Of a DNA stretch of 64,000 nucleotides, positions 1-64,000 are shown piece by piece (position 1 is the stretch's first letter; each line of letters opens with the position of its first letter). Under the pieces are notes generated by a model. It was given only the letters and a program-made list of their open reading frames with translations, was not told where the DNA came from and searched no databases. The position numbers and the translations under genes were made by a program. Source of the DNA: Epiperipatus broadwayi (taxonomy: Eukaryota > Animalia > Onychophora); contig JAQFVV010000004.1 in assembly GCA_028023455.1 (NCBI GenBank), forward strand, positions 4,898,001 through 4,962,000. The letters are read 5' to 3'.

Positions 1-3000
1 CAAAAAATAAATGAAATATTTAAAGCAAATAAAAAAAATGCTCAAATTATAATGATGAAGTAATTAAGAAATTGGAACAGAGGTGCAAAGAAAGTAATTG
101 TGGAATGGTAAAAAAATTAGCTGAATTAGCGAAAGAGTTAAAAGACAATCAAGGTCAGTTGAAAGATGAAATTCACGCCATGGACAGAGAACTATCTAAG
201 ATGATGGTCTGGCCAACTTTAACAATAAGATTGATAATGTCTATGAAAAAGTAAAAAAGAATAAAAATGAAAGTAATAAAAAGTTTGAGCTGGTGGAGAA
301 GCAACTTCAAATATTATAAAGATTATGCACCATGAGAATAATGAAACTTTAATGAAAGTGTAAAAGAAAGTTGGCAATCTTGCACAACAGTTGGAAATAC
401 AATCAAGAAGTAAAAAGTGGCATAAATGACAGATAACTTAATAAGGAAAATATGAGGATAAAAATAAATACATCAGACATTATTATTCTCCCAGTATTGT
501 GAACCAGTTCTTAAAAATAAGAATTTTTTCTGGTCATACTGGTAAAGTTCCCATAGAGTACCTTGGTAATTTAGAGAGTAACTTTAATTTTAATCCCATG
601 ATAGAGGAGACTAATCTTGCTATAGCAGTCAGTCACCTACAAAGGACATCCTAAGCTTGGTGGGAGCCATTATTTTAAATACCCAAAATGTTTGAAAAAT
701 ATCAAACACTACTAATTATGAATTTTCGGAATAATGATCACCAAAAAGCACTATTATACCAAATCCTTCAAGAAAAATAAAGGAGTATCTCTGGTGAAAT
801 GCTGACTAAGTTCTTTTAAAGGCAGGTAGCCAAATTAAAAACCCTGGATACCTAACATCTTAACCAGAATCAACTCATATGAATAGTAAAACACAGTTTA
901 CCATTAAATATTGAACTATATGCCAACACACAAAACATCGAACAGATTGCAGATCTATTAATTAACATAGACTCCAATAATCAGAATATGAGTCAAAAAT
1001 ACTTAGAAAAGAGGAAAGAAGACATACCCATAAATACTACAAAAAAAAGAAAGAACAATAATAACCCTAACCATATGCGAGCTAAAACAATAAAGGGTAA
1101 TGATAACACAGGGAACAAAGTAGTTGCTGATATACATCAAACTTCAAACACCAACAGCGTGGCTATGATAAAGACATACCCAAAGTAGTGAGTAAATTAA
1201 ATTAAAGGGAACTTGGGGAAATGGTTCCTCTCCTCAAAGACCCATATTAAAATTGAGGAACAGAACTAAACAATTAATAAAAGAAATCACCCATCTAACG
1301 TGCTCATGGGAAGATAGAGTGCTCCCCATGATAAAAATAGTGTTTAAGGATTTAAGAATTAAAGCCTTGTTAGACACTGGTAGCCAAATCTCTGAGATTT
1401 CTGATTAATTCTATAGAAGGGTGATGTATAAAATTTTCAAATATCAAAACCCTATCCCTCAAGCCAATACAGGTTATCATGGCTAACAATAAGAAGGCAA
1501 AATTAATTCAAAAATAAATCTGAGTCAAACTGACTATTAACCAAACATGTATCTGTCGTGTCTTTTTAATACTAAGTGGCCTCATTCATGAAGTCATTCT
1601 TAGTGTCAGACTTCCTACATATGAACAAATGCATGATTGATTTTAAAAATAAATTATTTAGGGTAAGTGGTGACGTTGTAGAAATGACCTTACTGCCAAG
1701 TTATGGCTTAAATGAAATTGATTGCATATTATCCACAATACCTGAAGCACTGCTAAAGGAAAAATTTACTGAGTCAAATTTAATTAAGGGTGAGAATATA
1801 GAGAAATTGTGATCTGTGATTAATGAATATATCATATTCTCAGAAATACCAGGAGTGATAGAGGGATTCCAGAAAAGAATTAAACTGTTTGAAAACCAAC
1901 CATTTCAGTCCAAGTCCAAAATGTATCCTATCCCATATCAATATTGAAGTGAAATTAACAAACAGATCTGAAAGATGATTGATTTGGGAATAATTTTTAA
2001 ATACTTCTCACCATTTTGAAACCCGATTGTAATGGTGAAGAAAAAAGATGGGTCAATGAGATTTTGTTTGGGTGCTAGACATTTAAACAAAATTACAATT
2101 CTAGATAGGAATACGCCACCACCCATACATGAACTACTCATAAAATTTGGCAATAAAAAAGTTTTTTCTCTTTTTTAATCTTCAGTTATTGGCAAATCAA
2201 ACTTCATCCAGATGATCACTAATAAACTGCATTTTGAAATGAGGGATTCACTTATCAATTTAACAGGATGCCATTTGGGTTGATTAATAGTGGTACTGGT
2301 TTAGTAAGATGCCTGCATAAAGCTCTTTCCCCTGAGATCAAACAGATTGCAATAATCTATGTAGATGATGTCATCATTACATCTCATACAATTGAACAAC
2401 CTCTTTAACTTTTAAGAATTATCTTTAGAGAGTGCTTTAACAAAGATATGAAAATTAATTCTAAGAAAAGTACTTTAGTATATAATTAAGTAGATATCCT
2501 AGGTCCTATCATTGGTTTTAATGGGGTGAAACCTCATCCAAATAAGATAAATGCAATACAGAATTTTCCTACACCAAAGAATAAAAAACAGATCAAATCA
2601 TTTTTAGGGTTATGTAATTTTTATCATCGTTTTTATTCCAAATTTGCTAACCACATGGAACCATTATTAAAATTGATAAGAAAAGATGAAAGATGAAACT
2701 CGACTTTGTTACAATTAAAACAGGATTTTTAGAGTAAGTAATGCTAGCTTTTTTTGATTTTAATAAACCTTTTATCTTACAGATAGTAGTGGTTATGGAT
2801 TAGGAGTGACCTTGTCTCAAATCCAGAAAGATGGCCAAGCCAGAGTTCTCTACTTCATTAACCATTTTTTAAATGGTCCAGAAATAAATTATATGGTTGC
2901 TGAGAAAAAAGCACTAGCCATACTATGGGCTTTTCAGAAATTTTGACAAATTCTTCTTGGATCAAAGGTGATAGTGATCATTGATCATAAAAGCTTTGAA

Positions 3001-3110
3001 ATCTTGAATCACAGCTATTTAACCAACAGTCACTTTGTTAGATGGAGTTCGTTGTTACAAGAATTTGATTATACAGTCAGATATTGTAAAGGTTCTGAAA
3101 CATTGTAAAA
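1..3110 (+). mobile_element. Decayed Ty3/Gypsy LTR retrotransposon gag-pro-RT-RNaseH (no integrase or LTRs seen)
   Basis: Protease motif KALLDTGSQI at 1361-1390; RT motifs PIVMVKKKDGSMRFC (~2025-2070), YQFNRMPFGL, YVDD at 2358-2369, FLGLCNFY; RNase H-like KKALAILWAF...RWSSLLQEFDYTVRY to ~3095; many stops and frameshifts. Confidence 0.9.
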
Positions 3111-4389
3111 GCCCTCAAAATAAGGGCAGATCTTCAAAAAAGGCCTGAATGTTAGATGGAGGGAATGGTGCAGCAAAAAAGGCACCAGTTAAAATCAACA
3201 TTATCTGAATCATCAACTAGCTACAAAAAATAGTATTTGTTCAATTGGTGTGAATGGCCTATTAGGTTAATGATCATAAATCTGATCCATGATATTCTAA
3301 TAGATTTCAAAGAGCTATTGCAAAAATATTAGGGGGAGTATAGGGTAGGAGTGAGTATGATAATATTGATAACTTGGATGTTGTGTGTGATTGGAATGTG
3401 TGTCTACCCTTTCTATTTAGAGGTGATTGAATGACACTGGATCAATGGCATGTTATTTTTATCATCTTAAAATCTATAAGTAAAGATTTTTTTTAAAAAA
3501 AAGGAGTAGCCTATCCTTATATGTTGCGAGCAGCATCAGTAGAACCTTCCTGGGCATATCAAGTTTGCTCGTGGAAAAAGTATATCCCTAATCTTAGTAT
3601 ATCATGTCAATTGAAAATTTTCTGATAAATATATGTTTTACCAAATCACAGAATCACTGGTTAGCATTCATACATGAGAACATGATCAGTAATCTGCCCT
3701 GTGTTCATAGTCCTGCAATTTCTATAGATGCCATGAAATGAACATGGTAACAAGATTCACATCAAATGGCTAGTGATTGTTAAAATTATGCTTATCACCT
3801 GCATTTCCTTTTCTCATCAAAAATAACTATAATAAACTCCAGCTTGTAGTATCAAGAAAAGTGTCTAAGCATGGCAACAACAAAAAAATTGCATTAGAAA
3901 TAAAGTCAGTTGATAAATAATGAAAAATATTTAATAGTATAACAACTCAGAACTAACATGTTATCCACATCAGGTTAAAGGTAACCTATGTTGGTCATCA
4001 CTGAACCTGTTACCATTGCTGAAATGGAGCTCTGAACTGTAAATATCTGTATAATCCTAGTTTGTTTCTATCATGAAACAGAATGTGAAAATTCATTTAC
4101 AAAATCAACTCCAGCCCATCTAACTGAAATGGATTAAATGAAAACAGAGGCACTATTACTCAAGCACATCAAGCCATAACCATAAAACCAAAAGAGGGAT
4201 ATACAGAAAAAGGTAACTATAATTAAAACCCATGATAAGCATTTACTAAAGAAAAAAAGGCCTTTGATAATTTTTTGAGTTAAAATTATTTTTTTAAGAT
4301 TTTATCTACTTTATATCTTCTACAATGCATTTGTATTGTTTTATCTTTGCATCATTATTAATTATTGTTATAAATTAATGTTTTTAAAT

Positions 4390-5160
4390 GATATGCACAT
4401 AGGCACTATTGTAAAAAAAGCTAATAACTTCATATTATAAAAGCTTAGCACTCTCAAGAGCTATGTGTGGCTCATAATTCATAGCACTGGGATTTACAGG
4501 GGTGTGTATATACATGCAATGAATTTATGTAAATATATGTAAATTATGTGACATATTTTTTCAACAGAGGGAATTAGGGCCATACATCTTTGATCTTGCC
4601 CTTGGCATCATTTTGCTTGATACATGTGATGTTGATGGCTAGGGTCATGAATGTATGGCCCATTGCATGTTTTTTATTGAGGAAGGTGTTCAGGGTTTTT
4701 TGTGGCTCCTTTTGTAATGATATTTGTGTTGAGAGAATCTTCTAGACAATCCAGTGCATGACTCACTGTAGTAGTTAGTGCTGAATTTTCCTTGGTAGCA
4801 TGCAATTTTATATACTATGAGAGGGGTTTGATTATTATGGAATCTATCTTGTAGGGGTAGTATAACAGCTTACTTGATAGGTTTGTGAGCAGATTTTAGT
4901 TAAATTTTAAGCTATTTATGGTAATATGAGAACAGTATCCATGGCTTGTCATCTTTAGGTGGGTTTGTTCTTATTTTGTTTGAGAATTTGTTGATATCCT
5001 AGTGAGATCTATATATTCAGGGTTTATCTGCTTAGTTTATTTAGGTATTTCTTGATGTTGGCTTTATGAGTAGCTTCATGCTTGCTTAAATGGTTTTAAA
5101 AGAGAAAAGATGATAAACAAGAATATCTGTGAGTATTGGGGAAAATGGATTTGGGATGTA
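4390..5160 (-). mobile_element. Penelope-like element 3' fragment (RT C-terminus, GIY-YIG endonuclease, 3' UTR), decayed
   Basis: Minus-strand translation KPWILFSY...VYKIACYQGKFSTNYYSESCTGLSRRFSQHKY...GHTF...KIKDVW matches the PLE GIY-YIG pattern; clearly homologous to 6335-7230 in inverted orientation. Confidence 0.75.
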
Positions 5161-6334
5161 TGTAACCTCTTATTTCTGTTTAATATACCTTTTGTAGTTT
5201 AAGACCTTCACTCTCTGGAAATAGAAGTTGACCTATTTTAATCTTCTTTTTTTGGTTTTCTCCTTTATGGATAAGCTCTTTGGCTATCCATTATACATCA
5301 GATTATGAATCAAATGATAACAGTAGCAATAATGGTGATATTAATAGTGCTTCTATGGGATTAAAATTTTTTTAACGACATGCCAATATGTGCTTTTGAT
5401 AACATGTCTCATAATGTTAATATTTCTGCCCATATCTTGAGAGATTTGTTAGATACTGTGGTTAATCAACAAAATAATTATATAAATAATATTTATGAAA
5501 CAACTACACATCAAGTAATTCAAAAAAGTATGAATCTGGACTCTAAATATACTTCTTTGCTACCTACTGGTTATTCTCAGCAGGCAACAAATTCAACTTT
5601 TGCTGCAAATCTAAATATACCATCCCAAGCAAAAGAAAAAAATATGTAATTGAGTATAACCCATTACAAGAATTTAAACAGCCATGTCCAGTTCAATCAA
5701 AATCTTTCAGGACTATATCTAATAATGAAAAATATGATGTGACAAACATAAACAATTTATTTTACATGCCAGGTGAAGAACAGACATTCATCATTATTCC
5801 TTGAACAAATATTATCAAATACTTTTTAACTTAAAGTATTCCCTGTTTTTCACAATCTGCAATTAATTCACATTCAGAATATCCAGAAGATATATCTCCA
5901 AAAATATGATGATTGTAATATTAGACTATTAAATGATTTCAATTCATCAGATATTAGGTCAGACACAATAAGAGAATTCATTTCAAGATATGGATTACCA
6001 GAGAATTTATTTCATTCATAATCATTTTAGAGAAGCAGAAAAGGAATAGGGCTTTTATAATCAGAACAGAGAACACCATAGTCCATTAGATGATATGTCC
6101 ATTAGATGATATGAGACCTGTTAGCAAACAAGAAATGAGAGAAAAATATTAGCACCAACCAACTTCTATGAATAAAACTAATGGTGATGCCCCATCTTAT
6201 GGGGAATTACCACCTCATTATAGTTCTCAATATCTGGTAATGAATTATTCTAAATCCAATTCTGACATGAATGTAGTTCCTTTAGATTCATCTCAGTCAT
6301 TGGTAAGTTCATTTAAACATTTTAATCAACATAC

Positions 6335-7230
6335 TAAGAATACATATTTGTGTTACCTAGAGTTACTGGTTTATCATTTTTCCTGTACAGAAACCATTTA
6401 TGAAAGCATGAAGCCACTTATAAAGCCAATATTAAACAATACCTAAAAAAAATATGCAGGATAGGATTCAAATATATATATATCTCTCACTTGGACGGAC
6501 AACAAATTCTACAACAAAATAAGAACAACCCACCCAAAGATGACAAACCATGGATACTGCTCCCATATATGCTATACATAGCCAAAAATTTAACTAAAAT
6601 CTATTCACAAACTCTTCATGTAAGCTATTGTATTTCTCCTATAATATAATTTTAAAAATAGACTCCCTAACAATCAAATCTTCACACTGTATATAAAATT
6701 GCATGCCCACAAGCAGGATGCAGCACTACCTACTATGGTGAGTCATATGCCAGTTTGTCTCCAGAATTTTTTAACACAAATGCATTTTACAAAAAGACCA
6801 CAAACAACCCTGAGCACAAGTTTATCTTCCTAAATCATCAAAATGATATGAGCCACCCATTCAACCTCATAGCCACAAACAATGCATGTATCAAGTTAAA
6901 TGATGCCAAGCATAAGATCAAAGAGGTGTGGCTCATATCCAACAACCCTAATGTCATAAATGGGAAAAAATCCTACTTCTCCCCTGACAAAAAAATTGGC
7001 TATATAATTTACATATATTTATATAAATTTACTACATACATATATATATGCACCTACCCATATAAATCCCAGTGCTATGAATATGAGGCCATATGCCCTC
7101 GAATTTATTTACATAAATTTACTGCCTATATATATGCATTCATCCATGTAAATCCCAATTATATAAATATAAGATCACATGTAGTCCTCAAAAGTGCTAA
7201 GTTTCAGTAAATATGCAGTTATTCACTTTT
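6335..7230 (+). mobile_element. Penelope-like element 3' fragment (GIY-YIG endonuclease, tandemly repeated 3' UTR), decayed
   Basis: ORF 6755-7210 contains HPFNLIATNNACIKLNDAKHKIKEVWLISNNPNVIN (PLE C-terminal H.F...KIKE..I..N.N.IN); upstream gtatataaaattgcatgc = VYKIAC; two ~110-bp tandem 3' UTR units at ~7010-7200. Confidence 0.75.
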
Positions 7231-8159
7231 ATTAGTGCATATAGTTTGAATTTACAATGATATAAGAAAAGTTTGTTAACCTTTTAAATTAAAGTTTTTT
7301 ATTTGTATCATTTATTTTAACTTAAATAAGAAAATAATTCAGTTGTTAACAATTATTTATTGAATGAGTTGTAGAAGAGAGGCATAAATGAGTAAATATT
7401 ATTTTTTTTAAATTTTATTAATTTGTTAATAAATTTTCTTAAACATAAATCTCAACAGCTTCTTTCCATAACTCTATACTATATAATACTTTTATTATTG
7501 CAGTTATATAAGCAATGAAATATTAAAGGAAAATATTAATTATGAATATCAAATCATTTTTTCTTTTACTAAAGCAGCATGTTAACATACTTCATGCTGA
7601 CAGTGGTGTCCATAATATAAGCTGTTTTAAATAAGAATCATTATTGTTCAAACCACATTTGAACAAATTCTCTCTAATTCAGAGATTAAGAATAATCAGG
7701 AAATATAATTATGGTCTTCTTTATATATATTTTGATTGTTTGTTGAAGGCCATAATCTGTTTATCTTATGAAAATATATTCAAGAGTGTGTGAATGCTCC
7801 CAAGTCCAGTACAGATATTAATTAAAAGATAATACAATTGGGTGGAATTGTTCAATATGTATATTTTAATATACTAGTGTGCAATTGAGGAGAGAAAAGC
7901 ACTGATAAAAACAAAAAATTTGAAAATGTAGAATGTAATGATGTTTTTTGGTCTTTTAATCTCCCATTAACTTTATTTCTTTACATAAAATTATGTTTGC
8001 TATATTACAATTCTTCTTGCATGTTCTATAAATCCATATTAAGAAATGTTTTTGTACCTTTATTTCTTTTATATAATTTCATACATTTTACCTTTTCCAT
8101 TTTTTTTATTTATTTTATTTTACTGCAATATTAGCCTTCCATTTTTGTGTGCGTACAGG

Positions 8160-11100
8160 TGGCGCAGTCAGGAAATAAATGGTGAAAATTGAGTGTTCAG
8201 AAACTGCTGAAAAAGTGCCTTGAATAGAAGAAGAGTTTAATTTCATCAAAGAGAAAATAAAAGTTGGAACTTTTTCTAAATTACTAGATCAAATTAGAGA
8301 GTTTTTACTATAATTAAGCAAGTATTTTAATAAGGACAAGTTTTCCGTTAAATCAAGATGGATTCTGTAAGTACTGATAACCCTGAACTGGGTTTATGTA
8401 AGCTTATTTTAAATGTCAAAAAAATTGATCCTAAAATTAAGAAAACCACAACAAAATCAAAGAATTATATACAAAAGAAGGCAATCAATGTTGCAATAGA
8501 TCAAAAAAAGTCTAAAAATCATAATAAAAAATACTTCAAACTCAGGTGGTACAGCAAATTAAAAAATGCTGTTCTATAGTAACAAAGGATTATGAAAAAA
8601 ACGTAAATGGAAGAATCTAAGAAATTAAAAACGGATGAAGAATCTAAGAAATTAAAAACGGATCTAAAACTAGTTTGGTAAAAGAGAAAATACAAAATTC
8701 CTCTCAAAATAATAAGAATATATAAAAAAAACAAGTCAAAGAATTTCAAATAAATTTTCTTCGTTAACGGTTAAAATTAAAGAATCGGAAAAATATTATA
8801 ATAATGAGGGCGATATGCAGAAAGTGGCAGAAAAATATCGTAACGAAGAGGGTTTGAATCCAAATAAATCAGAGAATAATTTTTCAAGACCAAACCAACA
8901 AATAACAAATAGTGTAGCAATATTTCAGGATGCTAAGAGTATGTGTGAATCGCAGAAAAGAAATTTTCAATTTAATTCCAATTATCAACAGGATCACAAT
9001 AATTTTACAAATTCTCATGATTATATTAAATTGCCTAGTACTCAGAGTGCACCTCCAATGAATGAAGATCAATTAAACTCTGAATTTCCTCTGTTAAATT
9101 TCAATAATATTAGTCTCAAAAATCAAAGAACAAATGATAGTAACACTGTTAAAGATATCTTATATGCTGGATGCTTGAAACTTAATACAAGTGGTATAAA
9201 TCAAGAAAGAAAGTTAAATCAAATAGTCAACAGCCAAAGTACAATGATAAATAAAGACAATCACAGAAAAATAGATCAATCTATGTTCTTCTCTAGTGTT
9301 GAGCTTGAGAAAAAATTAAATCACAATGATGCCAACTTAGGCAGCATTGATCCAATTAATGACAATGATGACTTAAATACAGAAGAATATCAGATTACTA
9401 ATGACGAGTTTAATGCTAAGATTGCCCATATTGTTTGGTTCATTCTCTAACTTCTATAATGAGAACACATTGATTCTAAATACAACTAATAGAAAATGTG
9501 AACTGTTTACATTCCCAACGAATGAATTGTTTGCGTTAATTAAAAACTTGAAAATCAGTGATTCAATAAGGAGGGTGTATTACCACCCCAATAAAAGATA
9601 CGTGATTGTTGAGTTTGAAAATATGCTAATAAAGGAGCAATTCAAAAGGACTCGGAGTGCTTAGATCACAAATATCTAGTGAAAATTGATACAAATAGAC
9701 CAAGAATGGTATCAGAAGTGATCCGCAATTGCTATGTAGGATTTGTGCAAAAAGATTTGCAAAGACTACTGACACAATTTGGAACAGTAGTAAGTTTTAA
9801 ATATTTAATGGAGAGAAGAGTTGGAATAGAATTCATCCAACCATGCAGCCTTTACAATGAATTTAAATAATGGAATCAACCCAATAGATATACCTTCCAT
9901 TCTTGAAGCAACCAGATGTCCAATATATGTAGCAGTACATGGTGTGCAACCACAATGTTACAGGTGTGGAGATCGGACTCATCTAATTAAGTCCTATCCT
10001 GCAAGAATATGTCAAAGATGTGGTAAAAGCAATAATAGGTACCACAAGTGCACATCATTAGGCACTGTCTCATGGTCAGTGAATCAGACAGCAGGGATTG
10101 AACCTCAGAAACTGTTATTGGAGGGTACAGGCAATTTAAGATCTGAGAAGACACAATGTGTCAACAGACAAGTTCACAAAAGGGGACTGAAGAAGGCCAG
10201 AAAGAAGTATCTATGGAAGAAAGTGAAAGCAGCTCTAGTGATACCACTATGTAACACTGTAGATACAATGGAAGAGGAGAAGAACAGGTCAGTGGACATG
10301 TTAGTGGAGAGCTATCAGTTGGACAATGCAGAGGAGACCATTGATACTAAATTGGCTATTAATGAATCAATTCAAACAAAAAACAGGTTTGAAATCTTTA
10401 GAACCAAAAGAAAGAATCAGGAACAGTCTGGCTCACAGACTGATGAGAGCAGCATTGTAGAGTTTAATATTGATTTCAGTGGCAAACAAGGAAAAAAGAC
10501 TGGGTTTGACACTGCAAAGTTGATAAGAAACAAGAGTAGGAAGAAGACTAGATTGGCTGAATCAAAACTGGATAACAGGATGGGATTGAGTCAAGGAATG
10601 CAAAAGATAATGCCTTGGCATCTTTTGGCTGTAGTTGGGCAGAAAAGAGTTTGCCACTCTCATTAAAGCTCAAATCATATGAATGTTATATAAAGTCGAA
10701 AGGAGAATGCTTTCAAAGCTTGGGGCATGACTGTACTCTAAGTAAAAAAGTGGAGGGAATTTCAGATGAATTATGGAGTCAAAGTTGATTATTATCTGAA
10801 AATGACTCAGGAGCAGATTGAAAAAAATCAAAGAATAAGGTATAGGAATGAAATGAAGGATTTGTCAAACATGGAAGACAGTGGTGATGAAGAAAGTAGA
10901 AAATTCATGCAGATGATGTCACAGAAACAAAAAAGTATCAACCTAAAGAATATGGCAATTCAAACTCACAAACAACCAGTGCAACCTGATAGTAAAATTG
11001 TGGACGAGCTTGGACAATCCACAAAGGATGATGTTATTAATCTATAGACAGCGTTTTATAATGAAGCAGATGAAATGTTAGTCGAAGTGTCCCCTAAGAA

Positions 11101-11280
11101 GTTATCCTGTAAAATAAAATTGAGATACTCAATCGAAACAAGAAGTGCAAAGTGAAAGAGTTTTCTAAGAATAATATTTGTAAAACTTTGTTGAAATCTA
11201 TGATAACATGAATCAATGTATTTAATCTTGTAAATGCCGGTACGCGGCATTTTTTTTCCCTTAATAAATATATATATATC
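8160..11280 (+). mobile_element. L1/Tx1-type ORF1 (RRM-like region + two CCHC knuckles), decayed, apparently without ORF2
   Basis: ORFs 8815-9450, 9401-9664 (YVIVEF), 9679-9870 (LLTQFGTVVSF), 9857-10666 (IPSIL...IYVAVHGVQPQCYRCGDRTH...CQRCG) and 10766-11047 form a colinear ZCCHC3/Tx1-ORF1-like frame; AATAAA at ~11264 followed by (TA)n. Boundaries approximate. Confidence 0.7.
8608..8661 (+). repeat. 27-bp tandem duplication (gaagaatctaagaaattaaaaacggat x2)
   Basis: Directly visible; encodes EESKKLKTD twice in one frame. Confidence 0.9.
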
Positions 11281-11485
11281 ATAATCTTATTTTTTATTCT
11301 GTTTACATGTTCTTATTTTAAATATAACACATCTTTAAAAATACCATACATCACTAGTCCTAATGCTATAACCTAGAGATATCATTTTTAATCCTTCATT
11401 TAAAGAACATATTTATTTTGTAATTACAAAGAAATCAAGTCAGGTCACATGACCTAATTTAACAAGCTTGTATTACAAATGTTAT

Positions 11486-11633
11486 ATATAGAGCTCACAA
11501 ATAAATTCTTAACAAGCTTTCTCAGTGAGGTGCTAGGATTCTAGCATCTCACTGAGGAAGCCAGTAGCAAAACTGGTATGGGGTTGGGGATATTCTGCAA
11601 AGCTTGTTAAGAGCTTATTTGTGAGCTCTATAT
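11486..11633. repeat. 148-bp fold-back element with a hammerhead-like motif in one arm
   Basis: Arms atatagagctcacaaataaattcttaacaagctt / aagcttgttaagagcttatttgtgagctctatat plus inner stem ctcagtgaggtgctag / ctagcatctcactgag around a 4-nt loop; ~45-bp extra segment in the right arm. Confidence 0.9.
11546..11584 (+). ncRNA. Minimal type-I hammerhead ribozyme-like motif, degenerate (G12->A)
   Basis: atctca CTGAGGA A GC-cagta-GC AAAA CTGG TA tggggt; stem I atctca/tggggt pairs with G-U wobbles; stem II only 2 bp. Confidence 0.5.
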
Positions 11634-13520
11634 GAACTACTCCATCTAGTTTTAATTATTAAATGGTTTTAGAAAATATTTAAACTTTTTAAATTTTTCA
11701 ATTACATTCTACTATTACTAATATTGCACAGGTAAGAATATAAAACAATATTTATTTGGTATTTTTCTCATCTCTTCTTTCAATGTTAACTAGTGGCAAT
11801 GCTAACATAAAATCAAACCAATGACCTTTAGGTTTATGAATATTAAAATTTTAAGATGATACTTGAACTAACTAGGTAATTCTACAAAACAAAAAATCAG
11901 TAAATATCGTAAGAGTAAATATAATCTACTGACTGACCTTTGAAAGGATAGCCTTATTCTCGTTTAAAAAAAATAGTATTTATGGATCTGAAAGTCATTA
12001 GTTGTTGTTTTCTTGCTAGTATTCTCAGTGGACAGACATGAAACATCTGAAAAAAGAGCAGAATAATTATACTCAAAACATTGTGTTATGTATTACTATA
12101 TGTTATAATTTACATTTGAATGTATTTGAAAATTTTAAAATAAAGTTTGAATTTTTCTAAAATATTTAATTTTTAAAACCAGATAACATAAATAATCTAC
12201 AATAGAAGTAGAAGTAAAATATCATTTTTTTTAAACTTTTAGACTATTCTGCTTGAATATTAAATTTCTTTTTATCCGTACTATTTATTTAATGTAAATT
12301 AATTATCACATTACATATGTACATGTATATTACATTAAATATTTTGAAGGCTTTATTATAATGTAAACCAAATAAAAGCCTGGAGTTATTTCTATTTAAT
12401 AACTAGAAATATGTTTCGATTATTATTGATAGTCCTAAAGTTAAATTACTTTGTGCTAATACCAAAAAAATTTTCTTTTATTTCTAATATAAGTTGTTAT
12501 ACAGATTTAAACTCAGACATAAAGACTTTAGAAAAATCACATCTTTTGATATCCTGAAAATAATAATTCATCTCACCTAGAGACTTATATATGTTAGATT
12601 AATCTCGTTGTATACATATATGTGTGTGGGTGTAAATGTGTGTGGAAGTAATATATTAACATTAGTTATTTATATCTTTTATAAAAATTTATAGAAATGT
12701 GTAGTTTAATATATTAAATATATGATGAAAATTCAACTAACTTCTTGCAAAAATTGCCAGTCAAACCTTATATCAGCTACTTGGTATCTACTTTTTTATA
12801 CATATCACAATGTGACTATAATTACAATTAATGAAATTTTTATTGATCACCTATAAGGAAGTATGATTGATTATAATTTTAATTTGTATAAATATATATA
12901 CTGCTAAGATATGGCAAAAAAAAATAAAGAAATTAAGTCAGATAGTTCAATCAATACCTTCTATTTATAATACCATATAATCTTGTATGAAATTTCATCA
13001 GATTCCTTTCAACATTCACTACTTTTTAAAAAAAAATTCAAATCTTGTTTGATTTCATTAAATTGTTCTTTTATATTTATTTTTATATCCATCAGGTATT
13101 TCTTTTTTTTTTCATCCCATCTTTTTAAACTTCCTAAAAATTCTCACACATTCCACACAATATCGAAATCATATTAATTTTATTTTAATTTTATAAATTT
13201 CAAATGGAATTCTTTTTTGTATTATATTATTATATCATAACTTCTTTCCTTTTTTTTTTTTATAGCAAATATTCATTCAATAAAAGTGCCGTTTACTATA
13301 TTTTTTGCATTAAATTTTTAGAAAGGAGCAATTTCTTTGAAATGTTTCATGTACATAATTACAATTGGACAAAGGACATTTTTATCGATTAATTAAGCAA
13401 TAATTCTATCCAGCACCAAATGCAACAAGTAATATTTTTAATTAATGGATTAATTCCTTGTCTCTTTCTTTTCTTTTATTTTTTTTATAATTCTAAGACA
13501 AAACTATATACATGTACTTA

Positions 13521-15411
13521 CAGTTTTAAAAATTGCAACAAAGATAACTGGTAGAAAAAAGCAGCAATTGACTAATAAAATTTCTACTGAGACTAGAGAA
13601 TTTATGAAGAAAAGAAGTAATATGAAAATATATAAAAATGATACATTAAAAAGGATTGAATATCTCAAATTTTGTAAAATGGTGTGGAAAAGAGTTGAAA
13701 ATGATATAAGAAAGTATAGCTGTGAACTAGCAAGGAAAGCTGTAGAAGAGAATAAAAGTCTCAAGAGCTGTAATACAACATTTTGGTATTGATAGGAAAT
13801 TTATATCTGCAATAAAAAAATGGAATTATTATTAAAAAGAGAGATGACATCATGAAATGAGTAGAAGACTGTTATCAAGATTTATATAGTAATAAAAAAA
13901 AAGTATCTCCTATATCTGTTACATCTTCCAAATTGCCCAGAATTTTAAATGAAGTGAAACATGAAATTAAATGTATGAAGAAAGAAAAGGTTCCAGGTAA
14001 TGATGGAATTATAATTGATATATTAAAAGAAGCAGGTAAAGAAACAGAAATTTTTTTAACAAAGTTATATACCAAATGTCTAAATGATAAAGATGTATCA
14101 AATGATTGGAAGAATGTAGTATTAATATTAATATTTAAAAAAGGTGATAAAGAATATATTAGAAAATACAGATCTATCAGCTTTTTATCAGTTTTATACA
14201 AAATGTTTACCAAGATAATTACAACTCATCTACAGAGAACATTGGATTCCCATCAACCAAGAGAACAAACTGGATTTAAAAGTGGTTTTAGTACAGTAGA
14301 TTATATCCAGGTATTGAAAGAAGTTTTTAGAAAGGACAAATGAATATGAGTTGCCATTATGCTTAGGATTTGTAGATTATGAAAAGGCATTTGATTCTAT
14401 AAACATTTCTTCAGTTATTAAAGCATTGGATCATCAAGATATAGATCCAGGATATTGTCATATTTTAAAGAATATTTATAAAAATTCAACAGCAACAATT
14501 AGATTACATAATGATACTAGGAAAGTCAACATTGAGAAGGGTATAAGACAGGGTGACTCCATATCTCCAAAACGGATTAAAATGGGAAGCTAAAGGAGTG
14601 AAAGTAAATGGAGATTATTTAAGTCATTTAGATTTTTGCAGATGATGTTGTTTTTGAAAATAATGCTTTAGAGCTGAGGAAATGTTGCAGGAGTTATCAG
14701 ATGAAAGTAGGAAATTAGGACTAAAGATAAATGTTAAAAAGACTAAAGTGAAGTTTAATGGATTGTCTCAAAATATGAAAATAAAGATTGATTATGATGA
14801 GTTAGAAGAAATTAACAGTTACAAATATCTTTGTCAGATTATTAATACAGATGGAAACATAATGGATGAAATTAATCATAGAATTAAAGTTGGTTGGAGT
14901 GCTTTTGGTAGAAATAACTTGATACTAAAAGGAAATATACCTATGTGTTTGAAAAGAAAGTTTTTTAATAAATGTGTTTTGCCAGTTCTTACTTATGGAT
15001 CTGAGACTTGGACACTTAATAGAAGAGCAATACAGAGACTTCAGACCACTCAAAGAAGTATGGAGAGATGCATGTTGGGAGTAACAAGAAGAGATCAAAA
15101 ATGCAATATATGGGTAAGAGAACAAACAGGTATTACTGACCTCATTGAAAAAATTAAAAGACTGAAATGGAGTTGGGTTAGACATATTACTAGAAGAGAT
15201 GATAATAGATGGACAATTGAAATCTTAAACTGGATTCCAAGAGATTGTAAAGACCCAGAAAGAGAGCACATGTGAGATGGATGGATGAAATAAGAAAGTG
15301 TGCAGTGGTGATGTGGAGAAGAGAAGCTAAAGATCAGAGAAGGTGGATTGAACTTGGAGATATCTTCATCCACAGTGGATTTACAAATAGTTGTTGTTGA
15401 TGATGATGATG
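13521..15411 (+). mobile_element. RTE-clade LINE, 5'-truncated, decayed
   Basis: RT motifs KVPGNDG, YRSISFLS, QPREQTGFKSGFST, FVDYEKAFDS, GIRQGDSISP, FADD (~14636-14648), PVLTYGSETW; 3' tail ccacagtggatttacaaatag(ttg)n(gat)n. Confidence 0.95.
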
Positions 15412-16439
15412 ATATCTTTGAAAAAGTAAATATTAAATATGCTTCTTTAATGCCCCAATGATTTCTATCAGGATCAAACCTAGTATAAAACACGTTATTT
15501 CTTTTCTGAATTAGTCTAATACCAAATGCAACAAGTAATATTTATAAATAATGAGTTAGTTCCTTTCCTCTTTCTTTTTTCTTTTCTTTTCTTTCTTTTT
15601 TTTTGAGCATAATTTTAAGACAAAATTATATACATGTGTTTATATCTTTGTAAAAGTAGATATTAAATATGCCTCTTTAATGTTCCCAATTTTTTTCATA
15701 AAGGTTCAGTACAAAATGCATAATTTCTTTTCTGAATTAGTTCTAATTATTATAAATTATTTCTGTCCAAAGAATAGTATCAGTGTTTTTCAATTTTTAA
15801 TTTTTAATTTTTTATTGAAGAAATTATTAATTTAAAAATTATTAATTTTTAGCTATATTTATATAGTTGCATTTCAGATGAAATTATTATGCATTATACA
15901 TTTTTAATACAAAAATAAGCTTAATTAAATAAAACAAATTCAAGTTTATTTAAATATAGTTAGAAAAAGAATCTGTTAATAGTAACAAATGGCCTGCCAA
16001 TAAATGGTTGGTTGCAATTAAAAATAATAGTTGCAAAAGATGAGAACAGGCAGCTTTATAAAAAAAATTGACACAGTTCAGGCAAATATATTTTTAATGT
16101 ATTATTTAGAGAGCATAATGTAAGAGGCAGTAATCACAATAGATATATTTATCATGAATAAGATGGTGAACCAATGATTAATAATAAAAGACCTAAGATT
16201 TTGTCAATCTATGGTATTCTCACCCACTAAAAGGCATCATCAAATTTAGTGAAAGTTGAAAAATGACATGAGCAGAATGGTAGTACCATGTTAAATTGAT
16301 TTTACCTCAGTTTTAAAAATCACCGAGATCACATTCTGACAATAATATGTCAACAAGTTGATTCATCTATTGTCTAGAAAATGCAATTTGTTACATAACC
16401 TTAGTTATTCTTGAATGAAAACCCATTAATTGATTATAT

Positions 16440-16791
16440 TAAATCTTTAAACATCATGTGATCACTATTTCCCATGCTTGCTCATAACAGTTGTTAAAAT
16501 AGGCAAAACTCTTTCCATACAGTAGTGCCACTCAAAGCAAAACAGAGTAATCAATGGATGCCAGAAGGCTTATGCATAAAATCCCTATCTAGTGCCTACT
16601 TATCCAATAACCCCAAACTAGTTTCTGGCTTGTGGTCTTCTCACTGATGAAGGCCACAAGCCAGAAACTAGTTTGGTGATATTGGATGAGTAGGCAGTAG
16701 ATAGGGATTTTATGCATAAGCCTTCTGGCATCCATTGATTACTCTGTCTTGATTTGAATGGCACTACTATATGGAGAGAGTTTTGCCTATT
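16440..16791. mobile_element. Palindromic PLE-type insertion: ~150-bp inverted arms (16494-16640 / 16649-16795), 54-nt one-sided tail, 14-bp TSD
   Basis: Near-perfect arms around an ~8-nt loop; TSD ttaattgattatat at 16426-16439 and 16792-16805; hammerhead core begins at the apex. Confidence 0.85.
16641..16678 (+). ncRNA. Minimal type-I hammerhead ribozyme-like motif
   Basis: CTGATGA A GGC-cacaa-GCC A GAAA CTAG TT tggtg; palindromic ACTAGT stem III as in dimer-forming PLE hammerheads; stem I 5' strand shortened by the fold-back. Confidence 0.6.
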
Positions 16792-18913
16792 TTAATTGAT
16801 TATATAAGGTAATTTCAATTGGGCATGATCAAGATGCTGATAATCCAAAAATACAAAGATGAAATTTTTCACCTTTATGTTGTTGCTACTGTTTATTCTT
16901 AAACCTGAAGCCATTTTTATCAGAAAATTAATATTCACAAATTGCCACCATCTCATGACATAATGAAGCTCTAGACGATTTTTGGCCATCTTACTCCCTG
17001 ACTTTCTCTTCCAGTAATTGTGTATAAGACATTTTGATACTGCTTGAAAAAGTCCTCTACCCACAAAAAACATATAATGCTGCAAAAGTATTAAACCAAT
17101 TAAATTATGATTAATAGCATCAAAAGTTTTTAGTACCATATGTCATATTCCATGTTCACTTGCATTGAACATTAAATAAATTTTTATTTGTACTAATTAC
17201 CACAGTATGATTTTTACCTCATCTACCTAGCTTATTTACCGCTTTAAAAATCAAATGTATTATTCACTTATTGTTAATGTGCTAATTTTACCTTATTAGC
17301 ATCACTCTTTATGAGATAATTTCTGCCAGTAGTATTTATAACACATTAAACTATCAGTTATATTTTGTCAAAAACTATTTAGCAATCACTTTTAAACTTT
17401 CTAAGAAAAGTCCCAGTAAAGTTGTTCAGATTTTTTTTAAGTTATTATTTTGCACTGAATAAGCATAAATAATATTTCATCATAAAATTAAAGTGAATGA
17501 CTGCATAATTTACTTTTCTTGACTGGAATTTGTTTAGCCTTGACGATGATAAATTTTTGATATCCATCTTGGAAAAAATGTCACAGATATGTTTATATAT
17601 ATAGATAATGTTTATTTTACAAATGTATATATTTACATTTAAAAAACTGTAATGGGAAATGTATATATTATTTATTTTCTTGTCAAAGTCAAACCTATTA
17701 AGATTTTGTAGAACTAATACAATAACAAAATGATATTGGATAAATTAATATGATCACAGACTGCAGTGGAAAAACATCATTTAGAAAAATTGTTTATGGA
17801 TGAAGAGGTGAGCTAAGAATGACCTCAATTGACTTGCAGGCATAGCTTGTACAAATATTGCAACGCTTTATTTTGTATTTTGCTATCTGTCTGCTTGAAA
17901 GTCAATCAAACTGAATTCAATTTCAGTTTCATTTCTCAAGAGAAAGCGAAAAGAGAGGGGATTGAAAAGTTTTTCCAAGCTTCAGGCCAGCCTAGTTCTA
18001 TTAGCTTTGGTGTACAGAGGAGGCTTTAGGGACCAATTATCTTCAGTCAGAAATCTGCCAATGATGAAGGGGGAGTCCAAAGGCATTGGTCAGTTATACA
18101 ACTGTTAATTTACAACAAAATTAATTACAGTCAAGAAGGTTGGACAAACTTGTCCATTGGCTTTGAACCATTAATTATCACTTGTCCATCTTGTCCTCTT
18201 AAAGCCCTGTCATTAACTTTTCAATTTGTTGCAGATACTAAGATGAACTCTAAAAGTTACTTTTTCTTCACTTTTACTCTAAAATTATTTCAGTATATAA
18301 ATCTCACATAAAATATCAGCAAATTAAAAAAATGATTTTCTTGATTAAAACAATAAAAAGAAATTTAATATGACTCAATTCAGTTAGGTCATATAAAATT
18401 TTGCAACGGTCATTGGCTGATGGCATTATAATAATCAATCATAATGTGACATTCTGCAAGATAAGCCATTATCGTTTCTTTTCCATCTTTCTGATGGAGT
18501 AAATGCCAGTTTCAAATGTCTAATGTATAATTAATAGCTTCATATTTGAGTTATCACTAAAATATAATTCCAGAAAGTGAAATAATGCATCAAAAATATC
18601 AGAATAAAGACATAATCATTTCATTTCTGATTGTATTGAAATATTTTTTTTTCTATGTGAACTAAATTTTCTTTAAAGAAAACTGATTGATCTCGTATAA
18701 ACAGAATTAAAATAAAGCTTAGATCAATCTAGAGATGAATAATAAATATTTAAAACAATTTAGAATTTCAAACTGATTTTTTTTATTTAAAAAAAATACA
18801 TTTGTGTGTGTTGATGGATATTTTAAATATGTATATAGCGCACACACTTTTCTACATAATCAACTTGCTTCAGTTTAGGCCTTTATTTCTTGCTAGTAAA
18901 AATATTAAATGAC

Positions 18914-19446
18914 ATATACCTATATATTACATATATAAACACAGGTATATAATAAGCCTGTGTGTTTCAGTTATTACATAGTAGAGATGTCTGCCCATCC
19001 CTTGTATATGTATTAAATGGATTATGTCCTGTACATGAGGGGGCAGATTGACCTTAGGTCAACATGGGTGTGACAAGAATCTCGACCTCAGGGTGGCCTT
19101 TGAGCATTCCATCATTAGATTTTCAATTGGATGGGCGGCTGAAGAATTGAAGAGTGGAGCAGATTGAAGCCTGTCCATTAAAGTAAGAAGATTGGCCGTC
19201 TTAATATATATTAGAGCACTTATAGCATATATGTGTGGAGATGGAAATCTGGACCAACTGATGATTACTGGTTTAGCATGAAATACGCATATTGGTGATT
19301 ATTTATCTTTTCGACATATATGTGTTCAAGTGTATCAGTGTTATGAGATAGTGTAGAGAGTGATGGGTCATGTGAAAGTCTGTGCTCATATACCCTATAT
19401 ATTACATATATTAGCACATGTATATAATAAGCCGGTGTGTTTCAGT
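18914..19446 (+). mobile_element. ~460-530-bp non-coding retroposon family, copy 1 (direct terminal repeats, 11-bp TSD)
   Basis: TSD tattaaatgac at 18903-18913 and 19447-19457; ~60-bp terminal repeat catatacc(c)tatatattacatat...gtgtttcagtta at both ends; body homologous to the 33-34.5, 50.6-51.0 and 55.4-56.0 kb copies. Confidence 0.8.
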
Positions 19447-20422
19447 TATTAAATGACAAACTGGTCGGGGCAAATCCTTCTCAAAATCAAAATGCAAACA
19501 AATTATATAAATATATTAATGCATGAAATCTCATAAATAGTAATTGCATCTTTTAGAATGTCTTGGGTTTTTTATTACATTTGTATTCATTACATTTAAT
19601 TATATTTTTACTGCAATGCCAATTGGAAATTTTATTATTCAGATCTCTCAGCTTATAGGTATGTAAATTCTGTGTTTAAAAGTAGATAAGGTTAATTTGA
19701 TAGCAGAATACTGTGATCAAATTATAACTTGTAATCATCATTATGGTAGTTTGCTAATTCTCGGTACTTCTTTGATATGTACCACACATGCCTACCTTTT
19801 AGGTGATATATAACTTTTTTTGAAAATCCTTACTTGCAATAAAATGTAAGTCATCAAATGAACAATCGCTCAAAGCCTTAATGTATATTACTTTAATATC
19901 AGGAGATCTGAGGAAAACAATTAGATATTCAAAATAGTCAGCAATTTTGTAACTGTGAAAAGTAAAGTGTTGTATTGCATAAAGTATGTAAAAAAATATT
20001 TCTCATTTATATTATTAATAACATCATATAAACATTTATGAACATGAAAGAACAGATCCATATTGTGATCCATGACCTTTAGCTATCAAATCCACCCTTC
20101 TACCATTATAATAAAACATGTGGTGCACTTTTTATTCAGTCAAAAATTATTATCTTTAAATCTTAATTATAGATGTATTAAAAATCATATATATATGGAA
20201 CTATTTATGTGTACATAATATTCTCTTCTACTCAGGCACATAAATTTATATTTATAGAAACCACAATTAACACTTTTAAATTTCAAAAATATGTTTATCT
20301 TCTTTACAAAGTATATTATCAACTTATCTTTCTTTATGCATTGATAAAATTATAAAAAAATCAAACAAACCCACCATTCTCTTTACTTTTTCAATGTTTA
20401 TGTTATTAGATTAAAATTAATC

Positions 20423-20464
20423 TAGCTAACAGTTTCGATTGCCTAATAATCTTCCTCAGAGTTA
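20423..20464 (-). ncRNA. Minimal type-I hammerhead ribozyme-like motif in a solo pLTR-like fragment
   Basis: Reverse complement taact CTGAGGA A GATT-attaggc-AATC GAAA C T GTT agcta; flanks (~20360-20490) closely match those of 25322-25420. Confidence 0.7.
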
Positions 20465-20595
20465 CAAAACATATATAAATACATAATATACAACATTATA
20501 TCTACTAGTAACTGATTTTTTTTTCTTATATTTAGAAGAGATGAAAATTAATTTTATAAATAGTCAAAAGAGAGAATTATTATATAACATTAAAA

Positions 20596-23513
20596 CTGGT
20601 ATTCCAAACCTGTTTACCACTGAAGACCATATAAACTATTTAACATCAAGTCATGGGCCACATTGCAATAAAATATGGAAATTTAAATAAAGCATAATAT
20701 TATTAACCTTGTAGTTTTACATATAAATTATGACAAAATATAACTATTGTAAAAATATATGTAAAATGCAGAAACTGTTTCCAAACTAATATTAATTCAA
20801 TTCAATAATATTGCATTATTTTTTTGAAAAAACTTGGCATAATTTTTCATTAACCAATTCTTCAAAATTTGCTTGAATTCACTGATATATAGATTTTTTA
20901 AAAATTGATTGGTTCATTAATCTTGATCTTTCTCCAGTATGTTTTTTTAAATGAAAATAATTGTTCACACAAATATGTGCTGCCTAACATGACTAAAATA
21001 TGCCTAATGACACACAATATAAGGGAAATCAGTTGACTGATAAATAATTATAGAAATTTGGAATTCCAACTTCTACATATTTTTTGTTTCAATATGAAAT
21101 CATATTGAATTTTAATTGATTCCAGTTGTAAATTATCATCCACAGTTTCAACATCAATTGATAAAGAAGCAAATAGATGAAATTGAGTTCTACATTTTTT
21201 CAAATATGAAAACATTCTTTCAAATTCATTTTTTAATATTACAATTTGACTAACATATTCTGAAAATTTCAACCCAATGATTTTTATAATAATGACCAGT
21301 AACATTCAAAATAAGATATATTTTCATTTTGAAGTTGTTTTTTTCCAACGTAATAATTTTTATTTGAAAACATTAATATTGTCAAATAACATTGTGACTA
21401 TAGGGTGTTTGCCTTGTAGTTTTGGATTAAATTGATTAAGTTGATTTATAATGGCAACTGAAAAAGCCAGATTCTTTATCCATTGATCATCTCACAATAT
21501 TCCACATTTATAATTTTTTGATTCTAGAAAAATAGTAATTTCATTCAGAAACTCAAAGAATCACTTAAAACATTATGGCTAAAAAGCCCCGTCTAATTTC
21601 TGTATAATGAGGAAGAACAGTGTATTCACTTTCTAAGTGTATGAATATAATTTACAATTTTAGTGACATTTTTCAGCAAATGTCCAATATTTAAAACTTT
21701 GGGGCACAATATTTTCTGATGAATAATGCAACAAAAATATTGACCTTCTTCTTTGCCTTTTTGTTTTAACTTTGTAACAATCCTTTAAGGATCACCAGTC
21801 ATGGAAAAAGCATCATCAGTTGAGAGACAAACTAACTTGTTAATGGTAAATTGTATTGAATCAAAACTTTTATAAGATTGTCCAAAATATCAACATCTCT
21901 AGTAGTATTGTGCATTGGAATAAGTTCTAGAAGTTTCTTCACTAACTCTCAAGTTTGCATTACTTCCATGAAGAATAAACAGCTAATTGAGTGGTATTCT
22001 ATGCATCTGTAATTTCATAAATTGCAATGAAATAAGTCTCAAATGTTGGAATTATTGATTCTATTTGATTCCTTAAATTCTCAGCTATGTCATCAATTTT
22101 GCTAGCAATGGTATTTCAAGATAAACTTATAGTTTTGCACTTCTTTACTTGTTCTGGTCACAACACTTCTACAGCTTTAACAAGGCACTTTCTAATAAAT
22201 TCCCCTTCGGCAAGTGTTTTTGATTTATTTGCAATTAAGTATGCTAATAAATAGCTAGTTTTAACAACAGTCCTATTATCCTCAGTAGGCTTGGTAAATA
22301 CACTTTGTTGTTTTTTGAGTGTCAATTTTAATTCTGCCATTTTATCTTCTCAAAGTTGCCCAACATATCTGTCATAGCATTCTCTATTATTTTTATTGCA
22401 GTGCTTCTTGAGATTATATTCTTCGCAAACTGTGATGAAGTTTCTACATATCATACATAAAATTTTATTTTTTTCTTCAATAAAAATATATTGTAATCCC
22501 CATTTTTCTTTAAATCTATAATGTTCATCTACAATGCATTATTTTAATTTATATTGGTATAGGGCTTTGACATAATTATAAATGTTTAATCATTTAAAAA
22601 ACACTAACAGTATAGTTTTGTTAACATTCAGATCCCAATTAAACTCTTAGAATGAAGCAGACATTACAAGCTTTATTTAAATCTCAAAAGTGCCTACATG
22701 TGCAAACAATAACATACCTCTTATGTTTATAATTACAGTGCATAACATTACCACAAGTAAATATCATATCACCTCAAATGTTAAGAAATTTCAAATATCA
22801 AATCACCTCAAACATGTTTATCCATAGAGATTGTAGCTGAAAATTTTGTAACATCTGAGGTGATTTGATATCTCATATGATTAATACCTCCTGCAGTATA
22901 ACACAGAATAAATTTTGTGGACACATTGTATAGGCAATAAAGTGTTTACTACAACATTTAATAAAAATAAAAAATTTTGAAATGTTTTGGAAAAATGATG
23001 AAAATTTGGGATTTTCTTTTGACAGAGCAGCATACTGTGAAGTATTTACAAAGAAACAAGATCCTGTCTTTCCAAAAAGCACATAATATGACACTTTATG
23101 TTTCTTATATTTTTATTATTTTTATATTAATAAATTGACTTAATACAAAAAATAATAATAAATATATTGGAAATATTAAAATTAATTTTTGCAGAATTTA
23201 TTCCTTTTTAAAAAATAATAATTAAAAAAGAAATGTAAACATTAAATATGACCATTTCCTGTGAGCCATATTGTTTTTAATACTTGTTGTATACCCCTGA
23301 AACTATATTTTTAAAAAAATCATTTGTCAAGTTTGGTAAACAGGAGAATGCACAAGCATTATTTATTTCATTTATTTACATATGCATAATCATAATCAAA
23401 AATCCATTATTGTCAAAACATATTGACTATTATGGTTACCAATCTTTGCGGGCCACAGATTTTTTTGTTGGAAGGCTGCATGTGACCTATGGTTCATGTG
23501 TTTGATGTGCCTG
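20596..23513 (-). mobile_element. hAT transposon (SPIN/Charlie, GTF2IRD2-like transposase), decayed
   Basis: 8-bp TSD cattaaaa at 20588-20595 and 23514-23521; degenerate TIRs ctggtattccaaac / caggcacatcaaac; minus-strand LCMIC...EYNLKKH, LKKQQSVFTKP...SYLLAYLIANKSKTLAEGEFIRKCL, and GSTYLCEQLFS. Confidence 0.9.
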
Positions 23514-23945
23514 CATTAAAAGAAGCAAATTTAAATTCAAATTAGTAACAGTTGGAAAAACTGAATAAGAAAGAGATGGGTACTGAGATTAGTTAAATAA
23601 TATAATAATAAAATAAAAATAGTATATAATAATTTATAGGGTTTAATAAGTATTTAGATTGATAATTAAAAAAAATTAATAAATAAATAATATAAGATCA
23701 ACAGTTTTATAGATTGAATATATATATTGCAATTTTATATGCATGATAATGTTAATTAATATAAAATAATTAATAGATATTAAGGAGTTATGTAATAATC
23801 CTATTTAATGATATAGGTGTAGTATAAGTTGGGAAGAGTTTAATAACTAATCTTTCTTATTGCATTGCCAAATGTATATCATATAATACTAAACCAGCCA
23901 TGTACTTTACTACTGTTACACAATGCTTTATTTACCACCTTCTTT

Positions 23946-23992
23946 TACAGTTTGCAGTTTCGATTGTCCCAGCAATCTTCTTCAGAACCACA
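23946..23992 (-). ncRNA. Type-I hammerhead-like motif in the 3' pLTR (cleavage triplet altered to GCA)
   Basis: Reverse complement tgtggtt CTGAAGA A GATTG-ctggga-CAATC GAAA C T GCA aactgta. Confidence 0.7.
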
Positions 23993-24500
23993 ACATAATA
24001 CAAATATATGGATATAAATATACATTCTATATATACATCTTATAATCATCATCTATTTATTACCTTTTAAATATTTTTTACTCTTTTTTACATTCTATAT
24101 TTATTAATTAAAACCTCCTATAAACATATATATTCTATTTTTATTCTTTATTTTATTTTATTCTTATTACTCTTTAAATACTTAACTCTAACTTAATATC
24201 TTTTATATTTTACATTATTATTATTCATTTTATTAACAATAAATATTTATAATTTATTTATTCAATAATTTATAATTTATTTTAATCTATAATATTATTA
24301 TTTTAAGCACATTTTAACCCATCTTTTATTTATATCTCCTAACTTCAACCGCGAATTTCAAATTTTAAAACTTTACCATTATACTTTTAGTAGTTCCCTC
24401 TTTAAATTTTACACTTATATTATTAGCAGTTTCATCTTCCAATTTTTTATATAACTAAATTTTTTTTAGGTCCAAATCTCTATTCAAAAACGAACTTAAT

Positions 24501-24611
24501 GTCTTGCGTTGGTGGTCGAGAGGTCAGCGCGACTGCCTTGCACTTGCAGGCAGTTGCCCGGGTTGCGGGTTCGCGTCCCGGCCGATGCTATGACACTTAA
24601 AAAAAAAAAAA
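24501..24611 (+). mobile_element. tRNA-Gly(TCC)-derived SINE copy 1
   Basis: gcgttggtgg...ctgccttgca...gcagttgcccggg...ggttcgcgtcccggccgatgc; A- and B-boxes; poly(A); 15-bp TSD aaaaacgaacttaat; inserted in the PLE ORF remnant. Confidence 0.9.
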
Positions 24612-24937
24612 AAAAACGAACTTAATATTATTAATATAAATAGCCTCTTTTATTTTTCTCTTTTATTATCAGTAAATTTTTTTCTAAACAAAAAAAAAAG
24701 TAAATTGTATCATCCTTAAACAATTCTTTTCAAACTCATGCCCTGTTTCTAAAGAATAAAAATAGAATATATATGTTTATAGGAGGTTTTAATTAATAAA
24801 TATAGAATGTAAAAAAGAGTAAAAAAAATATAATATTTAATAGGTAATAAATAGGTGATGATTATAAGATGTATATATAGAATGTAAATTATATGTTCAT
24901 GTATATTTATATTTATATTCATATGTTTGTATTATGT

Positions 24938-24984
24938 TGTAGTTCTGAAGAAGATCGCTGGAACAATCAAAACTGTAAACTGTA
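24938..24984 (+). ncRNA. Type-I hammerhead-like motif in the inverted 5' pLTR (G12->A)
   Basis: tgtagtt CTGAAGA A GATCG-ctggaa-CAATC AAAA C T GTA aactgta; 7-bp stem I with wobbles. Confidence 0.7.
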
Positions 24985-25321
24985 AAAGAGGGCGGTAAAT
25001 ATAGCATTGTGTCACAGCAGTAAAGTCCATGGATGATTTAGTATTATATTGGGAAAAGTTTAATATATGTATATATGTTTAAGATAAATATGTGTATACA
25101 TCATAGTTATATTGAAGGTGGTTCTTTATGTATTGTATATAATAGGGATAAAATATGAAAGTGTAGTATAAATGAAAAATATAAATATATTTGGTATGTA
25201 TGCATATATATAGAAAGACATAAGCAATAAGATATATGTTAAAAAATGAGTCATTTACTAGTATATATAATGTGTGTTTATATGCTTAAGTATTTGTATG
25301 TTTATGTATTTTTATTTTTTG

Positions 25322-25363
25322 TAGCTCTGATGAAGGTTGCTGGGCAGTCGAAACTGTCAGATG
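25322..25363 (+). ncRNA. Type-I hammerhead ribozyme-like motif with intact core and GUC triplet
   Basis: tagct CTGATGA A GGTTG-ctggg-CAGTC GAAA C T GTC agatg; stem I has one mismatch (the 20.4-kb relative has agcta). Confidence 0.7.
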
Positions 25364-26717
25364 GATTAATTTTAATTTAATAAAATAAACATTGAAAAGG
25401 TAAAAAGAAAGGTGTATTTTTCCCCCAAAAATATGGTTGTAGATATTAAAAAAATATATTATAATGGGTTTTAATATGCATTTTTATTGAACTTAAGTCA
25501 CTTTAGTTAGGCAAAATCATAACTCTCTATGAAGAATAATGATTTAGTTGAAAAACATATTAGGGACAATTAATATTCAAAGTATCTGACTATATTTTTT
25601 AAAATGTAAATGTTTTAACTTTAATTTCTAGAAATCTAAGATTATGCAGAAGAAAAAATGAATGGTTGATAGGATGAGTGTCATGCAAATAAGTAAAGAA
25701 TTATAAATATTTCTAAAATGTTTAATTTCAATGGAATTTGAGGAGGGACCGTACTGCTGCCATCAGAAGGCGCTGCGACACCATCAACAACCAGCCTGAA
25801 ACATGCAAGTAATAAATTTATTTACGAAAGTGGCTCAAAATTGACAAATAAAAAAAAATGCTATGAAATTCAAATAATAAAAAAAGTGATGAAAGTGGCT
25901 CAAAATTGACAAATAAAAAAGAAAACAACAAAATGCTATGAAATTCAAATAAAAAAAAATAAAAAACCATGAAAATACGAGAAAGAGCTCCCCCCCCCTA
26001 TAATCAAAAATTCTTCACTTAAATCAAAAAATAAAAATGCCTGAGGATATATATATCCAAGAAATACATGGAAAGTACAAATTATAAAAAAGAAAATAGT
26101 ATCAAATCCTATAATAATTCAAATTAAAAAAATAAATAAGTCCATGATTAATACAAAAACAAACATGGCGGACAAAAAGTGGAAAATCCAAAATCATCTA
26201 ATTATTTACCTTTCGACATTTCCAAATATGAATGGGCAAATTAAGTAGCTGTCAATATTTGAAAATGATCAGATTTAAAAACAAAGGTTATATAAACTAA
26301 AAAGAATATTACTGGTTTGAAATTATGGCATCTCATCAAACATAACCCCCCCCCATGAAGAATTTCTATCCAAAAATAACTAAAATGCACAAATTAAATC
26401 AAAAAAATACTTTTAAAATACAAATAAATAAAAAATTTGATCAAAAATAATTAAAAGCAATTGTTATATAAACTAAAAAGAATATTACATGAGAGAATCC
26501 ATTTCTCAAATTGCATCAAGAATACGATCAAAAATAATTAAAATGGAAATACAGAATTTGGTGTATATTTCTAAGAGATAAACTCTCTCCCCCTTCCGCA
26601 TGAAGAATTACTGAGTAACTTTTCACAAATATATATTTAATATTTAAAAATAAAAAGACTATTTGCAAATAATAAGTCACACACTTAAATACAGAGTAAT
26701 AAATAGTAAGTAATTAA

Positions 26718-27461
26718 CCCTTTTCCCGCCTCCTACGAGGCTCCTCGTAGACATCTGACATCACTCTAACTCTGCCAGTTCTTATGCTAAAAAATTCGTT
26801 TGATAGGTTTTGAATAGGTTTTTAAAAGTTCTGTAAGATGGTGCCCTCTTCTGATTTATTTTACAAGTAAAAAATAAAAAAAATGCATTTAAACCTAAAC
26901 AAAGAAAGAACATTACTTGTGATTGGTTCTTAGCATGCTCTCAGCCGAAAAAGACATTCTGATTGGCTGGAAAGAACAAAGAAACCGCCTGATCAAAGAA
27001 AATAAAGAAAAACGCAGAGATTTTCATTTCGAATGCAATTTTAAGTATTAAAAAAATATAATTTCAGAAATTAAACTAGTTTTTTAAAAAAAAACTAAAA
27101 AAACAAAATTATTTTCAAAAAATATTGAAGATTTTAGTAAAAATATTAAAGAAATATTTAAAAGAAATATTTACTTTTCTATAATGTAAAAGTCGACCTT
27201 TTTGTTTATATTATAGCTTTTATGTTGCCGAAATTGAATATTTTAGAATAAATAAATAGCAATTTATTTTTGAAAGAACTTTCGTTCTCTTCATAACCTG
27301 AAAAATTAGTAATATACTTTTTATAAACGTATCTGAGTTGAATTTAATATTATAGGCGAATATGTTTTAACAATAGGCTTTGTCTTCAGTTTGTGAGTTG
27401 GCCAATTAAAAGATTTGATTTTTACCTCATACAACCAATAATATAATTAGTGGTTAAAAGG
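26718..27461. mobile_element. piggyBac-type MITE inserted in the left arm of the palindrome
   Basis: TTAA at 26714-26717 and 27462-27465; termini ccctttt / aaaagg; the right arm (~30432) shows the empty site with a single TTAA. Confidence 0.8.
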
Positions 27462-27879
27462 TTAAATATAATTATAGCAAGTTATTCATTATTTATTAAT
27501 TTATAATTATATAGAGTTTAAAATAATCATTGATTACAGTTACAAGAAAAAATATTGGTAATACAGCATCTATTGATCCATACTGTCCAATGGGGCTGTT
27601 GCTAGTGAAAAATGAATAGATATAATGTTACTGGGCTGTTTTTAAAATTTTGTTGATTTATATTTTGAATTTTTGGATTTACTTGATTTTTATTTTTTTG
27701 TTGTTGTTGTTTTTTGTAACTGGTTTGATGTATATTTCTTAAAAATAACAAAAAATTGGGGGGAAGGGGAGGGTTTGGCCTTTTTAAAATATTCTGTCTT
27801 TTTACTTTTTTTTAATTAAAACAAACATTTCTTTTTGTCCGGTCTTTATTTATTTATTTTTTTTAAGAAACTTTTTTTT

Positions 27880-28480
27880 TCTTTTTGGTTTTCCAAGTCT
27901 TTTTGATTGTTTTTGAAGAAACTTATTTTGTTTGTTATCGAGAAACAAGGCTTTCTCGACAGATCTTTCTAAGACCTGTCATCATATTCCTTATGGCGTT
28001 TTGACACCTTTCCAACTCAGCTGTAATACGCTTCATTGTAAGCTGATCCCAGCTTCAAGAATAAATTAGCCATACCACTTGCAATTCCCAGGCATCCCTC
28101 AAAGCCTGTTTTCCATGAGAGAATGGAACACCTTGGTCGACATTGATGTGCTTGACATTCCATTTCAGATGTTTGACAATGCCTTAATTTCATTCAACCA
28201 CCACAAAGACAGTTTTTCTGGGTGGGTCAAATATTTTTTCTTTTTTTTTTGGGTTGAAGGAAGGCCAGAACATCTGACTCTGTAGCAGATCCATCTCAAA
28301 ACTACAACGCTGAACAGTTATCTACCATTGAACTGTTTTGATCTCGAAAAAGTCTCGGAAAGTGCGCGACTTGATCGTGAACTTTGCTGAATCGTGATTT
28401 ATACTCCTCATTTAGTGAATTCTGACTCCTGACAATGAAAGTAAGGGCGTTTGAGAATTCATTACAATTTTTACGAACTC
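27880..28480 (-). pseudogene. Decayed ~200-codon reading frame of unknown family
   Basis: GC-richer than flanks; NALTFIVRSQNSLNEEYKSRF...FDPPRKTVFVVVE...KHINVDQGVPFSHGKQALRDAW...ELERCQNAIRNMMTGLRK; several stops, each one C->T change from CGA/CAA/CAG, and one frameshift in an A-run. Confidence 0.45.
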
Positions 28481-31400
28481 ACATCAATTACAATACATTG
28501 AAGCAAAAAAAAAAATATATTCTAATATAGTTTTCATCATTACAAATGCAGAAACCTTCATATCATACACTGTACAATAGTCAAGAATAATGTCTATAGA
28601 GAGTGTTGCTGACTCATCACTAATAATGTTCAATATACTAAAGATGTTGGGGTAAGGTGCACTTCAACATCTTAGTGTTTGAACAGTTTACAGGCCATAA
28701 GATCTATGAGCAGCCTTGTAAACAGCATATTTATGTGCTTTAGTGTGGAAACAGTGCCCTCCAATGGTGTGGATCAATAGATGCTGTATTACCAAAATAT
28801 TATATTTATTGGCAGAAACGTTACAAGATTTTATTTTAACAAGAATTTAAATAAATAAGAATATTAAAATAGAGTTTTAAAAATATATTTGTAGAAATTT
28901 TATCAACTTTTTGTTCGAAGTTCATTTCACCACCATTTACACAATGATGAGTTGATCGATGTCCTTGTTTATAATTCTTCTTTAATTAAAATTATAAAAT
29001 TTACCTTTCTATTCTTAAATTTCTTAAGTTAGCACTTTTATCAAAGGTGATTGATCTCCATGTGAATAATAGCAGATTAAAAAAATACTTTAACAGAAGA
29101 CATAGACAAAACACTAGCAAAATTATTTAAAGAAGTTGCTGCTTGAAATATAGCATACATAATATCACAATGCAGTTTCAAATAACAAAAAATTATTCAG
29201 CATTTTGACAAAGAAAAAATATTTTCTTTAAAATTTACTTTAATACCATATTCTGTGCCCATTGGTAATTATATATAAAATGCATATTTCACTATGTTTT
29301 ACTTAAACAAAGTTGCAAATTGAAATGTGACATAATAGCTCTTTCTTACATTAAAAAATATAGGTGCAAACAATATCCTTCCACAAAAATATAACACCAC
29401 CAATGCAATTCAAAATATGAAATGATTTTTCTTTAATTAGAATTATCAAATAATAAATTATTCTTCAGAATTTTGAAAAGAGAAATGATTTTCTTTATAA
29501 TATACTTTTAAAATATATTTGTTTAATGTAAGAAAGAACTATTACATCACATTTCAATTCATATTTCATTTCATTTTATTTAAACAAAGTTGCAAATTGA
29601 AATGTGATGTAATAGTTCTTTCTTACATTAAACAAATATATTTTAAAAGTATATTTTAAAGAAAATCATTTCTCTTTTCAAAATTCTGAAGAATAATTTA
29701 TTATTTGATAATTCTAATTAAAGAAAAATCATTTCGTATTTTGAATTGCATTGGTGGTGTTATATTTTTGTGGAAGGATATTGTTTACACCTATATTTTT
29801 TAATGTAAGAAAGAGCTATTATGTCACATTTCAATTTGCAACTTTGTTTAAGTAAAACATAATGAAATATGCATTTTATATATAATTACCAGTGGGCACA
29901 GAATATGGTATTAAAGTAAATTTTAAAGAAAATATTTTTTCTTTGTCAAAATGCTGAATAATTTTTTGTTATTTGAAACTGCATTGGGATATTATGTATG
30001 CTATATTTCAAGCAGCAACTTCTTTAAATAATTTTGCTAGTGTTTTGTCTATGTCTTCTGTTAAAGTATTTTTTTAATCTGCTATTATTCACACGGAGAT
30101 CAATCACCTTTGATAAAAGTGCTAACTTAAGAAATTTAAGAATAGAAAGGTAAATTTTATAATTTTAATTAAAGAAGAATTGTAAACAAAGACATCGATC
30201 AACTCATCATTGTGTAAATGGCGGTCAAACTTTGAACAAAAAGTTGGTAAAATTTCTACAAATATATTTTTAAAACTCTATTTTAATATTCTTATTTGTT
30301 TAAATTCTTGTTAAAATAAAATCTTGTAATGTTCTTGCCAATAAATATAACATTTTTTCCTGTAATCAATGATTATTTTAAACTCTATATAATTATTAAT
30401 TAATAAATAATGAATAACTTGCTATAATTATATTTAATTACTTACTATTTATTACTCTGTATTTAAGTGTGGTGACTTATTATTTGCAAATAGCCTTTTT
30501 ATTTTTAAATATTAAATGTATATTTTTGAAAAGTTACTCAGTAATTCTTTATGCGGGAGGGGGAGAGAGTTTATCTCTTAGTAATACACCAAATTCTGTA
30601 TTTGCATTTTAATTACTTTTGATCATATTCTTGGTGCTATTTGAGAAATAGATTCTTTCATGTAATATTCATTGCTTTTAATTATTTTTAATCAAATTTT
30701 TTTTATTTGTATTTTAGAAGTATTTTTTTGATTTAATTTGTGCATTTCAGTTATTTTTGGATAAAAATTCTTTATGGGGGGGGGTATGTTTGATGAGATG
30801 CCATAATTTCAAACCAGTAATATTCTTTTTAGTTTATATAACCTTTGCTTTTAAATCTGATTGTTTGCAAATATTGACAGCTACTTAATTTGCCCATTCA
30901 TATTTGGAAATGTTGAAAGGTAAATAATTAGATGATTTGGGATTTTCTGCTTTTTGTCCACCATGTTTGTTTTTGTATTAATCACGGACTTATTTATTTT
31001 TTTAATTTGAATTATTATAGGATTTGATACTATTTTCTTTTTTTATAATTTGTACTTTCCATGTATTTCTTGGATATATATATCCTCAGGCATTTTTATT
31101 TTTCGATTTAAGTGAAGAATTTTTGATTATAGGGGGGTAGCTCTTTCTTGTATTTTCATGTTTTTTTTATTTTTTTTTATTTGAATTTCATAGCATTTTG
31201 CTGTTTTCTTTTTATTTGTCAATTTTGAGCCACTTTCATCACTTTTTTTTTTGCATTTGAATTTCATAGCATTTTGAAGTTGTTGTTTTTTTATTTGTCA
31301 ATTTTGAGCCACTTTTGTAAATAAATTTATCACTTGCATGTTTCAGGCCAGTTGTTTATGGTGTCACAGTGCCATCTGATGGTGGCAGTACGGTCCCTCC

Positions 31401-33084
31401 TCAACTACCATTTCAACTAAATGATTGAAATAATTTATCATATAATTACAAATAAAATGTTATCACCATGAGTAACAGTAGAGATTTGATTGCAGTATGA
31501 ATTAATTGTGTTATAAAGCTGCATGGTTACTCTAATAGTTTGTTGTGTGTGTATGTGTACTTACTAGATAATATATGTGGACCTTAAGTATTCTTGTTTA
31601 AAAACTAAATAAAAAGATATCTATAGAGTTAATCATATTAAAAATTTAATAAATGAAAAAGTACTATGTAAAAATGTCAACAATAAAATAATAACTCATA
31701 TAATGTAAGGGAAGAGAGAAAAATTCATTTTAGTGCACACAAATGAATTTTATTTGTGTAGTTTAAGAATATGTATACTATTTTGTGACCCTTTTATATT
31801 TGCTATTAGATGATGGTTTAAAGAAATAATGTGCCTTTTTAAATAGAAAATTTAATGGCAAATCTAAATATATTATTAAAAATTATAAGGCAGTAAAATT
31901 AAAAAAGAGAAGAATTTTCAAAAGTTAGTCATGATTTTTATTCTCATCATTAATCATAAATTTTAAAAAAAAACTTATTTTTTAGCATTTATAAAATAAT
32001 TTAAGAAATGAAAATATTAAAAAATGGATTTTGAAAAAAATATATTTTAAATCAACTCATTAAATCTGGATAAGGATGTTTTTCGATGAACATCTGCTAA
32101 CTTGATTGGATGCTATCAATTAAAAAACATGTTGTGAGGTATAAATAGGTCTGGCAAGAAAAATGACTATAATTTAAGTCTTGGTTCAGGAAGAAAGCAG
32201 TGCAGATTGATTCTGTGAATATCAGAATAACCCCTGGTTAAAACAATTTTCCACAGAATAGTTTTGGATAGCTGTATCTTGCTGAGTGTTCTAAAGTATT
32301 TTTCAATACTCCATCCTCCATAACAAATATGATGACATTAGCTAACTAAAGATAATAACACAACTGGCTGAAAAAATTGAACCACACTAATCAAAATACC
32401 TGAACTATACAATTGGATCCCGACAAATGCTGAAATTTGCTAAAATATGACAGTACTTGGTTTAAAGAAGAAAACTGTGCCATAAGGAAAGAAGTGAACT
32501 TTGTCATAATATCTCTCATATATTTGCCAACACCAATGCCCTAAGAGGATAATAACAAGAAAGACGGGATTGATAGAGACAATCAATAAAGATGTGCACA
32601 TATATGGTAAACATATGATATCTGCAGAAAAGCATGGTTTAAAACATTAAAAACTTAAGATATTTGATAATATCTTATCTTCATATTAATCCATGAGGCT
32701 TTAAGTTTACAATAAGTATTTTTCCCCCATTATTTTGTATTGGATTTATCTTTATTTGGTGGCTCAGTAGCAAAAATATAAGATATAATTTCATATTATA
32801 TTTAATTGGCAGCTTGTTTTTTTCATTACCAATTTACTTTGTTTTTGCTTTTTGAACTCATTTCAAACATATACACTCTATTAACCATGAGAAATCATGC
32901 AATCCACTGTGAAACAAGTAGGGATTATGATAGCAATTTAAATCGATAATATTGGTCATAAGTTGTCCAGAAGTAAACTTTTTTATTTAGAAAATTTTGC
33001 ACCTTAACATTCATTTTAAATTGAATCTAAAAAAAGAAATTAAAAATACTTGTAGAATAATTATATTTAATATAATTAGAAAGA

Positions 33085-34475
33085 ATATGAACTCAGACAT
33101 TCAAGCTCCCTGCAATTACCAATCCATCTTACACAACCAAAACACATGACCACATACATGTGAAAAAGATAAATGATCAATATACAATTTCATGCTGAAC
33201 CAGCACTCATCAGTTGATCCAGATTATTATCTCCCACACATATATATAATCAATGTTCAGCCTATATTAAGATAGAAAATCTTTATACTTTAATGAATAG
33301 GCTTCAATTTTCTCTACTCCCAACTCCTCAGCCATCCATATCATTGAAAATCTTATGATGGAATGTTCAAAGCACTTGTCAATGTCAATATCATTGTCAT
33401 ACAAGTCACTCTGACCCCTCACATATAAGACTTTAATATATCCATTTAAATACACAGAAAAGGGATGGGCAGAATACAGACTAAATGTGTAATATTTAAA
33501 TACAAGTATATTATTTATACTGAACTTGATGTAATTAGAAGGAATTTGAACTCAGGCTTTCAAGCTCCCTACAGCTATCCACTTCATCTTACACAACCAA
33601 TGCACATGACTACATATATGTAAAAAAAAAAAAGATCTCCAATATACATATTTCATGCTGAAACAGCACTCATTGGTCCAGATCATTATCTCCCACACAT
33701 ATATATAATCAATGTTCAGCCTACATTAAGATAGCAAATCTTCAAACTTGTTTCAATGGGTGTTGGTTGTATAAAATAGAGTGGATTGTTGTAGGGAGCT
33801 TGAAAGTCTGAGTTCAAATTCCTTCTAATTACATTAAGTTCAGTATAGATAATATACTTGTATTTAGTAATAATCAGAAAATAATGAATTCTTCATAACA
33901 GCTATATAAATCTCAGCAATAATATTACACATAAAAAGCCTTTTTTTTTCTGATTATTATTTTACAGAAGACAGCATAAAGATTTGTATTCTTTTACAAT
34001 TTTGATGATACTTGTATTTAAATATTACATATTCAGCCTGTTTTCTATTCACCCTTCTTCTGTGTATTTAAATGGGGCATATTATGGTCATATATGTGAG
34101 GGGTCAGAGTGTCTTAAAATCAACATGGTTATGACAATAATATTGGCATCAACAAGGGCTTTGAGAATTCCATCATCAAATTTTCACTGATATAAATGGC
34201 TGAAAGTTGGAGAATGCAGAAGAGTGAAGCTTGTCCATTAAAGTTTGAAGATTTGCTATCTTACTATAAACTGAGCACTGATTGTATATATGAGTGCTAG
34301 TTCAGCACAAAACACATATATTGGAGATCATTTCTCTTTTTCACATGTATATGGTCATATGTATCAGTTGTAAAAGATGGAATGAATAGCTGTAGGAAGG
34401 TTAAAAGTCTGAGTTCAAATCCCTTCTAATTACATTAAGTTCAGTATAGATAAACACCTGTATTTAAATATAACA
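33085..34475. repeat. Cluster of the ~460-bp family: tandem minus copies followed by inverted plus copies
   Basis: Units at ~33085-33500 (-), ~33500-33750 (-), ~33760-33870 (+), ~34010-34475 (+), sharing gaaagtctgagttcaaat and cacacatatatataatcaatgttcagcct motifs. Confidence 0.8.
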
Positions 34476-37400
34476 ATTATACTTAGTTTAACTTTCAGTG
34501 CTAGATTATAAGGTTATTTGATCATCATCATAGTAGTGATTACATTAAATATATATGAGTGTGTGAATATGTTAATCGTTTTTAATTGTTTATATTTTTA
34601 ATTATATATTTACCTTATTTAATTCATTCTTTAATAAATTGTTTATAGTTAAAAATATATAATTTGTAATTTAATAACAGGTTATTAATAATTATTTATA
34701 TATTATTCAAAAATGCTAAAATAAATTAAATGATAGCGTGTTTAGGGAAAATGGCTACTTTATGATATATATAGGACTGCTTAATAGAAATAAAAAATAG
34801 ATACAAATATAAGTAGCATAAATAAAATTGTTTAAAAAATAATTAATAAATTGATTTAATTAGTCTTAGTCAAATAATTTTATGAATAGACTTAAATAAC
34901 AGTTATTACACAGTACATAAATGTATGAATGTGGATATAAGATTGAAACTTTATAAACATATACGTAGGCAGTAAAATTTGAACCATTTTTAAATTTATA
35001 TATAATACTCAAAATCTTATTTTAATTTAAATTATTTTTAATAACATAACTTTTAAAAAAAAAAAAGATTTTTTTTAAGTTAAATAAAATTACTTCAAAA
35101 TTTTGTTTCATTTAGTGTCTATTCATTCGGAATCATTAATTTTATTTTAAATGAAAAGTATTTGTGGAATATTTTTAACAGTAACGTTTTAATAAACATC
35201 AAAATAAAAGTAACGTTTTAAAGAAATCTTTTGTTTAAAGACAAAACAATTTTTGTTATAAGTTGGTAACAAAGATGTTTATTTTTTCAAGGTAAATTTA
35301 TAAGCTTCTTATGTTAAAGTTTAAAATAATAAAAATGTTGATTTTTTTTTTATTTTCTTCTGTTATATGTCTTAATAATTTAGAAAGTTTTTTCAGATGT
35401 TTTATTGGATTAATTAATTAGCCTAAGTGGAAAATGAAAATAGACAGAAAAATCCTAAGTTCAAATCTTTCTATTTAATTAGATTAATTAATGTATATAT
35501 CTGATAAAAACTATTTAAAAAAATAAATCTTTTGTTTAGTAGTGAGCATACATGAGCATGAGTGTATAAGTATAAATCATTTAAGTATGAAGAAAATATA
35601 ATGAAGGGCTACTTCCATATACGTGCTTTAATCAAAAAATGAAATACCAAATATCTAAGACGTAAGGCTGATCAAAAAATTTTGTTTGTTTAAAACAGAT
35701 ACCACAACTGAATAGGTAATCCTGTTGATCTATATCTGACAAGCTGGAACCCACTCTGATAAGTGATCTACATTATATCCTTAACTTCACTAGTATATAA
35801 GGATTTGATTTAAAAAAAGGTTGGCTTTGAACCCATTCCAATACATCTAAGTTTTGAATAAATTTTGTAATGTCCAAAGCATTGTGTAGAAAAAGAAGAG
35901 ATAGTTAGCACCAGATTGTTATGATATTGACAATATATGCAATTAAAACTACATAAATCTAAAATATTTTAAATAATTTTTAACTTAATTTACACCATTC
36001 ATAGTAATTTTTATGAACTTTCAAGTAGCAATATTTGATTAAAATATCAAACAAATTTTATGGGACACACACTTCTATCAAAGAAAGAATCTTTTACTAC
36101 CAAGAGCAGTTCAAATTTAACTTATTTAAAATCCAACTCCCACTCTTGTTTGAAAGACTTTGGTAATAATTTTTTGTCATATTTTCTCTTTTCATATTGG
36201 ATGATAATATTGTCTTTCATAAGAATTATTGAATGAAATATTTATTATTTGAATTCCATTTTTAAAATAAAAACAAATTTTAATTGAGACATAGTAAAAG
36301 AATATCTTAAAATTCAAAATTAAACTGATTATTTTTAAAATTTCACGAAAAAAGTTTTTTACTGGTGTTTATGAAAGCAATTTTTTTAGCCAGTAAAAAT
36401 AGCTTCCACTTTACCATAACTATATATTACAGTTGTCTTCTTAAAACAAATATTTTTAAATACAATCTAATTGTAATCACATAAGCTTTTAGTTTAAAAT
36501 AAATATTTTATAAATGTATTGCATAAATAAGCTTAAATAAGTAAATAAAGACTGAAAATTATAATTTTTTTGTACTACTGAAATCTTAGAAGTCTGGGGT
36601 CAAATAATCTGTCAATTAGTGACTGTCACTTTCTTTACATTATGATACAATTAATAAGGTATTGTAGGTTTGTTTTGCGATTCTAATTTGTGATATTTGT
36701 AATGTATGATAGTCTGTATGATATTGACATGTTGTGATTTATTTTAGAAATTATTTCTGTACAAAAAATGTGTATGTTAAACTGATATTAAAGATAACTG
36801 CAAAGTAGTGAAGAAAGCTGAAGTTAAACTCAATAGCAATGCCATTATGTTACTCCAAAATGTCAAAATTTATGACATAAATGCAGACATTTCTCAAACA
36901 AGTTAAAGCAACTTTTACAATCAAGACAAATTAAAATTCATTATTTATTTCTAGTTAAATTTATTGTAAACACTTTTTATTTTGGAGTAGTTTCTTTTAA
37001 ATAATATATTGCTCTCTCAAGCACATCACTTAAAACTTACTATCTGATATCAACACATTTAAAATTCCATCCGCCAACACCACTATAATAAACAAACAAT
37101 AGAATCACTCTGAAATATTTTATCATTATTTTGCTCTGTCATTAATTTTTAACATTTTGAATTTATGACGAGTGCTGGTTCAGCACGAAATGCATCTTGG
37201 GGTCATTTGCCTTTTATTGTATCTTTATTTATATGAATTTAAAAGAATATATGGCAATATTGAGCTTATTTAATATATTTATAATTTTTAATATATGTAA
37301 AAAATGTGAAGTAAATCTATTTGATAGAAATATTTTGAAACTCAATTTCTAAGGTAAAATAAAAATATCTAAAAACCAAGAAAAAAAAATCAACTTAGGC

Positions 37401-38029
37401 ATCTGAATTTAAATCTCTTAGCAAAAACTTAATAGTGATTACCAGAAATATGAAAATTAGTTTAATGTTTAAACTAATATGTCTTTAAAGTTTATCAACC
37501 AATAATAAGAATATTTCAACTGAGAAGTCCATTGCAAAAATAAACTGTTATTTTTTTCTTAATTTATTTAATGTATGTTCTCTTGAAAAGTTATCTTGAA
37601 TATTAAAATATAATTTTAAAACATTACTAATAAAAATAGTCTTGTACAAGATTGCCCCATGTAACCTAATAATTATTTTCAGTTATATTATATGTAAGGC
37701 AAAAGGAATATGCTGTTAACTCAAATAAGACCCTTTGATTTCTCTTGGAGTCTTAAAGGAACTGAGCAATGCAAATTTCTAATATCCACTCCATATATTC
37801 TTGCCATTGCAGCTGTTATTATTATGTGATTATTCATATAGTATAGGAACATTAATGGGCTGTTCACAGACACACACTAGTCAATGTGGTGAGTTTATTG
37901 GCTTTTTACCTCTGAGTTTAAGATGAAGAAACACCATAATCTTTCTAGTCAGTTGCCTGATAAAGCAGAATGTGTATGTGAATCAAAAAAAAATTTTAAT
38001 AGATATTTATAATCAAGACAGACAAAAAT

Positions 38030-40796
38030 AAATCATGACCCATTTTCCCAGGAAGCTATAAAATCATTAGCCAAAGTGATGGTTGAAGATAAGGGTGCTA
38101 AAAATCCCCTGGCTGCAAACCCAGGCTGCCATTTGATAATGACCTTTTATTTAGGTACTTACAACTGCAGATCACCTTCAAGTGAAAGAACATTGCAAGA
38201 ATTGAAAGGATTGTCTCATATTAAATGGAACATTATTGAACTTTATGAAGTTAGAAGAAAAGGTAAAGAGACAATTGATTTAAAAAATGAATGTGTACTC
38301 TACTAGAAAGCACAAATATTGGAAGTACAAAATGCATAGAATTTGTTATAAATAAAAAGTGGAAAAACAATTTTGTGGACATTGATGGTATATCAGACAG
38401 AGTGGCAAGTTTAGTTATTCAACTTAATAGCAGATACCAAATGCAGATAATTCAGATTTATGCCCAACATGTTTTCATATGGCAAGAAATAGTAGAGGAT
38501 TTTAAACAGGCTTTTCTTCAGACCAAACAACATTTTAAAATTGTTATAGGAGATTTTAATGTTAGAATTGGTAAACACTTGAAAGATGAAAGTGTTGTAG
38601 GTAAATTTGGTTAGGGTAATAGAAATGAGAGAGGTCATAGACTTGTGGAGTTTGCAGAAAAAGAAAAACTTTATTTTTTTTAGAAAAATATTAAAAGGAA
38701 ATGAACATGGAAGCATCCAAATGAAGGTACAGCAGAATTGGATTATATTTTGACTAACAGAAACTATATATTTCAAGATTGTAATGTTCTTAATAAATTC
38801 AACACAGAAAATAATCATTGATTAGTAAGATGTAAGATATGTGTTAATGTAAAATTAGAGAGGCAAAAATTATTAAGAAAAACAATACATACAGTTAATA
38901 TTCATAGTCTTCAGCATCATTCTAATGAATTTAAATTAGAATTTGCAAATTGGTTTTAAATATTAGTAGAATGGCAACAGCAAATGACTAATAACATTTT
39001 TACTGAGACTTGAGAATTTATGAAGAAAAGATGAATATAAAAATATATAAAAAGGATGCTTTAAGAATGATTGAATATCTCAAATTTTGTAAAATGATGT
39101 GAAAAAGAGTTGATAATGATATAAGAAAATATAATTGTGAACTAGCAAGGAAAGCTCTAGAGGAGGATATTGATCATCTTATCTCCCGTTGCTTAAAACT
39201 CAGAGACATGGAGATGATATTGAGATCTAGTATTAGGTCAGGATGCTCTCAGACACTGGACATCAGTAGGGCACTGAGAATTGGAGAATTTTCTATAATC
39301 CGAATGGCAATCATGATTCTCTTTGCAAAGTGGCTGACCAGGTGTCACAGTGTTTTTTGAGACAACTTGGCAAACCCATGGCAAGTCTTTAAAAAACACT
39401 TTTGCAGTCTGAAAACCAGAGACTATCTTATAACATCCCACAGACGGTATGCAGACATGTGGGAACAGATTACTCTGGATGAGCCGACAATCAAATCTCT
39501 TAAACTGACATCTAAATTATAAAATGATTTGTCAACTGAAACTAGAAGAGACAAGAAAGAAGAAGGTATGAAAATGGAAAAAGAGATGATAGGAAGAATG
39601 AGTAAAAGGGGAAAGAACAAAGATAATACAAAACAGATAAAACCTACCACCAAATGAAAAATGGCTGCTTGATTTGATGTGGTGTAACCAAAGACCAAGA
39701 TGTAACATAAAACTACACAAGATAAAAGAGAGATGTAAATTCAAGTTGAATTCAATCAATGTAAACAAAGACTAAAACAAATGTAAATGAATAGAGCTAT
39801 AATCTAATGTAATCTGTAGAATCTGTATTCCTATAAATATTTCCTTAATAAAAAAAAAGAGAGAGAGAGAGAGAATAAAAGTCTCAAAAGTGTAAAAAAC
39901 AACATTTTGGTATTCGTAGGAAACTTATATCTTCAATAAATAAAAAAAAAGATGGAACTATTACTAAAAAGAGAGATGACATCATAAAATGGGTAGAAGA
40001 GTTCTATCAAGAATTATATAATAATAAAAACAAGTGCCTCCAATTATATCACTCAATTGCCCAGGATTTTAAATGAAGAAGTGAGACACAATTTAATTTA
40101 GGAAGAAAGAAAAAGCTCCAGATAATGATGAAATTATAATTGATATCTTAAAAGAGGCAGGTAAAGAAATGGAAAAATTTTTGGCAAGATTATATACCAA
40201 ATGTTTAAATGATAAAAATATACCAGATGATTGGAAGAATGTAATATTAATATTTTAAAAAGGTGATAAAGAAGATATTAGTAGATACAGAACTATCAGC
40301 AATTTATCAGTTATATAAAAAACTTTTACCAAGATACTTACATCTTGTCTACAGAAAACCTTGGATTTCCACCAACCAAAAGAACAAGATGGATTTAAAA
40401 GTGGGTTTAGTACAATGTAGCATATCAAAGAATTGAGAGAAGTTATAGAAAGGATCAATGAATATGAGTTGCCATAATCCTTTGGATTTGTAGATTACGA
40501 AAAGGCACTTGATTCTATAAGCATTTCTTCAGTGATTAAAGCATTAGATCATCAAGGTATAGACCCAGGATATTGTCATATTCTGAAGAATATTTATAAA
40601 AATGCAACAGCAAACAATTAGATTACATAATGATACTAGAAAGGTTAACATTGAGAAGAGTCTAAGACAGGGTGACTCCATATTTCCAAAACTTTTTCCA
40701 GCAGTTCTGCAAGAAATATTTTGTGGATTAAAATAGGAAGCTAACAAAATAAAAGTAAATGGATATTATTTCAGTTATTTAGATTTTGCAGATTCC
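38030..40796 (+). mobile_element. RTE LINE copy 2 (APE endonuclease + RT), decayed, interrupted at ~39163-39870
   Basis: YLGTYNCRS...LYEVRRKG, HFKIVIGDFNVRIG; RT region closely similar to 13780-14640; ends near the LDFAD motif. Confidence 0.9.
39163..39858 (+). mobile_element. 5'-truncated L1/Tx1-type LINE 3' end (ORF2 C-terminus, 3' UTR, poly(A)) inserted in RTE
   Basis: EDIDHLISRC...KWLTRCHSVF...stop 39520-39522; AATAAA plus A-run at 39847-39858 then (GA)n; RTE sequence resumes at gagaataaaagtctc as in copy 1. Confidence 0.7.
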
Positions 40797-40854
40797 AGAA
40801 AATTGCAGTATTTATTATGAAATATCATTTTTATCCATTACAGCAAAAGTAATA

Positions 40855-41123
40855 TAGATGGACATATAGATAGGCAGATAGATGGACAGATAGATAGGTA
40901 GGAAGATAGGCACATAGGAGAGTATATAGATAGGTAGGTGGGTAGATAGGTAGGTGGGTAAGTAGATAGTTGTGTAAGTAGATAGGTGGGTAGGTAGTTA
41001 TGTGGTTAAGTAGATAGGTGGATAGGTAGGTAGGGAGTAGGTAAGTAGAGGATTCGTAGGTAGGTAAGGGCTAGGTGGGTAGGTAGGTAGATGGATAGGT
41101 AGGTAGGTATGTAGGTAGATAGG
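40855..41123. repeat. Degenerate (TAGG/GATA)n microsatellite
   Basis: Directly visible. Confidence 0.95.
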
Positions 41124-41557
41124 GTTACCATCATGGCAAACAACTGAATTAAGGGTTTTTTTATTGCCAGAAGATTGTAAAGTTACCAGACAAGGCAGCA
41201 ATTGATGATAAAAGATTGAAAATGCTAAGCATCTTCTGATTAAAGACCCAGGGTGCCATTTTAATGAAGATTTTTAATTAGATACTTACAACTTTAGATC
41301 ACTTTCAAGTGAAGAAGACTGCATGAATTGGAAGATAACTATGCAATATTAGATGGGACATTATGAAACTTTGTAAAATTAAAAGACAAAATAAAGAGGC
41401 CTGAAGGTTTGTAATGATAGTATATTATAAGATGTGATATGTTGGACTATTTCCATCATTTATGAGTGAATGTTGAATGTATAGAAAATTTTAAACTTTA
41501 GTTAAACTTTCCAAATACAAACTTGTTAGTAATAGCACACATATAGTCAATATAATT

Positions 41558-41603
41558 ACATAACGTTTTGAGTAGTATTATTCTCCACTCTTCTTCAGGT
41601 GTT
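41558..41603 (-). ncRNA. Type-I hammerhead-like motif (G12->A)
   Basis: Reverse complement acac CTGAAGA A GAGT...ACTC AAAA CGTT atgt; palindromic ACGT stem III. Confidence 0.6.
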
Positions 41604-42262
41604 GCTGGCCTATATGCACAGTGTAATATATGCAGTTTAAATTAAACATACATACGAAAGCATCTTTATTCTAAAATATTATTTTATTGCTAAATCTTTA
41701 AATATTGCTACTAATATTCTAATCATAGACATTAGCTTGAAATGCAATCGATTGTAACAAACTAATTAAACAGATAACGAAGGAATTTAATTAGCAAAAC
41801 CTAATCTAATTAAATCCCACCTTAATTTATAAGTTACTCCAGAAAACAAAAGAAAGAAAACATATAAAAGGGAGGCCATTTTTGAAAAGAACAACAGAGT
41901 GAGTACAGAGCGTTTTAAGTGAATTAGAGCAGAGCATTAGTTGCAAAGAATAGCATGGGAATTGCGTATTACCCTCTTGGAGAAAGAAGAGAAGTTAGAC
42001 GTAGAAACTAGATGTTCAGAATTATCATGCGAGTATTCATTATCGTATGTTCATAGTGTATTTTTCTAACACAGCTCGGCGGGAATCAGAACTTTGTATA
42101 AACTGTAAATCAGTTAGTATCGATCTGTTTGGAGAATTAAACCAACTAGTTCGCAAATTAACTTTTGTGTGCAGTAATTGAAGAGTCAATATACTGCAAT
42201 CTGGCACAGTCAAATTAGTCGAACCTAAAAACCACAGTGAATAACCAGCTATTAATTAGAAA

Positions 42263-42919
42263 ATGTCAGTTTTCGGACAAAACTCTATTGGAGAGTTCGA
42301 CGTGGAAAACGCGGCCGATTGGCCACTATACCTGTCACAAATCGAAAATTTCTTCATTTTAAATGGCATTGAAGACAACAAGCAGAAAGTAGCTGCCCTT
42401 TTATGTTTCTCGGGGAAAAAAATTATTGAAATCGCCAATAAATTATACCAAAATCCCGTAGATGAGAATGTACCATTTAAGGAATTATCCCAACGGCTAA
42501 ACGAATTTTTTAGTCCTCGCCCATCCCGACATATAGCATGCCTATAGTTAAGGAATAGAAAACAACTAAATAGTGAAACAATCAAACAGTATAATTTAGC
42601 TCTCAAGGAGTTAGCAAAAGATTGTGTATACGGTGATTTCATAGAAGAAATATTATTAGATCAACTATTATGGGGAATGTCTGATGACAGGCTCAGACAA
42701 CAGCTGTTAACAGAGGCAGACCTAACCTTTGAAAGTGCTATAAAGAAAGGAATAATGTTTGAGCTAATTCTAGAACAGGCACAGGCCTTCAGATCAAAAG
42801 AGAAAAGTTACGAGCAAGTTTTCAAAACTGATAAAGCAGAAATATGTTTGTTTCAACACAGGAACTCCAGAGAAATTACGGAATTAAATGCTACTGCTGC
42901 AGGAAAACAGGCCACATAG
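42263..42919 (+). pseudogene. gag: Gypsy gag capsid region (premature stop 42545-42547, frameshift near 42835-42890)
   Basis: IGEFD...DWPLYLSQIENFFILNGIED...VAALL...RKQLNSETIKQY...LKELAKDC.YG...LLDQLLWG.SD.RLRQQLL.E.DLT matches the Mag/K02A2.6-like gag pattern. Confidence 0.85.
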
Positions 42920-43650
42920 CTAAAGACTGCAAATGGAAACAAGAAATGTGTTTCAATTGCCGAACTAAGGGTCACCTTGCACGTGCATGCAGACAATCAC
43001 CAGAAAGGGATAGTCGACAAAGGAAATATAGTCCAGACACAAATGGTAGAGCATATAGTATTAAATATATATCTACCAAAGGGGAAAGAGATAGGACCAT
43101 TTCGCAAGCACAAACAGAGGTCATTAAATTACAAAATCAATTTGAAGATGATCGGAAAGACTCTGAACAGAAGCAGTGTAAAGAGCAACTCCAGATTCAC
43201 ATAAAGATGATAGATATGTTGGTCACAGAAAAAACAAAGCTGCAGTCATCCCTAGCACAAAGTCAGCAGGTTATAAAACAGAAATCAGATGAACTCGAAG
43301 AATTTCAAGTAAGACTGAAGGCTTCTAGACAACGAGTAATAGAACTTAAACAACAAAACTCAGAACTTAGTGAAAAATTGCAAAGTAAACTCACAATATC
43401 AGAATTATCCGAACAGGTAGAGAGTTGGCAGCTGTATGAAATGGAACCACAAGAAAAAATGGCCGAAAGTGAAAAGGAAGAAGACACTTCTGAAGATTTT
43501 TTAGAAGAGCGGCAATCTTTAACCAGTGAGCTGCCAGATACAAAAACTGTAGAGCAAGGAAAAAATCAGACTCTCTCCAAGCAGGAGAAAAAAGCACTCA
43601 GGGTGGCAAGGAAAAAGAATTTGCACAAATTTCAAGGTTACATCAGTTAA
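42844..43650 (+). CDS. 268-codon open frame: two Gag CCHC knuckles fused to a golgin A2 (GM130)-like coiled coil and a basic C-terminus
   Basis: CYCCRKTGHIAKDC and CFNCRTKGHLARAC, then QFEDDRKDSEQKQCKEQLQIHIKMIDMLVTEKTKLQSSLAQSQQVIKQKSDELEEFQVRLKASRQRVIEL, which resembles human GOLGA2 as recalled from memory ([72 protein letters not shown]); no search run. Confidence 0.8.
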   Translation: MFVSTQELQRNYGIKCYCCRKTGHIAKDCKWKQEMCFNCRTKGHLARACRQSPERDSRQRKYSPDTNGRAYSIKYISTKGERDRTISQAQTEVIKLQNQFEDDRKDSEQKQCKEQLQIHIKMIDMLVTEKTKLQSSLAQSQQVIKQKSDELEEFQVRLKASRQRVIELKQQNSELSEKLQSKLTISELSEQVESWQLYEMEPQEKMAESEKEEDTSEDFLEERQSLTSELPDTKTVEQGKNQTLSKQEKKALRVARKKNLHKFQGYIS

Positions 43651-44478
43651 TCGTAAAAATAAAGTTTTCTCCAGTTTGGAAAAAGAAAAAATAAAGCACC
43701 GAGGAGTCGCATCATGGGGTTTTCTGGACTAAGGGGAGGTATTGTAATATATGCAGTTTAAATTAAACGTACATACGAAAGCATCTTTATTCTAAAATAT
43801 TATTTTATTGTTAAATCTTTAAATTTTGCTACTAATATTCTAATCATGGACGTTAGCTTGAAACGCAATCGATTGTAACAAACTAATTAAACAGATAATG
43901 AAGGAATTTAATTAGCAAAACCCAATCTAATTAAATCCCACCTTAATTTATAAGTTACTCCAGAAAACAAAAAAAATAAAACATATAAAAGGGAGGCCAT
44001 TTTTGAAAAGAACAACAGAGTGAGTACAGAGCATTTTAAGTGAATTAGAGCAGATCATTAGTTGCAAAGAACAGCATGGGAATTGCGTATTACCCTCATG
44101 GAGAAAGAAGAGAAGTTAGATGTAGAAACTAGACGTTCAGAATTATCGTGCGAGTATTCGTTATCGTGTGTTCGTAGTATATTTTTCTAACACAGCTCAG
44201 CGGGAATCAGAACTTTGTACACACTGTAAATCAGTTAGTATCGATCTGTTTGGAGAATTAAACCAACTAGTTCGCAAATTAACTTTTGTGTGCAGTAATT
44301 GAAGAGTCAATATACTGCACACAGTGACAATATTCACTTAGAAGTTGAACTTGCACCTTTAGATTCTTGACAGAATAGCTCAGTTGGTAGAGTGTTTGCC
44401 TTAAATTCAATATTCAAGAATCTAAAGGTGAGAGTTCAACTTCTAAGTGAATATTGTCACTGTGCGTATAGGCCAGAA

Positions 44479-44523
44479 ACACCTGAAGAAGAGTTGAGAA
44501 TACTACTACTCAAAATGTTGTGT
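44479..44523 (+). ncRNA. Type-I hammerhead-like motif, degenerate
   Basis: acac CTGAAGA A GAGT...ACTC AAAA TGTT gtgt; stem I ACAC/GTGT; two changes compatible with CpG decay. Confidence 0.55.
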
Positions 44524-45130
44524 AATTACTAACTCATATTGTCTATATGTGTGCTATTACTAACAAGTTGTTTGTATTTGGAAAGTTTAAATAAAGTTTA
44601 AAATTTTCTGTACATTCAACATTCACTCATAAATGATGGAAATAGTCCAACATATCACATCTTATAATATACCATCATTACAAACCTTCAGACAAATAAA
44701 GAGGCAATTGATTTAAAAAGTGGACATGTACTTTATTACAAAGACACAAATATTAGAAGCACAAGTGGAATGTGATTCATTATAAATAAAAGTGAAAAAA
44801 TAAACTTATGAAGATTGACAATGTTTCAGATGGAGTGGCAGGTTTAGTTATTCACAATATTGGAAAATCCAAAATGCAGATTATTCAAGTGTATTCTCAA
44901 CCATTTCTATTTGTAATGAATAAATAGATTTTTATGTGGATGTGCAAAATGTTTGGTCAGACCAAACAACATTTTAAAATTGTCATGGAAGATTGCAGTG
45001 GTAGAACTGCTAAATGATTGAAAGATGAAAGTTGTGGGTAATTTGGTTGTGGTAAATAAAAATTACAGATTTATGGAGTTTGCAGGAAAAAAAAGTGTAT
45101 ATTATGATTTTTTTTTTTAATGCTAAATGG

Positions 45131-48100
45131 CAGGGCCGGCGGAAGCGGGCATGCAACGCATGCTAGGCATGCGGGCGCTGGCAGAAGGAGGCGCCATCAC
45201 TGAGAGATTAGCATCTGAAAAAGAAGGCGCCATCCCTGAGAAATTAAAACTCTACTAACAAAAATACTCACATTTGAAGAATATTATTCTCAAATGTTTA
45301 TTTACAAAAATTATTGAGAGTAGATTATTGAAAATCATATGAAGTCATATTATATCTTATTAAATGACACACACAAGCAGGCCTGCACACAAGCTCTGCT
45401 TAATATTAAAAATATAAAACAATCAAATCTATTATTTATCATGAACAATAAACTAAACATAAAGTTTATTATATTACAAATTTCATATTGTAATGTTTAT
45501 ATATATATAGTACTGCTTATAGTAAACTATAAGTAACTTTCTGCTAGCAAATATATAAATAAACACACACTAAAAGTATTATAAATTAGAACTTATGTAT
45601 GTATATGCGTATATATATATATTAGATCATGTACATAATTTTGAAATCGTAAGAAACGATTATAATATTGCAAAATAAAACATTTTCTAATTTTTTATTT
45701 AAATAATAATTTGATATAAATATTCGAACGTGTATGTAATATATATTATAGGTATAATTCCAGTAAACTTAATATAATTTTCAGTTTACTTTTTATTTTA
45801 TATATTTTAATCGTTGTCAAAAGTCTATTTTTTCTGCATACTAATTAGGTTTGCAAATTAATTACATACGTTTGCTTATGATGTTTATCGCAAATTTTAA
45901 AATCTTAGTAAGAACTTGTAAACAATAATTATAATCCCAGGAAATTTTCTATTGAAATCGCAAATCAGCCTGGCAGGCCACCTGTGTTAATTAGAAAAAT
46001 ATATGATAACAAAAGAAAATCTTGCCAATGGTAAAACTAAAATGTTCAATCAAGCGTAAAAAACTGGACACTTGAGTTATTTTAAAACCTGACCATTTTT
46101 AATGTCAATGGCTGAATATTTCCAATTTATTAGCTGCCTTTTTTAGGTAAACAAGTTAAACAACTTCTTCCCCTCTGCGTATAAAGTTTTGTATTTTGGC
46201 GCAAGAAGTAATTTGTGTTGGACATCTAAATTAGTGATATATAATCTTAAGTATTAAGATACATGATGTAAATATATAAATTAGAGTCCGTATTTATTTA
46301 TTTATTACATTTGAAAATTATTTTAAAGTGGCGTTCATGAGTAAAAGTAATATGGAATCAAAAACTAAGAAAAAACTATCCGGTGCACAAAATCGTAAAC
46401 GCCAAGCTGAAAAAATAGCAAACATTAAAAAACAAAGTGGATCACTTAATAAATATCTTAAAATATCAACTGCTTCTGAAATAGCTTATACTCAACAAGA
46501 ACCAGAACCCTGCACATCATCTAGTTCACAGGGAACTGTTGAAAATATTGAACAAGATTTTAGTAAGAAACAGTTAAGTGACAACAAAGTCATTGTGCCA
46601 ATATCATATCAAATGTGTACAAATTTAGAAGATCCAGCTGAATGGAATAAAATCGATGACAAACTACGTGTTATTTTAGTAGAAATGGGGCCTGTTCAAA
46701 AGAAAGATATTATATATCCGAACGATGTACATGGCGTAAATTTTCTGATGTATATTATAATAGAAAAATGGAAAACGGAGAAGTAGTTTTTCGAAAATGG
46801 CTTATTTATTCCGAAATTTTGAACTCTGTGTTTTGCTTTTGTTGCAAAGTTTTTGGATCTACTGAATCTAGCCTCATAGAAGGATACAATAATTGGAGAA
46901 ATTTAAGTACAACTTTACACAGACATGAAACTAGTATGGCTCACTGAAAAGTTTATTGAATTGAATGAACTTGAGAAAAGATTAAAAAACAAAATTACTA
47001 TTGATTGTCAATCTCAAAATTTATATGAAATGGAAAAGAAACATTGGAGGAGTGTGTTGGAAGGCGATTGAAATTATCAAATTCCTTGGTAGTCAAAATT
47101 TAGCATTTGGGATCATCTGATAAATTATACAAAAAATAACGAAATTTTTAAAATTAATTGAATTATTTGAAGTTTGATCCCGTTATGGAAAATCATGTTG
47201 AGAGGGCCCTAGATCAAAACAATAGAGTACATTATTTGAGCAAAGATAGCCAAAATGAATTATTGGAAATTTTAAGTACAGCAATTAGGGAAACAATTTT
47301 ATTATCGATAAAGAAATCCAAATATTATTCTATTATTTTAGATTGTACACCAGATGCAAGTAAAACTGAACAAATGACATAATTATTCGCTGCTTTTTGT
47401 AATAATGGAACGTTAAAATTAGAGAAAACTTTTTAGGTTTCATAGATATAACAGATTCCACTGGACGAGGTTTATGTACAACAATAATTAAACAACTGGA
47501 AAAATGGAAGATTCCCATTGAAGACATGCATGGTCAAGGGTATGATAATGGGGCCAACATGAAAGGCAAAAAGGCTGGACTTCAAAATTTGATTTTAACC
47601 AAAAACCCTCATGCATTTTACATACCATGTGCTGCTCATTCTTTAAACTTAATCATAAACGATGCGCAAAGTCAATGTAGATACAATTGGTTTTTTTGTA
47701 ATTGTTCAAAAAATATACAATTTTTTTCATCATCTTATAAACGGTGGTCAATCCTTTTAAAATTTATTAAAACTTTAACTCTAAAACAACCATCAGAAGC
47801 ACGATGGGAAAGCAAATTGATGCAATCCGCCTCTACGGTATCAGTTGGGTGAAATTTATGATGCACTCTATGAAATAATGAACAACGAATCTTTTAATAG
47901 AGAAATTCAACATGAAGCTCAATCACCCTGCACTAACCTTAAGGATTACAAATTTATTTGTTCTTTAATAATTTGGCATGATATATTAAATAGAATAAAT
48001 CCTGTCAGTAAAATGCTCCAAAATGTAAATATGAATGCTTCACTTGCTTTAGAATCGATCGCAAATCTAAATAAATTTTTACGAGAATATCGATCAGATT

Positions 48101-49681
48101 CAAATTTCAAAAACATTCTCAAAATTGCAGATGAACTTAGTGAAGAGGTTGATGGAGAGAAAGAATTTAAAACTGCCAAAGAAGTTCGACAACAGAAAAA
48201 ACTCGTCAATTTGATTACGAGCATCAGGACGAAACACCTCAAATACCTGAAGAAAAATTTAAAATAAACATGTTTTTTACACTTTTAGATGTAGCGATTA
48301 ATTCTTTAACAGAACGCTTTGAACTCCTCGAACATGTTATAATAATTTCAATTTTCTATATAAAATATCAGAAATTAATAAGAGCGAGTTACAAGCAAAA
48401 TGCAAAGATTTAGAAAATATTTTGAAATTTGATAACAGTAAAGATATTAATGCTACAGATTTATTCGACGAATTATGTGCTTTTCGAGATATTTTTCAAA
48501 AGGATTTTTTAAATTCTCAAAACCCTTTCGAAACACTTAATTTTATAGTTTCTAATAATTTATCTATGCCAAACTTATCAATAGCTTTAAGAATATTATT
48601 AACATTACCTGTTAGTGTTGCAAGGGTGAACGCTCTTTTTCTAAGTTAAAATTAATTAAAACTTACTTGAGAACAACTATGTCACAAAACGGCTTGTTAA
48701 TTTGGCATTAATTGCTATTGAAAATGATATTTGTGCAGAACTGGAAATAAATACAATCATATCAAGGTTTATTAATATGAAGTCAAGGAGTATAAAATTA
48801 TTATAATTATAACATGTTTTGTAATGCATTTACTTTTTTTAACTGTATTTTCTTTTTTTTTAATATTAAAAATTATTTATTTACATTGCCTTGTTTGTTT
48901 CCCTTAGAAAGATTTTGTACACTAATATTTATAACATGTAGGTGGTATACATTAAAGTGACCAGATTTTAACATTGGTAAAACGGGACACCATTGACCGG
49001 GGGGGGAAGAGCTGATTAAAAATTTGGTTTATATGGAGCGTTTATATAGATATAGCGTACATTAATAATAATAAATTAAATATGTATGTTTGTAATCTTT
49101 ATCTTTTTAAAATTATTTCATTTATAAATTGTAAATTTATTATTAAATTTGCTAATATTTGCATAAATTTAGAGGTTAGAAAAATTAGCAAAAATTTTAA
49201 AAATAATGGGTTTGTTAAAAACAGACAGAGACGCAAATAATAAATATGAAATTTTTAAAAAAAAATATTTGAGATTAAAATATGTAAATGTTTTTCGAAA
49301 ATTATTTTAAACATTTAAATATTTTAATCTCAAACATTTTTTTTTAATTTATTATATATATATATATGAATCACTCTGTCTATTTTTAACAAACACATTA
49401 TTTTTAAAATTTCTGCAAATTTTTCTAACATCTAAATTTGCCGTGTTAAATTATATATTATTTCATACAAACCGTTTGTATGAAATAATATATAATTTAA
49501 CAATCAATTTTATGCTATTTTTGATATCAAAAATAGCATTACATCATGCATTCTTTCTAAAAATCATGACTTTTTTAAAACGCCATGGGACACGGTCGGG
49601 TCACCTTAGTAAACATACATATTGACAGGGGCGCCAAAATCAAATTTGCATGCGGGCGCCTAGTACCCAGTGCCGGCCCTG
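45131..49681 (+). mobile_element. hAT transposon (ZMYM1-like transposase), full length, transposase decayed
   Basis: TIRs cagggccggc / gccggccctg; 8-bp TSD ctaaatgg at 45123-45130 and 49682-49689. Confidence 0.95.
46338..48790 (+). pseudogene. hAT transposase (TTF-type zinc finger, catalytic core, C-terminal dimerisation domain), frameshifted
   Basis: KWLIYSEILNSVFCFCCKVF; YYSIILDCTPDAS; GQGYDNGANMKG; IPCAAHSLNL; RWES; ALRILLTLPVSVA...RSFSKLKLIKTYLRTTMSQ. Confidence 0.9.
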
Positions 49682-50584
49682 CTAAATGGTAATGGATATA
49701 GAATCATACAAATAAAGTTACATTAGACTTGAATTAGATTTTGACTAACAGGAAATATAATGTATTTCAAGATTATAATGTTCTTAATAAGATCTTCATA
49801 TGAAATGAAACTATTGGAAAACTATGCTAAATCTTTAAATGATAGAGATATATATCAGATAATTGAAAGAGTGCTATAGTAATACTGATCTTTAAGAAAG
49901 ATATTAAAGCAAGTATTAGAAATTATAGGTAATCTGTTCTATATAAACGTTAAATATTTTTCAAGATAATTACAACTCATCTTCGGAAAATTTTGCGTTT
50001 TAATCAAACAAAATAAACTGGATTTGAAACGAATTTTTGCACAGTGGATCACATCCTAATATTGAGAGACATTATACAAAGACCCAATGAATATTAGTTG
50101 CCATTACGTTTTAGATTTATAGAATATAAAAAACTATGTGATTCTATAAATATTTCTGCAATGATTAAAGCATTGAATCTTCAATATATAAATTCAGAAT
50201 ATTGTTTTCTATTCTAAAGAATATTTATTAAAATGCAACAATAGTAATTAGATTACATAGTGGTACTAAAAACATTAACCTTGACAAAAATATCTAATAA
50301 GCTTAAGAGATAGTGTCATGTGATCTGTGACTCTTATTTTGACTATTTATCTAATAAGATGTTTCCATATATCAAAACTTTTTACAGCAGTTTTACCCAG
50401 AGTATGTTGTGGATTTAAATAATAAGGGAATAAATAGAGATTATTTAAGTTACCTAGATTTTGCAACTGATGTGATTGCTTTTTCAAATACTGCTTCAGT
50501 GTCAGGAAATGTTACAAGGGTTATCAGATAAAAGTAAAATAGTAGGACTAAAGGTAAATGCTAAAAAGTCTGCAGTAAAGTCTA

Positions 50585-51041
50585 ATATATAGGGTATATG
50601 CGCACAGACTTTCACACGACCCACCACTCTTCACTCTATCTCATAACACTGATACTCTTGAACACATATATGTCGAAAAGTTAAACAATCACCAATATAC
50701 ATATTTCATGCTAAACCAGCAATCATCAGTTGGTCCAGATTACCATCTCCACACATATATATTAAGATAGCCAATCCTCATACTTTAATGGACAGGCTTC
50801 AATCTACTCCACATTCCAACTCTTCAACCGTCCATCCAATTGAAAATGTGATGATGGAATGCTCAAAGGCTACCCTGAGGCTGAGATTCTTGTCACACCC
50901 GTGTTGACCTAAGGTCACTCTGACTCCTCATGTACAGGACATAATCCATTTAATACATATACAAGGGATGGGTTTGTGCTCATATACCCTATATATTACA
51001 TATATAGACACAGGTATATAATAAGCCTGTGTATTTCAGTT
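50585..51041 (-). mobile_element. ~460-bp family copy with inverted terminal repeats, 11-bp TSD
   Basis: TSD agtaaagtcta at 50574-50584 and 51042-51052; body is the reverse complement of ~18990-19400; terminal repeat inverted here. Confidence 0.85.
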
Positions 51042-51306
51042 AGTAAAGTCTAGTGGATTTTCTCAAAAGAAGAAAATAAATATTGATAATGATGAAATGA
51101 AAGAAGTTAAAAATGACACATATTTAACTCAGATTATTAATTTAGACATGGAGTGGTTTTGGTGAAAATAATTTTATATTAAAATATTTTTAGTAGATGC
51201 AGTTTTTTTATGGATCTAGACTTGAAACATAAGAGAAGGGTTTGTCTGAAGATTTGTAGATGTGATAATATATTGGACTATGTCCATAATATATCAGTAA
51301 ATGTTT

Positions 51307-51416
51307 TTTTTCATATGTCATAGCATCGGCCAGAAGGCGAACCTGCAACAACCATCTGCAACCAACTGCTTGCTTGCAAGATAGCTGTGCTGACCTCTCG
51401 GTTAACAATGCTTGAC
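51307..51416 (-). mobile_element. tRNA-Gly-derived SINE copy 2
   Basis: 14-bp TSD atcagtaaatgttt; shares the internal gcaagcagttggttgcaga expansion with copy 5. Confidence 0.9.
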
Positions 51417-51449
51417 ATCAGTAAATGTTTAATGCATAGATATTTTAAA

Positions 51450-52500
51450 CTTCATTTAAACTTCACACAAGCAACTTGTAAGTAGTAACACACAAATAGA
51501 CAACACAGGTTAGCAATTTCATCATTTTTTGGAAATTGTCAAAGCAATGCCCGAAGTAGGCATTATTAATACTCTGGTGATATTTTTGTATCTGTTTTCA
51601 TCAACTCGTATGATTGCAAAATTTCCTAGAGTTTTAATGTGATTTTTAAATTGATCTCTTTGTGCATCTTCATAAAACTCAACTGCTATATATCTGTTAT
51701 TAGAAAGGTTGCCTATGCATTGTACTGTCTCCAGCAAATTATTTTTATTTAGTGCTTCAATAAGTAGTTCCTTGGGGAAATGGTAGAGTGCAGCGATTGT
51801 CTGTTACCACCAACACTATTGATTTTTCCATAAAAAATCTTTTGAATGTTGTAAAAAGTATTCTAGGTATTATGTTATTGAACCTGTCCCCAATTGTTCA
51901 AGCATTTCATCTGTCCAGTGTATGTGGGGGGGAGGCTCAATTTCATTTTGATTTACTAGATCTAAGTCTTTAAGATCGTCTGACATAATTTTCCTAAATC
52001 TGGGATTTTTCCCGGGTTTACATTATTTTGGTAAGTTTTGCAATAGTTGCATATGTTTTCTTGTGTTGTGCAAAGGACCAGCTTCTTGATCAGATGACTG
52101 GGCAGTTACCATTTTATAAGTAATTTTCCAACAAAGTAATGTTTTGTTTTGATTTTTTTAAACTAATTTTTTGTCTTTATTTTTTTAATTTAACTCTTAT
52201 TAACTTTTTCACTATTTTTTCTTCTACTCTTTTTTCTTTTTGTTTCTAAATAATGTTATTAATTATAATTGTTTGAATTGATGGCTATTCGCCATGCTGG
52301 AGAATTATAATACTACCCGTAGTTTTCTTATTTTTACCATTGTTCACTAATTATTTTAGAACACGCACATTTCTTAAAACACTCGGTTTAGCATTTTTAA
52401 ATCTTCAAGGAAAAAAAAATCCACTTTTATAGCTATTTAATCTTAAAAAACTAGGAGTCTTTTTTTTTATCTGCAACAGTGTAAGTAACCAGATGGTGCT
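51450..52500 (-). mobile_element. L1/Tx1-type 5' region and ORF1 N-terminal (RRM-like) fragment
   Basis: HFPKELLIEALNKNNLLETVQCIGNLSNNRYIAVEF...RVDENRYKNITRVLI; boundaries approximate. Confidence 0.55.
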
Positions 52501-52547
52501 CTGTTGTTGTTGTTATTATTATTATGATGATGATGATGATGTTTTAA

Positions 52548-54155
52548 AGCAAAACTTTATTGAATCTAAAAGGTTATGGAGTCACATCTAGTAATGTATT
52601 GATTTTTGTTGCATTTGCAAAACAAATTACAACTATATAAGGAGACCAATTAAAACATCTTTTCAGTACACATGTCTTTATCATTTCTCCATGCTCTTTT
52701 GTTTGTTTTAGAATCTGGTTTTCTATTTAGTTCAGGTTATGCTTGCATCTCTTTAAAGTTGAAAATTTATAATATTGAAAGTGTCACCTTCTATCATATT
52801 GAACATATATTTCATAGACTGGATCTTGGTTTCAAGTGTGACCACATGGCTTCAAACACATCTGGTTGAGCTAGGATGCTGTCGCTTATTCTGAACAATT
52901 CTAGTTTTATTGAGTATGTTGCTGGGTGTCATTGAGGATTATTAGCAAGGCAAAGGTGCATCTGGTACACCAGTAGGCATAAAGGTTGTATGTTGCTGCA
53001 TGAATAGCAGGGATGTTGCCTTTTTAAATGTATTTATTATTTCATCAATTGAAATATTATCTTTTCTGTATGTGGTAAACATTGTGCAAAGTATTGTTTC
53101 CAATGCAGTGCAGGAATGATGGAAATTATCCTGTGTCTCTTCTTCTCTATGACATAATCCACAAAGGGTGTCTATATTTGTATAGAATCTACAAAAATCT
53201 AAGGAAATGTGTTGTGGGTAGAGCATTTAAATTAAACTTAAGCAGAAATCAAATAATTTTGGTTCTAGTGACTACTTTCTGAATTGTTGCAGTAGTTGCC
53301 TGTTGTCTATCCCAAGAGCTGATGAATATAGATTAGGTATCGGGTTTGGGTTTAGGATATTATAAATGTTCCAGTATGTATACTTGTTGTCATTATTGAG
53401 TGATATTTTGTTATATATTGACTTGAGTTATTCAATCAGGGTGGAAATCTTTTTATGGTGGCTGTTAATAGATTTATTGGTTTCTGTGTGTAAAAAACAT
53501 TGATTGTATGGAGTCTGAGTCCATTGCTAAATGGCAGTCTGCTCATGTTTTTTAAAGAGATTGCCATTGTCTTTCTCTTCTATATTAGTTTGTTATAGAT
53601 TGATGAGATTTTAGATATGAATGTTTTAGAAAATTTGATTATAGGTGTGTAGTAGGTAATTTTTGTAATTATAATTTGATTATATGGTTCTAGCTTCATG
53701 TATATTGATAGGCATGACTTTTCAAGTGAGGTTGTGATTTTTTTCAGCATCTTTCTTTAATTTATTTTGAATTTTTTGCCTCATTCCATTGGTGCCAAGG
53801 TAGAATGGAAAACCAAGGAAATCAGTTGGTTTGTCAATAAACATCTCTGTAACTTGCCTGTATATATTGACCACTTTTATTTGTGTTAATTTTTAAATTA
53901 AAATTTGAGTTATAATTCTTGATTATCTCTTGTAATATGGGGAGATTCTTTTTAGAGGGGAGGAAAACAGTTACATCATCCATATAGACTATGCATGATA
54001 TTTTTAAACCAGTGTTTGGGATTTGAATATCTTTATTTTTTTCTGTATCTCTGTTAATAGAGGATTTATATAGTGTGGAGAGCAAAGCACTGAGGAGAGA
54101 TCCTTGTGGGATGGATTGACTCAGTCTGAAGCTAGTGATTTTTTCCCATTCAGTG
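52548..54155 (-). mobile_element. L1/Tx1-type LINE ORF2 3' part, 5'-truncated
   Basis: IPQGSLLSALL, YMDD at 53975-53986, LKINTNKS, C-terminal CGLCHREEETQDNFHHSC; AATAAA at ~52557-52562 then (CAT)n(AAT)n(AAC)n on the minus strand. Confidence 0.85.
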
Positions 54156-54156
54156 T

Positions 54157-54337
<181 letters not shown>

Positions 54338-55417
54338 TATGGCTTGAGAGTTTAAGTATTAGAAATAACAGACACAACTGGAGTTATGCTCCATGGATTT
54401 GAACTTCAGAATTCATTACAGGATAAACTCTTTTCTTATAATACCTATTGCACTGCTATTCAATCTAAGATATACTTACAGTGGTAGATATCTAAAGTAG
54501 TACATAATATGTATTTTTAAAATTAAAACATTGTTAAATTATTAAAAGAAATTAAACTTTAAATGTATTATAATGGATGCAGATTATGTAATTTTATTTT
54601 GAAAGCTTGCCCTATATTGTACAATTTTATTTCATTTATAGTAAATTGAACGCATGCACCAGTAATATAATTGGGTGTAGTCGTTAAAAATAAATTATAC
54701 ACAAATAAAAAATAAAGCCTACAATTGATATATGGTTTTATATTAACCTATGTAAAGGACTCAAAAATTAACAGTTGCTAGAATTTATTGCCAGCCGAGC
54801 AATATAAAAATGAAAAAGAAATCTTGGTTTGTCAAACCTGAGTTGAACTATTGTTCTCTGCTTTAGTTCTTGGTAGAACCGATCATGTAACTGATTTATC
54901 TAAGTTTTTATGTCAAATGACTTATTAGAAGTAACAGCAAATATTTTTTTGATATGATTTTATAAAATTGTAATTTCTCTATCATTAGTTTTGTAAATTT
55001 GTTGTTTAAAATATATTTTTATTAAATATTGGCATTTTATTTATTAATAATAATAATAAATAGTCACTTATAAACAAGTATAATCATTCTAACTTTAAAA
55101 AAAAAAAAGAAAGGCAAAACTACTCTGGAAGTGAGTTTTGCAATGGCTAATCAATAAAGTTAACCACAAATACATTCACCTATAAAGTTAGTGCTCTATT
55201 TTTCCTATTTACTTAATTTTTTCAGCAGAAAACTTTTTTTTAATATTTCAATACCACCTAATTGTAGTTTTCCATTGCATTATATTCTTTTCCTTGTCTT
55301 CCCAAAGAAACAATTAACATTGCAATTATAATCCTTATAATGTAGGTAGGTCTACCTAATTCATTTTATGTATCCAATTTAGTGAAGGAGTATGTCATTT
55401 TACAATAGTGGATTCTA

Positions 55418-55972
55418 AATATAGGGGACTTGAACTCAGACTTTCAAGCAACCTTCAACTATCCACACTATCTTATACTACTGATACACATTACCACACA
55501 CTTTTAGAAAAGATTAATAATCACCAATATACATATTTAGTACAAGTATAATATATATACTGAACTTGAGATGTAATTAAGGGAAATTTGAATACAGACT
55601 TCAATCTCCCTTCAGCTATTCATTCCATCTTATATAACCAATACACATAAACTCATACATATGAAAAAGATCAATGATCTCCAATATGGTCCAGACCATC
55701 ATGAATGGTTGAAGAGTTGGAGGGTAGAGAAGATTGAAACATGTCCATTGAAGTTTGAAGATTTGCTATCTTAATATAAACTGAGCACTAACTATATATA
55801 TATGTTTGTGTGTTGATGATGATGATCTGGATCGATGAGTGCTGGTTCAGTGTAAAATACATATATTGGAGATCATTTATCTATTTCACATGCATGTGGT
55901 CATCTGTATTAATTATATAAGATGGAGTGGATAACTGAAGAGAGCTTGAAAGTCTGTGTTCAAATCCCCTCT
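55418..55972. mobile_element. ~460-bp family composite (two minus partial units plus one plus unit), 14-bp TSD
   Basis: TSD aatagtggattcta at 55404-55417 and 55973-55986; internal inversion junction at ~55687. Confidence 0.8.
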
Positions 55973-56039
55973 AATAGTGGATTCTATAACATCACATTTA
56001 GAAAATTGAACAACATATTGACTGGTTCTATGATCTTAC

Positions 56040-56560
56040 CATTGTACCCTTAAAATATCTTTTTAATAAAACTTTTCTAATGCCTTTATTATTGCACCAA
56101 TAGGGTCATTCCAAGGAATAAATTAATTAAAATAACAGCTCTACACAACTAACTTAGCTGCAGTAATTATTTCCCTATAATTAAATACTTGTTAAAAGCA
56201 GAAACAACACAATGGTTTCCGTGTTGCACTTCAATATCTTGCCTAAAATTTTTCTCATCACTGGCAGATCAAGGACTTGAAGTTTTTTTGAGCATTAATT
56301 AATAAACCAAAGTTTTTATATGTTGCATTCAAAACATTAAATACATTCCGTAAATCATTATTTGGACTCACAAAAATAGTACATCGTCAACATATGTTAA
56401 TCCAAAATCCAAGAAGTTCTTGTTTGTGCCTTATTAATATTATTTTTTTAATGGCATCCAGAAAAGTCAATTGTTTTTGCACATACCAGAATATTCTCTT
56501 AATAAACCCAAAAGATGTGTAACCCGTTGGGTCATCTTCTTCATCATTTAAGCTAGCTTA
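56040..56560 (-). mobile_element. Old LINE RT remnant
   Basis: YVDD at 56383-56394 followed (after a frameshift) by NDLRNVFNVLNATYKNFGLLINAQK, fitting the L...GL.IN..K RT pattern. Confidence 0.6.
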
Positions 56561-56620
56561 TAATTCAAAAGAAAATATAAGGAATACAAAACAAAATAAA
56601 AGATTGCAGGCTAAAGAAAA

Positions 56621-56700
56621 AAAATTTTTTTTATATGTCAAGAACCCGGGCCAGCTGCTTGGAAGGCAGCTATGCTAACCACTAGGCCACCAACGCTTGA
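56621..56700 (-). mobile_element. tRNA-Gly(TCC)-derived SINE copy 3, closest to the parent tRNA, 3' part deleted
   Basis: Reverse complement gcgttggtggcctagtggttagcatagctgccttccaagcagctggcccgggttc (TCC anticodon kept); A-tail; TSD caggctaaagaaaa. Confidence 0.9.
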
Positions 56701-57550
56701 CAGGCTAAAGAAAATTTTAAAAAAAAAAATACAAAAGTAAGAGGAAAAAAAAGTAACTTTACGTAGTTTAGATAATTCAATAAAGGTATGCAAAAAAATA
56801 AGAAATGTTAAATGGGCTCAGAAGATTTTAAATCACCAATATGTGTAAATATAAATAGATTGAAAAACGCGCGCACACTAACAACACAAATTATGTCTAT
56901 CATATTTTCTGTGGTCAAATACTTTATAAGAATCAGCTGTGTATTCAATATGTATACACACACACATGTAAATACCAAATTAAAAATTTTAAGAAATCCA
57001 GTATAGTCAAATGATGAAATTATATAGTCACGTGGTTATTTAAATAAGGTGTTATCTCTTATTGCTAGCAGCCATATTTTGATGAGTTCATTGTCAACAA
57101 TTGACTTGGTGTTAATAGAAGATCATGGCTTGGAGCAATTCAGCACTCAGATCTACTACCTAATTAACTCAAAATTCTGTCAAAATTCTTGCTACATTTT
57201 TATGGGCTTCTCTGTTAAGATTCGTATTTTTATATGCAATCAAAATGATAAAAAGAAAGTATCTGTAATTTAAATTGATGCTATAATGGTTTAAAGTGAA
57301 TATAAAAAAAAATAAAAGGAAATAAACTGAGTGTTACGAGATCTGGGGATATTGATCTTAATTAGACAATCTACCTCTAAAATTGCTGTTTCTTTTTCTT
57401 TCCCCAATAAAGGTATTAAAATTTTATTACAATCTGAAGATGGAATTAATTTTCTAGAAGCTATTTCTTTTTTGTTTCATGTGGCTAAAATATTCTGCAC
57501 ACACACACGCACATATACATATATCAGAAAAAAGGGTTCATGGTATTGTT

Positions 57551-57631
57551 GTTTTTTCGTGTATCAAAGCATCGGCCGGGACAACTGCTTGTAAGGCGGC
57601 TGTGCTGACCACTCGGCCACCAATGCTTGAC
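57551..57631 (-). mobile_element. tRNA-Gly-derived SINE copy 4 (T-loop/B-box deleted between two cccgg repeats)
   Basis: 15-bp TSD gttcatggtattgtt. Confidence 0.9.
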
Positions 57632-58506
57632 GTTCATGGTATTGTTTGGTATTATTTAGTTGTACACTGCTTTTATGTATTTATATATATTATGCATAAG
57701 ACAATATAATATTTGTATTTTTTAAAAAATGACATAAAAGGGGAATTATTATTGTTTATTATTTGATAATTATCATATTTTCATTTGAAGTACTTATTAT
57801 GTAATGGTTTGTGTATTAATTTGTAATGCTTGAGATTCAACACGTAAAAGATACTTGAAAGTTTCCTTAAATAAATTAACATTTTATTCGCCCTGTATGT
57901 TTTGACGCAGTTGGTAGACTTGGATCGGGAGGTCTCAGGATCGACTCTGGCATTCGAACTTCTTATAAATTCCCCTAGCAATTAAAGGCATTAGCCGATA
58001 GATTTTCTTCAAGTAGCTAATCTATAACTATAAATATCAAACAAAAAAAAATCAAGTAAATCCAATAATCATCTGAATCAGTCAGATGTCAAAAAATAAA
58101 ATACAACTGAAATATGATACCAAAAATTTTTATATTATGCTTATTGTTAAAAGTTAACAGCAATTCACAATTGAGTATACTAATAATGATCTTTAACTTT
58201 TTTTATTTAGAATCACTATACAAACTACATTATTTGGGTCATATTAGAATGATTAAAAATGGTTCGGTCAAAATTTTATAGACAAGTTGAAACCTAGCTT
58301 CATAAGGAATTGTCTAATATTTCTTTATGCATTTTTTCAAACGTAATACTTCAATCTTATATAGAATTTAGGCAATTCTTTGTGCAAATAGGAAGCCTTA
58401 AAAAAACTCTTCAAAAAGAATGTTATTAAGAATGAAAATCATTTGATCATTTTCAGAGATAATTTGTCACAGGTTTACAAAAATTCTTCCAAATTATTTC
58501 ATAGTT

Positions 58507-58625
58507 GTCAAGCGTTGTTAGCCGGGACGTCAGCGCAACTGCCTCGCAAGCAAGCAGTTGGTTGCAGACGGTTGTTGCGGATTCGCCTCCCGGCTGATGT
58601 TATGACATATAGAAGAGAAAAAAAA
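58507..58625 (+). mobile_element. tRNA-Gly-derived SINE copy 5
   Basis: 12-bp TSD tatttcatagtt; A-rich tail. Confidence 0.9.
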
Positions 58626-60902
58626 TATTTCATAGTTCTCAATATTAACATACAGACTGCTAACTGCAAGTTAACTTGCAGTAAATGGATTTTGTCAAAA
58701 AAACCAATTCACAAATATTTTATAGTTTATTATATTTTTTAAAAAGAATTGCTTATAAGAACTAAATTTAGATATATTTCTAGAAAATATGATTGAACTT
58801 AAGAAGCAGCTGTAGGGGATCAACTCATCATTTCTATGAGTTGGATTCAAATCTGAATTTGTGATTTTTTTCAGGTTCTAACTAAGATTTTTTTTTTTGC
58901 AATTAGCCACTCATAGCCAAGTGATTGAACCCATATAGTATTAATTGGTAAGTAAGTATCTAGCTGTTCTTAACTGTAGTTAAGTAAGGGGTGGAAGAAA
59001 TGCTCAAACTTACACCATCCAGAAGTGAATAAGACTGGGTAATATAATAATATCTTCTTTTTCATTGTTTCGTTATGCTTAAATGTTATTGTATCTACCT
59101 ACTAATATATATATATTTATATGAATTGTTTGCACAAAAAACTTATTCCTAAAAATGAAAACTAAAGAATATAATCTAACAAACCAATATTTTATCATTT
59201 TATAGAAAAACCATTAAATGCTTTACACTTTTTGTCTATTATTTCATTAAAAAATCATGTAACTTTTTTTTTATTTACTCAATTCATGTCACTGCATATA
59301 TCTTCTATTTCAAAACTGTCTTATTGCTTCTTCTTTTTTAAATAAAACTTTATTTATCTGCTGTATTTTTGATCTGTGAATATCTAAAACGGAATGAGTG
59401 CAATTTTCTATCAAATGATTTGGCAACAATTTCAACCATATTCAGAACTGAATACAATAATTTAGAAGACTACTTGCAATAATTATCATTTGGCAAATAA
59501 TGAATTGAACATAATCTAAAGAAAATAATGCAATAATGTAAATGAAAATGAAAGTTATATTCTAAGTAAGCAAATCCAAAGTTAGGATTTCATATTAGAT
59601 TTCTTCAAAATGGTAAAAAAAAAAAACCAAATATATGTAATAATGCAGCAAACCAAGTATGTTTATCTTATATATAAAATCTGTATTTTCTTTTTTGACT
59701 GATTGGGGAATGAATGTTTGTCCGATGACTTCACAACCACTACGTTTATGCAGAGGAAGTAATTCTACCATTAAATAAAATATGCTGGGGAAAAAAATCA
59801 GTGTGAGTGTTTTAATTATAGAGATATAGTATATATTTTGCAGTAAAGTTTCCTAACTAGCTGCAGAAATAGTCACAAATGCCAATTATGTAATTCGATA
59901 GTAAGGCACTCTGTGCTTTCATGGTTTATAAATTCCCTAATAATGTTCAGATGAATGACATACTTAGCAATATTTAATAATAAAAAAACATATTTACATC
60001 AAATTTTAAAAAAAATGTTAAAGCAACCAATTTTAAAAATTATTACAAATATTATATTTAGTAAAACAATATTACAAAAGTGATGGTCATTTTTGTATCT
60101 TGACATTAAGAAATGATAACTATTAAGATTGACAGGATGCTATCAAAAAAAACATTTATTCAGAAGGCACTCCAGTAAATATCAAATATAACTGGTATAG
60201 TTAAAAATGTAAATTTTAATTTAGTTTTATTAAAATTCAGAAATTTATTTACATAATTTTTAAATGTTTTGTTTAATTCACATTAAATCTTAAAATAAAT
60301 TCTTAAAGCCAGCAATTATTACAAAAATGACGATCTTCACCATTAAAAAACTGCTCGGAAAAAAGTGTTTTTAACTACAGAGGTATAGCATTTAAATCAT
60401 GATGAAAATATGATTACAGTGCACAAATTCATGTTTTCAATGTGATATTTAGTTAGAAAAAAAATGTAGGTGTTATAGTAACATATTTTCATTTAGTTTT
60501 GATTAGCTTATTATTACTTTTTTGCAAAGAATTAATAAAAAACACTCAGAAAAAATCAGCATGGCTTCATTTCTCACATTTAATATATAATATTAAAATC
60601 ATTTGTTTAATTTACATTAAACCTCAAAAAAATTGTTAAAGCAAGCAATTTAAAAAAAAAAACACTGGACTTTACATAGGCTGGTGCAGTCTGGTTTAAT
60701 TATAAAATTTGTAGTAATTATAAATTTTTTAAGTGCATATACATTATGTAAATAAGATTTTATTAATCTTTACATTTTTCAGGCACATACACTTGAGGTT
60801 CACAGCCTTAATAAAATTTGTAGGTGGATTATTTCTATGTGTGTATCACTGTTAACAGGTGAGTTTAGTTAGATTATTAAAACTTATACAAAACATCTGA
60901 AA

Positions 60903-60983
<81 letters not shown>
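60903..60983. repeat. (ATT)n(GAT)n microsatellite
   Basis: Directly visible. Confidence 0.95.
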
Positions 60984-60984
<1 letters not shown>

Positions 60985-63649
60985 CTTTAAAATTCTTTTT
61001 GGTTAAACATAAAATCTGGACAGAGATTGCATAGCATTATGATTACTACACTTATCTTCAAACCCATAACATGCCATTAAAACTGAAGTGAAATTTGAAT
61101 AATTTCTCAAGTCCTAAGCAAGTATTAAAATTTTTTTCAGATTCTTAGTCAGTATGAATAGTTATCCAATTAGTGCTTGGTAAATTAGAATAAAATGAAA
61201 AAAGTGACACCAATATTGGACTAGTTTGACAAAAAATATATTCTTTCAGATATTCTATAAAATGTCTTTTCTTTATAAAAGCTACTTAAAAATTGGTTGT
61301 AAATTCAATATGATTTTTCCAAGCATTTTTAAAGCAAATTTTAGCTATGATATAACCAGGTTAACAACCAATCAAAAATTGGCAATACAAACTGAAATTA
61401 AACCATCTAATAATGGTATATGTCAAAATCTAACACCTTTAAATGAAAAATGTAATCTTTTTTACCTTATTAACCTAGATTATATAAAGATTGTAAATCA
61501 CATGTAAATATTTCACATCTATGAAAACTAGAAATGTCACAACTTCTAGTTTCATGCATATCAAGTTTCTATGTTTAACTACAACTCATATAATCTAGGC
61601 TAATAAGCTAAAAGCAATTTTATTTTTGCTTTAAAGATGGTCAGACAAATACTATCACTAGGTGGCATGATTTCAATTTGCAGTGTTAGTTTTTAAATTG
61701 ATATTTTGCTTTATTAAATCATATCTAAAATTTATCTAGAAAAGTTATCTGCAATTTATTTAACCTTCTATTTAATTTACTAGCACAGTAACTTGTATGT
61801 AATTTTAATGAAAAGAGAATCCAATAAAATATTGCTGAGTTATTAAAACAACATTACAGCACATGTGTATAAGGTGTAATTTTCTTCTGATTAAAATTAT
61901 AATTTTATTTTAAAGTTCATGAAAATATTCTAATTATTATATATAAGTTTTTACATAGAGGCTTATTATTGTGAAAATATTTAAAATATTTGTTCCATTC
62001 CAATTTTCACATATGTAAGTACTTATGTCCGACTTACAACTGATATGTAATTTTACGGTTGTAAACCAAAGTAATTACACTTTTGGTTTAAAAGTGGAGC
62101 AACCAATTTCTATTACTAGAGGGCATCAAAATCACCTTTTAGTTGATTGTTTGTCTGGTTACATTAAACATGAAATTTATCTAGAAAAATACATGGAAAA
62201 AAATCTTGTTAAATATACAATAATTACATTTTAAAGTCTGTGAAAATCTTTTATTTAAATATATATATATATACGCACAATTCAAGTATATTTGTAATGA
62301 AAAATTATTTATTTAATTTCTATCACTTTTAAATTATTAAAAAGTATATCACTTTATATATTAATATATTTTCTGTTTAGTAGCAACAAAAGGACCAGGA
62401 AGTAATGATTCAATAACATAATTTCCATATCCTTAAAGTACCATAGACTAATGAAAATTTAAATTAATATTAAACCAGAATTTCATAATTTTTTTCCACC
62501 TGAATGCAAAGTTTTTTGCCCCCCCCTAAATTATTTTGAAAATCTATCACGCAAAAAATATGGAAACATATAAAATAAAAATTAAAAAATTAGACATTTA
62601 CAATTCCAATGCTTAAAAATTTATTGTTTTTGCTTTCATATATGAAATTTTTTTTACAATATTTTCCAAATATGGTTGAACATAAAATATTTTTATTAAT
62701 TTTAATTTAGAGAAATATCTCTTCCTTTAAATAATTGTTAACGGCTTTGCTAGATATGGCTATTGTTAAATTTAGAAACCATGTTTAAATGTGACAAAAG
62801 TCAAATAATCTCATAATTTCTAACTGTTAAAGTGAGAAAATTAAAATGTTATTTTATTTGATAACATGGGGAAAAACTTTATGCATAAAGTGTTACGCAG
62901 TCTGTGTTATTACTGCAGCAAGTGTTAATGCTGTCAGAAGGTTTATTAATGTTTAAACAATGAATTAGTTTATTCGTAATGAATATTGTCATCATAAGCA
63001 ATTTATTATACAGTGAACCCATTTGGACAAGGTAATAAGATAATATTAAATAGTAAAATAATTTTATTATTTTTATGGTCCTATAAATTTTCTGTCCTCT
63101 AAATTGGGCTGCCTGATTGCTTTGCACATTTTGCACCTATTATATTAAACAATTGTATTAACTATTAATTTTAATGACTATACACATTTGCTATGTGATT
63201 CATAATATGGTGCATTCACCTTCTATGCTCTATAACCTGAGTTTGAATCCAGACTGCTAAACTTGAAAGTAATTTCAGGTTATTTTCAATCTTACTATTT
63301 TTATGGGGATATCCCTTAATTAATTCTACCATCCAAATATTAATCAAAAAATACGTACCTAGCTATTTTTAGCAAAAGAGTAAAAAGCCATGACCAGTGG
63401 TGAGTGATACCTTCTCTTTCACTGGTTCCTCTTCCAGAGATCATGGTTATGATGGTATATATAAAGGCTGCTTTATCCTTATATTTATCACATGAAACAT
63501 TTATGTTTAATCTCATACAGCATCTTTATAATCAAAAAATTAAAATGTTAGCAATTAGCATATTTTTTACATTGTTTTCTTATGGTAATATTAATGCCAG
63601 CTTTAAAAAAAAAAGGATTAGTGATTAAAGTTAGTTTCCTTGTTTTCTT

Positions 63650-63751
63650 TTTTTTTAATGTGTCATAGCATTGGCCGGGAAATGAACCCGCTAATCCAGG
63701 ACAACTGTTTGTAAGGCAGTCACGCAGATAACTCAACCACCAACACTTGAC
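63650..63751 (-). mobile_element. tRNA-Gly-derived SINE copy 6
   Basis: TSD agtttcct(t)gttttctt at 63633-63649 and 63752-63767; poly(A) on the minus strand. Confidence 0.9.
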
Positions 63752-64000
63752 AGTTTCCTGTTTTCTTGTTTTATGATTTCTATTTTAGGAAAAAGAAAAA
63801 GAAAAAATGAATTACTAAAACAATTAATCAATTTTCTTTTGGAGTCCAAAATAATAAACTTAGAAAAATAATAGAGAAATGCTATTTTGACAGCAGGATA
63901 TTAATTTATTTTAAATAACTCGGCCTTTCTTTCAATATGTCAACATTTTTGTCTGTGTTTCTGTTAGGATTTCCACATTTTTGAATCCTTAACAATGAAA

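Follow-up and report, generated by a model that had tools for sequence, protein, structure and literature searches.

Results

Within the window, that is the whole stretch of 64,000 nucleotides of Epiperipatus broadwayi DNA analysed here, positions 41622-44319 are occupied by an LTR element of 2.7 kb, whose interior carries gag with two zinc knuckles and, in frame behind them and at the place of pol, a piece of the host golgin gene GOLGA2 (GM130) (Table 1). The structural features of an LTR retrotransposon are all present, namely TG...CA LTRs, a target duplication, a PBS-like motif, a polypurine tract and gag, and the two LTRs align with 553 matches and 24 mismatches, 19 of them transitions (K2P 0.043), in an alignment which has one gap and took in one extra flanking base. 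The PBS-like motif at 42202 may be of the tRNA-Ser type. No protease, reverse transcriptase, RNase H or integrase domain was found in the interior, and the copy is thus not an autonomous element. An earlier note, made from the sequence alone, had described both LTRs, the PBS, the polypurine tract, a 5-bp target duplication and an interior of about 1.54 kb, and our analysis recovered every one of them (95.8% LTR identity, CACAG, 1544 nt).

Table 1. Features of the LTR element and of the golgin piece that it carries (positions in the window)
Feature	Position	Strand	Remark
5' target-site duplication (CACAG)	41617..41621	.	identical 5 nt at 44320-44324
5' LTR, 577 nt, TGTA...TGCA	41622..42198	+	95.8% to 3' LTR, K2P 0.043
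PBS-like TGG motif, 3 nt past 5' LTR	42202..42211	+	motif and position only
gag (capsid part), broken in this copy	42263..42888	+	stop 42545-42547; frame change ~42812-42861
two CCHC zinc knuckles (42889-42930, 42949-42990)	42889..42990	+	PF00098 E 1.9e-7; PDB nucleocapsid matches
gag C-terminal linker, frame unchanged	42991..43124	+	run X8: zero depth over 42960-43106
GOLGA2/GM130 block A (P0001 98-170)	43125..43344	+	18-nt in-frame deletion at 43179; unbroken at L001 intron position
GOLGA2 block B, past in-frame deletion of ~42 codons	43345..43386	+	homologue offset; transcript continues at 43344
GOLGA2 block C, past in-frame deletion of ~17 codons	43387..43407	+	loose end before 43388 in X7 and X8; offset 17
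acidic tail, same open frame, stop 43648-43650	43408..43650	+	43402-43647 open 82 codons; homologue not found
polypurine tract, 3 nt before 3' LTR	43731..43739	+	motif and position
3' LTR, 577 nt	43743..44319	+	pair with 5' LTR
3' target-site duplication (CACAG)	44320..44324	.	matches 41617-41621

The gag frame starts with the ATG at 42263, meets a stop and then switches frame ahead of the knuckles, the interval of the break being derived from contig spans. From 42835 to 43647 a frame of 271 codons (P0001) is open, 268 of them counted from the ATG at 42844, and both CCHC knuckles lie within it; a stop and a frameshift in the upstream gag next to a fusion frame open for 268 codons had indeed been claimed before, and are confirmed. 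In all four listed contigs that span this copy's frame change gag and knuckles are held in one frame, so the break probably arose in this copy or its branch alone. The capsid part is weakly recognised (PF03732 at E 0.018, below the cut-off), Atlas leads point to Retrotrans_gag/Ty3 capsid clusters, and an AlphaFold model of gag made without an alignment was unusable (pLDDT 37). Full-length gag relatives or a helper element were found among none of the 1343 candidates of one search and none of the 449 of another.

The piece behind the knuckles is specifically related to GOLGA2. Residues 92-205 of P0001 match 417 of 544 candidates, and among the matches listed all 120 are either named GOLGA2 or possess PF15070 (E 3e-17 to 6e-7), which bears out the proposal of a GM130/GOLGA2-like segment placed in frame after gag and two CCHC knuckles with pol replaced. 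An unbiased HMMER search gave 122 matches, with PF15070 in 16 of the 26 scanned; five of the best seven have names, being GOLGA2-like proteins of falcon, scorpion, horseshoe crab and Lingula and a millipede hypothetical protein with PF15070. None of the 122 GOLGA2-matching representatives contains a CCHC knuckle, and a near-length search for a gag-golgin fusion in public proteomes returned one of 316 candidates, a plain GOLGA2 fragment, which is weak evidence of absence.

A generic coiled coil was considered as well, as the segment alone draws weak, unrelated coiled-coil Pfam families and the Atlas puts GOLGA2 14th among generic coiled coils. We reject it on two grounds: the Pfam model of GOLGA2 does not cover the piece, which is situated upstream of PF15070 in the four homologues whose positions were compared, and the sequence searches are specific to GOLGA2. 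Generic coiled coils as best matches, named beforehand as the outcome that would speak against the golgin reading, did not occur, the listed matches being of the GOLGA2 family throughout. About 130 aa of coiled coil had been announced, and of this the golgin origin stands for about 93 aa, from 43125 to about 43407, while for the remaining tail of about 80 aa downstream of the golgin piece no homologue was detected. This acidic tail is open for 82 codons, a length which 51 of 20000 shuffles reach, and it is therefore probably an old coding sequence, perhaps derived from the 3' end of pol in the parent. In runs X1, X6 and X7 the summed contig depth rises several-fold at 43401-43442, directly past the golgin piece, as if golgin-less relatives shared the tail, contig depth being a poor measure.

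The donor transcript could be followed across the junctions of the piece. Contigs of runs X7 and X8, which we guess to be RNA, were aligned to 42960-43560; on the gag side the depth of X8 is zero over 42960-43106, and its contigs on the golgin piece are 87-91% identical to it, differing at 7 of 64, 16 of 123 and 6 of 69 nt. The transcript departs from the element at 43125, on the upstream side, and at 43188, 43344 and 43388, and the contig beyond 43344 continues for 635 nt unlike the element, opening with L-E-R in frame as in 52 of 91 homologues. Each of these departures, as read by eye, is in the element's frame and GOLGA2-like. Since the transcript runs on in frame at the junctions, the 5' capture point at about 43125 and three in-frame internal deletions are fixed at the nucleotide level.

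Deletion offsets were taken from the 91 of 128 homologues with a good match to the core. Deletion 1 removed 18 nt, or 6 residues near residue 115, and a 6-residue gap is the commonest value (41 of 91). Deletion 2 comprises about 42 codons after residue 170; a 42-residue offset is seen in 54 of 91 homologues, and the block next to it beats 60 of 60 shuffles. For deletion 3, of about 17 codons, an offset of 17 was reached by 3 of 300 shuffles with one of six segments tried, which argues for it less strongly. Internal deletions had been expected from the resemblance of two blocks to later GM130 segments; according to our analysis, combining transcript contigs with homologue offsets, there are three. 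Of the two blocks, KQQNSELSEKL is such a segment (0 of 60 shuffles reach its score), and SEQV is no better than shuffles, 100 of 300 reaching its score, and was not retained as another GM130 block. In the transcript, the flanks of deletion 1 show, by eye, a near-repeat of about 9 nt. The DNA run X1, which has the same organism label as X8, lacks three alleles of the transcript (43214, 43230, 43275), for which filters or fragmentation may be responsible.

With regard to the route of capture, the GOLGA2 gene of another animal (L001, one of 175 candidate stretches) has a GT-AG intron in the codon aligned to residue 152 of P0001, and the element is unbroken there. An uninterrupted piece at the intron site of a homologous invertebrate gene points to capture from mRNA, and the earlier proposal that a host mRNA fragment was transduced is on this ground probable, the intron position being that of another animal's gene. 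The capture point and deletions 1 and 2 do not coincide with L001 exon ends, and exon skipping was for this reason rejected as the source of the two deletions.

Entry at the DNA level, through repair of a break or through ectopic recombination involving the GOLGA2 gene or a processed pseudogene, and followed by ordinary retrotransposition, would account for the same uninterrupted sequence as far as a processed pseudogene likewise has no introns. We give it hardly any credence, considering that the piece runs through the L001 intron position, that it lies in sense orientation, and that pol was replaced by it and not inserted into, as is reported for template switching in the account of LTR-mediated retroposition by Tan et al. 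2016 (PMC5131818).

The piece is not peculiar to this copy. The interior occurs, whole or in part, in eight of nine listed runs from three studies under two organism labels, runs X1-X4 perhaps stemming from the source sample, and all bins over 42200-43742 are covered in four of four runs. In X1, 883 contigs lie on 42960-43560, 1% of them continuing unlike the element, with up to 31 variant contigs per site of the golgin piece. Deletion 2 is bridged by divergent contigs (X6 record 12, X7 record 22), and so is deletion 3 (X1 record 2, X6 record 13); together with the target duplication that the present copy has of its own, these common junctions in X1, X6 and X7 indicate secondary retroposition. 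A bridge of the gag/golgin junction with 31 nt on each side was found among none of the 32 records listed in each of two contig alignments, and no loose end at 43125 is listed for X1. The piece recurs in dozens of variant contigs from two organism labels, and it therefore belongs to a family, as had been claimed; a one-off insertion is rejected in view of the interior coverage and of the divergent contigs across the deletions.

Sister variants have lost less of the gene: X6 and X7 each have one contig in which the 18 nt of deletion 1 are present, and 15 X1 contigs have extra GOLGA2-like sequence before 43382, from which we infer that the deletions came in steps. The piece differs from the transcript by 9-13% and the LTRs from each other by 4.3%, so that the family was likely moving long after the capture. 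One X7 contig of 570 nt (record 29, 42863-43131) follows gag and the linker to 43131 and then continues for 261 nt unlike the element; it may represent the parent with pol still in place, or else a sister carrying different cargo.

Variants among the copies were scored for 16 gag rows at 42394-42729, from the best-supported 40 of 632, and for all 40 rows of the golgin region, which are the best-supported 40 of 109. In gag 11 of 16 are synonymous (0.31 expected, p 0.002); in the golgin piece 5 of 17 (0.29 expected), in the knuckle linker 2 of 8 and in the tail 4 of 15, and gag differs from the golgin piece in synonymous share with a Fisher p of 0.038. The golgin variants hence look neutral and gag looks constrained, a hint from a partial and biased sample; it is not a proper dN/dS comparison, because best-supported rows only were used and the gag variants may derive from golgin-less relatives. 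Purifying selection on the captured protein, as would be looked for in a fusion of gag-onc type, is not seen in these listed variants.

At the same time the frame is kept at all five junctions, which are the capture, the three deletions and the tail. Of the micro-homology pairs that this sequence contains, a share of 0.33-0.44 keep the frame, which gives a chance of about 0.04-0.09 for the three deletions and about 0.015-0.04 once the tail junction is added as a fourth. With such low chances (about 0.02-0.09) the kept frame is a hint of selection for translatability, and a cargo that was purely a passenger would not quite be expected to show it. It would be in line with the idea that pol-less LTR parasites are selected for a single long reading frame that starts in gag and ends at the former stop of pol, the gap being filled in frame by a host coiled coil, in which case the GM130 piece would act on Gag as a frame-keeping spacer, or as a stalk for dimerisation, and so give the family an advantage over its helper; we regard this as rather unlikely.

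The same kept frame, zero stops in 271 codons and the gag and knuckles held in one frame by the four spanning contigs would also fit a Gag-GM130 fusion selected as such, with the coiled coil as a dimerisation or spacer module, for example for co-assembly with helper particles or for reaching the pericentrosomal Golgi. This is improbable in our judgement, since 12 of the 17 listed golgin variants are nonsynonymous, as are eight of the nine that stand at intermediate share in X1, and since the coiled coil has lost about 65 codons. Moreover, the piece lies upstream of PF15070 in the four homologues compared, and in fly GM130 residues 1-270, likewise upstream of PF15070, are not Golgi-enriched, those of 100-550 being so in the experiments described in PMC10272413. 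By this positional equivalence Golgi targeting by the captured piece is unlikely, and the suggestion that the coiled coil might act in Golgi targeting or in Gag assembly agrees neither with the fly result nor with variants that look neutral.

A role at the RNA level is the last alternative, in which piRNAs of the element would match the host GM130 message, or the piece would shield the element from silencing in the manner of Drosophila telomeric elements. We find it very improbable, for the match has shrunk by repeated deletion and the kept frame would be left unexplained. GM130 is not known as a silencing gene. The transcript identity of 87-91% is, on the other hand, near the median of about 90% given for such captures in the account of piwi, aub and nxf2 acquisition by Drosophila telomeric elements, for which an anti-silencing role is proposed (PMC13534243); eight of the nine captures in that account are piRNA-pathway genes, which counts against it here.

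Discussion

We think it quite probable that the locus holds a broken copy of a multi-copy, pol-less LTR family, which carries a thrice-shortened piece of GOLGA2/GM130 in frame behind gag, likely obtained by template switching to mRNA, likely copied by a helper, and likely a passenger and not a selected domain. We propose that, at about 43125, the reverse transcriptase would have left the element RNA for a co-packaged GOLGA2 mRNA and returned to the element RNA close to the 3' end, so that pol was replaced. The piece may then have been eroded stepwise by in-frame deletions during the spread of the family, as its sister variants suggest, and an autonomous Ty3/gypsy relative could have mobilised it in trans. 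An open frame, and not an amino-acid sequence, might have been weakly favoured, for instance if RNA translated to near its 3' end were more stable, which we offer tentatively.

Acutely transforming retroviruses provide a parallel, as their gag-onc fusions have host coding sequence in frame with gag in place of pol and need a helper. The element described here differs from them in that it has neither env nor a signalling domain, and in that its captured protein sequence shows no sign of being under selection. TR-GAG elements, described mostly from plants, have LTRs, PBS, polypurine tract and gag without pol and are not known to carry host cargo; our element shares their organisation and differs from them by its cargo.

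The process itself has already been described across animals. LTR-mediated retroposition is reported from flies, mosquito, fish, chicken and mammals, where internal ORFs are replaced, products can be in frame and a second round of copying occurs; maize Bs1 is cited there (Tan et al. 2016, PMC5131818). As here, the retrocopies in that description have a partial host coding piece for internal ORFs between the LTRs, in sense and in frame, and are recopied non-autonomously. The multi-site cases compared here are young, near-identical to the parent and occupy few sites (PMC5131818), unlike the present family, which is about 10% from its donor, has dozens of variants, is joined to gag in frame and bears three in-frame deletions.

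The analogy with maize Bs1, drawn in the earlier note, is also apt. Bs1 is, as summarised in the same source, an LTR element in which spliced host fragments stand for pol and switch points are common to copies and species; it took from three donor genes, has 1-5 copies and is argued to encode a functional hybrid (via PMC5131818). Our family differs by one identified donor gene, by many more variants and by the absence of a sign of amino-acid constraint.

As to the placement of the element, two CCHC arrays in the nucleocapsid are described for the Mag and Micropia/Mdg3 clades of Ty3/gypsy (PMC2577118). The element resembles these clades in the two arrays, which are not unique to them, in the 5-nt target duplication and in the TG...CA LTRs, as given in that source (PMC2577118); unlike them, it has no pol by which it could be placed, and no significant full-length relative of its gag was found among 1343 candidates. 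A paper on golgin or GM130 capture was not found in the open-access literature, and the supplementary tables of Tan et al. could hold closer cases.

The GM130-carrying family is a further case of a known process, notable for its amplification, its age and its mapped in-frame erosion. It is an invertebrate LTR family that does what transducing retroviruses do, with the cargo kept through a long amplification in two related organisms. As mapping is possible for the donor transcript, for the point of capture and for the three staged deletions alike, it may serve as a test case of whether cargo is kept for its protein sequence, for the frame alone or for neither. From the practical side, a large number of copies with about 90% identity to GOLGA2 can mislead gene annotation and the mapping of reads, and small RNAs against the host gene could arise from them.

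Surroundings of the element

The LTR element lies inside one arm of a hairpin element of about 590 nt (41401-41621 and 44325-44691), which has a 43-nt loop at 44371-44413 containing a motif that by eye resembles a tRNA A-box, flanking direct repeats of about 14 nt and a read depth far above that of the LTR element. It may be a tRNA-derived SINE that forms an inverted dimer, or else a foldback element; neither ARAGORN nor Rfam found a tRNA in it. The hairpin element in turn splits a repeat remnant (41223-41398 and 44697-45094) that matches 38096-38666 continuously at 71-75% identity, and as the remnant is continuous across the hairpin insertion the insertions are nested at three levels.

Further long palindromes are found in the window at 28794-30356, 16494-16795, 49165-49439 and 61336-61733, one of them 1.56 kb long at 96% and containing tandem repeats, and 25700-26717 is repeated in inverted orientation at 30434-31441. 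The fragmented frames at 46280-48267 resemble, by eye, a transposase of the hAT type, and those at 13861-15275 and 39870-40793 look by eye like fragmented remnants of an RTE-like reverse transcriptase.
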